A DNA stretch of 64,000 nucleotides from Planctomycetota bacterium. GTDB taxonomy: Bacteria; Planctomycetota; MHYJ01; WSZJ01; JACPWG01. The stretch lies in assembly GCA_016197205.1 (NCBI GenBank), contig JACPWG010000100.1:8250-72249 (forward strand), in the 5' to 3' direction. Under the pieces are notes generated by a model. That model worked only from the letters and a program-made list of their open reading frames with translations, was not told the origin of the DNA and did not search any database. The position numbers and the translations under genes are program-made. Positions 1-64,000 of this stretch are shown in pieces. The number at the start of each line of letters is the position of its first letter. The stretch's first letter is position 1.

Positions 1-1011
1 CTTGTGCGCGGACTCGGTCGGCGTGTGGATGACGAACTCGCCGCTCGCGCGCTCGTAGACCGCGGTGGTCTCGAGGTCCCGCACGTTGGAGCCGTGTCCC
101 AGCTCGGTCATCGCGAAGCAGCCGGGCAGCTCGAGGCGGCCGATGCGCGGCAGGTACTCTTCGTGGTGCCGGCGCGTGCCGAGGAAGTGGATGCTGCCGC
201 CCCACAGCCCGAACTGGACGCCGAACTTGATGACCAGGCTCAGGTCGTGCAGGCCGATGGTCTCGAAGGCGGCGAGGAAGCGGCCGAAGTCTCCGCCCCC
301 GCCGAACTCGGGGGCGAAGAACGCGGCGCCCAGGCCCATCTTCGCGAGGAGTTTGCACGCGGTCGACGTCCGTTCACGCTGGGTTTCGAGGTCGAGGCCG
401 TAGGCGTGGGCGAACTCCGGGTCGCGCAGGCGCGCGCGCAGGGCGCGCCGGGTCTCGGCATGCCTCCCGTCGAGGAGCCGCGTCATGGCGGCGACCTCGA
501 ACGCGGAGGCCTCCCAGGGGCGCGGGAGCTCGCGGACCGCCGGTTCCCCGCGAAAAAACCGGCGAGCGGCCTCGTTGCCCGCGATGCCCAAGGCTTCCTC
601 CATGCGGGCAAGCGCGTCCCGCTCCGCGGAGGAGACCGGGGAGTCGTCCGGGCCGTCCTCGCGATGCGCCGAGGCGATCTCGAGCCCGAGATCGGCCAGC
701 GTCCAACGCCGCTCCCGGGGCAGCTCCGCCGCGAGCAGACGCAGCCAGGTGAGCAGGCGATGCAGCCGCAGCGGCGAGGGCGGGCGCGCGGGCTCGAGCC
801 ACGACAGCACCGCGGCCTTCGACTGTTCGCTCAGCCCCGGCTCCGCGGCGATCGCTCGCTGTACGCGGGCGAGTTCCTCGGGGGCGAGGTCGCCGTCCGC
901 CCAGGCGATGTAGACCATCGGCATGAAGGGCAGGACCTGGCGGCGCTCGTCGGCGCTGAGGTAGGCTTCGAGGAGGTCCGGATCGTCCGGGACGAAGTCA
1001 GGCGAGTCCAT
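1..1011 (-). CDS. acyl-CoA oxidase/dehydrogenase family protein, N-terminal part; the gene runs off the window start
   Basis: The reverse-complement frame reads MDSPDFVPDD...MTELGHGSNVRDLETTAVYERASGEFVIHTPTESAHK with nearly 100% GC3. This is an ACOX-type signature. The ATG is rc of 1009-1011. The plus ORF 4..1020 is its in-frame antisense shadow. Confidence 0.75.
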   Translation of the reverse strand, partial: MDSPDFVPDDPDLLEAYLSADERRQVLPFMPMVYIAWADGDLAPEELARVQRAIAAEPGLSEQSKAAVLSWLEPARPPSPLRLHRLLTWLRLLAAELPRERRWTLADLGLEIASAHREDGPDDSPVSSAERDALARMEEALGIAGNEAARRFFRGEPAVRELPRPWEASAFEVAAMTRLLDGRHAETRRALRARLRDPEFAHAYGLDLETQRERTSTACKLLAKMGLGAAFFAPEFGGGGDFGRFLAAFETIGLHDLSLVIKFGVQFGLWGGSIHFLGTRRHHEEYLPRIGRLELPGCFAMTELGHGSNVRDLETTAVYERASGEFVIHTPTESAHK

Positions 1012-1778
1012 GCGCCGTAGCCCCCAATCGTCGAATGCGGTTCCGCTCGCGTTCGTGTTCCTGTCGCCGTCCGCCGGCTTCGCGGGGCAAACGCCGGATA
1101 CCGGCCGATGGGAACGGGGAAGGAGGATGCGCGGCCTTACGCCCCTTGCGCATTCCAGCACTGACCGAGCGCGGAGTGCCGGGCGAACCGGATGATGTCC
1201 GACGTTGCTCGCGGCGCGATGATCGTGTCCGCTGCGGGCCGTAGGCGGCACGTCGGTCGTCGCTCTCCGGCGAAGCTTGATCCGGTCGCCGAAGCCGGCG
1301 GCAGGCAGCGCGGTCATTCTAGCGAGTCGGGCGGCGGCTGGTCAATGCGGAAGAACGCTGGAGGGGCATGCGCGGGTTGATGACCCGCGGGACCAAGGGG
1401 GCGCGCGCCGTAACGTCGCCTCGAAACGAGCGAGTCAAGTGAGTTGTTCCCGGACGCTCCCGCTCCTCCGAACGAACGTAGGAGGGAGCAGACGCAAGAA
1501 GCCACAGCCACCCACACATCGATTCCCTCGACTACGCGTGCAGTTGCAAACCAGAGCCTGCTTCCCAGCAGCCCCGCATGCCCCAAAATGCGCCACCGCG
1601 CCTAGGCTCGCGTTGCGCAGTCACTTCCCAACCCCAGGCGAAAGGCCCGGTAGGTCAAGGGATCACAGGCATCGTCAGCCGAGCTCCCCGCCTCGGTCCT
1701 CGTGGGCCGGAAATTGCGGCGAGGAAAAACCGTCGTCGCCCCCCGTCGGCAACCTGTTTTCGCGTGGGTGCTGTGGAA

Positions 1779-2474
1779 ATGAGCGTGTCAGGATCAGCGG
1801 CCCCGAACCTGCTGCGACCGGCACTCCACCACCCGGCGCCGAGCTACGCCTGGGTTTGGCGGATTCCGTCGGCGGTCGCGGCAATCGCCGCGTCCTCGCT
1901 CTACGCCGAGGCACTCCGGTGCCACTCGGACAAGCTGGCCGGGCCCTGCGCGGTCGTGGCGCTTGGTGTCGTGGCTCTGGCGACCCTGCTTGAACGGGAT
2001 CGCGCGCCGACGCGGCGAAACACCCTGGCCGTCCTTGTCGCTCTGGGGTTTGGGCTGGGCATCCTCTACGCCATCGTCGGCGTTGCGCCGGGGCTGGACG
2101 CTCCGCCGAGACGAGGCTGCGGCCCTCGGTCCCCCATGGAATCGCCCACGTTCCGCTTCTTCTGCGTGCCGATGTTCGGCCTGCTGGTCCTCGTTGGGAT
2201 GGCGCGCTCGATTCCGGAATTTCTCTGGCCGAGTATGGCTCTTTGTCAGGCCAACCTGCTCTGCTGCTACGCTGAAAGAACGATATTCAAGGACGCGCTC
2301 GGCGATGTCCTCTATTTCACTCTGGTCGCGGCCTGGGCCGCGCAGCTCTGGAGGGCCTCCGCCAGACGCCGTTCCTCACCGCCCCACTCCCTCCTGCGCC
2401 GCTTGCACACGGGACGGAGCGGGACAGCGGCGAGCAGCCGGGCCAAGAGCGGTCCTCACCACTGTTTCAACTGA
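1779..2474 (+). CDS. hypothetical multi-pass membrane protein
   Basis: ATG at 1779. Several hydrophobic segments and moderately high GC3. No recognisable family. Confidence 0.4.
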   Translation: MSVSGSAAPNLLRPALHHPAPSYAWVWRIPSAVAAIAASSLYAEALRCHSDKLAGPCAVVALGVVALATLLERDRAPTRRNTLAVLVALGFGLGILYAIVGVAPGLDAPPRRGCGPRSPMESPTFRFFCVPMFGLLVLVGMARSIPEFLWPSMALCQANLLCCYAERTIFKDALGDVLYFTLVAAWAAQLWRASARRRSSPPHSLLRRLHTGRSGTAASSRAKSGPHHCFN

Positions 2475-3177
2475 TCAGCAGCAGCCGCGGCGGCTGGCCG
2501 GGAAGGGTTGCGGGCGCGCGGTGGATGAAGGGGGGCACGGGATTGCCGGGATACGCCACGGCGATGCGCCAGAGGTTGCCGACGCCGAAGGAGAAGGGCC
2601 GGGCCTGCGGGACGGGGAGGTAATGGAGGTCGTAGCAGTTCCCGCTTAGGTATTCGAGGAAGTCGTTGTTGTCCTCTCCTCCGAAGCGCCTCAGGAGTTC
2701 GGCGCGGGTCTCGGGGATGTCGACGTGCCGTCGCGCCTCGTCGTTGCGCAAGCCCTCGCTCGCGGGCCCGCTGTACGTGCAGAGCCAGGTATCCGTCGCA
2801 TCGGTGGCGCTGTCCACATGGAAGGAGTAGACGTCCGTGGGCACGGGTCCTGGAGCCTGGTCGCGGGCGTAGCCACGGACGCAGTCGAGCTCGGGGAAAA
2901 GTCCCTGCTCCCGGAGAAGCCGCTGGTCCGCGAGGAGTATGTCGATGGCGACCCTGCCCGCTGCGCTCACGGGGAGTGTCTCGAGTCGTGCGTCCTCCAG
3001 GGTGGTTGTCCCCTCGCCGACGGCGAGCTGTTCCACGACTTCGCTGAAATTGCCCGGCAGCTCGCGGTCCCAACAAAGGGCGTTGACGCCGCCGGTGAGA
3101 GGGGTCGTGAGCAGCTCGTGGAAGCTCCTCACCCTCTGGATGCGGGCGTAATCGGGAGGCAGGAGGAAGGGAGGCAT
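2467..3177 (-). CDS. conserved hypothetical protein (possibly DUF1826-like)
   Basis: Starts MPPFLLPPDYARIQ at rc 3175-3177. GC3 falls sharply upstream of this ATG. The C-terminus reads GNLWRIAVAYPGNPVPPFIHRAP. Confidence 0.55.
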   Translation of the reverse strand: MPPFLLPPDYARIQRVRSFHELLTTPLTGGVNALCWDRELPGNFSEVVEQLAVGEGTTTLEDARLETLPVSAAGRVAIDILLADQRLLREQGLFPELDCVRGYARDQAPGPVPTDVYSFHVDSATDATDTWLCTYSGPASEGLRNDEARRHVDIPETRAELLRRFGGEDNNDFLEYLSGNCYDLHYLPVPQARPFSFGVGNLWRIAVAYPGNPVPPFIHRAPATLPGQPPRLLLIS

Positions 3178-3538
3178 GCGGGCCGCAAGAAGAGTAAGAA
3201 GAAAAGAGTGGCAGGCGGCTACACTTGTTCCGCACCTCCCAGCTCCGCTTGGGCAAGCACCGCGGGGGGATGGGAAGCGATTCGATCCCGCGGGCTCGCC
3301 CTTGGTCAACGGGAAACGTGCGGATTGGGGACCGGGTCGCCAACGGTCACCTCCGTCGTTCGGTTCCGCCGCCGCGGTCCGACGATCCGCAATATCAAGC
3401 GCACGCTCTTCGGTTGCGCATGCCCCGCTTCTGCTGCGTCGCGCGCGCACCGTGCGGAGGGGGGCGCCTGGTCCGGGCCGGGAGCTGGTTCCTCGATCGG
3501 CGCCCGACCACAACGACGGAGCCGGTCCCGCCGTCCCC

Positions 3539-4183
3539 TCAAGTGGACTCGGGCGGAGGCCCGTTCGGAAGATCGCACGGAGACTCGGGAGACGAATCCG
3601 GAGACGGTGCCTCGGACGGCGAGGCGTGCTTTTCCATGGGCGGACGCGGTCTCGGAAGAATCGTCGCCCTCACACCGGGCATGCCCCAATCGTCAGCGTC
3701 GTCGTCGCCGGGTCGCCATTCCCCCGGCTTGCCCTCCTCGCGCGGTGTCGGGCGCAGGTCCCGAAGGTGGTCGAGTGCCCGCTGCAGGTCTGTCGAGAGG
3801 TGCCGAACCCTGAGCAGGGACTTCACCCGAGTCAGCACTTCGAAAATGTTGATCGGTTTGTTCAGGAAATCGTCCGCGCCGTCCTGGATCCCCCGCTCCT
3901 TGTCTTCATCCGAATCCAGCGCCGTGATAAGCAACACCGGGATGTCCTTGGTCCGCTCGTCTTCCTTCAACTTGCGGCACACGTCAAAGCCGCTCAGCCC
4001 GCCCGGAAGCGCCACTTCCAAGAGGATGATGTCCGCCCCCTGGCAAAACGCAACCTCCAGGGCCTCCGCCCCGGTCGCGGCCATGTGCACTTCGTACCCG
4101 CCTCCCGTCAGACACTCCTTCAGCAACTCGGCATCCGCCGAGTAATCCTCAGCCACCAAGATCCGGATCGCACGCTGCGCCAT
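3539..4183 (-). CDS. response regulator receiver (CheY-like REC) with a Pro-rich C-terminal tail
   Basis: MAQRAIRILVAEDY...ADIILLEVALPGGLSGFDVCRKLK...IPVLLITA is a canonical REC. A GAAGAGG RBS precedes the ATG at 4183. Confidence 0.85.
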   Translation of the reverse strand: MAQRAIRILVAEDYSADAELLKECLTGGGYEVHMAATGAEALEVAFCQGADIILLEVALPGGLSGFDVCRKLKEDERTKDIPVLLITALDSDEDKERGIQDGADDFLNKPINIFEVLTRVKSLLRVRHLSTDLQRALDHLRDLRPTPREEGKPGEWRPGDDDADDWGMPGVRATILPRPRPPMEKHASPSEAPSPDSSPESPCDLPNGPPPEST

Positions 4184-4339
4184 GGTCGGCCTCTTCAAAC
4201 CTCCGCCTACCCGCGCGGCGCTCCAGCGGACGAGTCCGCCCTGCACCCGCTCGCGCACGGACTGTCAGAACCACCTCCTCGCCTTCTCCCGGTGCCACTC
4301 CCGCACCCAACGGGCTCAGTAATGTTCAAGCGGGTCGCC

Positions 4340-4374
4340 CCGTCGGTGCAGGGCGGAAGCCCTGCACCACAAGG
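4340..4374. repeat. REP-like hairpin element CCGTCGG-TGCAGGGC-GGAA-GCCCTGCA-CCACAAGG (copy 1)
   Basis: Perfect 8-bp stem with a 4-nt loop. The same 34-bp unit recurs at 24903, 46385 and 46554, with a variant at 24660. Confidence 0.8.
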
Positions 4375-4676
4375 GCTCGCAGCCACCCGAAAAAGCAGTG
4401 GGAAGCTCGCTCATTCCCTCACCGGCATCTGCTGCTCCCTCTCCCAAGAGCCGATCCGTTCTCTGCACCCTGAAAGGGCTGGCCGGGCAGGCCATGCGCG
4501 CGGGCAGGGACGCTCGCGCCCCCAGGGGTCGTGAGGACAGCGCACGCGCGGTGTTTTTTTTGCGTAGGCCCCAACCGGGGACCCCGCACGCGGGACTCGA
4601 CTCGAAACCAGAGGTCCTGCCCTGCACATGGTCGCCTATCGCCGTCATGGCGTCCCCGCGAGTCAACAGGACCTGC

Positions 4677-5297
4677 TCACGCCGGCCGCCTCCAGGCGGC
4701 AAGACGCGTGGCGGCGTACGCGGCGACGCCGAGATCGACCAGGGCGCAAACGACCGCGTACCAGTCGGGCACGAGGCCGGTGTTTCCGTAGTGCCAGGAA
4801 TCCCAGAGCACGCCGTGCGCGGCGATGCCGGCCGGTAGCAGCACAGCGTAACGAAAAAAGCCGAGAACGGCGAGACTGCCGTAGCCGACCAGTCCCAAGA
4901 CCTCCGGCCAGATCCAACCGCCGCCGCCGACCTGCCGGCATCGGCCGAGGTAGACGAGCGGCATGAGGGTCAGGAACACCGCGAGGAGCGCACGCTCCGC
5001 GCGCAGCCCGGCGGCGCCGGCATGCCGAAGCGCCGGCAATGCGACCAGGAAGGGGACCGACAGCACCACCGCCAAATAGCAGAGGTCGTCCATGTGCCGA
5101 AAGGGCAGGTCCGGCAACAGCAACACCGCCGCCCCGCAGGAAACGAGGAGCGCGACGGTGCCGAGCCGATCGGCGGCCGGACCCGGCGCCGACGGGGCGG
5201 GAGGCGACCGGCGATTCGGTCGGTCGCCGGCGTCGTGCCCCGGAGCGGAGTCGGGGCCGTCTTGCGTTGCGACGCGCATCAAGTTTTCCGTATCCAT
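4677..5297 (-). CDS. hypothetical membrane protein
   Basis: ATG at rc 5295-5297 (MDTENLMRVATQ). Four to five TM helices. No family recognised. Confidence 0.5.
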   Translation of the reverse strand: MDTENLMRVATQDGPDSAPGHDAGDRPNRRSPPAPSAPGPAADRLGTVALLVSCGAAVLLLPDLPFRHMDDLCYLAVVLSVPFLVALPALRHAGAAGLRAERALLAVFLTLMPLVYLGRCRQVGGGGWIWPEVLGLVGYGSLAVLGFFRYAVLLPAGIAAHGVLWDSWHYGNTGLVPDWYAVVCALVDLGVAAYAATRLAAWRRPA

Positions 5298-5584
5298 TGG
5301 GCACCCACGCGACGGCGGCCGTTTCGATGCCTCCGACGTCCTGCCTTCCGCGCCAGGGCGACATCCAAAGCACGCATCGACAACGCACGGTCGCCCCCGT
5401 TCAGGTGGCGCCCGCGCTCCGCCCGCGGCTCCCTTCATCCTTCATGGTCTCTTCGCCAATTCGCGAATGCGCCCCCTGGTTCGCGGCGCTCACTTCTCCC
5501 CCCCATCCGCCCATCCACCCGCCCGCCCGCGGGCGTCACGTGCGCCCGGGGCGGCGCGGGGGGAGGGCAGGCGGGCAAGGCCGG

Positions 5585-6145
5585 CTACTTCGCCGCTTCG
5601 CTCTTCTTGATCAGGCCGCACGCGATCCGCGCGCCGGCGTTCCCCGTCGGATCGGTCGTCTCGTCGTCCACCTTTTCGTGGATCATGAGGCAGGTGCCGT
5701 TCCCCTCCAGCAGGGAATTCTTCCCCGCGCCGAGGATCACCAGCGGGGCCTGCACCTCCGCCGCGCACTTGCCGTCGTCGCCCACCGTGATGTTGCCCAG
5801 GTCGCCCGCATGCGGGCCGTCCGGGTTCTTGGCGCCGTGCTTCTTCCCGAACGGGTTGAAGTGCCCGCCCGAGGACTTGAAATCGGGCGCCTCGCACTTG
5901 CCCGCTTCGTGGATGTGGAAGGCGTGCACGCCGGCGGGAAGGCCGGAGAGGTCGACCTTGATCGAGACGCCCTTCTCTCCTTGAGTGAACGTCGCCGTCC
6001 CGACCTTCTGGCCCTTGCCGTCCACCAACTCCGCCGTGGCGGTCAGGGGCTTGGGCGCGTCCTCGGCCACGGTCCGCTGCGAGAGGCCGGCCAGGCAGCC
6101 AACCGCGAGTGCGGACACGATCACGAGCATCCAACCGTACTTCAT
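5585..6145 (-). CDS. sodC: Cu/Zn superoxide dismutase with signal peptide
   Basis: HAFHIHEAGKC...GGHFNP...HAGDLGNI...ACGLI motifs are present. A strong RBS AAAGGAG lies 6 nt upstream of the ATG. Confidence 0.92.
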   Translation of the reverse strand: MKYGWMLVIVSALAVGCLAGLSQRTVAEDAPKPLTATAELVDGKGQKVGTATFTQGEKGVSIKVDLSGLPAGVHAFHIHEAGKCEAPDFKSSGGHFNPFGKKHGAKNPDGPHAGDLGNITVGDDGKCAAEVQAPLVILGAGKNSLLEGNGTCLMIHEKVDDETTDPTGNAGARIACGLIKKSEAAK

Positions 6146-6566
6146 CGTCGCTCCTTTCGAGCCGAAACCACAAAACCCGGAGCCTGGGCCTCATCGGCCC
6201 GGGTCGGCCCGGGTGGGACTCTATCGTGAGCTCTCCTCCCATCGGGGGAGCATCTTTGCCCACGCAGGAACCGCGAAGAGACGCGCGAACCGAAGAGAGG
6301 GGAGGGCGAGCCATACGAGGATGGGGCGGGCGCCGAAGAGAGGGAGGTGCAGGCAGCGCAGCGTGGTCCCCCTTCGCGCGCCGGAGTCCCAGCTCCGCCG
6401 GCCTCAAACCCGATGGCCAAGGATGCGATTCTACAAGTGAGCGCGGTGTCGGGTCAACGGAGATCGCGCGCGACCTCGAAGCGGCGCGAAGGGGGCGCAA
6501 GTGCCTCACCGAACCCCGGAACGGCGCGGGCGCGGCGAGGGGGGGGGGAGGCTCCCGTCGATCCCG

Positions 6567-6995
6567 TCAATTCAGCTTGATGCCCTGCGGGTTTTGCGCG
6601 GCCACGAACTCGACGAGACTTCGAAAATCGCAGACTCTCTCCCAGTTCTGCTCCGGGAGCCGTAGCCCGAAGCAATCCTCGATTTCCATCATGACTTCGA
6701 CAGTCTCGAGGGAATCCAGTGCGCTGCCCCCCAGCTCCGAAAGGAGATCGTCCTCCGGGCGCACCCGCGAGATGTCCAAGCCCAGTTGCTTGCCCAGGAT
6801 CACAAGTAGCCGCAAGGCAATAGCGGCTCGGACCTCATCCTCGGGAAAATACCGGCGGGCGAACTCTTGCGGCGTCAGGGGTTCCCTGCCGCGGAGCTCT
6901 TTCAGGGCGCGCCGGCGGGCTACCAAGTCCGGGAGCTGCTCGCGGGCGAAGATGATGCAGAGGACAGCAATGCCCACCCAACCGGCCCAGTGCAT
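6567..6995 (-). CDS. membrane-anchored acyl-carrier-protein-like protein
   Basis: N-terminal TM helix MHWAGWVGIAVLCIIF, then a C-terminal ACP fold with the phosphopantetheine-site motif LGGSALDSLETVEVMMEIEDCFG. An alternative start is at 7019. Confidence 0.6.
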   Translation of the reverse strand: MHWAGWVGIAVLCIIFAREQLPDLVARRRALKELRGREPLTPQEFARRYFPEDEVRAAIALRLLVILGKQLGLDISRVRPEDDLLSELGGSALDSLETVEVMMEIEDCFGLRLPEQNWERVCDFRSLVEFVAAQNPQGIKLN

Positions 6996-7347
6996 CGTCG
7001 TTCCGCCTTCTTCGAACACACGTCAGGGGTCAGGGTCGCGGCCCGTGGCCCTCGGCACCGTTCATCCTGCACAACGCCGCAGAGGTCCCGCGCAGAAATA
7101 ACTTCACATGCCGTGGAGTGGTTCAGCACACCGGCGGATGAAGAGCGTCGTGCCAACCCTCGCCGTGGCGGCCACTTGCGCGGGCGGGGACGCCCGCGCC
7201 CCCAGGAGCCGTGAGGACGAAGCATGCGCAGTTATTCTTGCGCGGGCCCAGAGCGGCGACCTGAGGCGGCGGTTGGCGCCGCAGCCCACGCCCCTGGTCA
7301 GCAGCCCTCCCTGCCCCGCCAGCGTCGTGGAGCTTCGGGACCTTGTA

Positions 7348-7875
7348 TCAACTCTTGACGATTCGGAGCGGCGGACGGTCGGCGGTCTCGCACGCATTCG
7401 CATCGGTCGCAGGAGGTTTCGCGCGAGCCACCAGCCGGAGAACTCCCCAGGCAAAGCTCCCGCTCAAGAGGGCAACCACACCCGTGGAGACAAGGTTGAA
7501 TTCGCGATAGAGTGGCCGGAAAGAGAGGCTCAGGGACACAGGCGTGATCGCCGGGAAGGCAGCGTTGATGGCGAGGAAGCTGAACCACGCCATTCCAACG
7601 AACACGCCCCAGAGCACCGAGGCCACGAACAGTGGGCCTCCAAGCCCGGAAGCTGCGATTCGCCTCTCGAAGAGCACGTCTCGCGTCCACAACCAGCCCG
7701 CGCCGCCAACCGCACTCCAGCCAATCCACCAACTGGGGATCCACTCCCAGGGGATCACGCCCTCATTCACCGGAAGCACCACAACCGCAAGACCCGCCAC
7801 GAGCCGCAGTGCGAACAGGGTGCAGCCCGCGAGCACGGCGAGGAGGAGCCCCTTCGCCAACGGCGTGGCCGTCAT
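7348..7875 (-). CDS. hypothetical membrane protein
   Basis: ATG at rc 7873-7875 (MTATPLAKGLLLAVLAGC). Trp-rich TM segments. Confidence 0.45.
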   Translation of the reverse strand: MTATPLAKGLLLAVLAGCTLFALRLVAGLAVVVLPVNEGVIPWEWIPSWWIGWSAVGGAGWLWTRDVLFERRIAASGLGGPLFVASVLWGVFVGMAWFSFLAINAAFPAITPVSLSLSFRPLYREFNLVSTGVVALLSGSFAWGVLRLVARAKPPATDANACETADRPPLRIVKS

Positions 7876-7972
7876 GGACGATCCCTCGACAGGAAGACCG
7901 CACACACGCGGAGATCAGCGCGAGGAAAGGGTCGGTTTCCTGCTTCGCTGCCCCGCTCTGCATCCTCCTAGT

Positions 7973-8097
7973 GCCCCGTTGACGAGGTCCAGTCACGATG
8001 CCTGGGGGCGCGGGCCTCCGGCCCGCCCGAACGGCCGCATGGGTTACGACCCGCCGTGGCAGAGTTGACGACCGTGTCCGAAGTTCGTCAACGGGCC
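7973..8097 (+). mobile_element. MITE-like element with 16-bp terminal inverted repeats GGCCCGTTGACGAAGT (copy 1, slightly diverged TIR)
   Basis: About 95% identical to 31645-31769. Both ends are rc-complementary. Creates the spurious ORF MPGGAGLRPARTAAW. Confidence 0.75.
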
Positions 8098-8170
8098 CCT
8101 CGTGTGCACAGGCGCGACCATCGACCCGTGCATTCTATCGAGGAGGACCCGGCCGGCACAACAGCAAGTC

Positions 8171-8651
8171 CTACTTCAGCCCTCCCTCCTCTCCGTCCTC
8201 GCGCGCGCATGGAGCGGAGGGTGGGGGGCGATGCTCGCTCGCGGGCGGGGCACCCGCTCGCGACGCCGAGCGCTCGCACAACCACGTCAGCAGGCCGACA
8301 GCTAGCGCCACAGGCACGACAGCTCCCCACAGGGACCGGGGGCTCACGTAGGACGCATCGCTCCCGTCGGTGAAGTTCAGAAACACGAGCTCGTCGAGGA
8401 TCATGGCGCTGCCGATGCCGAGGAGCACCAGGGCACGTCGGCGCCAGCGGACGACATACGGCGCGAAGGCGAGCAGAGAGGCCGCCGGAAGGAGGAGGAG
8501 CGCGCCGAAGTAGAGATGATGGATGATCCGCCCCGCAAGCCATACGTGCTGCACGCGCACCAAATGGAGGTAGAGCCGCTGGCCGGCGAACGTGGCCAGC
8601 AGTGGCGCGAGGATGAGGAGCAGCGTTTCCCTGGGCGATTCCCTCGGTGGC
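8171..8651 (-). CDS. hypothetical small membrane protein
   Basis: ATG at rc 8649-8651 (MPPRESPRETLLLILAPLL...). High GC3. Lies immediately downstream of the cyclase gene. Confidence 0.5.
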
Positions 8652-8880
8652 ATGAAGCACCAAATCGCGGATCCGGTCCGTGTGGGCCCTTCGAAGTGTT
8701 TGCCATTCCGCCCAGAAAAGGCGGCGCTGGAATCCTCCTCCTTCGAGAAGTTCGCAGCAACCGAACCCCGATGCGACGAGTGACGGTCGCGCTCGCAAGA
8801 GAGCGAGGTGCCATTCGCCTTCGCGCCCTCCATTCGTCGCGGCCCCGCGGCGGACAAGAAGCACGGCTCGTCCGCGAATG

Positions 8881-10266
8881 CTACTCCTCGCCCGCTCCGG
8901 TTCCGGTCGCGGGGCCCGCACCGCAGGTCGATGCCAGGCTCGCGCTCCCGTTCGCGCCCCCGCTCCCACTCACGCCGCCCGATTCCGTCGCCGCGGCCGG
9001 CGCCGGCCCTTCCAAAAACCAGGTCGGCAGCTCGCCTTTCCCTTTGACGACCACGAGCCCGCGCGCCTCGAGCGCGAACTGGCCGTCGAGGGCCGCGCGC
9101 ACCTCCGCCGTCACCTGGATGCGGCCCGGCAGCCCGTGCGACTCCATGCGGCTCGCCGTGTTGACCGTGTCCCCCCACAGGTCGTAGGCGAATTTTCGCA
9201 CGCCGATCACGCCCGCGACCGCCGGCCCGGTGTGCAGGCCGATCCGCAGGTCCACCTGCCGGCCGGTTTCCTCGACGTAGGCCCGGAGGGCGAGACGCAT
9301 GTCCAGCGCCATGCGGGCGACCGCCTGGACGTGATCGTGGCGCGGCACGGGCAGGCCCCCGACGACCATGTAGGCGTCGCCGATCGTTTTTATTTTTTCG
9401 AGGCCGTGCAGATCGGCGAGCCGATCGAACCTGGAGAAGACGTCGTTCAGCATCCGGACCAGCTCCGTGGAGGATTCGCGCGAGGCCAGCGCGGTGAATC
9501 CTACGATGTCGGCGAAAAGGACGGTGACCGCCGGGAAGCTGTCGGCGATGGTGCCGGGCTCGTCCTGGAGCCGGGCCGCAATCGGAGCCGGCAGGACGTT
9601 CAGGAGCAGCCGCTCCGCTTGCGCACGCGCCCGCTCGGTCGCGGCCTCGGCGCGGTCCGTGGCCGCGGAAAAGTAAACGACCATCACCAGCAGGGAGAAG
9701 AGCGTGCCGAGCGTGTTGATGAGCGCGAACGCCTGCAGCGTCCCTGTCGGGACAACGGTCGCAGGCTCCATGTGCAGCCCCGCCCAGGCGACCGCCGCCG
9801 CGACCCCGAAGGCCAGCCCGACGCAGACGACCCGTTCCAGCCATTCGCGGGCGGTGAAGACCAGGAACGGCGCGGCCACGAGGGAAAAATAGTACCCCAT
9901 GTAGCCCGCGGGCGGTCCGAAGAGGAGGGTCAGGCAGACCGCGTGCAGGGCGACTTCGGCGTACACGAGAAACATCGCCGTGCGGCCGTACCCGCGGTGG
10001 ACGCCGGCCAGGATCAGGGCGAAGACGAGGACCGAGCCGCACGAGAGCAACGCGCCCGTGCGCATGCCCAGGGCGAAGAAGATCGAGAGCTGGATGACAT
10101 GCAGCAGGCCGCCGAGCACGGCGGCGGTCGCGCGGAGGGTGAAGAGCCGGGCCTCGTGCGGCGGCAGGCCCGCGGGCGCCCGCAGGAAGGGCAGGTCGAG
10201 CAGGCGTGTCAACACAAGCGGCGCGCTCCGTCGAGCCAGGCCCTCACCGGGTGCACGGCCGCCCAT
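8881..10266 (-). CDS. membrane-anchored class III adenylate/guanylate cyclase
   Basis: Polytopic N-terminal domain followed by a CYCc domain (FADIVGFTALAS...KIKTIGDAYMVVGGLP...GDTVNTASRMES). The ATG is at 10266. An alternative TTG lies at 10302. Confidence 0.85.
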   Translation of the reverse strand: MGGRAPGEGLARRSAPLVLTRLLDLPFLRAPAGLPPHEARLFTLRATAAVLGGLLHVIQLSIFFALGMRTGALLSCGSVLVFALILAGVHRGYGRTAMFLVYAEVALHAVCLTLLFGPPAGYMGYYFSLVAAPFLVFTAREWLERVVCVGLAFGVAAAVAWAGLHMEPATVVPTGTLQAFALINTLGTLFSLLVMVVYFSAATDRAEAATERARAQAERLLLNVLPAPIAARLQDEPGTIADSFPAVTVLFADIVGFTALASRESSTELVRMLNDVFSRFDRLADLHGLEKIKTIGDAYMVVGGLPVPRHDHVQAVARMALDMRLALRAYVEETGRQVDLRIGLHTGPAVAGVIGVRKFAYDLWGDTVNTASRMESHGLPGRIQVTAEVRAALDGQFALEARGLVVVKGKGELPTWFLEGPAPAAATESGGVSGSGGANGSASLASTCGAGPATGTGAGEE

Positions 10267-10810
10267 GCCTCTTCCCGCCGCGACCACCCGCGAGGAGGCC
10301 AAAGGAAGCGCCCCCGGCCGGTGTCCAATGGGGGCGCGTGGCTCTTGGCGGCACGTCTAAAGGACTTGCTAGTGGCCCGTCTACGCCTATTCTGCTAATT
10401 CGCCGGGCGCTCGGTGGGGGTCGGCTGGCTCCCGTCAGGTAGAGCATTCAGGGAACCCGTTCGATGCGCTTGTCATCCCTTCGGCCCGGCTCAGGGCAGG
10501 CTCTGAGCGAAGCGAAGCGCCGCAGCGCGGAGCGAAGTGAAGGATCCAAACCAAGCGTAGCGACCGCTTTTCTCGACAGGGCACTGGCTGCAACTTGAAA
10601 TGTCGCGCGCACAAACTATCCCTGGCCCTGGCTGCGCCGCGCTGCTGTCGCAGGCAGCAGGCGCGGCAGGCAGGCTTGGCGACCTTGTCAAATTCGTCAG
10701 GGCGTTCGAACGCAGCAGGAAGCGTGATAGAAATCACAAAGGGATGAACAGGGTCCCTTTACGGCTATGTGTTGCAATCATTCCCGGCTCCTGCTATCCT
10801 GACTGCTGTC

Positions 10811-11647
10811 ATGAATGCAAAAAGAGCTGGCAGTCGTCCCCTTGTGCGTACGGACGGGTACGCAACTCTCTCGGCACTGGTCGACGCCTACCAAGCGTCG
10901 GGGCGCTACGTGCTGCTGCGCCGGGAGGCGCTCACCTCCCTGGGGGCTTCGGCCGAGGCCGTGAAGAAAGCGGTCCAGCGACTTGAATCCAAGCGCCGGC
11001 TCGCCGTGCCACGACGCGGATTCTTCGCGATCGTGCCCGTCGAGTATCGCGACGCGGGAGCCCCGCCGGCCAGTTGGTACATCGACCCGCTGATGAAGTT
11101 CCACGGCCGGCCGTACTACGTCGGCCTCTTGAGTGCAGCCGCCATCCATGGGGCCGCCCACGAGCAGCCCCAGGAATTCCAGGTTGTGACCCTGGGACAA
11201 CTTCGCCCTGCCGTTTCCGGGCGCGCGCGCATCCGATTCTTCACCAAGCGCGGCGTCGAGCGCACGCCGACCATGGAAATGCGGACGGAGACGGGGGCCA
11301 TGCGCGTGTCAACGCCCGAGGCTACCGCCCTCGACCTGCTCCGCTACCCCCTCGGCGCGGGTCATCTCGGGAACATCGCCACGGTGTTGAGTGAACTGGC
11401 CGAGAAGATGGACCCCGAGCGTCTCGCCGACGTGGCCCGATCGGAAGGGGAGCTTTCGGCGGCGCAACGGCTGGGCTACCTGCTGGAGCAGGTAGGCGCC
11501 CCTCAGGTGGCGGGCTCGCTGGAGTCCTTCGTGTCGAAGCAGCACCCACGATACGTGCGTCTTCGCCCGGATCGGTCCGCGAAAGGGGCGCCGAAGAACG
11601 CGCGCTGGCATGTTCTGGTGAATGAAGAAGTGGAGACGGAGGCATGA
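10811..11647 (+). CDS. abiEi: AbiEi antitoxin-like transcriptional regulator (type IV TA)
   Basis: RRGFFAIVPVEYRDAGAPPASWYIDPLMKFHGRPYYVGLLSAAAIHGAAHEQPQEFQVV matches the AbiEi family. The stop overlaps the downstream start as ATGA. GC is lower than in neighbouring genes. Confidence 0.8.
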   Translation: MNAKRAGSRPLVRTDGYATLSALVDAYQASGRYVLLRREALTSLGASAEAVKKAVQRLESKRRLAVPRRGFFAIVPVEYRDAGAPPASWYIDPLMKFHGRPYYVGLLSAAAIHGAAHEQPQEFQVVTLGQLRPAVSGRARIRFFTKRGVERTPTMEMRTETGAMRVSTPEATALDLLRYPLGAGHLGNIATVLSELAEKMDPERLADVARSEGELSAAQRLGYLLEQVGAPQVAGSLESFVSKQHPRYVRLRPDRSAKGAPKNARWHVLVNEEVETEA

Positions 11648-12473
11648 TCCCGCGCGCGCACATCACGGCATGGCGCGCGAAGGCGCCGTGGTCCACCGAT
11701 GCGCAGGTCGAACAGGACCTTGTCGTGTGCCGAGCCGTCGTGGATCTCTTCTCGAGCGACCGGCTGGCCAGGAAGTCGCTTTCCGGGGAGGAACGGCCCT
11801 TCACAAACTGTACCTGGCTCCACCGGCGCGGTACTCGGAGGACATCGACCTGGTCCAGGTCTCGGCGAGCCCGATCGGCGGCATCATGGACGCCGTGCGC
11901 GAACGACTCGACCCATGGCTCGGCAAGCCCCAGTGGAAACAGGGTCAGGGCCGCGTGACCATCGTCTACCGATTCCAGACGGAAACCTTGCCGGTCACGC
12001 CCCTGCGGCTGAAGGTCGAGATCAACACCCGGGAGCACTTCTCCGTACTGGGCTCGCCACGGCGCAGGTTCGAGGTCGCCAATCCGTGGTTCACAGGCGC
12101 CGCCGAGGTCCTCGGCTACGTGCCGGAGGAACTGCTCGGCACGAAGCTGCGGGCTCTCTACCAGCGCAAGAAGGGGCGCGACCTGTTCGACCTGTCCGAG
12201 GCCCTCGTTCGACTTCCGGCTTTGGCTCCGGATAAGATCGTGGACTGCTTCACGTGCTACTTGGAGAAGGACGGGCTCCGCGTCACGCGAACGGAGTTCG
12301 AGCAGAATCTCGCCGAGAAGATCGAGGACAAGGCCGTTCTCGCCGACGTGCCGCCGCTTCTCGCCATCGGCACTTCGTTCGATCCCCGTGCCGCCTACGA
12401 CCGCGTGCGCGAGACCCTGCTTTCGCGCCTCCCGGAGGGCTCCTCGCGAAAGAAGAATCGTCGAAACCCATGA
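11644..12473 (+). pseudogene. abiEii: AbiEii/AbiGii nucleotidyltransferase toxin gene interrupted by a -1 frameshift near 11775
   Basis: Frame A (11644) reads the conserved N-terminus MIPRAHITAWRAKAPWSTDAQVEQDLVVCRAVVDLFSSDRLARK. The family continuation LAFRGGTALHKLYLAPPARYSEDIDLVQ lies in frame B (ORF 11622). One nucleotide is missing after AAG at 11773-11775. Confidence 0.75.
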
Positions 12474-12904
12474 AGGGCGGGCACCCAGAACGTCCTCCGG
12501 ATCGCGGCCGGTCCGTCGTCTGGTCTCTCTGCCGGAGACCTACCCTCCTTCGCGCTCCGCGCTTCGGCCGTCCGGCCGGAGGCGAGTTAGGATCGTCGGA
12601 GCCTGGGGCCCACGCCTTCGGCGGCTATTGGATGACGGCCCGTGATCGGCAGAGAGAGGGAGAGTTCGGAAGTGATGTGGCCGGGGTCCCGGGGCCGACC
12701 GGCCTTCGCCCTGCGGGCTACGGCGGACAAGCCGTGGGGGTTGGCTTCGGTCCCCAAAGCTCTCGGCTCCGAACGGAGGGTGCTCCCCGATACGGGACCG
12801 CGCGGAAGGGCATGGTGGGTTGGCCAGATACACGACGACCCCGGCGGATGGGCGACCGGGGTCGGCGTCAAACGCGGGCCGCAGTTTTTCGGCGGTTGGA
12901 AGGT

Positions 12905-12979
12905 TGGCTCCCCGGGCAGGACTCGAACCTGCAACACCGCGGTTAACAGCCGCGTACTCTACCATTGAGCTACCGGGGA
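12905..12979 (-). tRNA. tRNA-Asn (anticodon GTT)
   Basis: The rc reads TCCCCGG-TA-GCTCAATGGTAGAGT-A-CGCGG-CTGTTAA-CCGCG-GTGTT-GCAGGTTCGAGTCCTGC-CCGGGGA-G-CCA. It folds into a cloverleaf with a 7-bp acceptor stem, a T-loop TTCGAGT and an encoded CCA. Confidence 0.85.
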
Positions 12980-13464
12980 GTGAAGAGCGGCCATTTTATC
13001 GACGGAGGGGCCGAAGTCAAGCGGTTTCCAGTTCGAGGGCCTGCGCCGGCTCGCGGACCGCCGGCGTTTCATGCGGGAAACGCTTGGGTCGGGCCAGGGG
13101 CGAGCGTGGCGAGGTAGGGCCGGGGAAGACGAAGCGAGCACAGCATCCGCGGGCCCGGGGGGGGAATACAGATGCAGGTCCCGGTGTTCGGAATGCTGTA
13201 CGCGGCCCTGCGCTCGCCGGCAGATGTCCCTCGAAACCGATTCCTGCCACCTGTCCCCGCATGGCACAGGCTGACCTCCGGCTGGGACACTTGCCGGGGA
13301 GGGGATGTGGCAGCGGACGGCTCCACAGCGCGCAAGATTATCGGGAGAAAGGGGATGCGTGGCAGGCGAAAAGCACGCTGCATGTGGCCGCAGATTTGCG
13401 TTTCGACCCGGAGACCTACGAAATGTGAGTCCCCGACACGGCAACCCCTCGTAAGGAGCTCGTC

Positions 13465-13824
13465 ATGACGAAGATGCTTGCTTCCGGACTTGTCGGACTG
13501 GTGATGGCGCTCGCCATGCCCGCCGCGAGCGCCGACCACTACTCGAACACGTACTACCCGCCTTGTGGGTCCACGACCGTCACCTACGCGCCGGCCTACT
13601 ACACGCCGACGTACTACGCACCCACCTACTACACGCCGACCTACTACGCCCCGACCTACTACAGCCCTTGCACGACCACGACCTACTACACGCCCACCTA
13701 CTACCAGACCACGACCTACTGCCCGCCGACCTACTACGCGCCCACCTACTACCGCAGCGGGTCCTCCTTCTCCTATCGCTACTCCAGCGGGTGCTCGTCG
13801 TTCGGCTTCTCCTACCGCCGCTAG
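13465..13824 (+). CDS. small secreted Tyr/Thr/Pro-rich repeat protein (PTYY(A/T) repeats)
   Basis: RBS AAGGAG 7 nt upstream. Signal peptide MTKMLASGLVGLVMALAMPAASA. At least eight PTYY repeats, four Cys, very high GC3, and a terminator directly downstream. Confidence 0.7.
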   Translation: MTKMLASGLVGLVMALAMPAASADHYSNTYYPPCGSTTVTYAPAYYTPTYYAPTYYTPTYYAPTYYSPCTTTTYYTPTYYQTTTYCPPTYYAPTYYRSGSSFSYRYSSGCSSFGFSYRR

Positions 13825-13877
13825 CCGAGCACGAGCCGCAGCCTCTCGGCCCCTCGCCATACCCCCGGTGCTCCAGC

Positions 13878-13912
13878 GGGAGCGGCACTCGCCGCTCCCG
13901 CTTCTTTTTTTT
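13878..13912 (+). terminator. rho-independent terminator
   Basis: GGGAGCGGC-ACTC-GCCGCTCCC hairpin followed by GCTTCTTTTTTTT. Confidence 0.65.
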
Positions 13913-14176
13913 ACGCCCCAACGCGCGAGCCGTTACGAATCCGGACGGCGGGCCGTTACGACGCGTAGCGGCGGCGGAATCGAAACCAGACCGGGCCGAC
14001 GGGCTGCTTCCGAAATTCATCGCAACATACCTGCCAACAGCATGTTGCAATCTCATTAGAATTCGACGCCATTGGGCACCACGCTTGCATTCTGGGTAGG
14101 GCGTCCTCAACAAGATGAGTCGCAACCAGGTTCAGAAAAAGGAGACAGGCCCCCCCGAGGGCGACAACCGAGCCCC

Positions 14177-14222
14177 GATCTTCTTCCCCGGGGACCGTCA
14201 CCAGGTGTGTGGCCTGGTGACC
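14177..14222. repeat. long perfect palindrome/hairpin (about 19-bp stem)
   Basis: CCCCGGGGACCGTCACCAGG-TGTGTGG-CCTGGTGACCCCCGGGG. Confidence 0.6.
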
Positions 14223-14281
14223 CCCGGGGAAGTTACTTACGGACCGCGCGACCGGCCGCACACCGCGCCGCCGCTGGGCGG

Positions 14282-14323
14282 AAATCCCAAATCCCAAATC
14301 CCAAATCCCAAATCCCAAATCCC
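14282..14323 (+). repeat. tandem heptamer array (AAATCCC)x5 plus AAATCAG
   Basis: Perfect 7-nt periodicity. An AT-rich island in a GC-rich genome. Confidence 0.9.
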
Positions 14324-14334
14324 AAATCAGGCGT

Positions 14335-14440
14335 GCGCCCGAAACCCAAAATGGAGGAAATAGCCACCGAACACGCCGAAGACGCCGAAATGCACGACAG
14401 GCCGTTCGGTGTCTTCGGCGAGTTCGGTGGCTCGTTCCCC
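14335..14440. repeat. diverged copy of the GC-core of repeat family A (..CGAAATGCAC..GGTGTCTTCGGCGAGTTCGGTGGCTCGTTCCCC)
   Basis: Aligns to 30781-30837 and 36530-36583. Confidence 0.5.
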
Positions 14441-14712
14441 CGTGGGCGGAGCGCACGGCTGCCGAAATCGGGACAGGCTTTCAAGAAGCCGAACGATAGG
14501 GACCCAAATCGCACGGCGCCGAAGTAGATACGGGTAGGAAGGCTCAAGGCTCAACGCCTGGGGCTTCGACGCCCGGGGCAGACTCCGGATCGTCGGCAGG
14601 ATCGAAGCCGGGGAGGCACAAGAACCTGCCGAGACCGCTCCCTCACGGTCGCGGTTCGGTGTAGGGCGGCCACACGTCGGGCGACCTTGGCGGGGCGGTG
14701 GTCGTAGGCTTG

Positions 14713-14748
14713 CCAAATCTCAATTCTCAATTCTCAATTCTCAAATCC
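14713..14748 (+). repeat. tandem heptamer array AAATCTC-(AATTCTC)x3-AAATCCC
   Basis: Perfect 7-nt periodicity. It abuts the 3' end of the esterase gene. Confidence 0.85.
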
Positions 14749-14752
14749 CCCA

Positions 14753-17131
14753 TCACTTTCCGCCGCCGACCGGCAGCACCACGCGGTTCGCGTAGAGGAC
14801 GTCTCGCTCTCCGCGCTGACGAGAAGTCTCCAGCAAGTGCCCGACGCTCCGCGCCGGCTTCCCCTGCCACCGGATCGCGCCGTCCAGCCGGACGACGATC
14901 GGCTGGTCCAGGTCGAGCAGCCGATCCGCGAGTTGCACGGTCACTTCACGGACGTTCGACGAAACCGAAAGCAGGACCTCGTTCCCGCGGATCTCGCCGG
15001 TCACTCGTCCCGGAGTGTTCAACAGCGTCCGCTGTTCGATCGCGTCGCCGTCCGGCCCTTGCACGCTCAACACCGTCTGCCGCAGGCTCGTGAGGCCCGC
15101 CAGCTCCACCCAGCACGACCGCGAGTACTGCTCCTCACGCGTCACGAACGTCACCTTGCGCGGGTATGGGTTCCGGCGGCGCGCCTGCATCCACTCCACG
15201 ACACGCTCGTTTTCGTCCGCGAAGTGCTCGTGCCCGCGGCCCGCGAACTCCCGGTACGTCACGTCGTACCCCTCGTCGCGCAGCCGCGCGCAGCCTTTGC
15301 GAGGGGCCTCCGGACTCACCATCGTGTCCTGGTCGCCGTTCATCGACAGCACCGCGACGCCGAAGAGGTTGTCGATCAAGTCCATGACCCGGAGCGGCGA
15401 GCCCGACCGCGGCACGATCCCCGCCCAGCGATCGGGAAAGGCCACTCCCAGGATCCAGCACATGTGCGCCCCCATCGACATCCCTTCGAGGAAGACGCGA
15501 TCCGGATCCACATGAAACGTCCGGCGCACGTCCGCGGCGACGGCGAGGACCAGCGACTCGCTCGCGCGCGAATGGCCGAAGCCGATCCGCCGCTCGGCGG
15601 TCGGGCACGCGACCAGGAAGTCCAGCGTGCTCAGGCGCCGGCCCCAGGAGTAGACCTGCACGTCGCCCGTGGCGTGCGTCGGATGCAGCGAGATCAGCAG
15701 CGGCCAGGACTTCGCCGGGTCGTAGCCGACGGGAATCGAAAGCAGGTACTCGGTGCGGCCGCCGCCCAGGGGACAGGTCACCGGGACGCGCCGCAGACCG
15801 GTCCGTCCGTCGAAGGGCGCCGGCCGCGTGCCCGGTCCCAGGCGCACGACCGTCTCCACGGCGGCGAAAGGCGCGTGCATCGACTCGATTTCCTGCAAGG
15901 CCGTCGCGGCCGCCGGAGCGGCGGGATCGGTCGCCGACAGGTAGGTCTCGACGGCCTTCTCCAACCGCGCAAGTCCGTCCGCGCCGCCCACGGCCTGGAG
16001 CGGAAAGTCACGGCCGTAGCGGGCGAGGGCCTCGAGGCGTGAGCGCCGCGCTTCATCCTCCGCGGCAACCCCCGCTCCGCCGCCGCCCGCATGCGCGGAG
16101 CGGGCGAGCAGGTCGAGCGCCAGGGCGGCATTCCCCGACTCCTCGGCGGCCCAGCTCGCCTCCCGCGCGAAAGCCGCGTCCCCCTGCAACGACGGCGACG
16201 CGGTCCAAACGCCCAGCGCCCGCGCGGCCAGCCCCAGCTTTCGCAAGCACCGCATGCGCTCGAGCGCGCCGGCCAGGTCCCGCCCCGCGGCGCCGCCGCC
16301 CGCCTCAGGTGTTTCCCCTAGACGCTGGTACGCCCGGATCCGCTCCGGCGCACCCGCGTCCCCGACCGCCCGCGCCATGCGGATCGCCTCTTCCCAGGTC
16401 CCTTGCTCGGCGAAAGCGCGCTCCAGGCCGCGACGCGCCGGCTCCGCGCGGCCCGGGAAGCCGTCGAGCCCGCGGCCGTCGCTCCCCAGCGCGGCCGTCC
16501 ACTCCCGCTCCGCCTCCGCCGCCCGCCCTTCCGCGAGATAAAGCTCCGCCAGCGCGGAGCGCGCGGCGGGGACGCAGGTCGCCTCGGGCGCATCCCGCCG
16601 CAGCGCCGACAGCTTCCCACGGGCCGCGTCAAGCCGGCCCGCGCGCCGCTCGGCCTCCGCTTCCGTCAAGAGCCGCTCCGCCCGCGGATCCAGGAGACGG
16701 CGCAGCGCGGCGAGCGCGACCGCGTGCCCCGGCTTCGAGGCGAGGGCCTCGCGCAGCAGCTCGACGCCGAGGTCCGGAAGGCCCGCCTCGACCGCGCGCG
16801 CGGCGAGCTTGACACGGCCGTCCGCGTCGTCCCTCGCGAGGAGGGCGCGCGCGGCGGCGAGTTCCTCGTCCGGCGTGGCCTTGCGCTCGATGTGGTCGAC
16901 CTGAGACGCCGGGATGGTGGAGATGCCGGTCCGCACCTGAATGCGCACGACGCCGTCCTTCTCTTCGAGGACCTTCCCCTCGATCCGGCCGCCGCTCGTA
17001 AGGTACACGATGTCGGCGCGGACCGCGCGCGCGAGCGGGCCGAGGCCGATTCCGAGCGCCAGGGCGAGGCAGGCGGCGGCCCTTCGCGACCTTCGGCCGA
17101 ACCGTCGGCCAGGCGAAACCGATTGATCCAT
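14753..17131 (-). CDS. secreted TPR-repeat protein fused to an alpha/beta-hydrolase (esterase/depolymerase-like) domain
   Basis: ATG at rc 17129-17131. Signal peptide MDQSVSPGRRFGRRSRRAAACLALALGIGLGPLARA. The middle is Ala/Leu-rich and TPR-like. The C-terminal hydrolase has GMSMGAH (GxSxG). Other ORFs over this span are shadows. Confidence 0.75.
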   Translation of the reverse strand: MDQSVSPGRRFGRRSRRAAACLALALGIGLGPLARAVRADIVYLTSGGRIEGKVLEEKDGVVRIQVRTGISTIPASQVDHIERKATPDEELAAARALLARDDADGRVKLAARAVEAGLPDLGVELLREALASKPGHAVALAALRRLLDPRAERLLTEAEAERRAGRLDAARGKLSALRRDAPEATCVPAARSALAELYLAEGRAAEAEREWTAALGSDGRGLDGFPGRAEPARRGLERAFAEQGTWEEAIRMARAVGDAGAPERIRAYQRLGETPEAGGGAAGRDLAGALERMRCLRKLGLAARALGVWTASPSLQGDAAFAREASWAAEESGNAALALDLLARSAHAGGGGAGVAAEDEARRSRLEALARYGRDFPLQAVGGADGLARLEKAVETYLSATDPAAPAAATALQEIESMHAPFAAVETVVRLGPGTRPAPFDGRTGLRRVPVTCPLGGGRTEYLLSIPVGYDPAKSWPLLISLHPTHATGDVQVYSWGRRLSTLDFLVACPTAERRIGFGHSRASESLVLAVAADVRRTFHVDPDRVFLEGMSMGAHMCWILGVAFPDRWAGIVPRSGSPLRVMDLIDNLFGVAVLSMNGDQDTMVSPEAPRKGCARLRDEGYDVTYREFAGRGHEHFADENERVVEWMQARRRNPYPRKVTFVTREEQYSRSCWVELAGLTSLRQTVLSVQGPDGDAIEQRTLLNTPGRVTGEIRGNEVLLSVSSNVREVTVQLADRLLDLDQPIVVRLDGAIRWQGKPARSVGHLLETSRQRGERDVLYANRVVLPVGGGK

Positions 17132-17323
17132 GCACGCTCCGCGGCTATACTGCCGCATCCTGGCGCTGGGCGCGGTCGTACCCCTTACCCCTGCCCCATC
17201 CCGCTCCCCTCCTTCGCTCGCTGCGGCGAGCTTCGGGGCGCAGGCTGAGGAAGAGGGGGAAGGTCGGCCGACAGCGCTTGCGCTTGGCGAGCCAGGGTCG
17301 CCGAGCCTACCCTTGAGTTCAAC

Positions 17324-18475
17324 ATGTCCGCAACGCACACGAAGCCCCGCGTCGTCGTCGCCATGAGCGGCGGCGTCGATTCGTCCGTCGCCGCGCTTCT
17401 TCTCCATGAGGCCGGCTACGACGTCGTTGGGCTCTTCATGCGCAACGGCATCCACGTCGAGAATCCCCTCACGAAGACCAAGGGCTGCTGTTCGCTCCGG
17501 GACGCGGACGACGCGCGGCGGGTCGCCGATCGGCTTGGCGTTCCCTTCTACGCCGTCGACTTCTCGCGGGACTTCCAGAAGCTCATCGGCGAGTTCGTCG
17601 AGGAGTACAACGCGGGACGCACGCCGAACCCGTGCGTCCGTTGCAACCAGGACCTGAAGTTCGGGAAGCTCCTGGCCTACGCGGAGTCGCTCGGCGCGGA
17701 GGCCGTGGCGACCGGCCACTACGCCCAGGTCGCGGACCGGGACGGCCGGCGCGTGCTGCGGCGCGGTCTCGACGTCACGAAGGACCAATCGTACGTGCTC
17801 TTCCCGCTCGTGCAGGCGCAGCTCCGCAGGACGCTCCTCCCCATCGGCGGCATGACGAAGGCGGAGGTGCGCGAGCGCGCACGCGCCGCCGGGCTCTGCA
17901 CCGCGGAGAAGCGCGAGAGCATGGAGATCTGCTTCGTCCCGGACGACGACTACGGCCGACTCATCGCGGAGCGCACGCCGGACCGCGTCCGCGAGGGGGA
18001 GCTCCGGGACGTCCACGGGCGCGCCCTCGGCCGCCACCCTGGCTACCAGCACTTCACGATCGGCCAGCGACACGGCCTGCGCATCGCCCTCGGCCGGCCG
18101 GCGTACGTGGTCCAGCTCCTGCCGGAGGAGAACGTCGTCGTCGTGGGCTTCGGCGAGGACCTGCTCTCGGCCGGGCTGGTGGCGACGCGCTCGAACTGGG
18201 TCTCGCGAGGCGCGCCCGAGCTCGGCGCCACGGTGCGGGTGGCCGCGAAGATCCGGTCCCACCACGACCCGACCCCCGCGACGGCGACGGTGCTGCCGGG
18301 GGGAGGCGTGCGCGTCGAGTTCGACGAGCCGCAGCGCGCGGTCACGCCGGGGCAGGCGGTGGTCCTCTACGACGGAGACGAGGTCGTTGCGGGCGGCTGG
18401 ATCGATGCGGCCCTGCCCATGACGGGGGCGGCGGCCTCGCGGGCGGCGGAGCTTCGGGCTACGAATCGCTGCTGA
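17324..18475 (+). CDS. mnmA: tRNA-specific 2-thiouridylase
   Basis: VVVAMSGGVDSSVAA P-loop...NPCVRCNQDLKFGKLL...GHYAQ. Full-length match to MnmA. Confidence 0.92.
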   Translation: MSATHTKPRVVVAMSGGVDSSVAALLLHEAGYDVVGLFMRNGIHVENPLTKTKGCCSLRDADDARRVADRLGVPFYAVDFSRDFQKLIGEFVEEYNAGRTPNPCVRCNQDLKFGKLLAYAESLGAEAVATGHYAQVADRDGRRVLRRGLDVTKDQSYVLFPLVQAQLRRTLLPIGGMTKAEVRERARAAGLCTAEKRESMEICFVPDDDYGRLIAERTPDRVREGELRDVHGRALGRHPGYQHFTIGQRHGLRIALGRPAYVVQLLPEENVVVVGFGEDLLSAGLVATRSNWVSRGAPELGATVRVAAKIRSHHDPTPATATVLPGGGVRVEFDEPQRAVTPGQAVVLYDGDEVVAGGWIDAALPMTGAAASRAAELRATNRC

Positions 18476-18699
18476 ACCACGCGCCGCACAATCGCTGCCC
18501 TCCACACACCCAACCCTTTCCAGGTGGGTGAACGGGTCGCCCCTTGCGGCAGGGAACATCGCAGGTCAGACCGCTGGAAGGGTGCGACTCCCGAGTGCCG
18601 GCCTTCGCCGGCTCAAGTGAAAAGGCTACTCGCGGCAGGCGACGGGACGGAGCCACCCCATCGAAGACGCTGACCACGCCTCCGCAGCCCCGCTCCGCG

Positions 18700-19500
18700 T
18701 CACCCCGCCAGGAATTTCTCCAGGTACTCCAGGAAGTTCCCCGCCCGGACCGCTGTCGTGTAGTCGAGGATGGCGAGGCCGTCCATGCGGTAGTTGGGAT
18801 AGCAGGAGGTCGGGGCGGCGCCACGCGGGGCGTGCACGACGAAGTCCACGTCGCGAGCCAGGACGTCGACGCGCCCCTCGGGCAGCTCGGAGGTCGGCAC
18901 GATCTCCTCGGCGCTCAAGATCGTCAGCTCGGCGAGGGCCGCGATTTCGCGGTCGATGCCGTGGTTGCCGAGGAGCACGGCGTTTCCCTCGGCGTCGGCC
19001 TTCTGCGCGTGGACGAAAGCGACCTGCGGGTGGAGCGGGGGGACGGCGAGGAACGATTCGCCGGTGTAGGGGCACTGGACGGTGCGGAGGTCGGGCCGGA
19101 CGCGCGGCACGTCGCTGCCGAGGATGCCGCGGACGGGCAGGAACGGGACGCAGGAGAGGGTGGCGCGGAGGCCGGCGGCGATCGTCGCTTCGGTCTCTTC
19201 GATGAGTTCGATGGAGCCGGCGACGGCGCCGGAGGTGAGGGCGGTGAAGACGGGCGCGAGGCCGAAGCCCTCCAGGCCGAAGTAGCAGGTGCGGACGCGC
19301 GAGACCGCGCCCGCGCCGAGGAGGAGGTCGCTCTCGAGGCCGCAGGTGAGGGCGAGAAGGGTGTGTTCGGAGGTCTTGCGGCGGAGGAGGGCGCGGACGA
19401 GCGCGAGGGGGCGGCGATAGAGGGTCATGCCCCCGAGGGCCAGCATAGAGCCGCGGGGGACTTCGGCGACGGCTCGAGCCGCATCGACCAGGATGCCCAT
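18700..19500 (-). CDS. CoA-transferase family protein (3-oxoacid/glutaconate CoA-transferase subunit-A-like)
   Basis: MGILVDAARAVAEVPRGSMLALGGMTL... ATG at rc 19498-19500. No adjacent subunit-B gene. Confidence 0.65.
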   Translation of the reverse strand: MGILVDAARAVAEVPRGSMLALGGMTLYRRPLALVRALLRRKTSEHTLLALTCGLESDLLLGAGAVSRVRTCYFGLEGFGLAPVFTALTSGAVAGSIELIEETEATIAAGLRATLSCVPFLPVRGILGSDVPRVRPDLRTVQCPYTGESFLAVPPLHPQVAFVHAQKADAEGNAVLLGNHGIDREIAALAELTILSAEEIVPTSELPEGRVDVLARDVDFVVHAPRGAAPTSCYPNYRMDGLAILDYTTAVRAGNFLEYLEKFLAG

Positions 19501-19688
19501 GGTCCCACTCCAGAGAACGGATGGGCTCAAGGGTGGCGACGCTTTCCCGACGCGGGGCACGGCACCGCCGTGCCCCTACAGCCAACGCGGGGCTGGGCGC
19601 CGGGAAGCGAGCAGGGGCCAGGGGGCTGACGTGCGGGTACGGCAGCGCCGCGCCCCTGCCACGAGGAGAGCGGTGACGAGAGCGGCTT

Positions 19689-20880
19689 CTACTTGAACTG
19701 GAACGCGGCGCCGCTCGTGTCCCACCACTCTTTCCAGCGGCGATAGCCTTCCTCCCACTCTTCGGAGCGGGTGGACCAGAGCTTGTAGCCGAAGCTATAG
19801 CCGGTCGCGCTCCGGAGGCCGGAGTAGGCGATCGCCCGCTTGGTCTCCTCGGGGGACTTCAGGTAGCTGATGAGGACCGGGATGCCGTCCTTCGACTTGA
19901 GCAGGACCAGCGCCTCGGCGGTGTAGAACTTGAGGTCGCTGTTGTCGGTCCGCACGCAATCGCGGAGCGCGGGGACGGCCGAGTTGTCGCCGACGCGACC
20001 CAGCACGCGGACGCAGGCGACCTGGAGCTGCGGGTCGACTTCGCGCTTGAGGGCGTCGCTGATGAGGGGGAGGACGTCGCGCGGCTCGAGGGTCGCCAGG
20101 ACGTCGATCGCCGCCGACTGGTAGGTGAAGTCTCGCAGGTAGCCGACGAAGGTCGGCGCCACGAACCTGCTGTAGGGGCGCAACCCGGCGGCGACCGCCT
20201 TGCCGTCCTTGTCCGTCTGGAAGCGCTGCAGCAGTTGGGAGACCTTCTCCTGCGTCGCCGCGTCCGAGATCTGCGGCACCGCGGGTCCGGCGCTCTTGCC
20301 CGCGCCCACAGGAGGGACGGAGCCCCTGGCCGCGCCCGCGCCCGCGCCCGGACCGGCCGCGTCGCCGCCGCCCGTGAGGGCATTGTAGGCGGAGGAGGAC
20401 CCGCCCTTGGCCCCGGGTTCATGGCCGGTCCCGGCGCCGCCGGCGGCTCCCGCCGCGGCGCCGCTCGAGCCCGCGCCCCGCGCGGTCCCGGCCGCGCCCT
20501 TCGGGCTGCCGCCGCCGGCGCCCGCTCCGGCTCCTCGTGCGCCCGGCACGGGGCCCGGCTGCGCCGCGCCTGCGGACGGCCCGGCCTCGCCGTAGCTCCC
20601 CACCGGGTCCTGGCCGGCGGTGGGCACCGACCGCGGATACGTCGTGGGGACCGTCTCCCGGCCGCCCCCCTGCGCCAGCCGGTCGCTCAGCGCCGACACC
20701 TGACGGCGCACATCCTCGATGTCCCGACGGTTCTGCTTCACGCTCTCCTCGATGAGGTCCAGCCGATTGTCCGCCGTTGCCGGCGGCCTCGGCGCGGGTT
20801 CCTCCTTCTTGCCGCCGAACATCGAACAGCCGCACAAGAGGGCCATCCCGAGAAGCGCGATCATTCCCCTTGCGAACATG
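19689..20880 (-). CDS. HEAT-repeat lipoprotein with a Gly/Ala-rich low-complexity linker
   Basis: MFARGMIALLGMALLCGCS lipobox. C-terminal HEAT/PBS-lyase-like repeats (VACVRVLGRVGDNSAVPALRDCV...). Confidence 0.6.
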
Positions 20881-20949
20881 ACGACCTCCAACCACCGCTT
20901 GCAGGACAGGCGAATACCGGGTGCCGGCTGCCGGGTGCCCGGACGCGGG

Positions 20950-21205
20950 CCCCCCCGGATCACGTCGAAAATCCCAAATCCCAACTCGGGCGAAGGCCCG
21001 AAACCCAAACGGACGACGAAACCACCAAGCCACCAAGGCACGAAGACCACGAAGGACCGTCACTGAGGGGGGCGAGTTTGGCCCGGCCGAAATGCGCCTT
21101 TGTGGTCTTAGTGACTTCGAGTCTTTGTGGTTTCGTCGCCTGCGAATCTGGATACGCTTTCAAGAAGTTCACAGGTAAGTGTCGAAATCCCAAATCTCAA
21201 TTCCG
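20950..21205. repeat. composite intergenic repeat block: AAATCCC heptamers, then a 45-bp inverted repeat (GACGACGAAACCACCAAG...), then AAATCCC/AAATCTC heptamers
   Basis: The arms 20998-21045 and 21094-21138 are reverse complements. It shares CGACGAAACCACA with 30540-30560. Confidence 0.6.
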
Positions 21206-22261
21206 AAAGCGCACTTCCCGGTCGCCCGCCACCACCTTCCCGAGGACGTAGGCCCGCTCCCCCGCCTTCTCCAGCCGCCGGATCGCGACGTCCACGAAGT
21301 ACGGATCCAGGAGGAGGACCATCCCGATCCCGAGGTTGAAGACGCGGCGCATCTCGGCCTCCTCGATGCCGCCCTGCTCCTGGACCCAGCCGAAGATCGG
21401 GGGCACGGGCCAGCTACCCGTCCTGACGTCCACGGCGCAGCCGGCCGGGAGCACGCGCGGGACGTTTTCGACCATCCCACCGCCCGTGATGTGGGCCATC
21501 GCCTTCACGCACCGGCGCGCATTGTGCGCGCGCGTGGCGTCGCGCAGCGCGCGCGCGTAGATCCGCGTCGGCTTGAGCAGCTCCTCGCCGAGGGTACAGC
21601 CCAGCGCCGGGACCACGGCGTCGAGCTTCACCTTCGACCGCTCCACGACCTTGCGCACGAGCGAGTAGCCGTTCGAGTGGAGCCCCGACGAGCCGATCCC
21701 CACGACCACGTCCCCGGGGACCACGGTCTTTCCGTCCAACAGCCGGCCCTTCTCGACCACGCCCACCGCGAAGCCCGCGAGATCGTACTCGCCGTCCTTG
21801 TAGAAGCCCGGCATCTCCGCCGTCTCCCCGCCGAGGAGCGCGCACCCGGACTGCTCGCACCCGGCCACGATCCCCTTCACCACGTCGAGCAGGACCCCCT
21901 CCTGGGCCTTGCCCGTCGCGATGTAGTCGAGAAAAAAAAGCGGCTCGGCCCCCGTGACCAGCAGGTCGTTCACGTTCATCGCCACCAGGTCGATCCCGAC
22001 CGTGTCGTGCTTGCCCAGCTCGTGCGCGAGGCGCAGCTTCGTCCCGACGCCGTCCGCGCAGCCGACCAGGACCGGGCGGCGGTAGGTCTTCCGGAAGATC
22101 GGGCTCTCGCCGTTCAACGAGAAGAGGCCCGCGAAGCCCCACGGGTTGTCGATGACGCGCGGACCGTACGTGCGCTTCATCATGTGGAGGATCTTGTCGA
22201 CGACGCCGTCCTTGCGGGACTGGTCGACGCCGGAGTCCTGATAGGTCAGGCCCTTCGCCAT
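21197..22261 (-). CDS. purM: phosphoribosylformylglycinamidine cyclo-ligase (AIR synthetase)
   Basis: MAKGLTYQDSGVD...GVGTKL...DLVAMNVNDLLVTGAEPLFFLDY. Full-length. Confidence 0.93.
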   Translation of the reverse strand: MAKGLTYQDSGVDQSRKDGVVDKILHMMKRTYGPRVIDNPWGFAGLFSLNGESPIFRKTYRRPVLVGCADGVGTKLRLAHELGKHDTVGIDLVAMNVNDLLVTGAEPLFFLDYIATGKAQEGVLLDVVKGIVAGCEQSGCALLGGETAEMPGFYKDGEYDLAGFAVGVVEKGRLLDGKTVVPGDVVVGIGSSGLHSNGYSLVRKVVERSKVKLDAVVPALGCTLGEELLKPTRIYARALRDATRAHNARRCVKAMAHITGGGMVENVPRVLPAGCAVDVRTGSWPVPPIFGWVQEQGGIEEAEMRRVFNLGIGMVLLLDPYFVDVAIRRLEKAGERAYVLGKVVAGDREVRFRN

Positions 22262-22274
22262 TTCCGGTCAGCTC

Positions 22275-23690
22275 CTAGCCGCAAGACGGCGCGCCGCGTT
22301 CGAAGATTTCCTTCCGCATCCCGGCCTCGACCGGGACGGGGTAGCGCCCGGAATAGCAGGCGGCGCAAAAGCGGTCCGCGGGCTGGCCGGGCGCGGCGCG
22401 CAGCATCCCCTCCAGGCTCAGGTACCCGAGGGAATCGACGCCCAGGTAGTCCCGGATCTGCGGGACGCTCCGCTCGTTCGCGATGAGCTGGCGCGGGTCC
22501 GGGAAGTCGATCCCGTAGAAGCAAGGATGCCGGATCGGCGGGCAGCTCACGCGCAGGTGGACCTCGCGGGCGCCGACCTCGCGCAGGGCCTTCACGCGCG
22601 AGCGCGCGGTGGTCCCGCGGACGATCGAGTCGTCGACGACCACGACGCGCTTCCCCTCGACGACCTCGCGGACGATGTTCAGCTTGATCTCCACCTCCTG
22701 GTCGCGCGCGCCCTGAGTCGGCTGGATGAACGTCCGGCCCACGTAGTGGTTCCGGATGAAGCCCTGCTCGAACGGGATGCCGCTCGTCGACGCGTACCCG
22801 AGCGCGGCGGAGTTGCCGGAATCCGGGACCGCCATCACGAGGTCCGCCTTCGCCGGGTGCTCGCGCGCCAGCTCGGCCCCGAGCCGCATCCGCACGATGT
22901 GCACGGTGTCGCCGAAGACCCGGCTGTCGGGCCGCGCGAAGTAGACGTGCTCGAAGACGCAGAAGCTGGACCGCGCTTCGCCGGCCTCCGTGTACCGCTC
23001 CGAGCGGACGCCGTCCTTCGTCACGTGGAGGATCTCACCCGGCTCGATGTCGCGGACGTAGTTCGCCTTGATCAAGTCGAAGGCGCAGGTCTCCGAGGCG
23101 ACGACGTACGCGCCCCCGAGCCGGCCGAGGCAGAGCGGCCGGAAACCGTTCGGGTCGCGGACGGCGATGAGCTCGCGCGGCGTGAGCAGCAGGAGGGAGA
23201 AGGCCCCGCGCAGGCGGCGAAAGGTCCGCGCCAGGCCGTCCGGCTTCCCCGCGTGGTCCGGGTGGGCGAGGAGGTGGAGGACGATTTCCGAGTCCACGGT
23301 GGTCTGGAAGATGGACCCGTGGGCCTCCAGCTCGCGGCGCAACTCGCCGCTGTTCACGAGGTTGCCGTTGTGGGCGACGGCGATGGGCCCGCCGGCGCAA
23401 TCGGCGACGAGGGGCTGGGCGTTGAGCAGCGTGGAGGCGCCGGTCGTCGAATAGCGCACGTGCCCCATGGCGAGCGGGCCGGCGATGCGTTCGAGAGTGG
23501 CCGGAGAGAACACGTCCGCGACGAGCCCCATGCCCTTGTGGAGCCGGAGCCGCGTCCCCTCGGAGGAGACGATCCCCGCGCTCTCCTGCCCGCGGTGCTG
23601 GAGAGAGTAGAGGCCGTAGTAGGTCTTGAGGACCGCGGCGGCGTCCCCGACGATCCCGAAGAGGCCGCACGCCTCGCGCGCTTCCCTCAT
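22275..23690 (-). CDS. purF: amidophosphoribosyltransferase
   Basis: Propeptide MREAREA, then the CGLFGIVG Ntn nucleophile. PRTase motif VVVVDDSIVRGTT. C-terminal Cys cluster. Confidence 0.93.
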   Translation of the reverse strand: MREAREACGLFGIVGDAAAVLKTYYGLYSLQHRGQESAGIVSSEGTRLRLHKGMGLVADVFSPATLERIAGPLAMGHVRYSTTGASTLLNAQPLVADCAGGPIAVAHNGNLVNSGELRRELEAHGSIFQTTVDSEIVLHLLAHPDHAGKPDGLARTFRRLRGAFSLLLLTPRELIAVRDPNGFRPLCLGRLGGAYVVASETCAFDLIKANYVRDIEPGEILHVTKDGVRSERYTEAGEARSSFCVFEHVYFARPDSRVFGDTVHIVRMRLGAELAREHPAKADLVMAVPDSGNSAALGYASTSGIPFEQGFIRNHYVGRTFIQPTQGARDQEVEIKLNIVREVVEGKRVVVVDDSIVRGTTARSRVKALREVGAREVHLRVSCPPIRHPCFYGIDFPDPRQLIANERSVPQIRDYLGVDSLGYLSLEGMLRAAPGQPADRFCAACYSGRYPVPVEAGMRKEIFERGAPSCG

Positions 23691-24204
23691 CGCGCCTTCA
23701 TCTCCTCCAGGGCCGTCGAAATCTCCCAGCGCCACTTCTTCGTCTCGTCGAGGGCCAGCGAGCGCTTGTAGCAGCGGCGGGCCCGCCAGCGCTTTCCCTC
23801 CCCCTGGTAGACCATGCCGAGGTAGAAGTGCGCGGTCGGGTCGTCCCGGTCCAGCCGCAGGACGCGCTTCAGACGCCGGCGCGCGCCCTCGAGGTCGTTG
23901 CGGACGTAGGCGGCGAGCGCTTCGAGGAAGAGGTGTTTCTTGCGCGTGACGACGCCGGCGCGCTCGCGCCAGTACACGAGCCGCATGGCGTCGAGCATGG
24001 AGTAGAGCCACACGAGGGCGGCGGCCGCGAAGAGGCCCGGCCGCTCGACCGGGGGCGGCCCCCCTTGCCAGAGGACGGGGGCGACGACCCAGAAATTCAC
24101 GAGCACCGCGAACACGGTGAAGAGCACCAGGCCGCGGCGGCAGCGCCCGAGGAGGATGTGGCCGAGCCCCGGCAGTACCGAGAGGAGGACCGCGAAGACC
24201 TTCA
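23687..24204 (-). CDS. small membrane protein with TPR-like C-terminus
   Basis: MKVFAVLLSVLPGLGHILLGR. Its stop overlaps the purF start as ATGA. Confidence 0.5.
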
Positions 24205-24363
24205 TGGGCGCTGCGACCGAGGGGAGAGAAGGACGGGGGACGAACCGCGAAGTACGCCAAGTACGCGAAATTCGGAGAGAGGGAGAGTATAGGACGGCCG
24301 GGCGGAAATGCAACCGAATTCCGGGCCGCGGGGGCGGACCTCGCGGCTCAGGGCCCGTAAAGA

Positions 24364-24565
24364 AACAACAACCCGAACTGAGGCTAAACTCGACCGACGG
24401 CGGCAAATGGCTAGATCATGGCTCCGCGTCCCAGCTAGACACGGGCGAAATTTGAGATTTGAAATTTGACTTTTTGCAATTTGAAATTCGACCCGGCCGC
24501 GTGGGGCGAATGCGAGACTTTTGCACAGAGACGCGGAGACGCAGAGGCCGGGCGCCGAGTCCACC
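24364..24565 (+). repeat. Rpt200 interspersed repeat, copy 1 (about 200 bp; contains an internal AAATTTG/AGATTTG heptamer array)
   Basis: About 96% identical to 51025-51226. The 3' 85 bp are also present inverted at 40604-40688. Confidence 0.85.
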
Positions 24566-24659
24566 GTCCGCTACCGGCGATGATCTCTGGCAACGCACGG
24601 AGAGATCGGTCTTAGCTTCACTTCGGCTTGTTGTAAAGACACCCGTCAGGCACTCACGC

Positions 24660-24693
24660 CAGTCCGTGCAGGCCGGAAGGCCTGCACCCCAAG
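24660..24693. repeat. REP-like hairpin variant (TGCAGGCC-GGAA-GGCCTGCA)
   Basis: Same flanks (CAGTCCG..CACCCCAAGGG) as the other REP copies. Confidence 0.6.
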
Positions 24694-24782
24694 GGCCTCT
24701 CCCCAGCCCTTTCAAGGTGGTGTCGTCACGCTTCCGCCCGCCGCAAGCAGATGGTTCACTTGATCGTGCGGCTTGAGTCCGC

Positions 24783-24812
24783 TTTATGGTGCAGGGCTTC
24801 CGCCCTGCACCC
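24783..24812. repeat. REP-like hairpin (TGCAGGGC-TTCC-GCCCTGCA, inverted orientation)
   Basis: Core identical to the other copies. Confidence 0.7.
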
Positions 24813-24902
24813 GCACTCGCACGGAACCTCCGAAGCACTTCCCCCGTTCCCGTCGAGCCGCCCCCGCACCCAACGGCCTGCGTCATTTCCACCCGGGTTG
24901 TC

Positions 24903-24937
24903 CCGTCGGTGCAGGGCGGAAGCCCTGCACCACAAGG
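24903..24937. repeat. REP-like hairpin, full 34-bp unit identical to 4340-4374
   Basis: CCGTCGGTGCAGGGCGGAAGCCCTGCACCACAAGG. Confidence 0.8.
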
Positions 24938-25100
24938 TCTCGTGGCCGAAGGAGGAAAGCACTGGAAGCTCGCCCATTTCCGCGCACGGGCGGTTGAGGC
25001 TCCGTTTTGCGAAGATCAACTCGTTCGCCCACCTTGAAAGGGCTGGGGCCTTTTCCCTCCGACGAAGGTGCCGAGCCCGGGGTTGTTCCTGTACGGGCCC

Positions 25101-25448
25101 TCACCCGGGCCGGACCGAGAGGAACTGCACGACGAGGTGGTGCACCAGGTAGAAGGGGACGGCGAGGATGCCGGGGAACCAGAGGCAGGTCAGGAGGGTG
25201 AGCACCACCTTCTCGCAGCGGGAGAAGTGGGGGCTCTTCCACAGCCAGGGAAGGCCGAACTCGAAGGCGACCAGGAAGAGCAGGAGGTAGACGCCCTTCC
25301 GGTCCTGCCAGGCGGGTTCGCGGAGCTTGAAGGCGGCGCCGCAGCTCGGGCAACGGATGCTTCCGGTCGGAAGCTCGTGCTTGCAGGAGGGGCAGCGCCA
25401 GCGGGCGCCGGAGGGCGGGTCGAGGGGCCGGCTCGCGGTGTCAGACAC
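25101..25448 (-). CDS. zinc-ribbon (CPSC...CPSC) membrane protein, GTG start
   Basis: High GC3 frame VSDTASRPLDPPSGARWRCPSCKHELPTGSIRCPSCGAAF followed by two TM helices. Its GTG overlaps the stop of the upstream gene as GTGTCTGA. Confidence 0.55.
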   Translation of the reverse strand: MSDTASRPLDPPSGARWRCPSCKHELPTGSIRCPSCGAAFKLREPAWQDRKGVYLLLFLVAFEFGLPWLWKSPHFSRCEKVVLTLLTCLWFPGILAVPFYLVHHLVVQFLSVRPG

Positions 25449-26145
25449 GGCCGACGGCCGGACCCGGCGCCAGCACGGCCTCGTCCTTGACGAGGTGGTG
25501 CGTGCCCACCCGGGCAAACGAGAACTGTGAGAGCAACTCCGCGAGGCTCTCCATGCCCCCCTTGAGCGCCGAATCGCTGTGCGCGCTGCCGCCGAACACG
25601 ACGACCAGGATCCGCCGCGCGTGGGAGCCCACGGTCGTCCGCGCCGAATCGGCGAGCATGGAGCCGAAGGCGCCCGGCGTGTCGGAAAGCACGGGCACCC
25701 CCGCCGCGTCGAACTTGTCCCGGGCGGCCGTGTCGAACTTCTCGTTCTCGCGCCCCAGGCGCAGCTCCACGTCGCCGCGAATCCGGGCCAGGTCGTAGCA
25801 GGAGACCGGCAGCATCGTCTCGAGCGACACGAGATTGGCGGCATCCACCACGGAGTTCACTTGCAGGACCGGCAGGCTCTTGAGCGTCTTTCGCAACAGC
25901 AGTTCCGAGGAGGTCCGGTGCCGTTCCGGGTCGAGCCCGACCGCCTTCACGAACTTTTTCACCTTGAGCAGGTCGCCGTTTTCGAGCGGGTTCTTCGTCC
26001 GTGCCGTCTCCCGGACGGACCGGGAGAGGATCTGGAACCTTCCCCAGAGGATTTCCTGGCGGCGCAGCACGCGGACCTCTTCCGCGAGGAAGACGCCGAG
26101 TCGCGCCGACGAACGCAAGTCAGGGTGAATGTGGATCTTCATCAT
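25441..26145 (-). CDS. B3/4 domain-containing protein (PheT-B3/B4-like tRNA-binding fold)
   Basis: VDAANLVSLETMLPVSCYDLARI motif. Length about 234 aa. Confidence 0.7.
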   Translation of the reverse strand: MMKIHIHPDLRSSARLGVFLAEEVRVLRRQEILWGRFQILSRSVRETARTKNPLENGDLLKVKKFVKAVGLDPERHRTSSELLLRKTLKSLPVLQVNSVVDAANLVSLETMLPVSCYDLARIRGDVELRLGRENEKFDTAARDKFDAAGVPVLSDTPGAFGSMLADSARTTVGSHARRILVVVFGGSAHSDSALKGGMESLAELLSQFSFARVGTHHLVKDEAVLAPGPAVGRV

Positions 26146-26427
26146 GAGTCCCCGGCAGGATAGGGCACGTCAAGGCACAAGTCAGGCACAGCAAGCCAGT
26201 CGGCGCAGTCCGAAAGGCCGGCACCCCAGGGGCGACCTCGCTCCGGTGGAAGAGCCCGTCCTCAAGCCGTTCCTTGGCGGCCCCTTAGTACCGCCCCACG
26301 CAATTGGGTGACCAATTTTCTCGGCGATTTTGGCCGCCCGCGTCGTTGCGCTCGCTTGCCGTAGTTCTCCGTTACTACGCCTCGCTCGCGCGCCTAGCGG
26401 GCTGCCGAACTTGCCTTCGCCTATTGG

Positions 26428-27069
26428 TCACCGACTTCCGTGGAGCGGTACGTAGTCGCGAGGAGCCTGGACCACCCGCTCCCCCAACAAGCGGGTGTGT
26501 CCGATCACTCCGTTCAACGCATCGAGGATGTCCAGGAATACCGCGGCGGCCTCCGGCCGGCAATGACCGCTCAGGAGGCGATCCTCGTGGTCGAGCGCGA
26601 ACTTCTCGATCGACACCCGAAGCGTTCCGCCCGTGTCCTGGATGTATTTGGCCAGGACGGTATTCCTCGTGAGCAGGGTGTCCTTCGCGCAGCGCAGCAG
26701 ATACTGGGCGCTCTCGAAAAGGAACCCCAGTTCGTGGTTCGCCTGGTCGCTGAAGGGCACCCGGTCCCGCATCTTCGACTCGACGCAGTGGAGCGCCACG
26801 TCCAGCTCGCCGCCGATGCGGCCCAGATGGCCGACCGCGGCCACCAGTACCTTCAGGCTCGGTCGTGCCTCGGGGGTGGTCTTTGCCCGCTCCGCCAGCG
26901 CCCCGATCAGGTCCCGTTCGTCGTTCCGCACCACCGCCCCCATCTTCTCCGACATCTCCCCCAGCTCCACCTTCTCGTGCCGCAAGGCCTCGAAGGTGAG
27001 CTGAAGCATTTCCTCCGCGTGCTTCGCCATCAGACAAACGCGATTGTCGAGCTCGCGGAAGCCGTCCAT
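26428..27069 (-). CDS. PhoU-like / DUF47-family protein
   Basis: Two helical PhoU-like repeats (MDGFRELDNRVCLMAKHAEEML...). The ATG is at rc 27067-27069. Confidence 0.5.
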   Translation of the reverse strand: MDGFRELDNRVCLMAKHAEEMLQLTFEALRHEKVELGEMSEKMGAVVRNDERDLIGALAERAKTTPEARPSLKVLVAAVGHLGRIGGELDVALHCVESKMRDRVPFSDQANHELGFLFESAQYLLRCAKDTLLTRNTVLAKYIQDTGGTLRVSIEKFALDHEDRLLSGHCRPEAAAVFLDILDALNGVIGHTRLLGERVVQAPRDYVPLHGSR

Positions 27070-27101
27070 GCTCCGGGAATCCTCCCACCGCCGCGCCTGG
27101 C

Positions 27102-28325
27102 TCAGCGCTCGAGCGGACCGGGGACCATCCCCGCCGACTCGTCCGTCCGGGGCGGCGCTTCCGCCCGCCAGAGCCGCTCCGCCGGCACGTGCTCGTAGGG
27201 CCCGAGCGAAGCCAACGGCGAGGCGAAGGACACCCACAGGTCGCGCTGCACGGGCCGGAAGAGCATCGCCTGCAGATTGATGAGCCGCAGCCCGACGCTC
27301 CCGAGCACGGCCTTCGCCCCCTCCACGTCCAGCTTCCCATAGCGTCCGCGCAGCTCCCGCTCAAGGATCGGATACCGCCAGCAGGTCGTCTTCGCCAGCG
27401 ACTCCCCGATCCGGAAATGGTTCGTCGAGTAGATCGCGTCCTCCACGGGCCGGCGGACGTTGCACACCTCGGCCGAGAATTCGACGAGCGCCGCCGAGGG
27501 TCGCGCATCGCAGAGCATGAGGTTGTTGCCCACCGTCCGCCGCGCAACTTGCATCCGCGCGATCGCTTCGTCCGTCGTCCGCGCGTTTTCCAGGATCTCC
27601 CGGAAAAGCAGAGTGTAGGGCGTCCCCTTCGGCGTCTCCTTTTCCATGAAGACGTTCATCACGGCGAGCGACAGACCGTCCTCGTTCATGCCCGAGAGCA
27701 CGCCGGACAGCCCCGGCCAGCCGACCGACACGAAGGCCTTCTTCCCGGTCGGGTGGTACACGGTCACGAGTCCATGGTCGCCGGCAATGCCGAGCGAGGG
27801 GAAGTCGAGGTTGCGGCCGAAGAGGACGTCGCCGTCGCGCGTGGCCGGGCCGTAGGCCACGAACGTGCTGCAGAGAGGGGAGCGCTTCAGATCGAGGAAG
27901 CAATTGCCGAGCAGCATCTCTTCGAAGCGCATCCCCGCGCCTTCGGCGACGCCGCGGATTTCCTCGAGGCTGTCGGCGGGAAGGAAGGGGACCATCTCGA
28001 GGGCCTTCGCCTGGAGGGCCTTGCGTTCCGAGGCGAAAGGGACGAAGCGGCCGAGGTAATCATTGTAGAGGAGGCGGATCTCCGCGCCCAGCACGCGTCC
28101 GACCTCGCGTCCCATCTCGCGGGGCGCGCCCCACACGTGGAGGAGGCGGGTCTTTCCGATCGTCGAGAAGGTCGAGCGCGCGACGAATGCGCCCGGGGCC
28201 TGGGCCGCGGCGGCGGACTCCGGGGGCGCAGCGGGCGCGGGCGGTGCGGCTGTCAGTAGCCAGGCCGCGAGAAGGCCGGCCCCCAGGAACAGGGTGAAGT
28301 AAGAGCGGCACGCGGAACGGTTCAT
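27102..28325 (-). CDS. secreted peptidase C45-family Ntn hydrolase/acyltransferase-like protein
   Basis: Signal peptide MNRSACRSYFTLFLGAGLLAAWLLTAAPPAPA. Putative nucleophile at PLCSTFVAYGP...GRNLDFP. Confidence 0.6.
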   Translation of the reverse strand: MNRSACRSYFTLFLGAGLLAAWLLTAAPPAPAAPPESAAAAQAPGAFVARSTFSTIGKTRLLHVWGAPREMGREVGRVLGAEIRLLYNDYLGRFVPFASERKALQAKALEMVPFLPADSLEEIRGVAEGAGMRFEEMLLGNCFLDLKRSPLCSTFVAYGPATRDGDVLFGRNLDFPSLGIAGDHGLVTVYHPTGKKAFVSVGWPGLSGVLSGMNEDGLSLAVMNVFMEKETPKGTPYTLLFREILENARTTDEAIARMQVARRTVGNNLMLCDARPSAALVEFSAEVCNVRRPVEDAIYSTNHFRIGESLAKTTCWRYPILERELRGRYGKLDVEGAKAVLGSVGLRLINLQAMLFRPVQRDLWVSFASPLASLGPYEHVPAERLWRAEAPPRTDESAGMVPGPLER

Positions 28326-28599
28326 GAGCACTCGTGAAGGTGTCGGCCAGACGAGGTGTGAGCGAAGACGCTTCGCGTTTCGCTGCTGGAGACGGAGGGC
28401 ATTCTAGTGGAGCGCCGGGCGGATTCCAAGAGAAATCTTTGGTCCCGAAAGCCACGGACCGGCGAGGACGCCCGTCTCCTCTCGCCGAATTCTTTCCGTC
28501 CGGGAAAGGACTCGGCGCGAAGAGACCGCCCACTCCCCGGGTGACGGGGGAGGATTGGGGGAGGGAACCCCTGGGCGCGGCGCCCGCGTTCGATTTTGG

Positions 28600-28627
28600 T
28601 TGCGGCTCCGGCGCGTTGGGGTATACT
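28600..28627 (+). promoter_or_regulatory. putative sigma70-like promoter TTGCGG-N16-TATACT upstream of ribH-nusB-ftsY
   Basis: The hexamers lie about 86 nt upstream of the ribH ATG. A similar TTTGGTTGCGG motif sits upstream of the gene at 32814. Confidence 0.3.
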
Positions 28628-28713
28628 CCCACGTCTTTCCCACCTCCCGGCGCACGCGGCCCGTCCTTGCCCGGCGGCGCCGCAAGCACGCGCCGAACCT
28701 GGAGAGTCACACC

Positions 28714-29196
28714 ATGGGACGCGAATTCCAGGGAAACCTCATCGGCACCAAGCGGAGGTTCGCCCTCGTCGTCGCGCGGTTCAACGACTTCATCACGGGC
28801 CGCCTCCTCGAAGGAGCGCGCGACGGCCTGCGGCGGCGCGGCGTGGACGACGACGACGTGGACGTGATCTGGGTGCCGGGCTCTTTCGAGCTGCCCGTGA
28901 CCGCCCTCCGCGTCGCGCGCACCGGCCGCTATGACGCCCTCATCTGCCTCGGCGCGATCATCCGCGGCGACACGCCGCACTTCGACCTCGTCGCCGCGGA
29001 GGCGTCGAAGGGCATCGCCATGGTGTCGGTCGAGACCGGGGTCCCGACGATCTTCGGCGTCGTGACCGCGGACACGCTCGAGCAGGCGATCGAGCGGGCC
29101 GGGACGAAGCAGGGGAACAAGGGGGCGGCGGCCGCGGAGTCCGCCATCGAGATGGCCGACCTCTTTTCGAAGCTCCCCGGAAAGGGCTCGCGGTGA
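28714..29196 (+). CDS. ribH: 6,7-dimethyl-8-ribityllumazine synthase
   Basis: [20 protein letters not shown]...[11 protein letters not shown]...[21 protein letters not shown]. Confidence 0.9.
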
Positions 29197-29627
29197 GGAA
29201 GAGGACCCAGGCCCGGGAGCTGGCCCTCCAGCTCCTCTACGAGTCGGACGTCCGCGGTTTCGAGCCGACCGGCGACCCGGCCGAGTACCTCACGGAACAG
29301 ACCTCCGACCAGGAGGTACGGGCCTTCGCGGGCGAGATCGTGCTCGGCGCGCTCGAACATCGGTCGACGCTGGACGGACAGATCCGCGAGGTGGCCGCGA
29401 ACTGGGACATCGCCCGGATGGCCGTCGTGGACCGGAACATCCTCCGGATGGCGGTCTTCGAGATGACCCTGCGCGAGGACACGCCCGCCCCCGTGATCAT
29501 CAACGAGGCGATCGAGCTGGCGAAAAAGTACGGAGCGAAGGAGTCCGGGGGGTTCGTGAACGGGATCCTGGACAAGATCCGGGAACGCTGGGAGCGCCGA
29601 TGTTCAAAGGAGTCCTTGAAAAGCTGA
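29193..29627 (+). CDS. nusB: transcription antitermination factor NusB (GTG start overlapping the ribH stop)
   Basis: [13 protein letters not shown]...[22 protein letters not shown]...[12 protein letters not shown]. Confidence 0.9.
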
Positions 29628-30517
29628 AGCAGGGGCTGGCGAAGACCCGGAACGCCTTCCGGCGGGTCCGCGACCTCTTTTCCGGCAACCGGGCGATCGA
29701 CGCGAAGCTCCTCGAGGAACTGGAGGAGGTCCTCATCACCTCCGACCTCGGGCTCTCGTCGACCACCATGCTCATCGCCCGCCTGCGCGAGGCCTACCAG
29801 GCCGGCCGCGTGAAGGACACGTCGCAGCTCTACGACTACCTGAAGGTCGAGCTGAAGCAGATGCTCACCCAGGGCGGGAACGTCGTGCGCATGGCGGCCG
29901 AGCCCCCCACCGTGGTGCTGGTCGTGGGCGTGAACGGGAGCGGGAAGACCACGTCGATCGCGAAGCTCGCGAGCTGGTTCACGAAGCAGGGGAAGACGGT
30001 CCTCCTCGCGGCCGGGGACACGTTCCGGGCGGCGGCCATCGAGCAGCTCGCGATCTGGAGCCAGCGCGTCGGCGTGGAGCTGATCCGGCACCAGACGGGC
30101 GCGGACCCGGCCGCCGTCGTTTTCGATGCGGCGCAGGCCGCGGCCGCGCGCAAGGTCGACCTCCTGCTCGTCGATACCGCGGGCCGGCTCCACACGAAGG
30201 CGAACCTGATGAAGGAACTGGAGAAGATGCATGCGGTGCTCGGGCGGAAGATCCCGGGCGCGCCGCACGAAGTGCTCCTCGTCCTCGACGCCACGACGGG
30301 CCAGAACGCCATCAACCAGGCCAAGATCTTCCACGAGGCGACGCGCGTGGACGGCATCTTCCTTTCGAAGCTGGACGGGACGGCCAAGGGCGGCATCGTC
30401 GTCGCGGTGAAGAACGAGATCGGGATCCCGGTGAAGTTCGTCGGCCTCGGCGAGACGCCGGAGGACGTCGAGGCCTTCGACGCAGACAAGTTCGTGGACG
30501 CGCTCTTCGCCGAGTGA
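29600..30517 (+). CDS. ftsY: signal recognition particle receptor
   Basis: NG domain VGVNGSGKTTSIAKLA...LLAAGDTFRAAAIEQL...DTAGRLH...LSKLDGTAKGG. Confidence 0.92.
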   Translation: MFKGVLEKLKQGLAKTRNAFRRVRDLFSGNRAIDAKLLEELEEVLITSDLGLSSTTMLIARLREAYQAGRVKDTSQLYDYLKVELKQMLTQGGNVVRMAAEPPTVVLVVGVNGSGKTTSIAKLASWFTKQGKTVLLAAGDTFRAAAIEQLAIWSQRVGVELIRHQTGADPAAVVFDAAQAAAARKVDLLLVDTAGRLHTKANLMKELEKMHAVLGRKIPGAPHEVLLVLDATTGQNAINQAKIFHEATRVDGIFLSKLDGTAKGGIVVAVKNEIGIPVKFVGLGETPEDVEAFDADKFVDALFAE

Positions 30518-30639
30518 GGAGGTCGGAGGGAGTCGGCGACGAGGCCGAACCACGACGAAACCACAGGTTTCACAGCGCGGCGGGGCCGCAGCCAAGCGAC
30601 GACGGAACCACAGATTTCCCAGCGCAGCCGATGGCCGCA

Positions 30640-30837
30640 ACCAAAGCTCGACGAACCACAGATTTCACAGATTACACAGATTGCGACGATTCTCATATGT
30701 GAAATCTGTGCAATCTGTGACACAAGCTCGCAAAAGCTTGTTTTTCTGGCGACGAATTCTCCGCAGAAAATTCGCGAAATCGGCGAAATGCGCGGTTCGT
30801 CTTTCGGTGTTTTCGGCGTCTTCGGTGGCTCGTCCCT
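30640..30837. repeat. repeat family A copy 1: CACAGAT(T) heptamer/inverted arrays plus a 120-bp core (GTGACACAAGC...GAATTCTCCGCAGAAAATTCGCGAAATCGGCGAAATGCGCGGTTCGTCTTTCGGTGTTTTCGGCGTCTTCGGTGGCTCGTCCC)
   Basis: The core is nearly identical to 36466-36583. Confidence 0.8.
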
Positions 30838-31019
30838 TTGGTTGTGGCCAGCGGCTGCCCTGGGGTTTCGTCGACCCCGGGATCACCGAGAAAGGTTGCA
30901 AAAAAACAAGCTTTTGGGCTGTTGTGTCACAGATTCGGATGCGGTGAGATCTCGAGCAAGCCGTGGTTGCCGTGCGCTCCACTTCTTGGGCGCGGAGCAG
31001 CACCCTTTCAGGGCACCTT

Positions 31020-31643
31020 ATGTTCCGCGAAAAGACGATTCAAGAGTTCGTGACCGCGCTTTCCGCCAAGACCCCGACGCCGGGGGGCGGCACGGCTGCC
31101 GCGGTCGCCGGCGCGTTTGGCGCCGCGCTCGGACACATGGTGGTGCAGTTCTCGGTCGGACGCACCGACCTGGCCCCGTACGAGGGGGACCTCGTGCGAC
31201 GCGGCAAGGAACTGGACGGGTTGTCGAGCGATCTCCTGCGGCTCGCGGACGACGACGCCGCGGCGTACGACGCGTACACGGCTGCCGGGAAGCTCCCCCG
31301 GACCACGCCCGAGGAAAAGGAGGCGCGCCGCGCCGCGCGTGAGGCCGCGCTCCGGCGCGCGCTCGAGGTCCCATTGGAGGGGATGCGCAAGGCGCTGGCC
31401 GTGCTGCGGGCGGTGCACTTCCTCGCCGCCCGCTCGAACCCGCACCTCGCGAGCGACGTCGGCGTCGGCGGGCTCCTCGCGTTCGCGGCACTTCGCGGCT
31501 GCCGGTTCAATGTCGACACGAACCTCGCCTCGCTCGCGGACGCCTCGGGGACCGGCCCCGTGCGCGAGGAGGCCGACAAGCTGGAAGCGGACGCGGGCAA
31601 GCTGCACGAGGACCTGCTGGCTCGACTCCGGCCGAGGGCCTAG
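31020..31643 (+). CDS. cyclodeaminase/cyclohydrolase family protein (methenyl-THF cyclohydrolase / FtcD C-terminal-like)
   Basis: MFREKTIQEFVTALSAKTPTPGGGTAAAVAGAFGAALGHMV is the family N-terminus. Confidence 0.8.
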   Translation: MFREKTIQEFVTALSAKTPTPGGGTAAAVAGAFGAALGHMVVQFSVGRTDLAPYEGDLVRRGKELDGLSSDLLRLADDDAAAYDAYTAAGKLPRTTPEEKEARRAAREAALRRALEVPLEGMRKALAVLRAVHFLAARSNPHLASDVGVGGLLAFAALRGCRFNVDTNLASLADASGTGPVREEADKLEADAGKLHEDLLARLRPRA

Positions 31644-31644
31644 T

Positions 31645-31769
31645 GGCCCGTTGACGAAGTCCAGGCACGATGCCCGGGGGCGCGGGCCTCCGGCCCGCGC
31701 GAACGGCCGCATGGGTTACGACCCGCCGTGACAGAATGGACGACTGTGTCCGAAGTTCGTCAACGGGCC
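31645..31769 (+). mobile_element. MITE-like element with perfect 16-bp TIRs GGCCCGTTGACGAAGT (copy 2)
   Basis: Inserted in the 145-bp spacer between the cyclodeaminase gene and purN. About 95% identical to 7973-8097. Confidence 0.8.
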
Positions 31770-31788
31770 ACCAGCAGCAAGAGGTCGC

Positions 31789-32424
31789 ATGCCCATCGCG
31801 GAGCCGCTCCGCCTCGCGGTCCTTCTCTCGGGCTCGGGTCGCACCCTGCAAAACCTGATCGACCGGATTGCCGCCGGCCGGCTGGCGGCGCGCATCGTCC
31901 AGGTCGTTGGGTCCCGGGCCGACGCCTACGGCCTCGAGCGTGCCCGTCGCGCCGAAATTCCCGCTTCGTGCGTCCCGCGCAAGGCCCACCCCGACGACGC
32001 TTCCTTCGGCCACGCGATCGACGAGGCGCTTCGCACCAGCCCGTTCGACCTGCTCGTGCTGGCGGGCTTTCTCCACTATTACTGCGTGCCGCCCGCCCTC
32101 TCCGGTCGCGTGCTCAACATCCATCCCGCGCTGCTGCCGGCCTTCGGCGGCAAGGGCTATTACGGGGACCGCGTCCACCGGGCGGTCCTGGAGTCCGGGG
32201 CGCGCGTGAGCGGCTGCACCGTGCACTTCGTGGACGACCAGTACGACCACGGCGCGATCGTTCTGCAGAGAGTCTGCCCGGTCCTCGACGACGACAGCGT
32301 AGAGAGCCTCGGCGCACGGGTCTTCGCGGAAGAGTGCGAGGCGCTGCCGGAGGCGATCCGACTCTTCGGGGAGGGCCGGCTCCGCATCGAGGGCCGGCGC
32401 GTGCGGCTGCTCCCGGCCCGGTAA
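31789..32424 (+). CDS. purN: phosphoribosylglycinamide formyltransferase
   Basis: LRLAVLLSGSGRTLQNL...LVLAGFL...NIHPALLPAFGGKGYYGDRVH... Confidence 0.9.
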   Translation: MPIAEPLRLAVLLSGSGRTLQNLIDRIAAGRLAARIVQVVGSRADAYGLERARRAEIPASCVPRKAHPDDASFGHAIDEALRTSPFDLLVLAGFLHYYCVPPALSGRVLNIHPALLPAFGGKGYYGDRVHRAVLESGARVSGCTVHFVDDQYDHGAIVLQRVCPVLDDDSVESLGARVFAEECEALPEAIRLFGEGRLRIEGRRVRLLPAR

Positions 32425-32511
32425 TACGCGCCGCGCGAAGGTCGCGAGGACAGCCGACCCCGAAATCGTTGTTCCGACACGCGTAAGCGCGGTCCCCGCC
32501 CGGCCCGCAGG

Positions 32512-32550
32512 CTCGATTTTTCTTGAAAATCGAGGGGCGCTTGCTATACT
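32512..32550 (+). promoter_or_regulatory. putative promoter (TTGAAA ... TGCTATACT extended -10) overlapping the palindrome CTCGATTTT-TCTTG-AAAATCGAG
   Basis: Hexamers at 32524-32529 and 32545-32550, with the TGn at 32542-32543. The palindrome at 32512-32534 covers the -35. Lies about 260 nt upstream of the gene at 32814. Confidence 0.3.
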
Positions 32551-32813
32551 CGCGCCGCCTCCGACGCAGGAGGGGGTGTCGTCTTTCCCGGGGGACAGCG
32601 GGGACCAGGCAATGGGCCGGGAGCCGTGATCCGTTGCGCGGAGGCGCAAACGTTCCCGGTCGATGGCGACGCGCTTTCCCGGTGGAGGAGACGGTCGGGC
32701 CTGCGCCCCGAAGCTCGCGGGAGCGAGCGGAGGGGGGGGTGAGGGGTGCCACGGGCGTCCGGCCCATGGCCGACTTTGGTTGCGGTTACGAGCGTTAGGA
32801 AGGAGAGACGGGT

Positions 32814-33647
32814 ATGCTGATGCTATTTGGGAACGTGAGGGCGAGCACGATGTCCTCTGTTCTCCAAATCGCCGCCTATGCCTTCGTCATCATCGGCGCC
32901 GTGGTGCCGGCCACCTTCCTTTCGCTTTCGAAGGCCCCGCAGATCGACACGCAGGCCGAGGTCCTACTCTGCCTGTTCGGCTTCGGGTGCCTCGCCGCCG
33001 CGCTGGTCCTCTTCGGGCTGGGCGTCGGGATGCAGGAGGTCGAGCGACTGCGCGGCACCGTCGAGGGCAGTCTGGAGTCCATGTCCTCGTTCGGCGGCTC
33101 GGCGCCGGCCGCCAGCCCGCGCGCTTCCACGCCGAAGGAACGGGAAGACCTGGAGAGGCTTGAGGCGAAGCAGGCAATGGACGCCGTCAAGACCTACATC
33201 GACTTGGAAATGTGGGTCCTCGCGCTCCAGAAAGCGGAGGACCTGACCCAGAAGTTCCCGAAGAGCCCCGAGGCGGAGAAGGTCCGCAAGAACATCGACC
33301 AGATCCGCAAGCGCGTCGAGGAGACCCGGGTGCCTGCCGGCGCCAAGGCGCCCGCACCGGCGGCCCCGGCCCCGTCCGGCGGACCCAGCGGCAGCGGCGC
33401 CGCCGCGGCCATCGCGAAGATGGCCCCGAAGGTACTCGCCGCCGCGCCCAGGCCGGTGCCGGCGAAGCCCGCGCCCAAACCCGCGGCGCCGGAGAAGAAG
33501 GCCGAGCCCGCCCCTGCGCCGGCCACGCCCGCGGCCGAGTCCAAGCCTGCGGATGCAGCACCTGCTGCCACCCCCGCCGCCGAAGCCAAGAAGGAAGAGG
33601 CCCCCAAGCCGCCCGAGGCCCCGTCGACGCCGGCCCCAGCGCCGTAA
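32814..33647 (+). CDS. membrane protein with coiled-coil region and Ala/Pro/Lys-rich C-terminal tail
   Basis: Strong RBS AAGGAGAG 6 nt upstream. Two TM helices, then a long AP-rich low-complexity tail. Confidence 0.5.
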   Translation: MLMLFGNVRASTMSSVLQIAAYAFVIIGAVVPATFLSLSKAPQIDTQAEVLLCLFGFGCLAAALVLFGLGVGMQEVERLRGTVEGSLESMSSFGGSAPAASPRASTPKEREDLERLEAKQAMDAVKTYIDLEMWVLALQKAEDLTQKFPKSPEAEKVRKNIDQIRKRVEETRVPAGAKAPAPAAPAPSGGPSGSGAAAAIAKMAPKVLAAAPRPVPAKPAPKPAAPEKKAEPAPAPATPAAESKPADAAPAATPAAEAKKEEAPKPPEAPSTPAPAP

Positions 33648-33764
33648 CGCGAACCCGGAGAGCGACACGCACCCGCGTCCTGTCCGCGGCCGCAAGCACG
33701 CTCGGAAAATCCGCGCGGGGACGCGGAGAGAGCCTCTTCGCCCCTCGAGCACGCTTCCTGGGCT

Positions 33765-33873
33765 CGCGGACTCTGAGCCTTGAACTTTGAGCCTTGTCTG
33801 AACATTGAGCCTTGAGCCTGTTCCCGAGGAACTCCCTGGTTTCCGAACTGCATGAGTTGATTTTTTACGGGCT
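33765..33873 (+). repeat. E-family (TGAGCC-rich) repeat, partial copy E4
   Basis: Aligns to the 3' half of 42499-42709 (GACTCTGAGCCTTGAACTTTGAGCCTTGTCTGAA...CCCTGGTTTCCGA...TTTTTACGGGC). Confidence 0.7.
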
Positions 33874-36269
<2,396 letters not shown>

Positions 36270-36399
36270 GCCATGTCTCCGTGTCGGCGCGGCAACGCCG
36301 TGCCATTTCGATTCACCGCGCATCCTCCGCGTCTCTGCGCTGCGATCCCGTGAAAGTTCGTGTTCTTGCGACAATTCTGCGCTGCTCGAACGCCACGAA

Positions 36400-36583
36400 A
36401 AGCACGGATTTCACAGATTCAACGAGATTACCCCGATTACGAATCTGTGAAATCGTCGTCAATCCGTGACACAAGCCGGCAAAAACTTTTTTTCCGGCAA
36501 CGAATTCTCCGCAGAAAATTCGCGAAATCGGCGAAATGCGCGGTTCGTCTTTCGGTGTTTTCGGCGTCTTCGGTGGCTCGTCC
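36400..36583. repeat. repeat family A copy 2 (CACAGATT inverted arrays plus the 120-bp core)
   Basis: Core 36466-36583 matches 30717-30837. Confidence 0.8.
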
Positions 36584-36694
36584 CTTAGGGTTGCGGTCGT
36601 CGGCTGCACTGGGAAATCCGTGGTTCCGTCGTCGCCGGGCTGCAGCCCAGCCGCGCACTGTCTCTGCGGTTACGGGGCCTCTTCTCCATCGACC

Positions 36695-37615
36695 CTACGC
36701 CGGTGCCTGCCCCTCGGGCGCGGGGACGATCCGGTTGCGCCCGCCCGACTTCGCGCGGTACAGGTTCCGGTCCGCGGCTTCGATCAACTCCTTCTCCCCC
36801 GAGGCGTCCTCGGGAAATGACGCGACCCCGCCGCTCACGCTCACGCGCCCGAGCGGCTGGGTCTTGCCGCCCGCGAATTCCGCGGCCTCGACCTTCTTGC
36901 GCACCGCTTCGGCGAAGTGCACGGCGTCCTCGCTGGAGGCGCCGTAGAGGAGGCCGACGAACTCCTCGCCTCCGTACCGGGCGATGATGTCGCCGCGCCG
37001 GCCTGCGCCCTTCACGAGGGAGGCCACCTTGACCAGCGCGACGTTCCCCTCTTCGTGGCCGTTCACGTCATTGTAGTGCTTGAAGTGGTCGATGTCGAAG
37101 ATCACGAGGGAGACATGGTCACCGGTATGGTCCGCGCGCTCGAGCTCGAGGCGCAGGCGTTCCTTGAAGAAGCCGAAGTTGTAGAGCCGGGTCAGGGAGT
37201 CGACGATCGCCCGATCGTGGACGCGCGTCACCCGTTCCGTGAGGCTGCGGACGCGCTCGACCTGGAGGCAGAAGAGCGATTCGAGAATCTCGGGCCGGCG
37301 CCGGAAGGTCGCGCGAAACTCGGCGGCCGGGACGCGCAGCAGGCGGCATTCGGTACGCGCCCGGACGGTGGCCGACCGCGCGCGCCCGTCGAGGCTCGCC
37401 AGCTCCCCCACCACGGCGCCGGGTTCGAGGATGCGCAGCACGATGACGTCGCCGCTCTCCGTCGCATGCGTCACCTCCAGGTTCCCTTGGAGGAGGAGTA
37501 CGACCTGGTCGCTCGGGTCCCCTTCCTTCCAGAGAACGACCCCGGCGGCCAGCGTCGACTCGACGCCGATGCTTGCGAACTCCGAAAAATATTCAGGCAG
37601 CCGCTCGTCACCCAT
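36695..37615 (-). CDS. cyclic-nucleotide-binding domain fused to GGDEF diguanylate cyclase
   Basis: The cNMP-binding part is VVLWKEGDPSDQVVLLLQGNLEV...GAVVGELASLDGRARSATVRA. The GGDEF part has RYGGEEF. Confidence 0.85.
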   Translation of the reverse strand: MGDERLPEYFSEFASIGVESTLAAGVVLWKEGDPSDQVVLLLQGNLEVTHATESGDVIVLRILEPGAVVGELASLDGRARSATVRARTECRLLRVPAAEFRATFRRRPEILESLFCLQVERVRSLTERVTRVHDRAIVDSLTRLYNFGFFKERLRLELERADHTGDHVSLVIFDIDHFKHYNDVNGHEEGNVALVKVASLVKGAGRRGDIIARYGGEEFVGLLYGASSEDAVHFAEAVRKKVEAAEFAGGKTQPLGRVSVSGGVASFPEDASGEKELIEAADRNLYRAKSGGRNRIVPAPEGQAPA

Positions 37616-37684
37616 GGTCCGCCATCTCTTCGTCCGGCTCAGCCTCGGAGCTTGCCTGGGAGCAAACACGCTCGCCGGCGCGGC

Positions 37685-40138
37685 TCACTTCTCGTGGAAC
37701 GTCCACACGCCGTCCCAGTCCTCCGGCGGGGCTTCCCGGAGGAAGTGCTCACAACGGCCCACGTACAGCTTCGACACCTCGTCCCCCGGGTGGAGCCGGC
37801 CGGCGTCCGCGAAGCAGACCCGGGCGCGCGTCCAGTCCCGGGCGCGGTAGGACGCGAGCCCGGCATGGTGCGCGGCGAGAACCTCCGCCATCCGCGGAAA
37901 CGACTCCTCGTCCCTGCCGTCCAGGATCTCGAAGATCCCCACCGGCTGGGTCTTCCCCTTCACGCGGATCCGGTCGATCTCGCGCGTCCGGTGGGGCTTC
38001 ACGAAATCGCCGACGGTGAACTCGGTCGCGAGGATTTCCGTGCCGTAGCGCTTGTTCGCCCCTTCCAGGCGCGACGCCAGGTTCACGCCGTCCCCGACGA
38101 CCGTGTATTCCATCCGCTTGGGCGAACCGATGTTCCCCGAGACCACTTCGCCCGTGTTGATCCCGATGTGGGTCACGAGCGGGGTCCTGCCCTCGGCGGC
38201 GAAAGAGCGATTCAGGGGGCGGATGGCCCGCAGCATGCCCACGGCGGCGTCGACCGCGTGGTCGGCATCCTCGGGGCCGGCGAAGGGCACGCCGAAGACC
38301 GCCATGAGCGCGTCGCCGATGTACTTGTCGAGCACGCCCCCCTTTTCGAGCACCACGTCCACCAGGCGACTGAAGTAACTGTTCAGCATGCCGACCGTCC
38401 CCTGCGGTCCGATCCGTTCGGCGATTTGCGTGAAGTCCCGGATATCGCTGAAGAGGATGGTCGCGCGCAGGACCTTCCCGCCGAGCGCGCCCTCCCCCTC
38501 GGCCAGCAGCCGATCCGCGAGTTCCTTCGACATGTACCTCGCCATGGTGCTGCGTAAGCGCTTCTCCCGGGTCAGGTCCTCGAGCAGGAGGAGGCAGCCG
38601 GCCCGCGCCTCCCGGCGCTCCCCCAGCGGCACGACGGTGAGGTTCAAGGACGCGGAGCCGACCGGCCCGTCCCCGACCTCGCGCGCCCCGCCGCCCGCCT
38701 CGCGGCCCGCGGAGGACGCGGGCGTCGAAGTCGCGCGCCGCGACCAGGAGAGCGCCAGCTCGACATCGACGGCGACCTGCGGCTCCCCTTGACGTTCCAT
38801 CGCCTCGATGCTGCGGACGACCCAGGCGTTGTCCCCGTCGAAGAACTCCCGCGCCGCGCGGCCGAGCATCGCCTGCGGCGCGGATTCCAGGCCCGTGAGG
38901 CGGAGCGCCGCACGGTTCGCTTTCACGATCCGGCCGTCCGCATCGAGCGTGATGACGCCGTTCGTCATGCTCTCCAGGATCCCCTCGTTGTAGCGGTGCA
39001 GCGAGAGGAGGTCCTCGAAGTGCTGGGCGTTCTGGAGGGCGATCGAGGCCTGGGCGCAGAACCCGCGCAGCCGGTCCTCGTCCGAGGCGGTGAACACGCC
39101 CCCCTTCTTGTTCAGCACCTGGATGACCGCGGAGACCTGGTCGTCCCGATTCACGACCGGCATGGAGAGGATGCTCCTCGTCCTGCCGTGCGTGAGCTGG
39201 TCCATCTCGGGGCTGAACCGGGGGTCCAGATAGGCATCCGCGACATTGACCGTCTCCCGGCGGGCGAAGGTGCTGCCGAGGAGGCCCTGGTCCGCGGGGA
39301 AGCGCGCGTTCTGCAAGGCCGCGTCCTCGGCCACGCGGGCCCACAGCTCCTTTTTTTTCGGATCATACATGAAGAGCGTGGCCTTTTCGGCGTCGAGGAT
39401 GCCCTTGACCGACTCCATGATTTTCTGGAGCAGCGGCTCGAGCTGCAGCTCGCGTGCGAGCGCGGAGGTGACCTCCAGGAGCTTGCTCTCCTCCTCGCGC
39501 GCGCGGACGACCTCCTCGTGGAGCTGGGCATTCACGAAGGCCGAGCTGGCCTGGGCGGTGAGCGCGGCGAGGACCTCCACGTCCCGATCGTCGAAGGGGC
39601 CGGACCGTTTGTTCAGGACCTGGGCGACGCCGATCACGACGCCGCCGGCCTCGGCGGAGCAGCGGATGGGGACACAGAGGATGTTGCGCGTGCGATAGCC
39701 GGTCGCGCGGTCCACGGCGGGGTTGAATCGCGGGTCCGCGTAGGCGTCGGGAATGAGGAGGGGCGTGCCGCTCGTGAAGACCGCGCCGGCGATGCCGCGG
39801 TCGCTGGGAAAGCGGATGCACGACATGAGCGGGTCCCCGGAGGCGCGCGTGTACAGTTCCCCGGTGCGCCGGTCCCGGAGGAAGATCGTGCAACGCTCCG
39901 AATCGAGGAACTCCATCACGAGCCCGGTGAGGCGGCCGAGGAGGACGTTGACGGACATGGAGTCCGAGACGTTGCGGGAGACCTCGAGGAGGGAGGACAT
40001 GCGGACGAGGAGCGCGGAGAGCTTGTCCAGGAAATCGTTCTGGTCCTTGCGGACCAGCGACTCGAGCGTGCCGCGCAGGGAGTCCGCCTGGGGACGCTGC
40101 GCGACGATCCGCCCGAGGACATCCAACTCGTTCGTCAA
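37685..40138 (-). CDS. GAF-GAF-PAS sensor adenylate/guanylate cyclase (class III), TTG start with GGAG RBS
   Basis: Two GAF domains, a PAS domain, then the cyclase (FSDIRDFTQIAE...KYIGDALMAVFG...GDGVNLASRLE). Confidence 0.88.
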   Translation of the reverse strand: MTNELDVLGRIVAQRPQADSLRGTLESLVRKDQNDFLDKLSALLVRMSSLLEVSRNVSDSMSVNVLLGRLTGLVMEFLDSERCTIFLRDRRTGELYTRASGDPLMSCIRFPSDRGIAGAVFTSGTPLLIPDAYADPRFNPAVDRATGYRTRNILCVPIRCSAEAGGVVIGVAQVLNKRSGPFDDRDVEVLAALTAQASSAFVNAQLHEEVVRAREEESKLLEVTSALARELQLEPLLQKIMESVKGILDAEKATLFMYDPKKKELWARVAEDAALQNARFPADQGLLGSTFARRETVNVADAYLDPRFSPEMDQLTHGRTRSILSMPVVNRDDQVSAVIQVLNKKGGVFTASDEDRLRGFCAQASIALQNAQHFEDLLSLHRYNEGILESMTNGVITLDADGRIVKANRAALRLTGLESAPQAMLGRAAREFFDGDNAWVVRSIEAMERQGEPQVAVDVELALSWSRRATSTPASSAGREAGGGAREVGDGPVGSASLNLTVVPLGERREARAGCLLLLEDLTREKRLRSTMARYMSKELADRLLAEGEGALGGKVLRATILFSDIRDFTQIAERIGPQGTVGMLNSYFSRLVDVVLEKGGVLDKYIGDALMAVFGVPFAGPEDADHAVDAAVGMLRAIRPLNRSFAAEGRTPLVTHIGINTGEVVSGNIGSPKRMEYTVVGDGVNLASRLEGANKRYGTEILATEFTVGDFVKPHRTREIDRIRVKGKTQPVGIFEILDGRDEESFPRMAEVLAAHHAGLASYRARDWTRARVCFADAGRLHPGDEVSKLYVGRCEHFLREAPPEDWDGVWTFHEK

Positions 40139-40307
40139 GCTCGGCGCTCCGTTTTGGGTTCCGCACCCGAGACGTGGAGGACTTGCCGGTCCCCGCCCGT
40201 CGCTCGGGGCGCGTGCGGAGAAGGCATGGGCAGGCGGACGGGATTGTAACGCGTGCGGGCGCCGGGAGGCAAGGTGAAGTTGCGGCGCCGGGGCGGCGCC
40301 GGAGCGA

Positions 40308-40494
40308 GGCTTAGGGCCCGTAAAGGAACAAGTCAGGCAACTCGGAAACCGTGGACTTCCTCAGGAAAAGGCTCAAGGCTCAATGATCAATTTTCAGGCA
40401 AGGCTCAAAGTTCAAGGTTCAGAGTCCGCGATTCCGTGCCCGGGCTACGTTCCGAGGTGGTCTTTGAGAATTGAACCTTGAGCATTGAAAATTC
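40308..40494 (+). repeat. E-family repeat copy E1 (head TTAGGGCCCGTAAAGGAAC)
   Basis: Shares blocks with 42499-42709(-), 52378-52582(-) and 33765-33873. Confidence 0.8.
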
Positions 40495-40504
40495 TTGTCG
40501 TCTC

Positions 40505-40550
40505 CCTGCGCGTCAAACGAGCACGTTATTTTCTTCAACAAGCCGAAATG
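40505..40550 (-). repeat. 46-bp motif GAAGAAAATAACGTGCTCGTTTGACGCGCAGGGAGACG (copy 1)
   Basis: Also present at 42187-42235(+) and 52328-52376(+). Confidence 0.7.
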
Positions 40551-40603
40551 AAGCTAAAATCGATCTCTCAGTGCGTTGCCCGCGATTATCGCCGGTAGAG
40601 GAG

Positions 40604-40688
40604 GGTGGACTCGGCGCCCGGCCTCTGCGTCTCCGCGTCTCTGTGTAAAAGTCCCGCATTCGACCCACACGGCCGGTCCGAATTTCAA
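40604..40688 (-). repeat. Rpt200 partial copy (3' 85 bp), supplying the stop codon of the gene at 40685-41692
   Basis: The rc matches TTGAAATTCGACCCGGCCGCGTGGGGCGAATGCGAGACTTTTACACAGAGACGCGGAGACGCAGAGGCCGGGCGCCGAGTCCACC. Confidence 0.8.
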
Positions 40689-41692
40689 ATGGCGTAGAGG
40701 TCTTCGCGGCACGGGCACTCGACGACGAGCGCGAAGGGATCGATCCGGATCTGGCCGAGCGTGCGCGCCTCGCGGCCCGGCCGCGGCGACGAGACACAGC
40801 CTCCGGCTTCGAGCGACGCGGTCCAGCGCAGGCGCACCAAGGCCTCCGACTCCGCCACCGGCTCCACCGACATCCAGTCCCGCACCGCGTCGGCGACGAC
40901 CGCGGCCTCGCGGTGTTCGTAGCGCACGCGCCCGCCGCGCTCCGCTGACCCGCCCGCAGGCCACCCCGCCCCCACCGACTCCAGGTCTTCCGGACTCGGC
41001 TCGGGCATCCGCAGCCGCCCCGGCGCCCCGGCCGGCCAACGCGCCGCGCGGCCCCCATTCGCCCGCGCATAGTCGCGCATGGAGGCGATCTCCGTCCAGA
41101 GGTCCTCCTCCGTGCAGCGCCCCCGCCACTCCGACTCGTCGGAGAAGCGTACCCCGATCGCCGCTTCGAGCGCGCGCAGGTCCGGCAGGGTGCGTTCCGC
41201 GGCGAGCCCCTGCCCGAGTTCGGCGGCGGTCGCAGGGCCGGCTTCGTCGGCCCGCGCACCGGCTGCATCGGCGGACGGGAGGCTCGCGGAGGCTTTCTGG
41301 AAGAGACGCCAGTCGACCTCGGCGTCGACGAGCGGCTCGCCGGCGAAGGCGCAGACCCGCACGCGCTCTTGCGGGAGAGAGAGGCCGTGCCGTCGGGCGA
41401 GCAGGACGCCGCCCCAGAGGAGTTGGCGGGCGAGTCGGGGAGCGCAGCGTTCGAACGGGCCCGCCCCTTCGAAAGCGGCCGCCGGGCCGAGCTCGCGGAA
41501 CACGCGTTTCGGGACGGGTTGCGTACGAAAGGCCTCGCGCAGGCCAAGCCCCCAGCGGTCAACCAGGTAGAAGGCGGACCAGACTTCACCGGCGAATTCG
41601 CGCGCGAAGAGGAGGAGCACCATGCCGGAGCGAGGTCCGCCGGAGAGCAGGTACGTACCGAAGAGGGGAGCGTCGTCTGGGACCACCGCCAT
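40685..41692 (-). CDS. hypothetical protein
   Basis: High GC3 to the stop. The ATG at rc 41690-41692 is tentative. No family recognised. Flanked by inverted composite repeat blocks. Confidence 0.45.
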   Translation of the reverse strand: MAVVPDDAPLFGTYLLSGGPRSGMVLLLFAREFAGEVWSAFYLVDRWGLGLREAFRTQPVPKRVFRELGPAAAFEGAGPFERCAPRLARQLLWGGVLLARRHGLSLPQERVRVCAFAGEPLVDAEVDWRLFQKASASLPSADAAGARADEAGPATAAELGQGLAAERTLPDLRALEAAIGVRFSDESEWRGRCTEEDLWTEIASMRDYARANGGRAARWPAGAPGRLRMPEPSPEDLESVGAGWPAGGSAERGGRVRYEHREAAVVADAVRDWMSVEPVAESEALVRLRWTASLEAGGCVSSPRPGREARTLGQIRIDPFALVVECPCREDLYAI

Positions 41693-42186
41693 GCGAAAGG
41701 CGATGGGGAGTGGATCCGTGTAGAGTTCCGAATCGGCGGTGATCCGGCGGGGCGGCTGTCGTAAGGGACGTCGCGTCCGCTCCCCAACCCGCGCGGTGCC
41801 GGCAGGGTCGGTCGGCTCGATGACGACGCCGGGTCCGGAGCCATGGAGAGTGATCGGCTCGCCGGCGTCCGCGCACGGAGGGTGCGTGGACGTTGTGCCG
41901 GGAGCTTGTTCCTGCGGCAAGGGTCTGCTCCTTCTCGGGTAGCCCTGCTGGATCCACCGCGTGGCCAACGCCCGATAACGAAGCGATCTTACCGCGGGTT
42001 TCGCCGCTGCGCAAGTCATATTTTATGCTTTGTAAACTGCGGAGTGCGTGCCTCGTGAGACCGGACTCCTGACCGGCAGATTGACAACCCACCGCGCCGG
42101 GTGATACGATGCGCCGCGTTCCGATAACGACCCTTGGCCCGCCGCCGCCGTCGGCCAACGGTCCGCGCAAGGGGTGCCGCAGCCCA

Positions 42187-42235
42187 AAGGCCCCGTAAGA
42201 AAATAACTCGCTCGTTTGACGCGCAGGAGGGCGAC
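42187..42235 (+). repeat. 46-bp motif copy 2 (CCCGTAAGAAAATAACTCGCTCGTTTGACGCGCAGGAGGGCG)
   Basis: See 40505 and 52328. Confidence 0.7.
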
Positions 42236-42506
42236 ATGAATTCTCGTAACCGTTCACGGGGAGGTACGCGTTACCACAGAGGCACGAGGAGGTTGACATG
42301 TCGATTCGGGGATCTGGCGACTTCTTTTTGACAGGATAACGGGATCAACAGGACCTTCCAATGCGTATCCCGTTGATCCTGTGATCCTGTCAGAAAGAAA
42401 TCCGACGCCATTGCGTGTGGAAAATCCGGTGGTCGCAAAGCCGGGGAAGATCCGCCGTGAGGCCTCCGTTTCCCCGTCCTCCCGTGGTGAACGGTTACGA
42501 ATTCTC
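42236..42506. mobile_element. MITE-like element with about 27-bp TIRs (GAATTCTCGTAACCGTTCACGGGGAGG / CCTCCCGTGGTGAACGGTTACGAATTC) and nested internal hairpins
   Basis: Ends are reverse complements. The interior has GACAGGAT-AACGGGATCAACAGG...CCCGTTGATCCTGT-GATCCTGTC. Confidence 0.55.
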
Positions 42507-42709
42507 AATGCTCAATTTTTAAGACTCAGACAAGGCTCAAGGTTCAATTCTCAATGACCACCATGGAACGTAGCCCGGGCAAGGAATCGCGGACTCTGAG
42601 CCTTGAACTTTGAGCCTTGTCTGAAAATTGAGCATTGAGCCTTGAGCCTTTTCCTGATGAGCTCCCTGGTTTCCGAGCTGCAGGAGTTGTTTCTTTACGG
42701 GCCCTAAGG
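42499..42709 (-). repeat. E-family repeat copy E2, ending 60 bp upstream of dnaE
   Basis: The rc begins CCTTAGGGCCCGTAAAGAAAC. Most complete copy. Confidence 0.8.
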
Positions 42710-42770
42710 TAAACACCTGAGGCCCGCTCCTCGTCCCTCGTCCCTCGTTCCCCGTTCCCAGGAGGCGTTC

Positions 42771-45700
42771 GTGAGCGTGAAGCGCGAGGACTTCGTCCAC
42801 CTGCACCTCCACAGCCACTACAGCCTCCTCGACGGCGCTGCGAAGGTCGACGAGATCGTTGAGACCGTGAAGAAGCACGGGATGCACGCGGTCGCGCTCA
42901 CCGACCACGGGAATCTCTTCGGCGCGATCGAGTTCTACCAGAAGGCCCTCAAGGCCGGCGTCAAGCCCATCCTCGGCATCGAGGCCTACATCGCGCCCGG
43001 CAAGCATACCGACAAGCGACAACTGCCCGGGCACGAAGGCAACTACCACCTCACCCTCCTCGTCCGGAACGAGCGCGGCTACAAGAACCTGCTCAAGCTC
43101 ACCACCACGGCCTACCGCGAGGGCTACTACTACAAGCCGCGCATGGACAAGGAACTCCTCGCCCGACACAGCGACGGGCTCCTCGCCCTCTCCGGCTGCC
43201 TCAACTCCGAGGTCTCCAAGGCCCTCCTCGCCGACGACGAAAAGCGCGCGACCGCGCTCGCCGAGGAGTACCGCTCGATCTTCGGGAAGGAGAACTTCTT
43301 CCTCGAGGTCATGAACCACAACATGCCCGAGCAGGACAAGGCGACGCGCGGCACGGTGAGGCTCGCCAAGCTGCTCGACATCCCGCTCGTCGCCACCAAC
43401 GACAGCCACTACGTCACGCGCGCGGACGCCGAAGCACAGGACGCCCTCCTCTGCATCGCGACCGGCAAGCTGGTCTCGGACGGCGACCGGATGAAGTTCC
43501 CCACCCAAGAATTCTACATCAAGTCCGCCGACGAGATGCGCGCGGCCTTCCCCGAGTTCCCCGAGGCGATCGCGAACACGATGCGCGTGGCCGAACGCTG
43601 CCACCTCGAGCTCAAGTTCGGCGAGATGCACCTCCCCCGCTTCGAGCCGCCCCCCGGCCAGACCCCTCACGGCTACCTCACGCAACTCTGCCGCGAAGGA
43701 CTCGCGCGCCGCTACAGCCCCGTGGCCGACGCCATCCTCGCCCGCCTCGCGTACGAACTGGAAGTGATCGAGAAGATGGGCTTCTCAAGCTACTTCCTCA
43801 TCGTGTGGGACTTCATCCGGTTCGGGCGCGAAAGCGGCGTACCGGTCGGGCCCGGGCGCGGCTCCGCCGCCGGCAGCCTCGTCGCCTTCGCCCTCGGCAT
43901 CACCAACATCGACCCGCTTCGGTACGACCTGCTGTTCGAGCGCTTCCTCAACCTCGGCCGCAAGGAAATGCCGGACATCGACATCGACTTCTGCCAGGAG
44001 AAACGCGAGCGCGTCATCGAGTACGTCCGCGACAAGTACGGCAAGGACAACGTCTCCCAGATCATCACCTTCGGCACGCTCAAGGCGCGCGCGGCCGTCC
44101 GCGACGCGGGCCGCGTGCTCGGCATCCCGCTCGCCCAGGTGGACCTGATCGCAAAAAAAATCCCGGCCGCGCTCGATATGACCGTGCAGAAGGCCCTCCA
44201 CGACGAGGCCGAGCTGCGCGACATGTGCGCGAAGGAACCGGCGGTCCAGAAGCTCTTCGACATTTCGCGCAGGCTCGAGGGGCTCTGCCGCCACGCCTCG
44301 AAGCACGCGGCCGGGGTCGTCATCTCCGACCAGCCCCTGCCGGAGATCGTTCCGCTCTACGTGAACGACGGCGAAGAGACCACCCAGTACGGCATGGAGG
44401 CGCTGGGCCAGCTCGGTCTGCTCAAGATGGACTTCCTGGGGCTCAACACGCTCACGATCCTCGATCGGGCGCTCCGGCTCGTGAAGGCCGTGCGCGGAGT
44501 CGACGTGGATCTGGAAAAAATCCCGCTCGACGACAAGCGGACCTACGAGATGCTCTCCGGCGGGGAGTCGTCGGCGGTGTTCCAGCTCGAATCCGGCGGA
44601 ATGCGCGACCTCCTGATGAAGATGCGGCCGAACACCTTCGAGGACATCATCGCCATCCTCGCGCTCTTCCGGCCGGGCCCGCTCCAGAGCGGCATGGTCG
44701 ACAGCTACGTCCGGTGCAAGCACGGGCTGGAGAAGATCCAGTACCTGCACCCGAAGCTCGAACCGATCCTGAAGGAGACGAACGGGGTGATCCTCTACCA
44801 GGAACAGGTGATGAGGATCGCCAACGTCCTCGGCGGCTTGACGCTGACCGAGGCCGACGGGCTCCGGAAGGCGATGGGCAAAAAAAAACCCGAGATCCTC
44901 GCGAAGTACCGCGAGCAGTTCGTGAAGGGGGCCGTGAAGAACGGCGTGCCCGAGCAGATCGGCGGCGAGATCTTCACGCTCATGGAGCACTTCGCCGGCT
45001 ACGGCTTCAACAAGTCCCACTCCGCGGCGTACGCGCTGGTCAGCTATCAGAACGCCTACATGAAGGCGAACTTCCCGACCGAGCTCATGGCCGCCTACAT
45101 GTCCTGCGAAATGGAAAAGACGGACAAGATCGTCGAATACATGGACGAGTGCCGGCGCCTCGGGATCGCGGTCCTGCCGCCGGACGTCAACGAGAGCGAC
45201 CGCGACTTCACGGTGGTCGGCGGCAAGATCCGGTTCGGCCTGGGCGCCGTCAAGGGGGTCGGCGACCGCTCGATCGAGGCGATTCGCGACGCGCGCACGA
45301 AAGTCGGGCGTTTCCGCTCGCTCTTCCAGTTCTGCGAAGAGGTGGAACTGACGTCGCTGAACAGCGGCGTGATGGAGTGCCTGGTGAAGTGCGGTGCATT
45401 CGACTCGCTGGGCGCGCGGCGGGCCCAGTTGGCGGCGGCGATCGACTCGGCGATGCGGCTTGGGTCGTCCTCGCAGGAGGACCGCCGCGTGGGGCAGGCG
45501 AGCCTCTTCGGGGCGCCGGCGCGCGGGAAGGGGGGCGCCGGGGCCGCGGTGCAGGAAGTCGAACCCGTGCTCCCTCAGGTGCCGGACTGGCCGGAGGAGG
45601 AGCAGCTCACGTACGAGAAGGAATCGCTCGGGTTCTACGTGACGGGACATCCCCTTGCGAAGCACGCGGAGTGCCTGAAGCTCTACAGCACGGTGACCAT

Positions 45701-46268
45701 CAAGGAGCTGCCGGAGCTGGCGGAGCGGATGAAGGACCGGACCCCGGACGGCATGGACGTCACCGTGGGCGGGATGATGACCGGCGTGGTCGCCTCGATC
45801 ATCAAGAACGGGGCGAGCAAGGGCCAGAAGATGTTCAAGTTCAAGGTCCGCTCCCTCGACGGCGCGATCGAGGGGGTGGTCTTCCCGAAGCAGGTCGAGG
45901 CGCTGAAGGACTACGTGAAGGAGGCGAACATCGGCTTCTTCCGCGGCAAGGTCGACTTCCGGAGGGAGGAGCCGTCGCTGCGGCTGAGCGAGTTCATCCC
46001 GATCGAGCGTGCGCGGGAGGCGCTGACCGGGACGCTGACGATCTCCATGAAGGCGATGGGGATGGACGAGGCGGTCCTGGACGCGCTGCGGGACGTCCTG
46101 CTCGAGCACCCGGGTCAGACAAGCGTGCTGCTCGAGATCACGGCGTCGAACGGGATGCGGGTGTCGCTGCGAACGGGGTCGAGCTTCCTGGTGTCGCCGT
46201 CCGACCGGTTCGTGCGGGACGTCGAGGACCTACTGGGGAAGTCGTGTCTGCGGTTCACGCGGAAGTAG
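42771..46268 (+). CDS. dnaE: DNA polymerase III subunit alpha
   Basis: PHP domain HLHLHSHYSLLDGA, polymerase core and OB fold. 1165 aa. Confidence 0.95.
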   Translation: MSVKREDFVHLHLHSHYSLLDGAAKVDEIVETVKKHGMHAVALTDHGNLFGAIEFYQKALKAGVKPILGIEAYIAPGKHTDKRQLPGHEGNYHLTLLVRNERGYKNLLKLTTTAYREGYYYKPRMDKELLARHSDGLLALSGCLNSEVSKALLADDEKRATALAEEYRSIFGKENFFLEVMNHNMPEQDKATRGTVRLAKLLDIPLVATNDSHYVTRADAEAQDALLCIATGKLVSDGDRMKFPTQEFYIKSADEMRAAFPEFPEAIANTMRVAERCHLELKFGEMHLPRFEPPPGQTPHGYLTQLCREGLARRYSPVADAILARLAYELEVIEKMGFSSYFLIVWDFIRFGRESGVPVGPGRGSAAGSLVAFALGITNIDPLRYDLLFERFLNLGRKEMPDIDIDFCQEKRERVIEYVRDKYGKDNVSQIITFGTLKARAAVRDAGRVLGIPLAQVDLIAKKIPAALDMTVQKALHDEAELRDMCAKEPAVQKLFDISRRLEGLCRHASKHAAGVVISDQPLPEIVPLYVNDGEETTQYGMEALGQLGLLKMDFLGLNTLTILDRALRLVKAVRGVDVDLEKIPLDDKRTYEMLSGGESSAVFQLESGGMRDLLMKMRPNTFEDIIAILALFRPGPLQSGMVDSYVRCKHGLEKIQYLHPKLEPILKETNGVILYQEQVMRIANVLGGLTLTEADGLRKAMGKKKPEILAKYREQFVKGAVKNGVPEQIGGEIFTLMEHFAGYGFNKSHSAAYALVSYQNAYMKANFPTELMAAYMSCEMEKTDKIVEYMDECRRLGIAVLPPDVNESDRDFTVVGGKIRFGLGAVKGVGDRSIEAIRDARTKVGRFRSLFQFCEEVELTSLNSGVMECLVKCGAFDSLGARRAQLAAAIDSAMRLGSSSQEDRRVGQASLFGAPARGKGGAGAAVQEVEPVLPQVPDWPEEEQLTYEKESLGFYVTGHPLAKHAECLKLYSTVTIKELPELAERMKDRTPDGMDVTVGGMMTGVVASIIKNGASKGQKMFKFKVRSLDGAIEGVVFPKQVEALKDYVKEANIGFFRGKVDFRREEPSLRLSEFIPIERAREALTGTLTISMKAMGMDEAVLDALRDVLLEHPGQTSVLLEITASNGMRVSLRTGSSFLVSPSDRFVRDVEDLLGKSCLRFTRK

Positions 46269-46602
46269 GGGCCCACCGCGCGCGAACCGTCTTTGCGAGG
46301 TCGAACCTGCGGGGGTGGTTGAACGCGCGGAGACCGCTCCCTCACGGTCGCGGTTCGGATTCCGCTGCCGCGGGCCGAGCGGCGTTGTGGTGCAGGGCTT
46401 CCGCCCTGCACCGGGCCACTCACGATGCCGGCGCCAGGGGCCCACCGCGCGCGAATCGTCCTTGCGAGGTCGAAACTGCGGGGGTGTTTGAACGCGCGGA
46501 GACCGCTCCCTGACGGTCGCGGTTCGGATTCCGCTGCCGCGGGCCGAGCGGTATTGTGGTGCAGGGCTTCCGCCCTGCACCGGGCCACTCACGATGCCGG
46601 CG
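46269..46602 (+). repeat. tandem direct duplication (2 x about 167 bp, about 90% identical), each unit ending in a REP-like hairpin
   Basis: Unit 1 is 46269-46436 and unit 2 is 46437-46602. It starts immediately after the dnaE stop. Confidence 0.85.
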
Positions 46603-46635
46603 TAGCGCCTGTACCCGCCTCCACGGGAGATCGCC

Positions 46636-47385
46636 ATGGACCCGCTCGACCCCACCACTGCGCTCACGCGCCGTCAGATGACCGCCGTCGACAAGCTGGC
46701 AACGGCACGCCTCGGCATGCCCTCGCTCCTCCTCATGGAGAACGCGGGGCGCGGGATCGCGGACGTGGTGCGGGCCATCGCCGGCGCGGGTCCGGGCCGG
46801 CCGCCGCTCATCCTCGTCGTGTGCGGTCACGGGAACAACGGGGGGGACGGGTACGTCGTCGCCCGCCGCTTGCTGCTCCACGGCGATAGCGTGCGCGTCC
46901 TCGTCGTCGGCCGGGAGGACGAGATCCGCGGCCGCGGTGACGCGGGCGTGAATCTCGAGATCGCGGCGCGCATAGGCGTGCCGATCGAGTTCACCGACAG
47001 GATGGACCGGCGCGACGTGGAGGCGCGGATCGCCTCCGCGTGGTTCCTCGTGGACGCGCTCTTCGGCACCGGCCTCTCGCGCCCGGTCGAGGGGATGGCG
47101 AAGGACGTGATCGGCTGGATGAACCAACGCGGCCGGTCCGTGCCGATCGTCGCGGTGGACATCCCGTCGGGCCTTGACTGCGACACGGGCGAGGTCCTCG
47201 GCGACGCCGTCCGCGCGGTCGTGACCGTCACGGTGGCCGCTCCGAAAACGGGTTTTTTCCGTGGCGAGGGGCCGCGTCTGGTCGGTGAACTGCGACTCGT
47301 CGATTTCGGCGTCCCGCTCGGCCCGCTGCGCGCCGCGCTCGCGGAGTCGCCGGAGGGGCGGGCCGACCAGAGATTTGAGATTTGA
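46636..47385 (+). CDS. nnrE: NAD(P)H-hydrate epimerase (YjeF N-terminal domain)
   Basis: VVCGHGNNGGDGYVVARRL...VDALFGTGLSRPV...VAVDIPSGLD. The stop lies inside an AGATTTG heptamer array. Confidence 0.8.
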   Translation: MDPLDPTTALTRRQMTAVDKLATARLGMPSLLLMENAGRGIADVVRAIAGAGPGRPPLILVVCGHGNNGGDGYVVARRLLLHGDSVRVLVVGREDEIRGRGDAGVNLEIAARIGVPIEFTDRMDRRDVEARIASAWFLVDALFGTGLSRPVEGMAKDVIGWMNQRGRSVPIVAVDIPSGLDCDTGEVLGDAVRAVVTVTVAAPKTGFFRGEGPRLVGELRLVDFGVPLGPLRAALAESPEGRADQRFEI

Positions 47386-47415
47386 GATTTTGCAATTTGA
47401 ATTTTGAGATTCGAT
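47371..47415 (+). repeat. AGATTTG heptamer array / Rpt200 core fragment (AGATTTGAGATTTGAGATTTTGCAATTTGAATTTTGAGATTCGA)
   Basis: Matches the Rpt200 internal block GAAATTTGAGATTTGAAATTTGACTTTTTGCAATTTGAAATTCGA. Confidence 0.75.
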
Positions 47416-47599
47416 CCGCTCCTCTCCTTCGCACTGTCCCAGCTCGATCTCGGATCGCTCGCGAGGACCGTCCAACAAGTCGCGCCCCCAGCCGGTTCCG
47501 CCCTATCCGCCTCATCCGCTAACTTCGCCCGCTCTCCCGGCTCCGCTTGTTCTCCTGGGTCGTGGACACTTCAACACTCGGCAAGGAGGGAGGCCACTC

Positions 47600-48721
47600 A
47601 TGCCCCGCAAGCTGCTCTTGCTTTCCGCCTCGTCGGGCGCCGGCCACAACCGCGCCGCGGAGGCCCTGCGCGAGGCCGCCAAGGAGCTCTTCCCCGACGT
47701 CGAGGTCCACTATCACGACACGCTGGAATTCACCGGCAAGCTCTTCGCCAAGCTTTATCCGAAGTCCTACCTCGTCGCGGTCAACAAGATGCCGGCCCTC
47801 TGGGGCTATTTCTACGCGAAGACCGACCGGTGGTCGGACAAGGGGCTCGGAGGCCGAGCGATCGACGCCTTCGATCAGCGCAACGCGCGCAAGCTCGCGA
47901 ACTTCGTCCACGACCTCAACCCCGACCACGTCATCTGCACGCACTTCCTGCCGATGGACCTGCTCTTGACCAAGCGGGGCCGGACGAAATACAACCATCC
48001 GCTCTCCGTCGTCGTCACCGACTACGACGTCCACAAGTTCTGGGTGCACGACGGCGTGGACCGGTACTTTGTGGCCACCGACGAGGTCAAGTGGCAGCTC
48101 CAGCGAAAGGGCACCCCGGAGAAGCAGATCCGCGTGTGCGGGATCCCGATCCACCCGGTCTTCTCGAAGAAGCCCGACCGGGCCGAGGTCGCCGCGCGCC
48201 TGGGCATCCGAAGCGACCTGCCGACGGTGCTCGTCCTGTCCGGCGGCTTCGGGATCGGGCACATCGAACGGGTCGTGGCGGACCTGGCGCGGCTGCCGGC
48301 GGAGCTGCAGCTCGTCGTGATCGCGGGCAGGAACGAGAAGCTGCGCCAGGAGGTCCAGGCAGTCGAGACTCCGCCGACCGTCGCGAAGAAGGTATTCGGC
48401 TTCGTGACGAACATCCAGGACTTCTACGCCTCGGCGGACCTCGCCGTCACGAAGTCCGGCGGGCTGACGGTCTCGGAGTGCCTGGCGATGGGGCTGCCGA
48501 TGGTGATCTTCGCGCCGATCCCCGGGCAGGAGGAGCGAAACTGCGACTACCTGCTGGAGCAGGGGGCGGCGGTGAAGGCGAAGGATCTGGCGACGTTGGA
48601 GTGGAAAGTGCTATCGCTCCTGCGGGACCCGGCAGCGCGGTTGCGGATGGCCGAGCGCGCGGCCGCGACGGCGCGCGCGCGGGCGGCGCACGACATCTTG
48701 AAGGACGTGCTCGGAGGGTGA
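47600..48721 (+). CDS. MGDG-synthase family glycosyltransferase (GT28; UgtP-like diacylglycerol glycosyltransferase)
   Basis: LLLLSASSGAGHNRAAEAL...VICTHF...GGFGIG...DLAVTKSGGLTVSECLAMGLPMVI. Confidence 0.8.
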   Translation: MPRKLLLLSASSGAGHNRAAEALREAAKELFPDVEVHYHDTLEFTGKLFAKLYPKSYLVAVNKMPALWGYFYAKTDRWSDKGLGGRAIDAFDQRNARKLANFVHDLNPDHVICTHFLPMDLLLTKRGRTKYNHPLSVVVTDYDVHKFWVHDGVDRYFVATDEVKWQLQRKGTPEKQIRVCGIPIHPVFSKKPDRAEVAARLGIRSDLPTVLVLSGGFGIGHIERVVADLARLPAELQLVVIAGRNEKLRQEVQAVETPPTVAKKVFGFVTNIQDFYASADLAVTKSGGLTVSECLAMGLPMVIFAPIPGQEERNCDYLLEQGAAVKAKDLATLEWKVLSLLRDPAARLRMAERAAATARARAAHDILKDVLGG

Positions 48722-48815
48722 GCGCGGGCGGGGGCGAGAGGCGTGGTGCGCCGGCAACTTTCGAACCCCGTCGGCCCCACGGGTTGGGCGAAGCGTCGCC
48801 CGTGCGGCGGGTCGC

Positions 48816-48866
48816 GCGGGCCGGAGGCCCGCGCCCCCAGGCATGGTGTCTGAACTTCGTCAACGC
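48816..48866 (-). mobile_element. partial MITE copy (half of the 16-bp-TIR element)
   Basis: The rc matches CGTTGACGAAGTTCAGACACCATGCCTGGGGGCGCGGGCCTCCGGCCCGCG. Confidence 0.6.
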
Positions 48867-49115
48867 GGCACGAGGAACGGGCCCTTGAGGGTTTGGGGGG
48901 TACCCTCGGGCGTGTGGAGCGGCGCGGACAGCCAAAGCGTTGACAGCCCCTCGCGCCTGCTGCTAGGATTCCCTTCGCTCTCTGGCCCCCGCGCGCGCGG
49001 AGAGTCCCCCTCTCCCGCGAAGCGGGTGAGGGCTGGGGTGAGGGCCCAAACCAGAGCAGCCCCACCCCTCTCTCGACGGACCTCGTTCCCCGCAGGCATC
49101 GGAGACACGCGCCTC

Positions 49116-51008
49116 TTGTTCCGAACGATCCTTGATCGCCTGCGGGGTCGGTGGCACGGCTCGGACGTCGCGGTCCTTCTCGGACTTGTCGCGTTCGTTG
49201 CGAGCGCGCTCCTGGTCGCGTGCCGCTGGTTCGCCGACTACACGCCGGCCGTCGAGATCCGGCTCTCCCCGCTTGCCCTCCCCGGCTACGCGCTTCTCTC
49301 CCTCAGCCGGGCCCTGGTCTCCTACGTCATCTGCATCGGCTTCGCGCTCCTCACGGCCTACGCGTCGGCCCACAGCGCGCGTGTGGAGCGGATCCTGATC
49401 CCGCTCCTCGACGTGGGGCAGTCCCTGCCGATCCTCGCCTTCATGCCTGGCTTCGTGCTCGCGCTCATCGCCCTCTTCCCCCATTCAAACGTCGGGCTCG
49501 AGCTGACGAGCGTCCTCATGCTCTTCACCTGCCAGGCGTGGAACCTCTGCTTCGGCTTCTACTATTCGCTCCGGGCCGTTCCGCACGAGCTGCGCGAAGT
49601 CGCGGACGTGTATCGCGCGGGTAGGTGGCGCACGTTCAGGTGCCTCGAGCTGCCGTCCGGCGTGCTGCCACTGGTGTGGAACAGCGTCCTCTCGGTCGCC
49701 GGCGGCTGGTTCTTCCTCGAGGTCTGCGAGAACTTCAAACTGGGCTCGCGACATTTCCGGCTGCCGGGCCTCGGGGCCTATCTCGGCGAGGCGGAGCGGA
49801 GGAAGGACGTGGCCGCGGTCCTGCTCGCGATCGGCGCGATGGGGCTGATCGTGCTCGCGCTCGACCTGCTCCTCTGGCGCCCGCTCATCGTGTGGGCCCA
49901 GCGCTTCAAGCTGGAGGAGTCGGGGGCGGAGGACCTGCCGCGGTCGAAGGTCCTGGATTGGTTCCGCGAATCGAAGGTGATGTTGCCGGCGGTCGTGGCG
50001 GCCGTCCGCGGGCTCGTGGGGGCCGTGGACGCGGCATTCGTGCGCGCCTCGCACGCGGCGGCCGCGGCGACCGCAGCGGCCCGGCTGGACGAGCACGCGG
50101 CGGCGCTCACCAAGCTGCTCGACCGCTTCGGCGCGGCCGCGACGTCGGTGGCCGGCGCGCTCGTAACGCACCGTGCGATCGCGCCCGCGGCCCGACGGCT
50201 CTCGCTCGCGGTGACGCGCCTGGCCGCGCCCGGAGGCGGGCAGCGCCTGCTCCTGGCCGCGCGCGGGACCCTTCGCCGCACGGTCTTCGGCGGCGCCGCC
50301 GCCGTCGGACTCGCGGCCGGCGCCTGGCTGCTCGCTCTGCTCTGCCGGCTGGAGCTGGCGGACTGGGGGCGGGTCATCCTTTATTCGCTGTACACCCTCG
50401 GGCGGGTGCTGGCGGCCGTCGGGGTCGCAACGCTTTGGACGGTCCCGGTCGGCGTCGCGATCGGTTCGAGCCCGCGACTCGCGCGCGTGCTGCAGCCGAT
50501 GGTGCAGTTCCTCACCTCGTTCCCCGCCTCCATGCTCTTCCCCTTGGCGAGCGCCCTCTTCCTGGAGGCCGGTGGGAGCCTGAACATCCTGTCGGTCCTC
50601 CTCATGATCCTCGGCGGCCAGTGGTACATCCTCTTCAACATCGTCTCAGGCGCCATGGCGATCCCCGCGGACCTGCGGGTCGCGGCCGACGTCTACCGCC
50701 TGCAAGGGTGGCGGCGATGGAAAGCGCTCATCCTCCCCGCGATCTTCCCGAGCCTCGTCACCGGCTGGGTCACGGCCGCGGGCGGTTCCTGGAACGCGTC
50801 GATCATCACGGAGTACTTCGAGTACGGAAACGAAGTGCACAAGACGAAGGGACTCGGCGCGCTCATCACGCAATCGGCGACCGAGGCGAACTACCCCCTC
50901 CTCGCCGCCAGTTCCCTCACCATGGCGCTGGTCGTGGTCGCCATGAACCGCGTCTTCTGGCTGCGCGTCACGCAGTACGCCGAGAGGCGGTACTCGCTTA
51001 CCGCCTGA
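49116..51008 (+). CDS. ABC transporter permease with duplicated transmembrane domains (NitT/TauT-like), start uncertain (TTG at 49116 proposed)
   Basis: Two BPD-transporter-like halves (..PILAFMPGFVLALIA.. and ..FLTSFPASMLFPLASALFL..). No ATPase or binding-protein gene is adjacent. Confidence 0.7.
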   Translation: MFRTILDRLRGRWHGSDVAVLLGLVAFVASALLVACRWFADYTPAVEIRLSPLALPGYALLSLSRALVSYVICIGFALLTAYASAHSARVERILIPLLDVGQSLPILAFMPGFVLALIALFPHSNVGLELTSVLMLFTCQAWNLCFGFYYSLRAVPHELREVADVYRAGRWRTFRCLELPSGVLPLVWNSVLSVAGGWFFLEVCENFKLGSRHFRLPGLGAYLGEAERRKDVAAVLLAIGAMGLIVLALDLLLWRPLIVWAQRFKLEESGAEDLPRSKVLDWFRESKVMLPAVVAAVRGLVGAVDAAFVRASHAAAAATAAARLDEHAAALTKLLDRFGAAATSVAGALVTHRAIAPAARRLSLAVTRLAAPGGGQRLLLAARGTLRRTVFGGAAAVGLAAGAWLLALLCRLELADWGRVILYSLYTLGRVLAAVGVATLWTVPVGVAIGSSPRLARVLQPMVQFLTSFPASMLFPLASALFLEAGGSLNILSVLLMILGGQWYILFNIVSGAMAIPADLRVAADVYRLQGWRRWKALILPAIFPSLVTGWVTAAGGSWNASIITEYFEYGNEVHKTKGLGALITQSATEANYPLLAASSLTMALVVVAMNRVFWLRVTQYAERRYSLTA

Positions 51009-51024
51009 CGCGCTCGAAAACAAA

Positions 51025-51226
51025 ACAACAACCCGAACTGAGGCTCAACTTGACCGACGGCGGCAAATGGCTAGATCATGGCACCGCGTCCCAGCTAGAC
51101 GCGGGCGAAATTTGAGATTTGAAATTTGACTTTTTGCAATTTGAAATTCGACCCGGCCGCGTGGGGCGAATGCGAGACTTTTACACAGAGACGCGGAGAC
51201 GCAGAGGCCGGGCGCTGAGTCCACCG
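51025..51226 (+). repeat. Rpt200 copy 2, forming the 3' end and C-terminal tail of the ADH gene
   Basis: About 96% identical to copy 1. Confidence 0.85.
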
Positions 51227-52294
51227 CGCCAGCTCCGCATCCACCACGAGCACCGCCGCCCCCTGGTGCTTTCCCCTGCGCAAGGAGTCGAGCGCCTCAT
51301 TGGCCGCCTCCAACGCGAAGGGAGTCACTTGCGTGCGCACCGGGATCCGCGGCGCGAGCGCAAGGAAGTCCTCCGCGTCCCGCCGCGTGAGGTTGGCGAC
51401 GGAGCGGAGGACGCGTTCCCCCCAGAGCAGTTCATAAGGGAAGGCGGGGATCTCGCTCATGTGGATCCCGCCGCAGACCACGACCCCGCCCTTGGCGACC
51501 GAGCGGAGGGCGGCGGGTACCAGTGCGCCGACCGGAGCGAGGACGATGGCGGCGTCCAGCTCCTCGGGCGGCCGGACGTCGGAGGCGCCCGCCCATTCGG
51601 CGCCGAGCGAACGGGCGAAGGCCTGCCCCGCGTCGTCGCCCGCGCGCGTGAAGGCGAAGACCCGGCGGCCTTGATGGCGCGCGACCTGAAGGAGGATGTG
51701 GGCCGCGGCGCCGAAGCCGTAGAGGCCGAGGCGACGGGCGTCTCCGGCCATGACGAGCGACCGGTAGCCGATGAGGCCGGCGCAGAGAAGCGGGGCGGCT
51801 TCGAGATCGCCGTAGCCGTCCGGGATCGAAAAACAAAACCGCGCGTCGGCCGCACAGAATTCGGCGAAGCCGCCGTCGAGCTGGTAGCCCGTGAAGCGCG
51901 GTTCGTCGCAGAGATTTTCTCGGCCGCCGGCGCAGAAGCGGCAGGTGCCGCAGGTGGACCCGAGCCACGGCACGCCGACGCGGTCGCCCACCTTCCAGCG
52001 CTTCCTCGTTGGCCCAGACCCCGCCCCAGCCATTGCCAAGCTGCTGCCCGTGGTCGCGGTAGCGCCTGCGCTCCCCCCGTCACCGCCGACCTCGACCACG
52101 CTCCCGACGATCTGGTGGCCGGGGATCACCGGGGACTTCGCCGGCGGCAACTCGCCATCGACCACGTGCAGGTCGGTCCGGCACACCGCGCACGCATGGA
52201 CGCGGAGCAGGAGCTGCCCGGGCGCGGGCCGCGGCGTGGGGACGTCGGCGGCCCGGAGCGGCGTGCGCGGGGCGTCGAGGAGCATGGCGCGCAT
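51095..52294 (-). CDS. zinc-dependent alcohol dehydrogenase (MDR family) with a Gly/Ala-rich insertion and a repeat-derived C-terminal tail
   Basis: LRVHACAVCRTDLHVVDGE...PGHQIVG (GHE-like)...GxGxxG region GLYGFGAAAHIL. The last 45 aa or so are encoded by Rpt200. Confidence 0.8.
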   Translation of the reverse strand: MRAMLLDAPRTPLRAADVPTPRPAPGQLLLRVHACAVCRTDLHVVDGELPPAKSPVIPGHQIVGSVVEVGGDGGSAGATATTGSSLAMAGAGSGPTRKRWKVGDRVGVPWLGSTCGTCRFCAGGRENLCDEPRFTGYQLDGGFAEFCAADARFCFSIPDGYGDLEAAPLLCAGLIGYRSLVMAGDARRLGLYGFGAAAHILLQVARHQGRRVFAFTRAGDDAGQAFARSLGAEWAGASDVRPPEELDAAIVLAPVGALVPAALRSVAKGGVVVCGGIHMSEIPAFPYELLWGERVLRSVANLTRRDAEDFLALAPRIPVRTQVTPFALEAANEALDSLRRGKHQGAAVLVVDAELARWTQRPASASPRLCVKVSHSPHAAGSNFKLQKVKFQISNFARV

Positions 52295-52327
52295 CGCAGC
52301 CTCCACCTGCCCGGGCCTGAAGGGTTA

Positions 52328-52376
52328 GGGCCCGTAAGAAAATAACTTGCTCGTTTAACGGGCAGGGGAGCAACAG
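52328..52376 (+). repeat. 46-bp motif copy 3 (CCCGTAAGAAAATAACTTGCTCGTTTAACGGGCAGGGGAGCAACAG), preceded by TTAGGG
   Basis: See 40505 and 42187. Confidence 0.7.
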
Positions 52377-52377
52377 G

Positions 52378-52582
52378 AATTCTCAATGCTCAATTTTCAA
52401 GACTCAGACAAGGTTCAAGGTTCAATTCTCAATGACCACCATGGAACGCAGCCCGGGCACGGACTCGCGGACTCTGAGCCTTGAAATTTGAGCCTGGTCT
52501 GGAAATTGATCATTAAGCCTTGAACCTTATCATGAAAAGCTCCCTGGTTTCCGAATTGAATGGGTTGTTTCTTGACACGCCC
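52378..52582 (-). repeat. E-family repeat copy E3
   Basis: Same block order as the plus strand of 42499-42709. Confidence 0.8.
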
Positions 52583-52634
52583 TTGCCGTCCTCGGCCGCG
52601 AAGGCGAGTCGCAAGCTTGTCCCGCGGCCGCCCC

Positions 52635-54096
52635 TCACTTCTCCCCGGGGGTCTCCCCGGGAGCGGAGCCGGCCGGCGGCTGCCCGTCGCCTGCGCCGGC
52701 CGGAGGCGCCTCTTTGGGCTTGTTCCGTTCGTCGAGCTCCCGAAGCCGCCGTTCGTAGAAATCCACCATGCGCTCCACCGACTCGGCGGAGGGCTTCCCG
52801 TGTGGCGTGACGAGGACGAGGGACTTCCCACGCGGCCACATGCCGCCCGCGGAACGACCCTTCCCCTGGAAGCGAGCGGCAAGCTTGCCGCGTTCGAGGG
52901 CGCAGAGCTGTTTGGACAGGAATTCGAACACATACACATCGATCCAGTCCGCTCCGTCCGGCGGGACCGCGCTCCCGCACAGCCGCAGGTACCAAACCGA
53001 GTTGACATTCTGAGGACCGATCCCCTGGAAGAATTCGGCTTGCCGGGTGACGGTCCAGACTTTGGTGCGGGGCACGTCCGCGGGATTGCCCGGGCTGCCG
53101 GGGGCGACAGGCGCGGGCAGCGTGGCAACGACCAGTCCCTCGGGAAGCTCCTCGGGATCCAACGTGAGAGAATCGCCGGTTGCGGAGACGGACTTTTTCG
53201 CGGCGGCCAGTGCATCCGCGATGACCTTGAGGGGGGGCGAGAGCATGCCCTTCAGCACGTCGGCGTCGTACCCCTCGCCCGGCAGGGAGAGGTCCGCGGG
53301 AACGGGCGAGTTCCGGGCCTTGAAGGTCCTCTCGCCGTAATACCGCCGAAGGTCCTCCACCCGAAACAGGACCTCCCGGACGCTGGTCTGCATCAACTCG
53401 GGCCAATACGTCACGAGGTATTTCCTCTGGTATTCGTCGTGACCGGCGGAGAGCGCCGCGATCTGCGAACGGTATTCGGCGAGCTTTCGCGCCCACGCCT
53501 GGGGGGAGTACCTTGGACGCGAGGGATCCCCGCCATCGGCCGCCCACTCTTCGGCCTGCGCGCTCATCTCCTTCGCGAGCCGCTCGATCGTCGCGAGCAG
53601 CCGGCGGACGTAGGCGAGAAACTCCTGCCAGTCCCGACGCTCCTCTTCGTGGGTGCCGCAGCGGACACGAGTGCGGGCGACGAGGGGCACGGGCACCAAG
53701 TCCTGGAGCGGAGCGGGCTGGTCGCCGGCATCGATCGTCGCGGTCACTTCGTAGACGCCGGCGAGGAAGCGGCGCCCCTCGATCGGGGGGAGCCGCCCCT
53801 CGAATTTCCCCTGCGCATCGAGCGAGAGGGGAAACACGGCCTGGGAGACGAGGCCGCCCGAGAAGGAGGTCGTGATGAGGACGGAGGCGCTCTCGGGGAG
53901 GGGGGCTCCGCCGGAAACGACGAGGGAAATTCCGCCTTCTTCCGCAAGGAACTCCGCGCTCACGCTGAGTTCGGTGAAGGGCTTGGGTGCGGTGGAGGGT
54001 GGATCTTGCCCGCACACCAGACGCATCGGAAGGGAGAGGCCCAGCAACAGGAGGAGAGGTATCGGTACGGCCCGTGTGTGGAGAAGCCGGCGGAAG
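52635..54096 (-). CDS. hypothetical secreted protein (start unresolved; no ATG/GTG/TTG before the signal peptide)
   Basis: High GC3 frame with signal-peptide-like RRFRRLLHTRAVPIPLLLLLGLSLPMRLVCG. The C-terminal end is basic and Pro-rich. Confidence 0.45.
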
Positions 54097-54321
54097 CGCC
54101 TTACAAGGCAGGAGCGAGCAGAGGCTGGGCCGCTCCCCGCGTCCGGGGGAGAGAGTACCGGCTCGGACCGGCTACACGACGGGGGCAGCCGTCCCGAACT
54201 GACGACTCGAGGGCAGAGGCCGGGGAAAGGAGGGGTCCCGCGGGCTCCGCCGAGGCCGCCCTCGCGCAGGGGTCCTCTCTCCCGACCTGGGCGCACATCG
54301 GCGTGGTTGGACGAGGCCACT

Positions 54322-57300
54322 CTACTCGCTGGTCGGGGACTCCAGCACAAGGAGGGCGGGGACGGGGTTGGCTTGGGGTGAGGCATTGGCGGTGACCCCC
54401 GGGGTGACGTTGTTGGGCACGTACGCATAGACCAGTGTCACGTCATCGAGGTAGGCCGAGATGTTACGGGGATTCGATCCGCCGGTCTGCCAGTAGGCCC
54501 TGTAAAAAAAATTCGCGCCGGCGGCGGCCGTGTTGACCAGGAGCTGGGTGCCCGTGACGGAGGGCGTGAGCGAGATTTCACCATGCACGAAGTTGGTTCT
54601 CGACAAATTCGGCGCCGTGGTCAGGGACGCTGGGGATGGCGACAAGGCCGGCACTTGGCCGGCGACTCCGGTCGTCGACGCAGGGAAAAAGCTTGTCTGG
54701 AGGGCGCCGAGCGGGACGTACGAGTACCGCACGTCGATGAAGGGCCGAGGCACGGCGACGGCGCTGCCGTCGGAGTTGAACCGTGGCCGGTGGGCCGTGA
54801 ACAAGAGATGGAGGGGACGCGCGAGCGTGGCGGCCGTGGGACGGGTGGGGGTGGGTTGGTTCTGCTGCCCGACGGGCGCCGCGAGCTGAAACTGGCCCTG
54901 GTAATACCCGGTGGCCCCGCCCGGGGGCGTGACCGCGGTGGAAATGTTGACCGCGGCGTAGTTGTTGTAGCGGTGGACCGCGGGGGCGGCAAGGAGGTTG
55001 GCGATGCCAGGTGTGAAATAGGGCGGATTGGTATAGGCCCTGACGGAATCCACGGTCCCCTCGGCCTGCCGGTTCTGAAGGACGTTGCCCGTGGTGAGAG
55101 TCACGGAACTGCCGGCCTGGAGGTTGGGCCGAATCTGGTTGACGTTGAAGTTTCCGGCCGCCGGGAAGGACGTTCCAACAAATCTCCTGCCATCGATGTA
55201 GATGGACAGGGTTGTGAAGGCAGACCACGCGAGGAGGAAATGGTGCCACTCCCCCGGTTGCAGGCCTTGTCCGAGGGGGAAGATCGCGAGGCTTGTCGGC
55301 TGAATGAAGTTTTGGACGTCACGCCATTGAAAGAAGGAGGGCTGGGGATTATTGAAGAACAGGTTAGGGGGATTGGGGGCGTTCACTCCCCCGAAGGCAC
55401 CGGTGTAGTGTGCGCCATCGAGGAAGAGGGACCCTGCGGGCACGGCACCGCCGGAGGGCGCGGCATTTCTCCGAAGCGTGAGCACGAATCCGCGCGTGGT
55501 GGCAGGTGCCGCGGGAGGGATCGGAAAGCGATAGGGGATGACGAACTGGGCGATCCCCATGGGAAGGGCCGTGCTGGGATACACCACCAGATTCGGCCGA
55601 TACCAGAATTCGATCGCCCCCTGGTTTGGGCTTGTGTTCCTTGGCGGGTTGGTGGTGGCGGCCACGTTGGGATTGTGGGCGCTGAACTGGTTGACCTTGA
55701 AGCGCATCGACGTGTGGAGGAGCCCCTCCGGCAGCAGATCACTCGCCGCGGCATTGGTCGCGCCGAAGACCGTGACGCCTTCCCTTACATCCGTCATCGC
55801 AGGTGGAGCGGGGAGAGGGTAGGTCCCGTCGCCGGTCCCAGTGACGCTCGGCGTGCGCTGAGCAAGGTAGTCGGCCGCAAGCTGCGCCGTGCCGAGGCCG
55901 GCGACCGGGCGGGTCGGGTTCTCCTGGAGCACAAGCTGCCCGTCGAGGTCCGTGCGCAGGTTCGTGTCGGCGAGCGATTCGGGGAGGGTCAGGGTCTGCG
56001 TCGGCGGAGGGAGGCCCCCCGTCCGGTTGTTTTCGAAGTCGAACTGGGTCGTGTGGCGGAGGATTTCGTAGAGCTTCGCGACCGCGCGCAGCCGCGCGTC
56101 GGCCCGCAGCCGTGGGATGTCCGCTCCGGCCGGACCGCGAGTCTGATCCACGACGCGGCCATAGGATTGAATTTCGTAGTAGCCCATCGAGGAGAAGCAG
56201 AACTCGGTCGTGAAAGAGACGAGGTCGCTCTTATCGATCGTGAGGTAGACTACCCGGGCGGGGTTGAACTTGTTCAGCAGCGAGTTGGGATTCGCATTCG
56301 CCTTGATGCAGCTCCGCTGGCTTGCCGTCAGCCCGCTTGCAATGACGACGTTGTCGGCCCAATCGAAGAAGTCCTCCCAGTTCCGGAAGGGGAGATTCCT
56401 ACGGCGCACGAGGACCTGCAGGGCCAGTTCTCGAGCCTGGGTCTGCGTGAGAGGCGTACTGTCCACGCGCAAGAAGTTGCCGGCCAGATTGACCTGAAGC
56501 TCGCGACCGCTCAACCCCTGGAAGACCATCATGAGCACGGGCACGCTCGCCGTGTTGACGTTGATCGGCGCGCGGCCCTGGCCGAGCGGGCTGTTCACGG
56601 CGCGGAGGAACGCCAGGTTCTCGGCGATCGGCGGAGCGGATGCGGCCAGGGCCGCCTGGGGCTGCGGGAGGAGGACGGTCCGGTCGACCCATGCCTCCTC
56701 GGTCACGAAATGGCGGAGGACGCGGAAGCGGTCGTTGGCCCGCTGGTAGGAGGCCACGCTCGCTCCGAAGGTCGCGGTTTCCGCGGCCAGCATTGCCTCG
56801 AAGAGTTCCCCCTTGTTCATGAAGAGCTGGTTCGGACGGGCACCCCGGTTCGCAATGATGCTGTTCGCATAAGCGGAGCTCGGGACGGGGTTGATGACCT
56901 TTAGACCGCCCGCCTGAGTGTAGCTGACAATGGCGGCCGCTAGGTTCACGAGCATCGTGTTCAGGCTCGCGTGGCGCATGTTGATGTAGAGCTGGCTCGC
57001 GCAGTCCATGACGCGCAGGGTGTAGGTGTCGCCGCGACGATTGACCTGGGGGAGGCCGGCCAGATTCTCCGTGTAGAGGTAGGTGCCGCCGAGCGCACCG
57101 GAATAGGCCCAGTCGTAGGGTCGGCCTGTGAGCGGATCATTGCCGCCCCAGGTCGTGAAGCCGGCGTAGAAGGAGGGCGTAGCGGTGATCCCGCGCACGC
57201 CCGCCGCGCGCACGCTCGGCGGTGGCACCTCGTTCAGCTCCATCAGCCGCAGGCCGGTCGTGGGAGGAACCGCCGTGTTGTCCGCCGCGACATTTGGGTC

Positions 57301-57715
57301 GTTGAGGGTCAGCGTAGGCTCGTAGGCCGGCCAGGACTGCGACATGCTCCACTGGAACGGCGGCACCTGGGGCAGGGGATTCGGGGGGACGGGACTCGCG
57401 GTCGCTCCAGGAGGGGCCCAGGGAAAAGGCACGACGCCCGGCGGAGCGCTGAAATCATTGTAATTGAGGGCGTCGAAGGCGTACTTCGTCACCGCCACGG
57501 AGAGCTCGGTGAGGGCATGCTGGAGGCCGGCCTGGGCCAACATCCGCGCCCGCGCCTGGTCATTGTAGTTGACGATGCTGCTCCTCTCCGCCTGCGAGGT
57601 TGACAGGAACGCGATGCCCAGGATGGCCATGAGGGCGAGCATGCCCATCGCGAAGATGAGCACGAAGCCGCGACGAGAGGCCATGAATTTCACGTGCGGT
57701 CGGCGGATGCGGAGC
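54322..57715 (-). CDS. giant (1131 aa) pilin-headed protein, GspK/PilX-like N-terminus
   Basis: GAGGTG RBS then MLRIRRPHVKFMASRRGFVLIFAMGMLALMAILGIAFLS (pseudopilin-like hydrophobic N-helix). About 1100 aa of Pro/Asn/Thr-rich sequence with no recognisable domains. Confidence 0.6.
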
Positions 57716-57859
57716 ATGGCGGTCACCTCGATGCGGTAGGGCCCGCGCGCGCAGTGGCCGGCCCGCAGGCCGGTCTCCCCCGCGCAAAGGCCGCAAGCAC
57801 AAAGCTCGCCCCTCGTCCCCACGCCACCCGGGAGCATGCACGCACAAGTCAACGGGACG

Positions 57860-58969
57860 TCAGTAAGGGCTTTGCGGAAGAAAAAAGACCCGGGAGAGGA
57901 TGCGCTCTTGACGCTCCGGCGCTCCGTCCGTCATCCGGAAAGTAAACCGGAGCGCATAGGGGAGCGTCTCATTCTGCGGATCATCAATGGGGCTGGAGTA
58001 GCCTGGAGGGAGGAAGTTCGCCACTCGAAAGACCGGCTCATTGCCGCCAACGCCGCCCGTCGGCCGTGCCCAGAGGGCCTCGATGTTCATGGAGAGGATG
58101 TACTGGCCGATGTCTCCGCTGTCGAGCACGAGGAGGTTGGGATCCTGGGGCCCGGTCGTCAGGAGGCCGTCATTCGCCGTGACCGTCACGTTCGGCGGGG
58201 GATTGCCCGGGCCCGGCACCAGCGGAGGCGGCACGAACGGGGCGAAGCCGTTCGCGTAGCCCGCCAGCGTGGGTTGAAAATTGGGGTTGACCTGCGGGAT
58301 CCGATAGACGAGGCGGCGAAGAACGAACAGCCACCGGAGGCGGGGGTTGCCGGTATTGTTGTCGAAACCCACCGTGCGCGAAGTCGCGAAGTTTGTCGCC
58401 ACCTCGTTCACGGCTGGATCGGAATCGGGCACGAGCCGGTACAGGATGTGGACCTTCTGGATCCACCGGTTGTCCATGCGATCCGGGGCGCCGACCCCCA
58501 GCGGGTCATGAATGGGAATGTTGGCGCGGAACTGCAGACGGTCTCCCGCCGGGCTGCGCCAGGACAACCCTTCCGTGTTCGGCAGCGGCTGTGTCGTATC
58601 GCCGTCAAAATTCTCCAGAATGAACCTCTGCCCTTGGGTGAGCGGGGCGACACCGGCCAGATCGCGCTCGATGATCTCGATCAGGGTCCGTGCGTTTGCG
58701 TAGATCGAGAGCCGTGCGCTCGCCGTCTCGGCGATCTGGGAGGAGCCCGTGAGAATCAACGCCACGGTCCCGACCATGAGGGTCGACAAGCCGATGGAGA
58801 CCATGAGTTCGATGAGGGTGAACGCACCAACGCGGCGAGGCGAGTGGGGACTTGGGCCGCGCAGCCAGGTGCGGGCAGGGCTCGGCACCGGGAGAGGGCG
58901 CGCAGGCAACGCCGCCGAATCGGGAGGCAAACCGTTTTCCCGCGCGTCGGCCGCGGGACGGCTCGGGAT
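57860..58969 (-). CDS. prepilin-type N-terminal cleavage/methylation domain protein (pseudopilin B)
   Basis: AGGAG RBS 7 nt upstream of the ATG. GAFTLIELMVSIGLSTLMVGTVALIL class-III signal motif with an unusually long leader of about 55 aa. Confidence 0.7.
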   Translation of the reverse strand: MPSRPAADARENGLPPDSAALPARPLPVPSPARTWLRGPSPHSPRRVGAFTLIELMVSIGLSTLMVGTVALILTGSSQIAETASARLSIYANARTLIEIIERDLAGVAPLTQGQRFILENFDGDTTQPLPNTEGLSWRSPAGDRLQFRANIPIHDPLGVGAPDRMDNRWIQKVHILYRLVPDSDPAVNEVATNFATSRTVGFDNNTGNPRLRWLFVLRRLVYRIPQVNPNFQPTLAGYANGFAPFVPPPLVPGPGNPPPNVTVTANDGLLTTGPQDPNLLVLDSGDIGQYILSMNIEALWARPTGGVGGNEPVFRVANFLPPGYSSPIDDPQNETLPYALRFTFRMTDGAPERQERILSRVFFLPQSPY

Positions 58970-58983
58970 CATGAGCGACTCCT

Positions 58984-59892
58984 CTACTGTCCTACCGTCG
59001 CCTGGAAGGTGTATACGTGCACCGGAGGCTGGTTGGGATCGTTCCACTGCCCGGCCGTGAGGAGATCATAGTTCCGGAAGATGCGCACCCGGAATTCCCA
59101 GCGATTCACGAGCACCGGGGGATTGACATTGGGACGGTTTAGGTTCGGATTGGGGTTCGGCACCCGCTCAACGATGAAGTCGTAGAAGTACTGCATCGAG
59201 TCGACCGTCACGTCAGTGGCCAAGAGGACGTTCGGTACATCGGGTGGCGTGGGCGCCACCGAGCCGTTGACGTCCCGCACCAGGCGGACGAGGGGGTTCG
59301 GGGACAGGCCCACCTGAGGCGTCCCGCCGATGCGGAAGATCTCGTTGCCGAGGGGATTGACTCCCGCGACGGTCGCGGGCACCCATGCGCCGACCGGCGT
59401 GACGCCGAAAGTGAAGGTGTTGAAGTTCGACGTCGAGGCCGGCGAGGGCGTGGGGGCGGCTTCGATGGTGTTGGGGAGCTGGGGGTACAACCGGCCGCCG
59501 GGGTGGTGCCGCTTGTCCCCCGACTCATACGGCAGCGGAAAGGGATACTGGGGCATGGTGGTGTTGGGCAAGGCGACCATGGAGCTCGTACCCGTGCCGA
59601 CGCCGTCATGAATGAAATTCACCCAGAGGATGGGGCCCTGGTTGTTGGCGACCGGATTCGCCTGCGCCCGTGGAGCGGACATCGCAACCTGAAGGGCTGC
59701 GGCCACGGACTGGGCGAGCATGGAGGCGTTGAATTCTTCCGAGGTCTCCTTTGTCTGGCGGATGCCGAGGACGAGGAGCGACATCACGCCCGTGATGCCG
59801 ATGAGGAGGATGACCAGTGCGACGAGGATTTCGATCAGCGTGAAAGCCGAGCGAGGCGTCGAATCGCCTCGCCGGCTGAGAGGCGAGTCCAT
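58984..59892 (-). CDS. prepilin-type N-terminal cleavage/methylation domain protein (pseudopilin A)
   Basis: MDSPLSRRGDSTPRSAFTLIEILVALVILLIGITGVMSLL. 16-aa leader. Confidence 0.75.
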   Translation of the reverse strand: MDSPLSRRGDSTPRSAFTLIEILVALVILLIGITGVMSLLVLGIRQTKETSEEFNASMLAQSVAAALQVAMSAPRAQANPVANNQGPILWVNFIHDGVGTGTSSMVALPNTTMPQYPFPLPYESGDKRHHPGGRLYPQLPNTIEAAPTPSPASTSNFNTFTFGVTPVGAWVPATVAGVNPLGNEIFRIGGTPQVGLSPNPLVRLVRDVNGSVAPTPPDVPNVLLATDVTVDSMQYFYDFIVERVPNPNPNLNRPNVNPPVLVNRWEFRVRIFRNYDLLTAGQWNDPNQPPVHVYTFQATVGQ

Positions 59893-60110
59893 GCGCGCGG
59901 ATCTCCGGCGTGGAACCGGGGCCAGGGAAGGAATGAAGATGAGCCTGAAAGCGAGTATAGCGAGCGCGGGGAGAGCGAGGCAAGGGAAAAACGCTGGAAC
60001 GAGCGTATGCGCCGAAAGCAGATCGGGCATCCGCGGTGACCGGCAGAGGACTGACGAGCAGGGCCCGAGGGTCCCCAACCGCCGCTCCCGCCCGCCCGCC
60101 AAAATCCCCC

Positions 60111-60231
60111 CTGCTCCGTACCCGCCCTGCGGTAGCATTGCCGACGTGCGCACGCCACGAGTCGCGGCTCGCCTGCTCACCTTCGCCGCCCTCGCGCTCG
60201 CAGCGCTTCTGATCCTGCGCCCCAGCGCCGG
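60111..60231 (+). repeat. 121-bp direct repeat, left copy (duplicate of the 5' UTR plus signal-peptide region of the GH99-like gene; contains a GTG-initiated 41-codon remnant ORF at 60146-60271)
   Basis: Aligns at about 75-80% identity to 61248-61368 (CCGTACCCGCC.TGCGGTA.CAT.GCCGAC.TGCGCA...CTCGCAGCGCT.CTGAT). Confidence 0.75.
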
Positions 60232-60365
60232 AAGACCTCGCCGCCGAGCAACCCGGACGCCGCCGCCTTGACCCGGCACCGAACGCCCGCGTATAATGCG
60301 CGTGTGGCGTCAGCAAAAAGAGCGAGAAGCTCCACCCCAGTCGAGCTGCTGCCGAGGGCACAGAC

Positions 60366-61148
60366 ATGCCGAGCCCCTTCCCGGGCATGGACCCCTACCT
60401 TGAAGACCCGAGCCTCTTCGCGGGCTTCCACGAGGGTCTGGCGGTCGAGATGCGCCGCCGGTTGAACAGCCTCCTGCCACGCCCGTACGCGGCCGACGTC
60501 GGCTATCGGTTGGTCACCGACTCGATGGACGACGAGGAAGTCCGCGTCTTTCTTCCCGATGTCGCCGTGCCCCGCGAACCCGCCTCCCCTCTTCGGGAGG
60601 AACGCTCAGCCGCAGGCACCGGCTCCAGGACCGCCCCCGTCTCCCTCCTCATGCCCCTTCCCGTGCCCGCGAAGCAGTGTTACGTGGAAGTGCGTAGCCT
60701 TGCGCCGGAGCGCCTCGTGACCGCGATCGAGATCGTTTCCCGGAGCAACAAAAGGCCCGGAAGCGAAGACCAGGAGGCCTTCGCACGGAAGCGCCTGCGG
60801 TATCTGGCCTCGACGATTCACTATCTTGAAATCGATCTGCTCCGAGATGGGGAACGGTGGCCGGCTGCGGCCGACGAGCCGCGCGCGGCCTACCGAGTGC
60901 TCCTGAGTCGAGCCGACCGCCGCCCCCGTGGGGAGGTCTGGCCGATCCACCTCCCCGATCCCTTGCCCGAGCTGCCGGTCCCCCTCCTGAGGCCGGACGC
61001 TGACGCGATCCTCCCGCTTGCCGCCTGCATGGCCTCCGTCTACGAGGACAGCGCCTACAGCCGGCGGATCGACTATCGTAGACCCGTGCCACGACCGCCC
61101 CTGGAGGAAGAGGCGCAGCGCTTCGTCGACCGACTGTTGGCAAGGTGA
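60366..61148 (+). CDS. DUF4058-family protein (putative PD-(D/E)XK nuclease-like fold)
   Basis: Characteristic N-terminus MPSPFPGMDPYLEDPSLFAGFHEGL. About 260 aa. Confidence 0.6.
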   Translation: MPSPFPGMDPYLEDPSLFAGFHEGLAVEMRRRLNSLLPRPYAADVGYRLVTDSMDDEEVRVFLPDVAVPREPASPLREERSAAGTGSRTAPVSLLMPLPVPAKQCYVEVRSLAPERLVTAIEIVSRSNKRPGSEDQEAFARKRLRYLASTIHYLEIDLLRDGERWPAAADEPRAAYRVLLSRADRRPRGEVWPIHLPDPLPELPVPLLRPDADAILPLAACMASVYEDSAYSRRIDYRRPVPRPPLEEEAQRFVDRLLAR

Positions 61149-61284
61149 CTCGACGACGAACTGCCACACTTCGCGGATCGATGACCGGGGAACCGGCTCT
61201 TTCAATGTCTCGCCCGCAACGGGGCGTCCCGCCTCCCGAAGTCCGCCTTGCTTCCCGTACCCGCCCCGCGGTATCATCGCCGAC

Positions 61285-62805
61285 ATGCGCATCCCACGCC
61301 CGAGGGCTCGCCCCCTCCCCCTCGTCGCCGCCACGCTCGCAGCGCTGCTGATGACGCGATCCGGCCGGGCCCCTGCACAAGAGGACCCCTCCGCCCCGCC
61401 GCCCGGCCCCCACCTCCCCCTCCGGGACGCGAGCGCACTCCCCGCTTCCCTCAGTCTCCGCGGCCGGACGGTCGCGGCCTACTACTTCTACTGGTACGAC
61501 GACGCGACGCAGGCACACGTCGTCGACCCGGACGGCACCGACGCGCTCCAGGACCACCCCGCGCGCAGGAAAGGGTTCTCCTACGCGGACCCCGCTTGGC
61601 ATTTCCGCGAGCTCAGCGACCTGCGCGAGGCAGGGATCGATCTCGTCCTGCCCGTCTTCTGGGGCGTCCCCGGCCGCCACGACGACTGGAACTTCGTCGG
61701 CCTCCGCGCCCTCGTCGCCGCGCTTGATCGTCTCGCGGACCCGCCGCGGGTCGGGCTCTTCTACGACACGACGACGCTCCAGGGGATCGACTTGACAGCG
61801 GAGGACGGACGGCTCCGGTTCTACCGGACCGTCCGCGACTTCTACTCCATGATCCCGCCCGCCCACTGGGCACGCCTCGACGGAAAGCCGCTGGTCTGGC
61901 TGTACTCCTCCCATTTCCCGAAGGCCGTGGACGCCGGCGCGTTCGCACGCCTCCGCGAGGCGCTGAAGACCGACTTCGCCGGGCTGGACGTTTTCGTGAT
62001 CGGCGATCCGGGCTGGGCTCGGCGCGCGCGTGCGTCGGTCCTCGACGCGACCTACGACTGGGGCGCCGCGCTCGGCGGGCCGCGGATTCACCCGGTCGTG
62101 GCGGCCGTCGGCCCGGGCTACGACGACTCCGCGGTGCCCGGACGGCGCACGCCGAAGCGGGACCGCGAGGGCGGCCGCTTCTACGAACGCGGCTGGCGCC
62201 GCGTGCTCCGCTCGGACGCGGCGATCGCCGTGGTGGAAACCTGGAACGAATTCCACGAAGGGACGGACGTCTGCGAGAGCCGGGAGTACGGCCGCGCTTA
62301 CATCGAGGCGACCGCGCGCTTCGCCGACCTCTTCCGGCGGCGAGAGCGTCCGCCGCGCCCCCAGGGGGAGTACGCGGACGCGCGGGAAACGACGTGGCGA
62401 CCCGGCGAGGCACGCGGCCTCCGCGCGGTCGATTGGGAGGACGGCCTGTTCGACCTGGCCGAAGGCGTTCTCCGCACCCGGGAGAACCGCTTCAGCCCCT
62501 ACCGCTATGCATACTTTGACGTCGACGACGATTTCGCGCCGGAGGAACCGGCGGACCTCGAGGTCTCCGCCGAGGTGTTGGACGACGGGACCGGCATCGT
62601 CCAGCTCTCCTACAACGGGGCCGACGACGTCTACGTCCGCGGCCCGCGCATCAGGCTCACGGACACAAGGGCGTGGCGGAAGCTGGTATTCCCGCTACGG
62701 GGCGCGCTGCTCCGGAACGCGCAAAACGGCGGCGCCGACTTCCGGTTCGCGATCGGGGAGCAGGACCTGTCGATCCGGCGCGTCGTCGTCCGCCGCCGGG
62801 AGTGA
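61285..62805 (+). CDS. secreted glycoside-hydrolase-family-99-like domain protein
   Basis: Signal peptide MRIPRPRARPLPLVAATLAALLMTRSGRAPA. Motifs AYYFYWYD and VETWNEFHEGTDV resemble GH99-like proteins. Confidence 0.55.
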   Translation: MRIPRPRARPLPLVAATLAALLMTRSGRAPAQEDPSAPPPGPHLPLRDASALPASLSLRGRTVAAYYFYWYDDATQAHVVDPDGTDALQDHPARRKGFSYADPAWHFRELSDLREAGIDLVLPVFWGVPGRHDDWNFVGLRALVAALDRLADPPRVGLFYDTTTLQGIDLTAEDGRLRFYRTVRDFYSMIPPAHWARLDGKPLVWLYSSHFPKAVDAGAFARLREALKTDFAGLDVFVIGDPGWARRARASVLDATYDWGAALGGPRIHPVVAAVGPGYDDSAVPGRRTPKRDREGGRFYERGWRRVLRSDAAIAVVETWNEFHEGTDVCESREYGRAYIEATARFADLFRRRERPPRPQGEYADARETTWRPGEARGLRAVDWEDGLFDLAEGVLRTRENRFSPYRYAYFDVDDDFAPEEPADLEVSAEVLDDGTGIVQLSYNGADDVYVRGPRIRLTDTRAWRKLVFPLRGALLRNAQNGGADFRFAIGEQDLSIRRVVVRRRE

Positions 62806-63639
62806 GGACGGACCGAAGGCGTCTCGTCGCGGGAGGGTGGAGGCAAGGAGAGAGGGGCGGGCGGGCGGAGGGAGTGGCCCGGCGAGCACCGGTCGCGCCC
62901 GAACGGCGCCGGCGGGAGACCGAGGGGAGCCCCCGGCGGCGGACGGGGGCGGGGACGGAGGGCTTCGGGGGGGGGTCGCAGGGCCACTCAGGCCCCGGTC
63001 GGGCCACCTCGCTTCACCGCTCGGCGTTTCGCAGCCCTTCGCCTGGCAACCTCGGCCCGCCGCTTCCTGGAATAGAGACGGAGGGGTGGGAAGGGCGCGG
63101 GTCGGACCTGGAAAACCTGACGACCTCCGCTTTCGAAGGCCTCCACGAACATATCGAGGATCTCCTCGTGGGAAACTGGGCGCGGGATCGGTTTCTTCAT
63201 GGTTTTCTCCCTTCCGGGGATGTCAGCCATACTCCGTTCAATATACAACCGACCGCCTCCTGGTTCAAGGCCCGCCCCATTCCAGCCAAAGTTCGCCGCA
63301 AGCCTCGAAGCCCACGCAGCAGGTGTGGCGAGCTGGGGTCGATCCAAGACTCGATCACGGTCACCCAGTCCCAGTGCGTTCGAGCGCCGGGTCCCCGCCC
63401 ATCGCGCCATTCACCGACGCCGCGACCGTAGGCGGTCGCGCCGCCGAAGAGCTCGGCGAGAAGTCGGAGCAGCCGAAGGATCCACCGATTTTGGAGGTCC
63501 ACGGGGACATGCTTCGAGGTACGATCTCCCTCCGGCACGAAGACCCAGAGGCAGTGGTGGAACGGAAAACTCGGGGGGCCTGCAAGGGCAAGCCGATTTG
63601 CCTGCTTCCTCTTCATCGCCATCCTCTCCATGCCCATGC

Positions 63640-63830
63640 CCAGCACTACAACGCTACAGCCAAAAGTTCGCCACCTGCGACGGACTCTGCCAAGCTCCGC
63701 CCCTGTTCGTAGTTCCGCCTTCAGGCGGCGCGTGCGGCGAGAACTGCGACACGTGGTTGGCAGCCCCGCCTAAAGGCGGAACTACGAACCAGTTGGGCTC
63801 GAAGGCTCCACTTCTTTAGCGTTGTAGTGC
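63640..63830. repeat. inverted-repeat-bounded element (GCACTACAACGCT ... AGCGTTGTAGTGC) with an internal palindrome GTTCGTAGTTCCGCC...GGCGGAACTACGAAC
   Basis: Ends and interior are reverse-complementary. Single copy in the window. Confidence 0.5.
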
Positions 63831-64000
63831 TAGGCGACTCCGCCTTCGAGTTCGACTTGTTCGACGAGACTCAGCCAGGGCCGGCTGGAGGTTGCGTGAT
63901 GCGTGAAGCCAGGAAGCGCAGTCCTCCACGCCGAAACGAGGGAGCTCGCAGGACACGGCACTGTCCCGGACCCGCACGCCGTGCACGCGCCGGCGATTCG

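Follow-up and report, generated by a model that had tools for sequence, protein, structure and literature searches.

A DUF4058 gene between diverged copies of the 5' region of a GH99-like gene in a Planctomycetota bacterium

In a contig of a Planctomycetota bacterium, a gene of the large uncharacterised DUF4058 family lies between direct repeats that copy the 5' region of the next gene downstream, and the arrangement raises the question of whether the DUF4058 gene moved there by itself or was carried along in a rearrangement. The features of the locus in the window (the whole analysed stretch of 64,000 nt) are as follows.

58984 to 59892, minus strand: first gene of a pseudopilin-like cluster, encoding 302 aa with a prepilin-type N-terminal methylation motif; borders the locus on the left
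59954 to 59983, minus strand: promoter-like sequence TTGCCT-N18-TATACT, directed towards the pseudopilin cluster (9/12 in a consensus scan)
60091 to 60213, plus strand: left copy, part 1, decayed; 57 nt 5' of the GH99-like start and codons 1-23
60146 to 60271, plus strand: 41-codon GTG ORF from the ORF list, a reading frame across the putative relic
60219 to 60286, plus strand: left copy, part 2, a frameshifted continuation homologous to GH99-like codons 29-51
60268 to 60297, plus strand: sigma-70-type promoter match, TTGACC-N18-TATAAT, 68 nt 5' of the DUF4058 gene
60366 to 61148, plus strand: DUF4058 gene (260 aa, MBI3270874.1), intact
61149 to 61227, plus strand: 79-nt spacer from the DUF4058 stop codon to the right copy
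61228 to 61436, plus strand: right copy, the working 5' region belonging to the GH99-like gene
61285 to 62805, plus strand: GH99/DUF5010-like secreted protein gene (506 aa, MBI3270875.1, HYZ53_17875)

Extent and state of the repeated region

An earlier note had described direct repeats of 121 bp and about 75-80% identity at 60111-60231 and 61248-61368. The homology proved to be real, with blastn, shuffled controls and a second assembly in agreement. Blastn against the window aligned 60091-60213 with 61228-61352 at 76.8% identity over 125 columns (E = 7e-22), the ungapped segments 60116-60226 and 61255-61365 were 76% identical, and the local alignment score was 79.5, compared to a mean of 25 (sd 3.5) for shuffles. 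The same run assembled independently by Logan (L001) showed an identical arrangement, and since the copies are only 77% identical, duplication by the assembly is impossible. The 64-kb window contained two copies of the repeat and no more; a 23-nt partial match at 41733-41755 was examined and discarded. As the search covered these 64 kb, further copies of the 5' region may lie elsewhere in the genome.

The length of 121 bp did not hold, as the homology starts about 25 nt further upstream and resumes for 68 nt past an 8+3-nt gap. This second block (60219-60286 against 61369-61436, 44/68 matches, ungapped) lies on a diagonal offset by 11 nt, and the net change is an 11-nt deletion in the left copy. 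Its diagonal scored 20, compared to 9 or less for each other diagonal (p = 0.0005 with shuffles and 0.0015 with random genomic segments). Within the block, identity drops from 70% over the first 40 nt to 57% over the final 28 nt, and confidence falls past about 60258. Further upstream of the two copies, homology was not significant (p = 0.09). Over the whole repeat, identity was about 73% (140/191), or about 27% divergence. As the repeat is longer than first described, the segment between the copies measures about 0.94-1.0 kb and not 1.1 kb, while the description of DUF4058 as the only gene in it was correct.

The right copy was confirmed as the 5' region of the GH99-like gene by the alignments and by the NCBI and Logan gene calls, which agree on a start at ATG 61285. 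It consists of 57 nt of upstream sequence with TTGCTT-N18-TATCAT, 7 nt, the ATG, a signal-peptide-like stretch MRIPRPRARPLPLVAATLAALLMTRSGRAPA with the likely cleavage site before QED, and the first mature codons. The signal peptide and its cleavage site were assigned by eye, and the N-terminus may function as a signal peptide; homology between the copies spans the likely cleavage site and enters the mature N-terminus. That the repeat duplicates the promoter of this gene, as had been proposed, is unproven, as the upstream element matches the consensus at 8/12 positions, a weak likeness, and was not called in a promoter consensus scan. The encoded protein matched Glyco_hydro_99 (PF16317, E = 8.9e-09) and DUF5010 (PF16402, E = 2.6e-06), passing the gathering scores marginally (35.4 bits for a threshold of 33 and 27.2 for one of 23.7, respectively). 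With 466 homologues at E <= 1e-50 that have the same domains, it is predicted to be a member of the GH99/DUF5010-like glycoside hydrolase family.

In the left copy, the start codon has changed from ATG to GTG (60146), the -10-like hexamer from TATCAT to TAGCAT and the -35-like hexamer from TTGCTT to CTGCTC. Matches by region of part 1 were 19/25, 27/30 and 50/68; the 30-nt core just 5' of the start codon is 90% identical, compared to 65-76% elsewhere, a contrast of marginal significance. This core occurs exactly twice in the window (0 expected). Part 2 reads APAPEDLAAEQPG, and its counterpart on the right reads APAQEDPSAPPPG. Matches were distributed evenly over the three codon positions (15, 16 and 17 of 22) with no third-position excess, as expected under neutral decay. 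Since the homology continues into coding sequence beyond the net 11-nt deletion, the left copy can be read as a frameshifted pseudogene relic covering about -57 to +150, and 60091-60286 is thus a predicted pseudogene fragment of the GH99-like 5' region.

The earlier note had taken the left copy to be a GTG-initiated remnant. It is a remnant of the GH99-like 5' region, but the 41-codon ORF is not a surviving reading frame, as its frame departs from that of the homologous coding region at about codon 23-24. GC content by codon position is flat in this ORF (0.79/0.74/0.71), compared to a GC3 of 0.80-0.94 in neighbouring genes and most long ORFs checked, and it had no Pfam match. To judge from its composition and frame, the ORF is fortuitous, and it should not be called as a gene in annotation.

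The DUF4058 gene and its surroundings

Pfam scanning of MBI3270874.1 detected DUF4058 alone (PF13267, E = 4.4e-70, 236 bits with a gathering cut-off of 25), over profile positions 1-253 of 254, and every column that is invariant among 72 homologues is kept; the protein is predicted to be a full-length family member. An AlphaFold2 model had a pLDDT of 88. PADLOC and NCBIfam gave no match, and no literature on DUF4058 or PF13267 was found. GC3 of the gene (0.805) and GC of the segment are both host-like, and no compositional anomaly was detected in either measure. The site TTGACC-N18-TATAAT matches the sigma-70 consensus at 11/12 positions, where 0.1 sites were expected in shuffles, and is a candidate promoter for the gene; its -35 hexamer sits at the distal edge of the left copy. 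In the 79-nt spacer behind the gene we found no terminator-like site on the plus strand, and nothing similar to the spacer elsewhere in the window. The family itself is found in tandem arrays and has a nearly invariant N-terminus.

On the left, the locus is bordered by the divergently transcribed pseudopilin-like cluster. Its first gene, also called in the Logan contig, encodes a protein matching Pfam N_methyl (E = 3e-06), and a word-indexed search of a 5.8-billion-protein database returned no homologue but itself. Rfam had no match in the region, the single match in the window being a tRNA. No related genome with an empty or otherwise filled site was present in the searched collections.

Proposed mobility of the DUF4058 gene

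The flanking repeats had been read as a signature of DUF4058 mobility. This reading was not supported by inspection of the locus, where inverted ends, a recombinase and a close second copy were all missing, or by comparison with 70 other loci, which offered no parallel. No terminal inverted repeats were detected (best head-to-tail match 7 nt, E = 0.6), and none of the inverted repeats reported formed such a pair. The called genes of a 10.4-kb Logan contig covering 52.5-62.9 kb of the window included no recombinase, nor did two ORFs checked 3' of the GH99-like gene, and no tyrosine or serine integrase was found between or beside the repeats. DUF4058 is the sole gene of the putative element. The flanks of the insert had no other copy and no similarity to other sequence. 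The module itself occurs once in the window, and the check for near-identical copies covered 64 kb plus 8.6 kb of the genome. The best database homologue of the protein is 50% identical, and a second DUF4058 paralogue in the same metagenome-assembled genome (MAG) is 48% identical and has no shared flanks.

A survey of other DUF4058 loci showed a comparable flanking duplication at 0 of 70. Repeats in the flanks of these loci were short REP-like palindromes or unrelated paralogous bits: matches at loci L134 and L084/L100 were rejected as REP-like short repeats, and that at L132 as a 57-nt paralogous bit 0.4-0.6 kb from the DUF4058 gene. One DUF4058 protein was found on 12 contigs, with identical neighbours in all eight contigs listed. 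Phage and IMG/VR collections yielded no DUF4058 protein.

Target duplications made by transposons and insertion sequences span from a few bp to about 14 bp, in rare cases some tens of bp, and recent ones consist of identical copies. As in those elements, the direct repeats here directly flank an inserted segment. Here, however, the repeat is about 125-200 bp long and 27% diverged, and a transposase or other recombinase gene, terminal inverted repeats and near-identical copies are all lacking.

Could the DUF4058 gene nevertheless be a mobile unit, for instance a nuclease-driven one, that inserts with a target-site duplication of about 125-200 bp? The repeats do bracket one self-contained promoter-plus-gene module. 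Its family occurs in multiple copies and has a scattered phyletic distribution (5438 matches in many phyla, at a flat 45-50% identity), the same MAG holds the second paralogue, and a few cyanobacterial plasmids carry DUF4058. In addition, a conserved P-D ... E-I-x-S-P-x-N-K ... E-I-D pattern, together with weak matches of 2/72 members to the Uma2 profile, suggests a PD-(D/E)XK-like nuclease. Uma2/DUF820 proteins (PF05685), which are predicted PD-(D/E)XK endonucleases present in multiple copies in cyanobacteria, resemble DUF4058 in size, in a PD ... E-[IV]-x-S-P ... pattern and in being multi-copy, but DUF4058 forms a separate Pfam family. A mobile-element context has been described for Uma2/DUF820 in gamma-proteobacteria (PMC3424549). 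Nuclease fold and activity are putative, as Foldseek and PDB sequence searches with DUF4058 returned no solved-structure relative. Against mobility stand the missing inverted ends and near-identical copy, the survey of 70 loci, the constant neighbours in the eight contigs listed, the absence from phage and viral collections and the host-like composition, and no transposition mechanism is known to give target duplications of 100-200 bp; moreover, expansion of the family takes the form of tandem arrays and not of dispersed copies. We consider a mobile DUF4058 unit very unlikely. Slightly more remote still is the specific proposal that DUF4058 proteins are nucleases mobilising their own promoter-plus-gene module by widely staggered cuts, the repair of which would duplicate 100-200 bp of target. 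Were it true, such modules would represent a novel type of minimal selfish element, with the present locus as an old, decayed example. That DUF4058 genes move by themselves is not supported by anything observed here, and if the account given below holds, an apparent hint of mobility for the family is removed.

Origin of the arrangement

The reading we favour, and hold to be probable, is that the locus is the scar of a single old local rearrangement in which the DUF4058 gene was a passenger and not the agent. A compact module of about 0.95 kb, made up of the sigma-70-type promoter match and the DUF4058 gene, would have landed inside the 5' end of the GH99/DUF5010-like gene, leaving the region from about -57 to +150, counted from the start codon, in two copies. 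Of these, the downstream one would have stayed attached to the gene body and remained functional, while the upstream one, severed from the gene, would have decayed to a non-coding relic. The most likely mechanism is an illegitimate or homology-facilitated insertion, in which homology in or near the gene may have fixed one end of the incoming DNA while its other end joined at an unrelated point; such insertions can duplicate recipient sequence, and selection would keep those products that have an intact copy of the gene. We infer this mechanism and the direction of the event; what is observed is the extent of the homology, the frameshift and degraded signals of the left copy, the intact DUF4058 and GH99-like genes, and the absence of features typical of transposons or integrases. 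A search for a relic of the GH99-like 3' end was negative. If the account holds, the locus is an example of a 5'-end insertion tolerated by way of a duplicated 5' region, with decay of the orphan copy.

Homology-facilitated illegitimate recombination resembles the situation here in that a one-step insertion can duplicate or delete recipient sequence and involves no inverted repeats or recombinase, and from what is generally known of such scars it would account for a sharply defined junction at the incoming promoter's edge. The locus differs in that neither a donor sequence nor a microhomology junction nor a related recipient is available for comparison, and divergence blurs the junctions. Islands flanked by att sites offer a second comparison. 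Prophages and islands duplicate gene ends at their integration sites, as e14 and phage 21 do in icd and islands do in tRNA genes. In both cases inserted DNA lies between direct repeats that copy one end of a target gene, one copy keeping the gene intact and the other being a partial pseudo-copy, and, from background knowledge, the repeats of islands are of comparable size (tens to about 165 bp). Unlike islands, the insert here is about 1 kb with one gene and no integrase, it is the 5' end that is duplicated, the copies agree at only 73-77% of positions, and neither an excised nor an empty form is known.

A two-step history was also considered, in which the GH99-like gene or its 5' part was duplicated in tandem, the body of the upstream copy was lost or replaced, and DUF4058 entered the neutral relic. 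Direct repeats in bacteria arise most often by tandem duplication, and a gene copy that is already dead offers a permissive landing site; the relic also includes true coding sequence past the signal peptide. We nevertheless regard this history as unlikely, though worth keeping in view. Neither the rest of a second GH99-like gene nor a duplication junction was found on either side of DUF4058, the upstream flanks lack significant extra homology, as noted above, and two independent rare events would be required within 200 bp. In addition, a protein search of genome contigs showed neither a tandem GH99-like pair nor a DUF4058 gene at any of 80 GH99-like loci elsewhere; the association with DUF4058 is thus specific to this lineage.

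The 90% identical core could mean that the left copy is still functional, which would count against the preferred account. The left copy might be kept as a working operator or promoter shared with the control of the GH99-like gene, or as a gene for a small membrane peptide. Consistent with this, the core CCGTACCCGCCCYGCGGTAKCATYGCCGAC is identical at 27/30 positions, both copies preserve an imperfect palindrome within it (TACC-c-GC/GC-GGTA), and the left ORF still has positive charge at its N-terminus together with a hydrophobic stretch, LLTFAALALAALLIL. However, start codon, -10-like and -35-like hexamers are all weakened, the frame is broken relative to the homologous gene, GC is flat across codon positions, and third positions are not enriched in substitutions. 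No further occurrence of the core motif was found in the window, and JGI metagenomes gave 0 matches; the excess conservation of the core reaches an estimated P of about 0.05 on 30 nt. A retained function of the left copy therefore appears improbable.

Under the preferred account of a single rearrangement, the identity of about 73% implies that the event is old or that the copies had already diverged when they were joined. For non-coding DNA in a bacterium, a relic that lasts to 27% divergence is long-lived, unless the two sequences had diverged before joining. The nearest relatives of the GH99-like protein are a partial orthologue at 67% identity (L002) and a full-length match at 53% from the protein search. 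The gene context of the 67% orthologue differs, and its upstream region and signal peptide are unrelated to those here, whereas the mature N-terminus is conserved (81% DNA identity over 48 nt), indicating that the duplication is younger than the split between the two genes.

The repeat and its extent

Two direct repeats lie on either side of a DUF4058 gene, the right copy forming the 5' region of a gene for a secreted GH99/DUF5010-like protein (the GH99-like gene).

Features of the locus
58984-59892, minus strand: 302-aa pseudopilin-like protein
60268-60297, plus strand: predicted match to the sigma-70 consensus, TTGACC-N18-TATAAT, 11/12 positions, 0.1 expected (consensus scan)
60366-61148, plus strand: DUF4058 gene, MBI3270874.1
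61285-62805, plus strand: GH99-like gene, MBI3270875.1

The gene identities proposed in the earlier note were borne out by Pfam: 60366-61148 encodes a full-length DUF4058 protein (E = 4.4e-70), the 506-aa product read from the ATG at 61285 matches Glyco_hydro_99 and DUF5010, and genes to the left, on the opposite strand, carry prepilin-type N-terminal methylation motifs. The source is an 80-kb contig of a groundwater Planctomycetota MAG, in which the GH99-like gene has locus tag HYZ53_17875. A search of 5.8 billion proteins returned no homologue of the 302-aa protein but itself, and no Pfam matches are on record for three other genes of the cluster (370, 1171 and 463 aa); the cluster appears to be lineage-specific and pilin-like.

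A repeat finder matched 60116-60226 to 61255-61365 (76% identity, ungapped, spacing 1139), and blastn matched 60091-60213 to 61228-61352 (76.8% over 125 columns; E = 7e-22 in a window-sized search). Local alignment of the copies scored 79.5, compared to 25 +/- 3.5 for shuffled sequence. A 30-nt core (CCGTACCCGCCCYGCGGTAKCATYGCCGAC) occurred exactly twice in the 64 kb, with 0 occurrences expected, and blastn found no third place similar to either copy in the window. The arrangement of repeats and genes was identical in L001, a Logan contig assembled independently from the same sequencing run, and since the copies differ at one site in four, an assembly artefact is impossible. The two stretches are thus homologous direct repeats, as had been claimed, but they exceed the 121 bp originally assigned to them. 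The register of the alignment breaks past 60213/61352, and after an 11-nt shift 60219-60286 matches 61369-61436 at 44 of 68 ungapped positions. This diagonal was unique, with a score of 20; the other 34 diagonals from -15 to +19 nt all scored 9 or less. With near-collinear diagonals only, the frequency of such a score was 0.05% in shuffles and 0.15% in random genomic segments. Gapped alignment placed 8-nt and 3-nt deletions in the left copy. Identity was 76% in the distal upstream part, 90% in the 30-nt core, 74% in the signal peptide and 65% in the mature N-terminus (73% overall).

The left copy and the interval between the repeats

The right-copy frame over 61369-61436 encodes APA-QEDPSAPPPG, in which signal peptidase is likely to cut between APA and QED, so that QED would begin the mature GH99-like protein. 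This mature N-terminus is kept in the nearest orthologue, on contig L002 (81% DNA identity over 48 nt), indicating genuine coding sequence. At the matching stretch the left copy gives APAPEDLAAEQPG, out of frame with its own GTG. It is thus a relic of the GH99-like gene, covering about -57 to +150. The earlier note was therefore right to see a remnant of the GH99-like 5' end here, but the 41-codon GTG ORF is a chance frame spanning the relic, not an in-frame remnant. Its GC is flat across codon positions (for real genes in this DNA, GC3 is mostly 0.80-0.94), and left/right matches are even over codon positions 1, 2 and 3 (15, 16 and 17 of 22). Decay is seen in the start codon (ATG to GTG), the -10-like hexamer (TATCAT to TAGCAT) and the -35-like hexamer (TTGCTT to CTGCTC, with a 2-nt gap).

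Only the DUF4058 gene separates the copies, as first described. The predicted promoter, whose -35 hexamer is positioned where relic homology fades, lies partly on sequence descended from the decayed coding region and is followed by a 68-nt leader, the intact DUF4058 gene, 79 nt and the right copy. This promoter match stands out against a genomic GC content of about 68%. No plus-strand terminator-like site was found in the 79 nt between the DUF4058 stop and the right copy. Ahead of the GH99-like start, the right copy is only weakly promoter-like (8/12, below calling in the consensus scan); 7 nt separate its -10-like hexamer from the ATG at 61285, which no Shine-Dalgarno-like sequence precedes. 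The GH99-like transcript could possibly be leaderless, or arise by read-through from the predicted DUF4058 promoter.

The DUF4058 family

In an alignment of 72 homologues, P64-D65, E122, N128-K129, E155 and D157 were invariant or nearly so, as was the N-terminus MPSPFPGMDPY-E. The AF2 model, of high confidence (pLDDT 88), arranges a helix, three strands, a helix and a strand as PD-(D/E)XK cores typically do, and Pfam Uma2 touched 2 of the 72 members (E = 0.028). Together these make the predicted nuclease fold plausible. The first 13 residues (MPSPFPGMDPYLE, 60366-60404) are nearly invariant from residue 1 in proteins otherwise only about 45% identical, and such conservation of the extreme N-terminus is unusual.

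We collected 95 other DUF4058 loci, of which 70 had enough flank for the 1-kb stretches on the two sides of the gene to be compared with each other. A long duplication adjoined the gene in none of the 70. Flank matches in L134 (a 29-nt REP-like palindrome, 2782-2810 and 3781-3809) and in L084 and L100 (short multi-copy repeats; L084 5000-5170 and 6880-6960) were rejected; those of L134 and L084, unrelated metagenome contigs, have the look of repeats found genome-wide, not of target duplications. The match in L132 was a 57-nt bit 0.4-0.6 kb away from the gene, and remaining matches were at most 34 nt. One DUF4058 protein occurred on 12 contigs, with the same neighbours in all eight shown. Head-to-tail arrays of two or three diverged DUF4058 genes at six of about 95 loci (L097, L098, L099, L113, L116, L173) on metagenome contigs suggest that the family expands through local duplications. 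The MAG carries another DUF4058 paralogue, MBI3270055.1 (48% identical), with the similarity confined to coding sequence and flanks not shared; it occupies 6001-6801 of L083 and is preceded by a promoter-like TTGCTG-N17-CATAAT, and as the contig stops 22 nt past the gene, the flank comparison concerns essentially the upstream side. DUF4058 was absent from the phage collection and IMG/VR and present on seven cyanobacterial plasmid records; a literature search found no mention of DUF4058 or PF13267.

Origin of the arrangement

Two things are needed to produce this structure: about 200 bp from the 5' region of the GH99-like gene must have been duplicated, and a DUF4058 module must have come to lie between the copies. 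We favour, as the probable reading, a local rearrangement scar with DUF4058 as passenger. A single illegitimate or homology-facilitated insertion would have duplicated recipient sequence, selection would have kept only the product with an intact GH99-like copy, and the orphaned left copy would have decayed afterwards. If the incoming DNA brought its own diverged 5' region, the 27% divergence would not all postdate the event. The main rival, duplication first and DUF4058 insertion later, is appreciably less likely, having neither a junction trace nor a precedent. That the left copy retains function, as suggested solely by its better-conserved palindromic core, seems improbable. Transposition driven by DUF4058 with a giant target duplication is the least credible, the repeat itself being its one positive support: terminal inverted repeats are missing from the insert, a search for recombinases came up empty both in the genes called on the Logan contig (window 52.5-62.9 kb) and in two tested ORFs beyond the 3' end of the GH99-like gene, the survey of 70 loci showed no adjoining duplications, and the second paralogue of the MAG shares no flanks. 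The 79-nt flanks matched nothing else in the window, no trace of the remainder of a second GH99-like gene was present around DUF4058, and the DUF4058 gene is inside the host range in GC (0.68) and GC3 (0.805). The footprint described in the earlier note is thus real, but the mobility read from it is not supported; the locus is an old, ordinary rearrangement scar beside an uncharacterised gene.

The L002 protein (67% identical) comes from another groundwater MAG. Pseudopilins and DUF4058 are absent from its locus, the preceding gene is unrelated, and neither the upstream region nor the signal peptide is related to those here. The duplication postdates the split from the L002 lineage, since the two copies agree at 74-90% in fast-evolving segments (upstream region and signal peptide) that are unrecognisable in L002. 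None of 80 GH99-like loci had DUF4058 or a tandem GH99-like pair, the nearest DUF4058 homologue was 50% identical, and the 30-nt core was absent from JGI metagenomes.

Downstream of the GH99-like gene lies a long nested imperfect palindrome (63638-63835), with no Rfam match and an arm sequence found nowhere else in the window. Its inner arms (63705-63731/63763-63789, 93% complementary) are enclosed by arms at 63638-63659/63814-63835, and as RNA it has a predicted fold of -114.6 kcal/mol (z = -5.6 vs shuffles).
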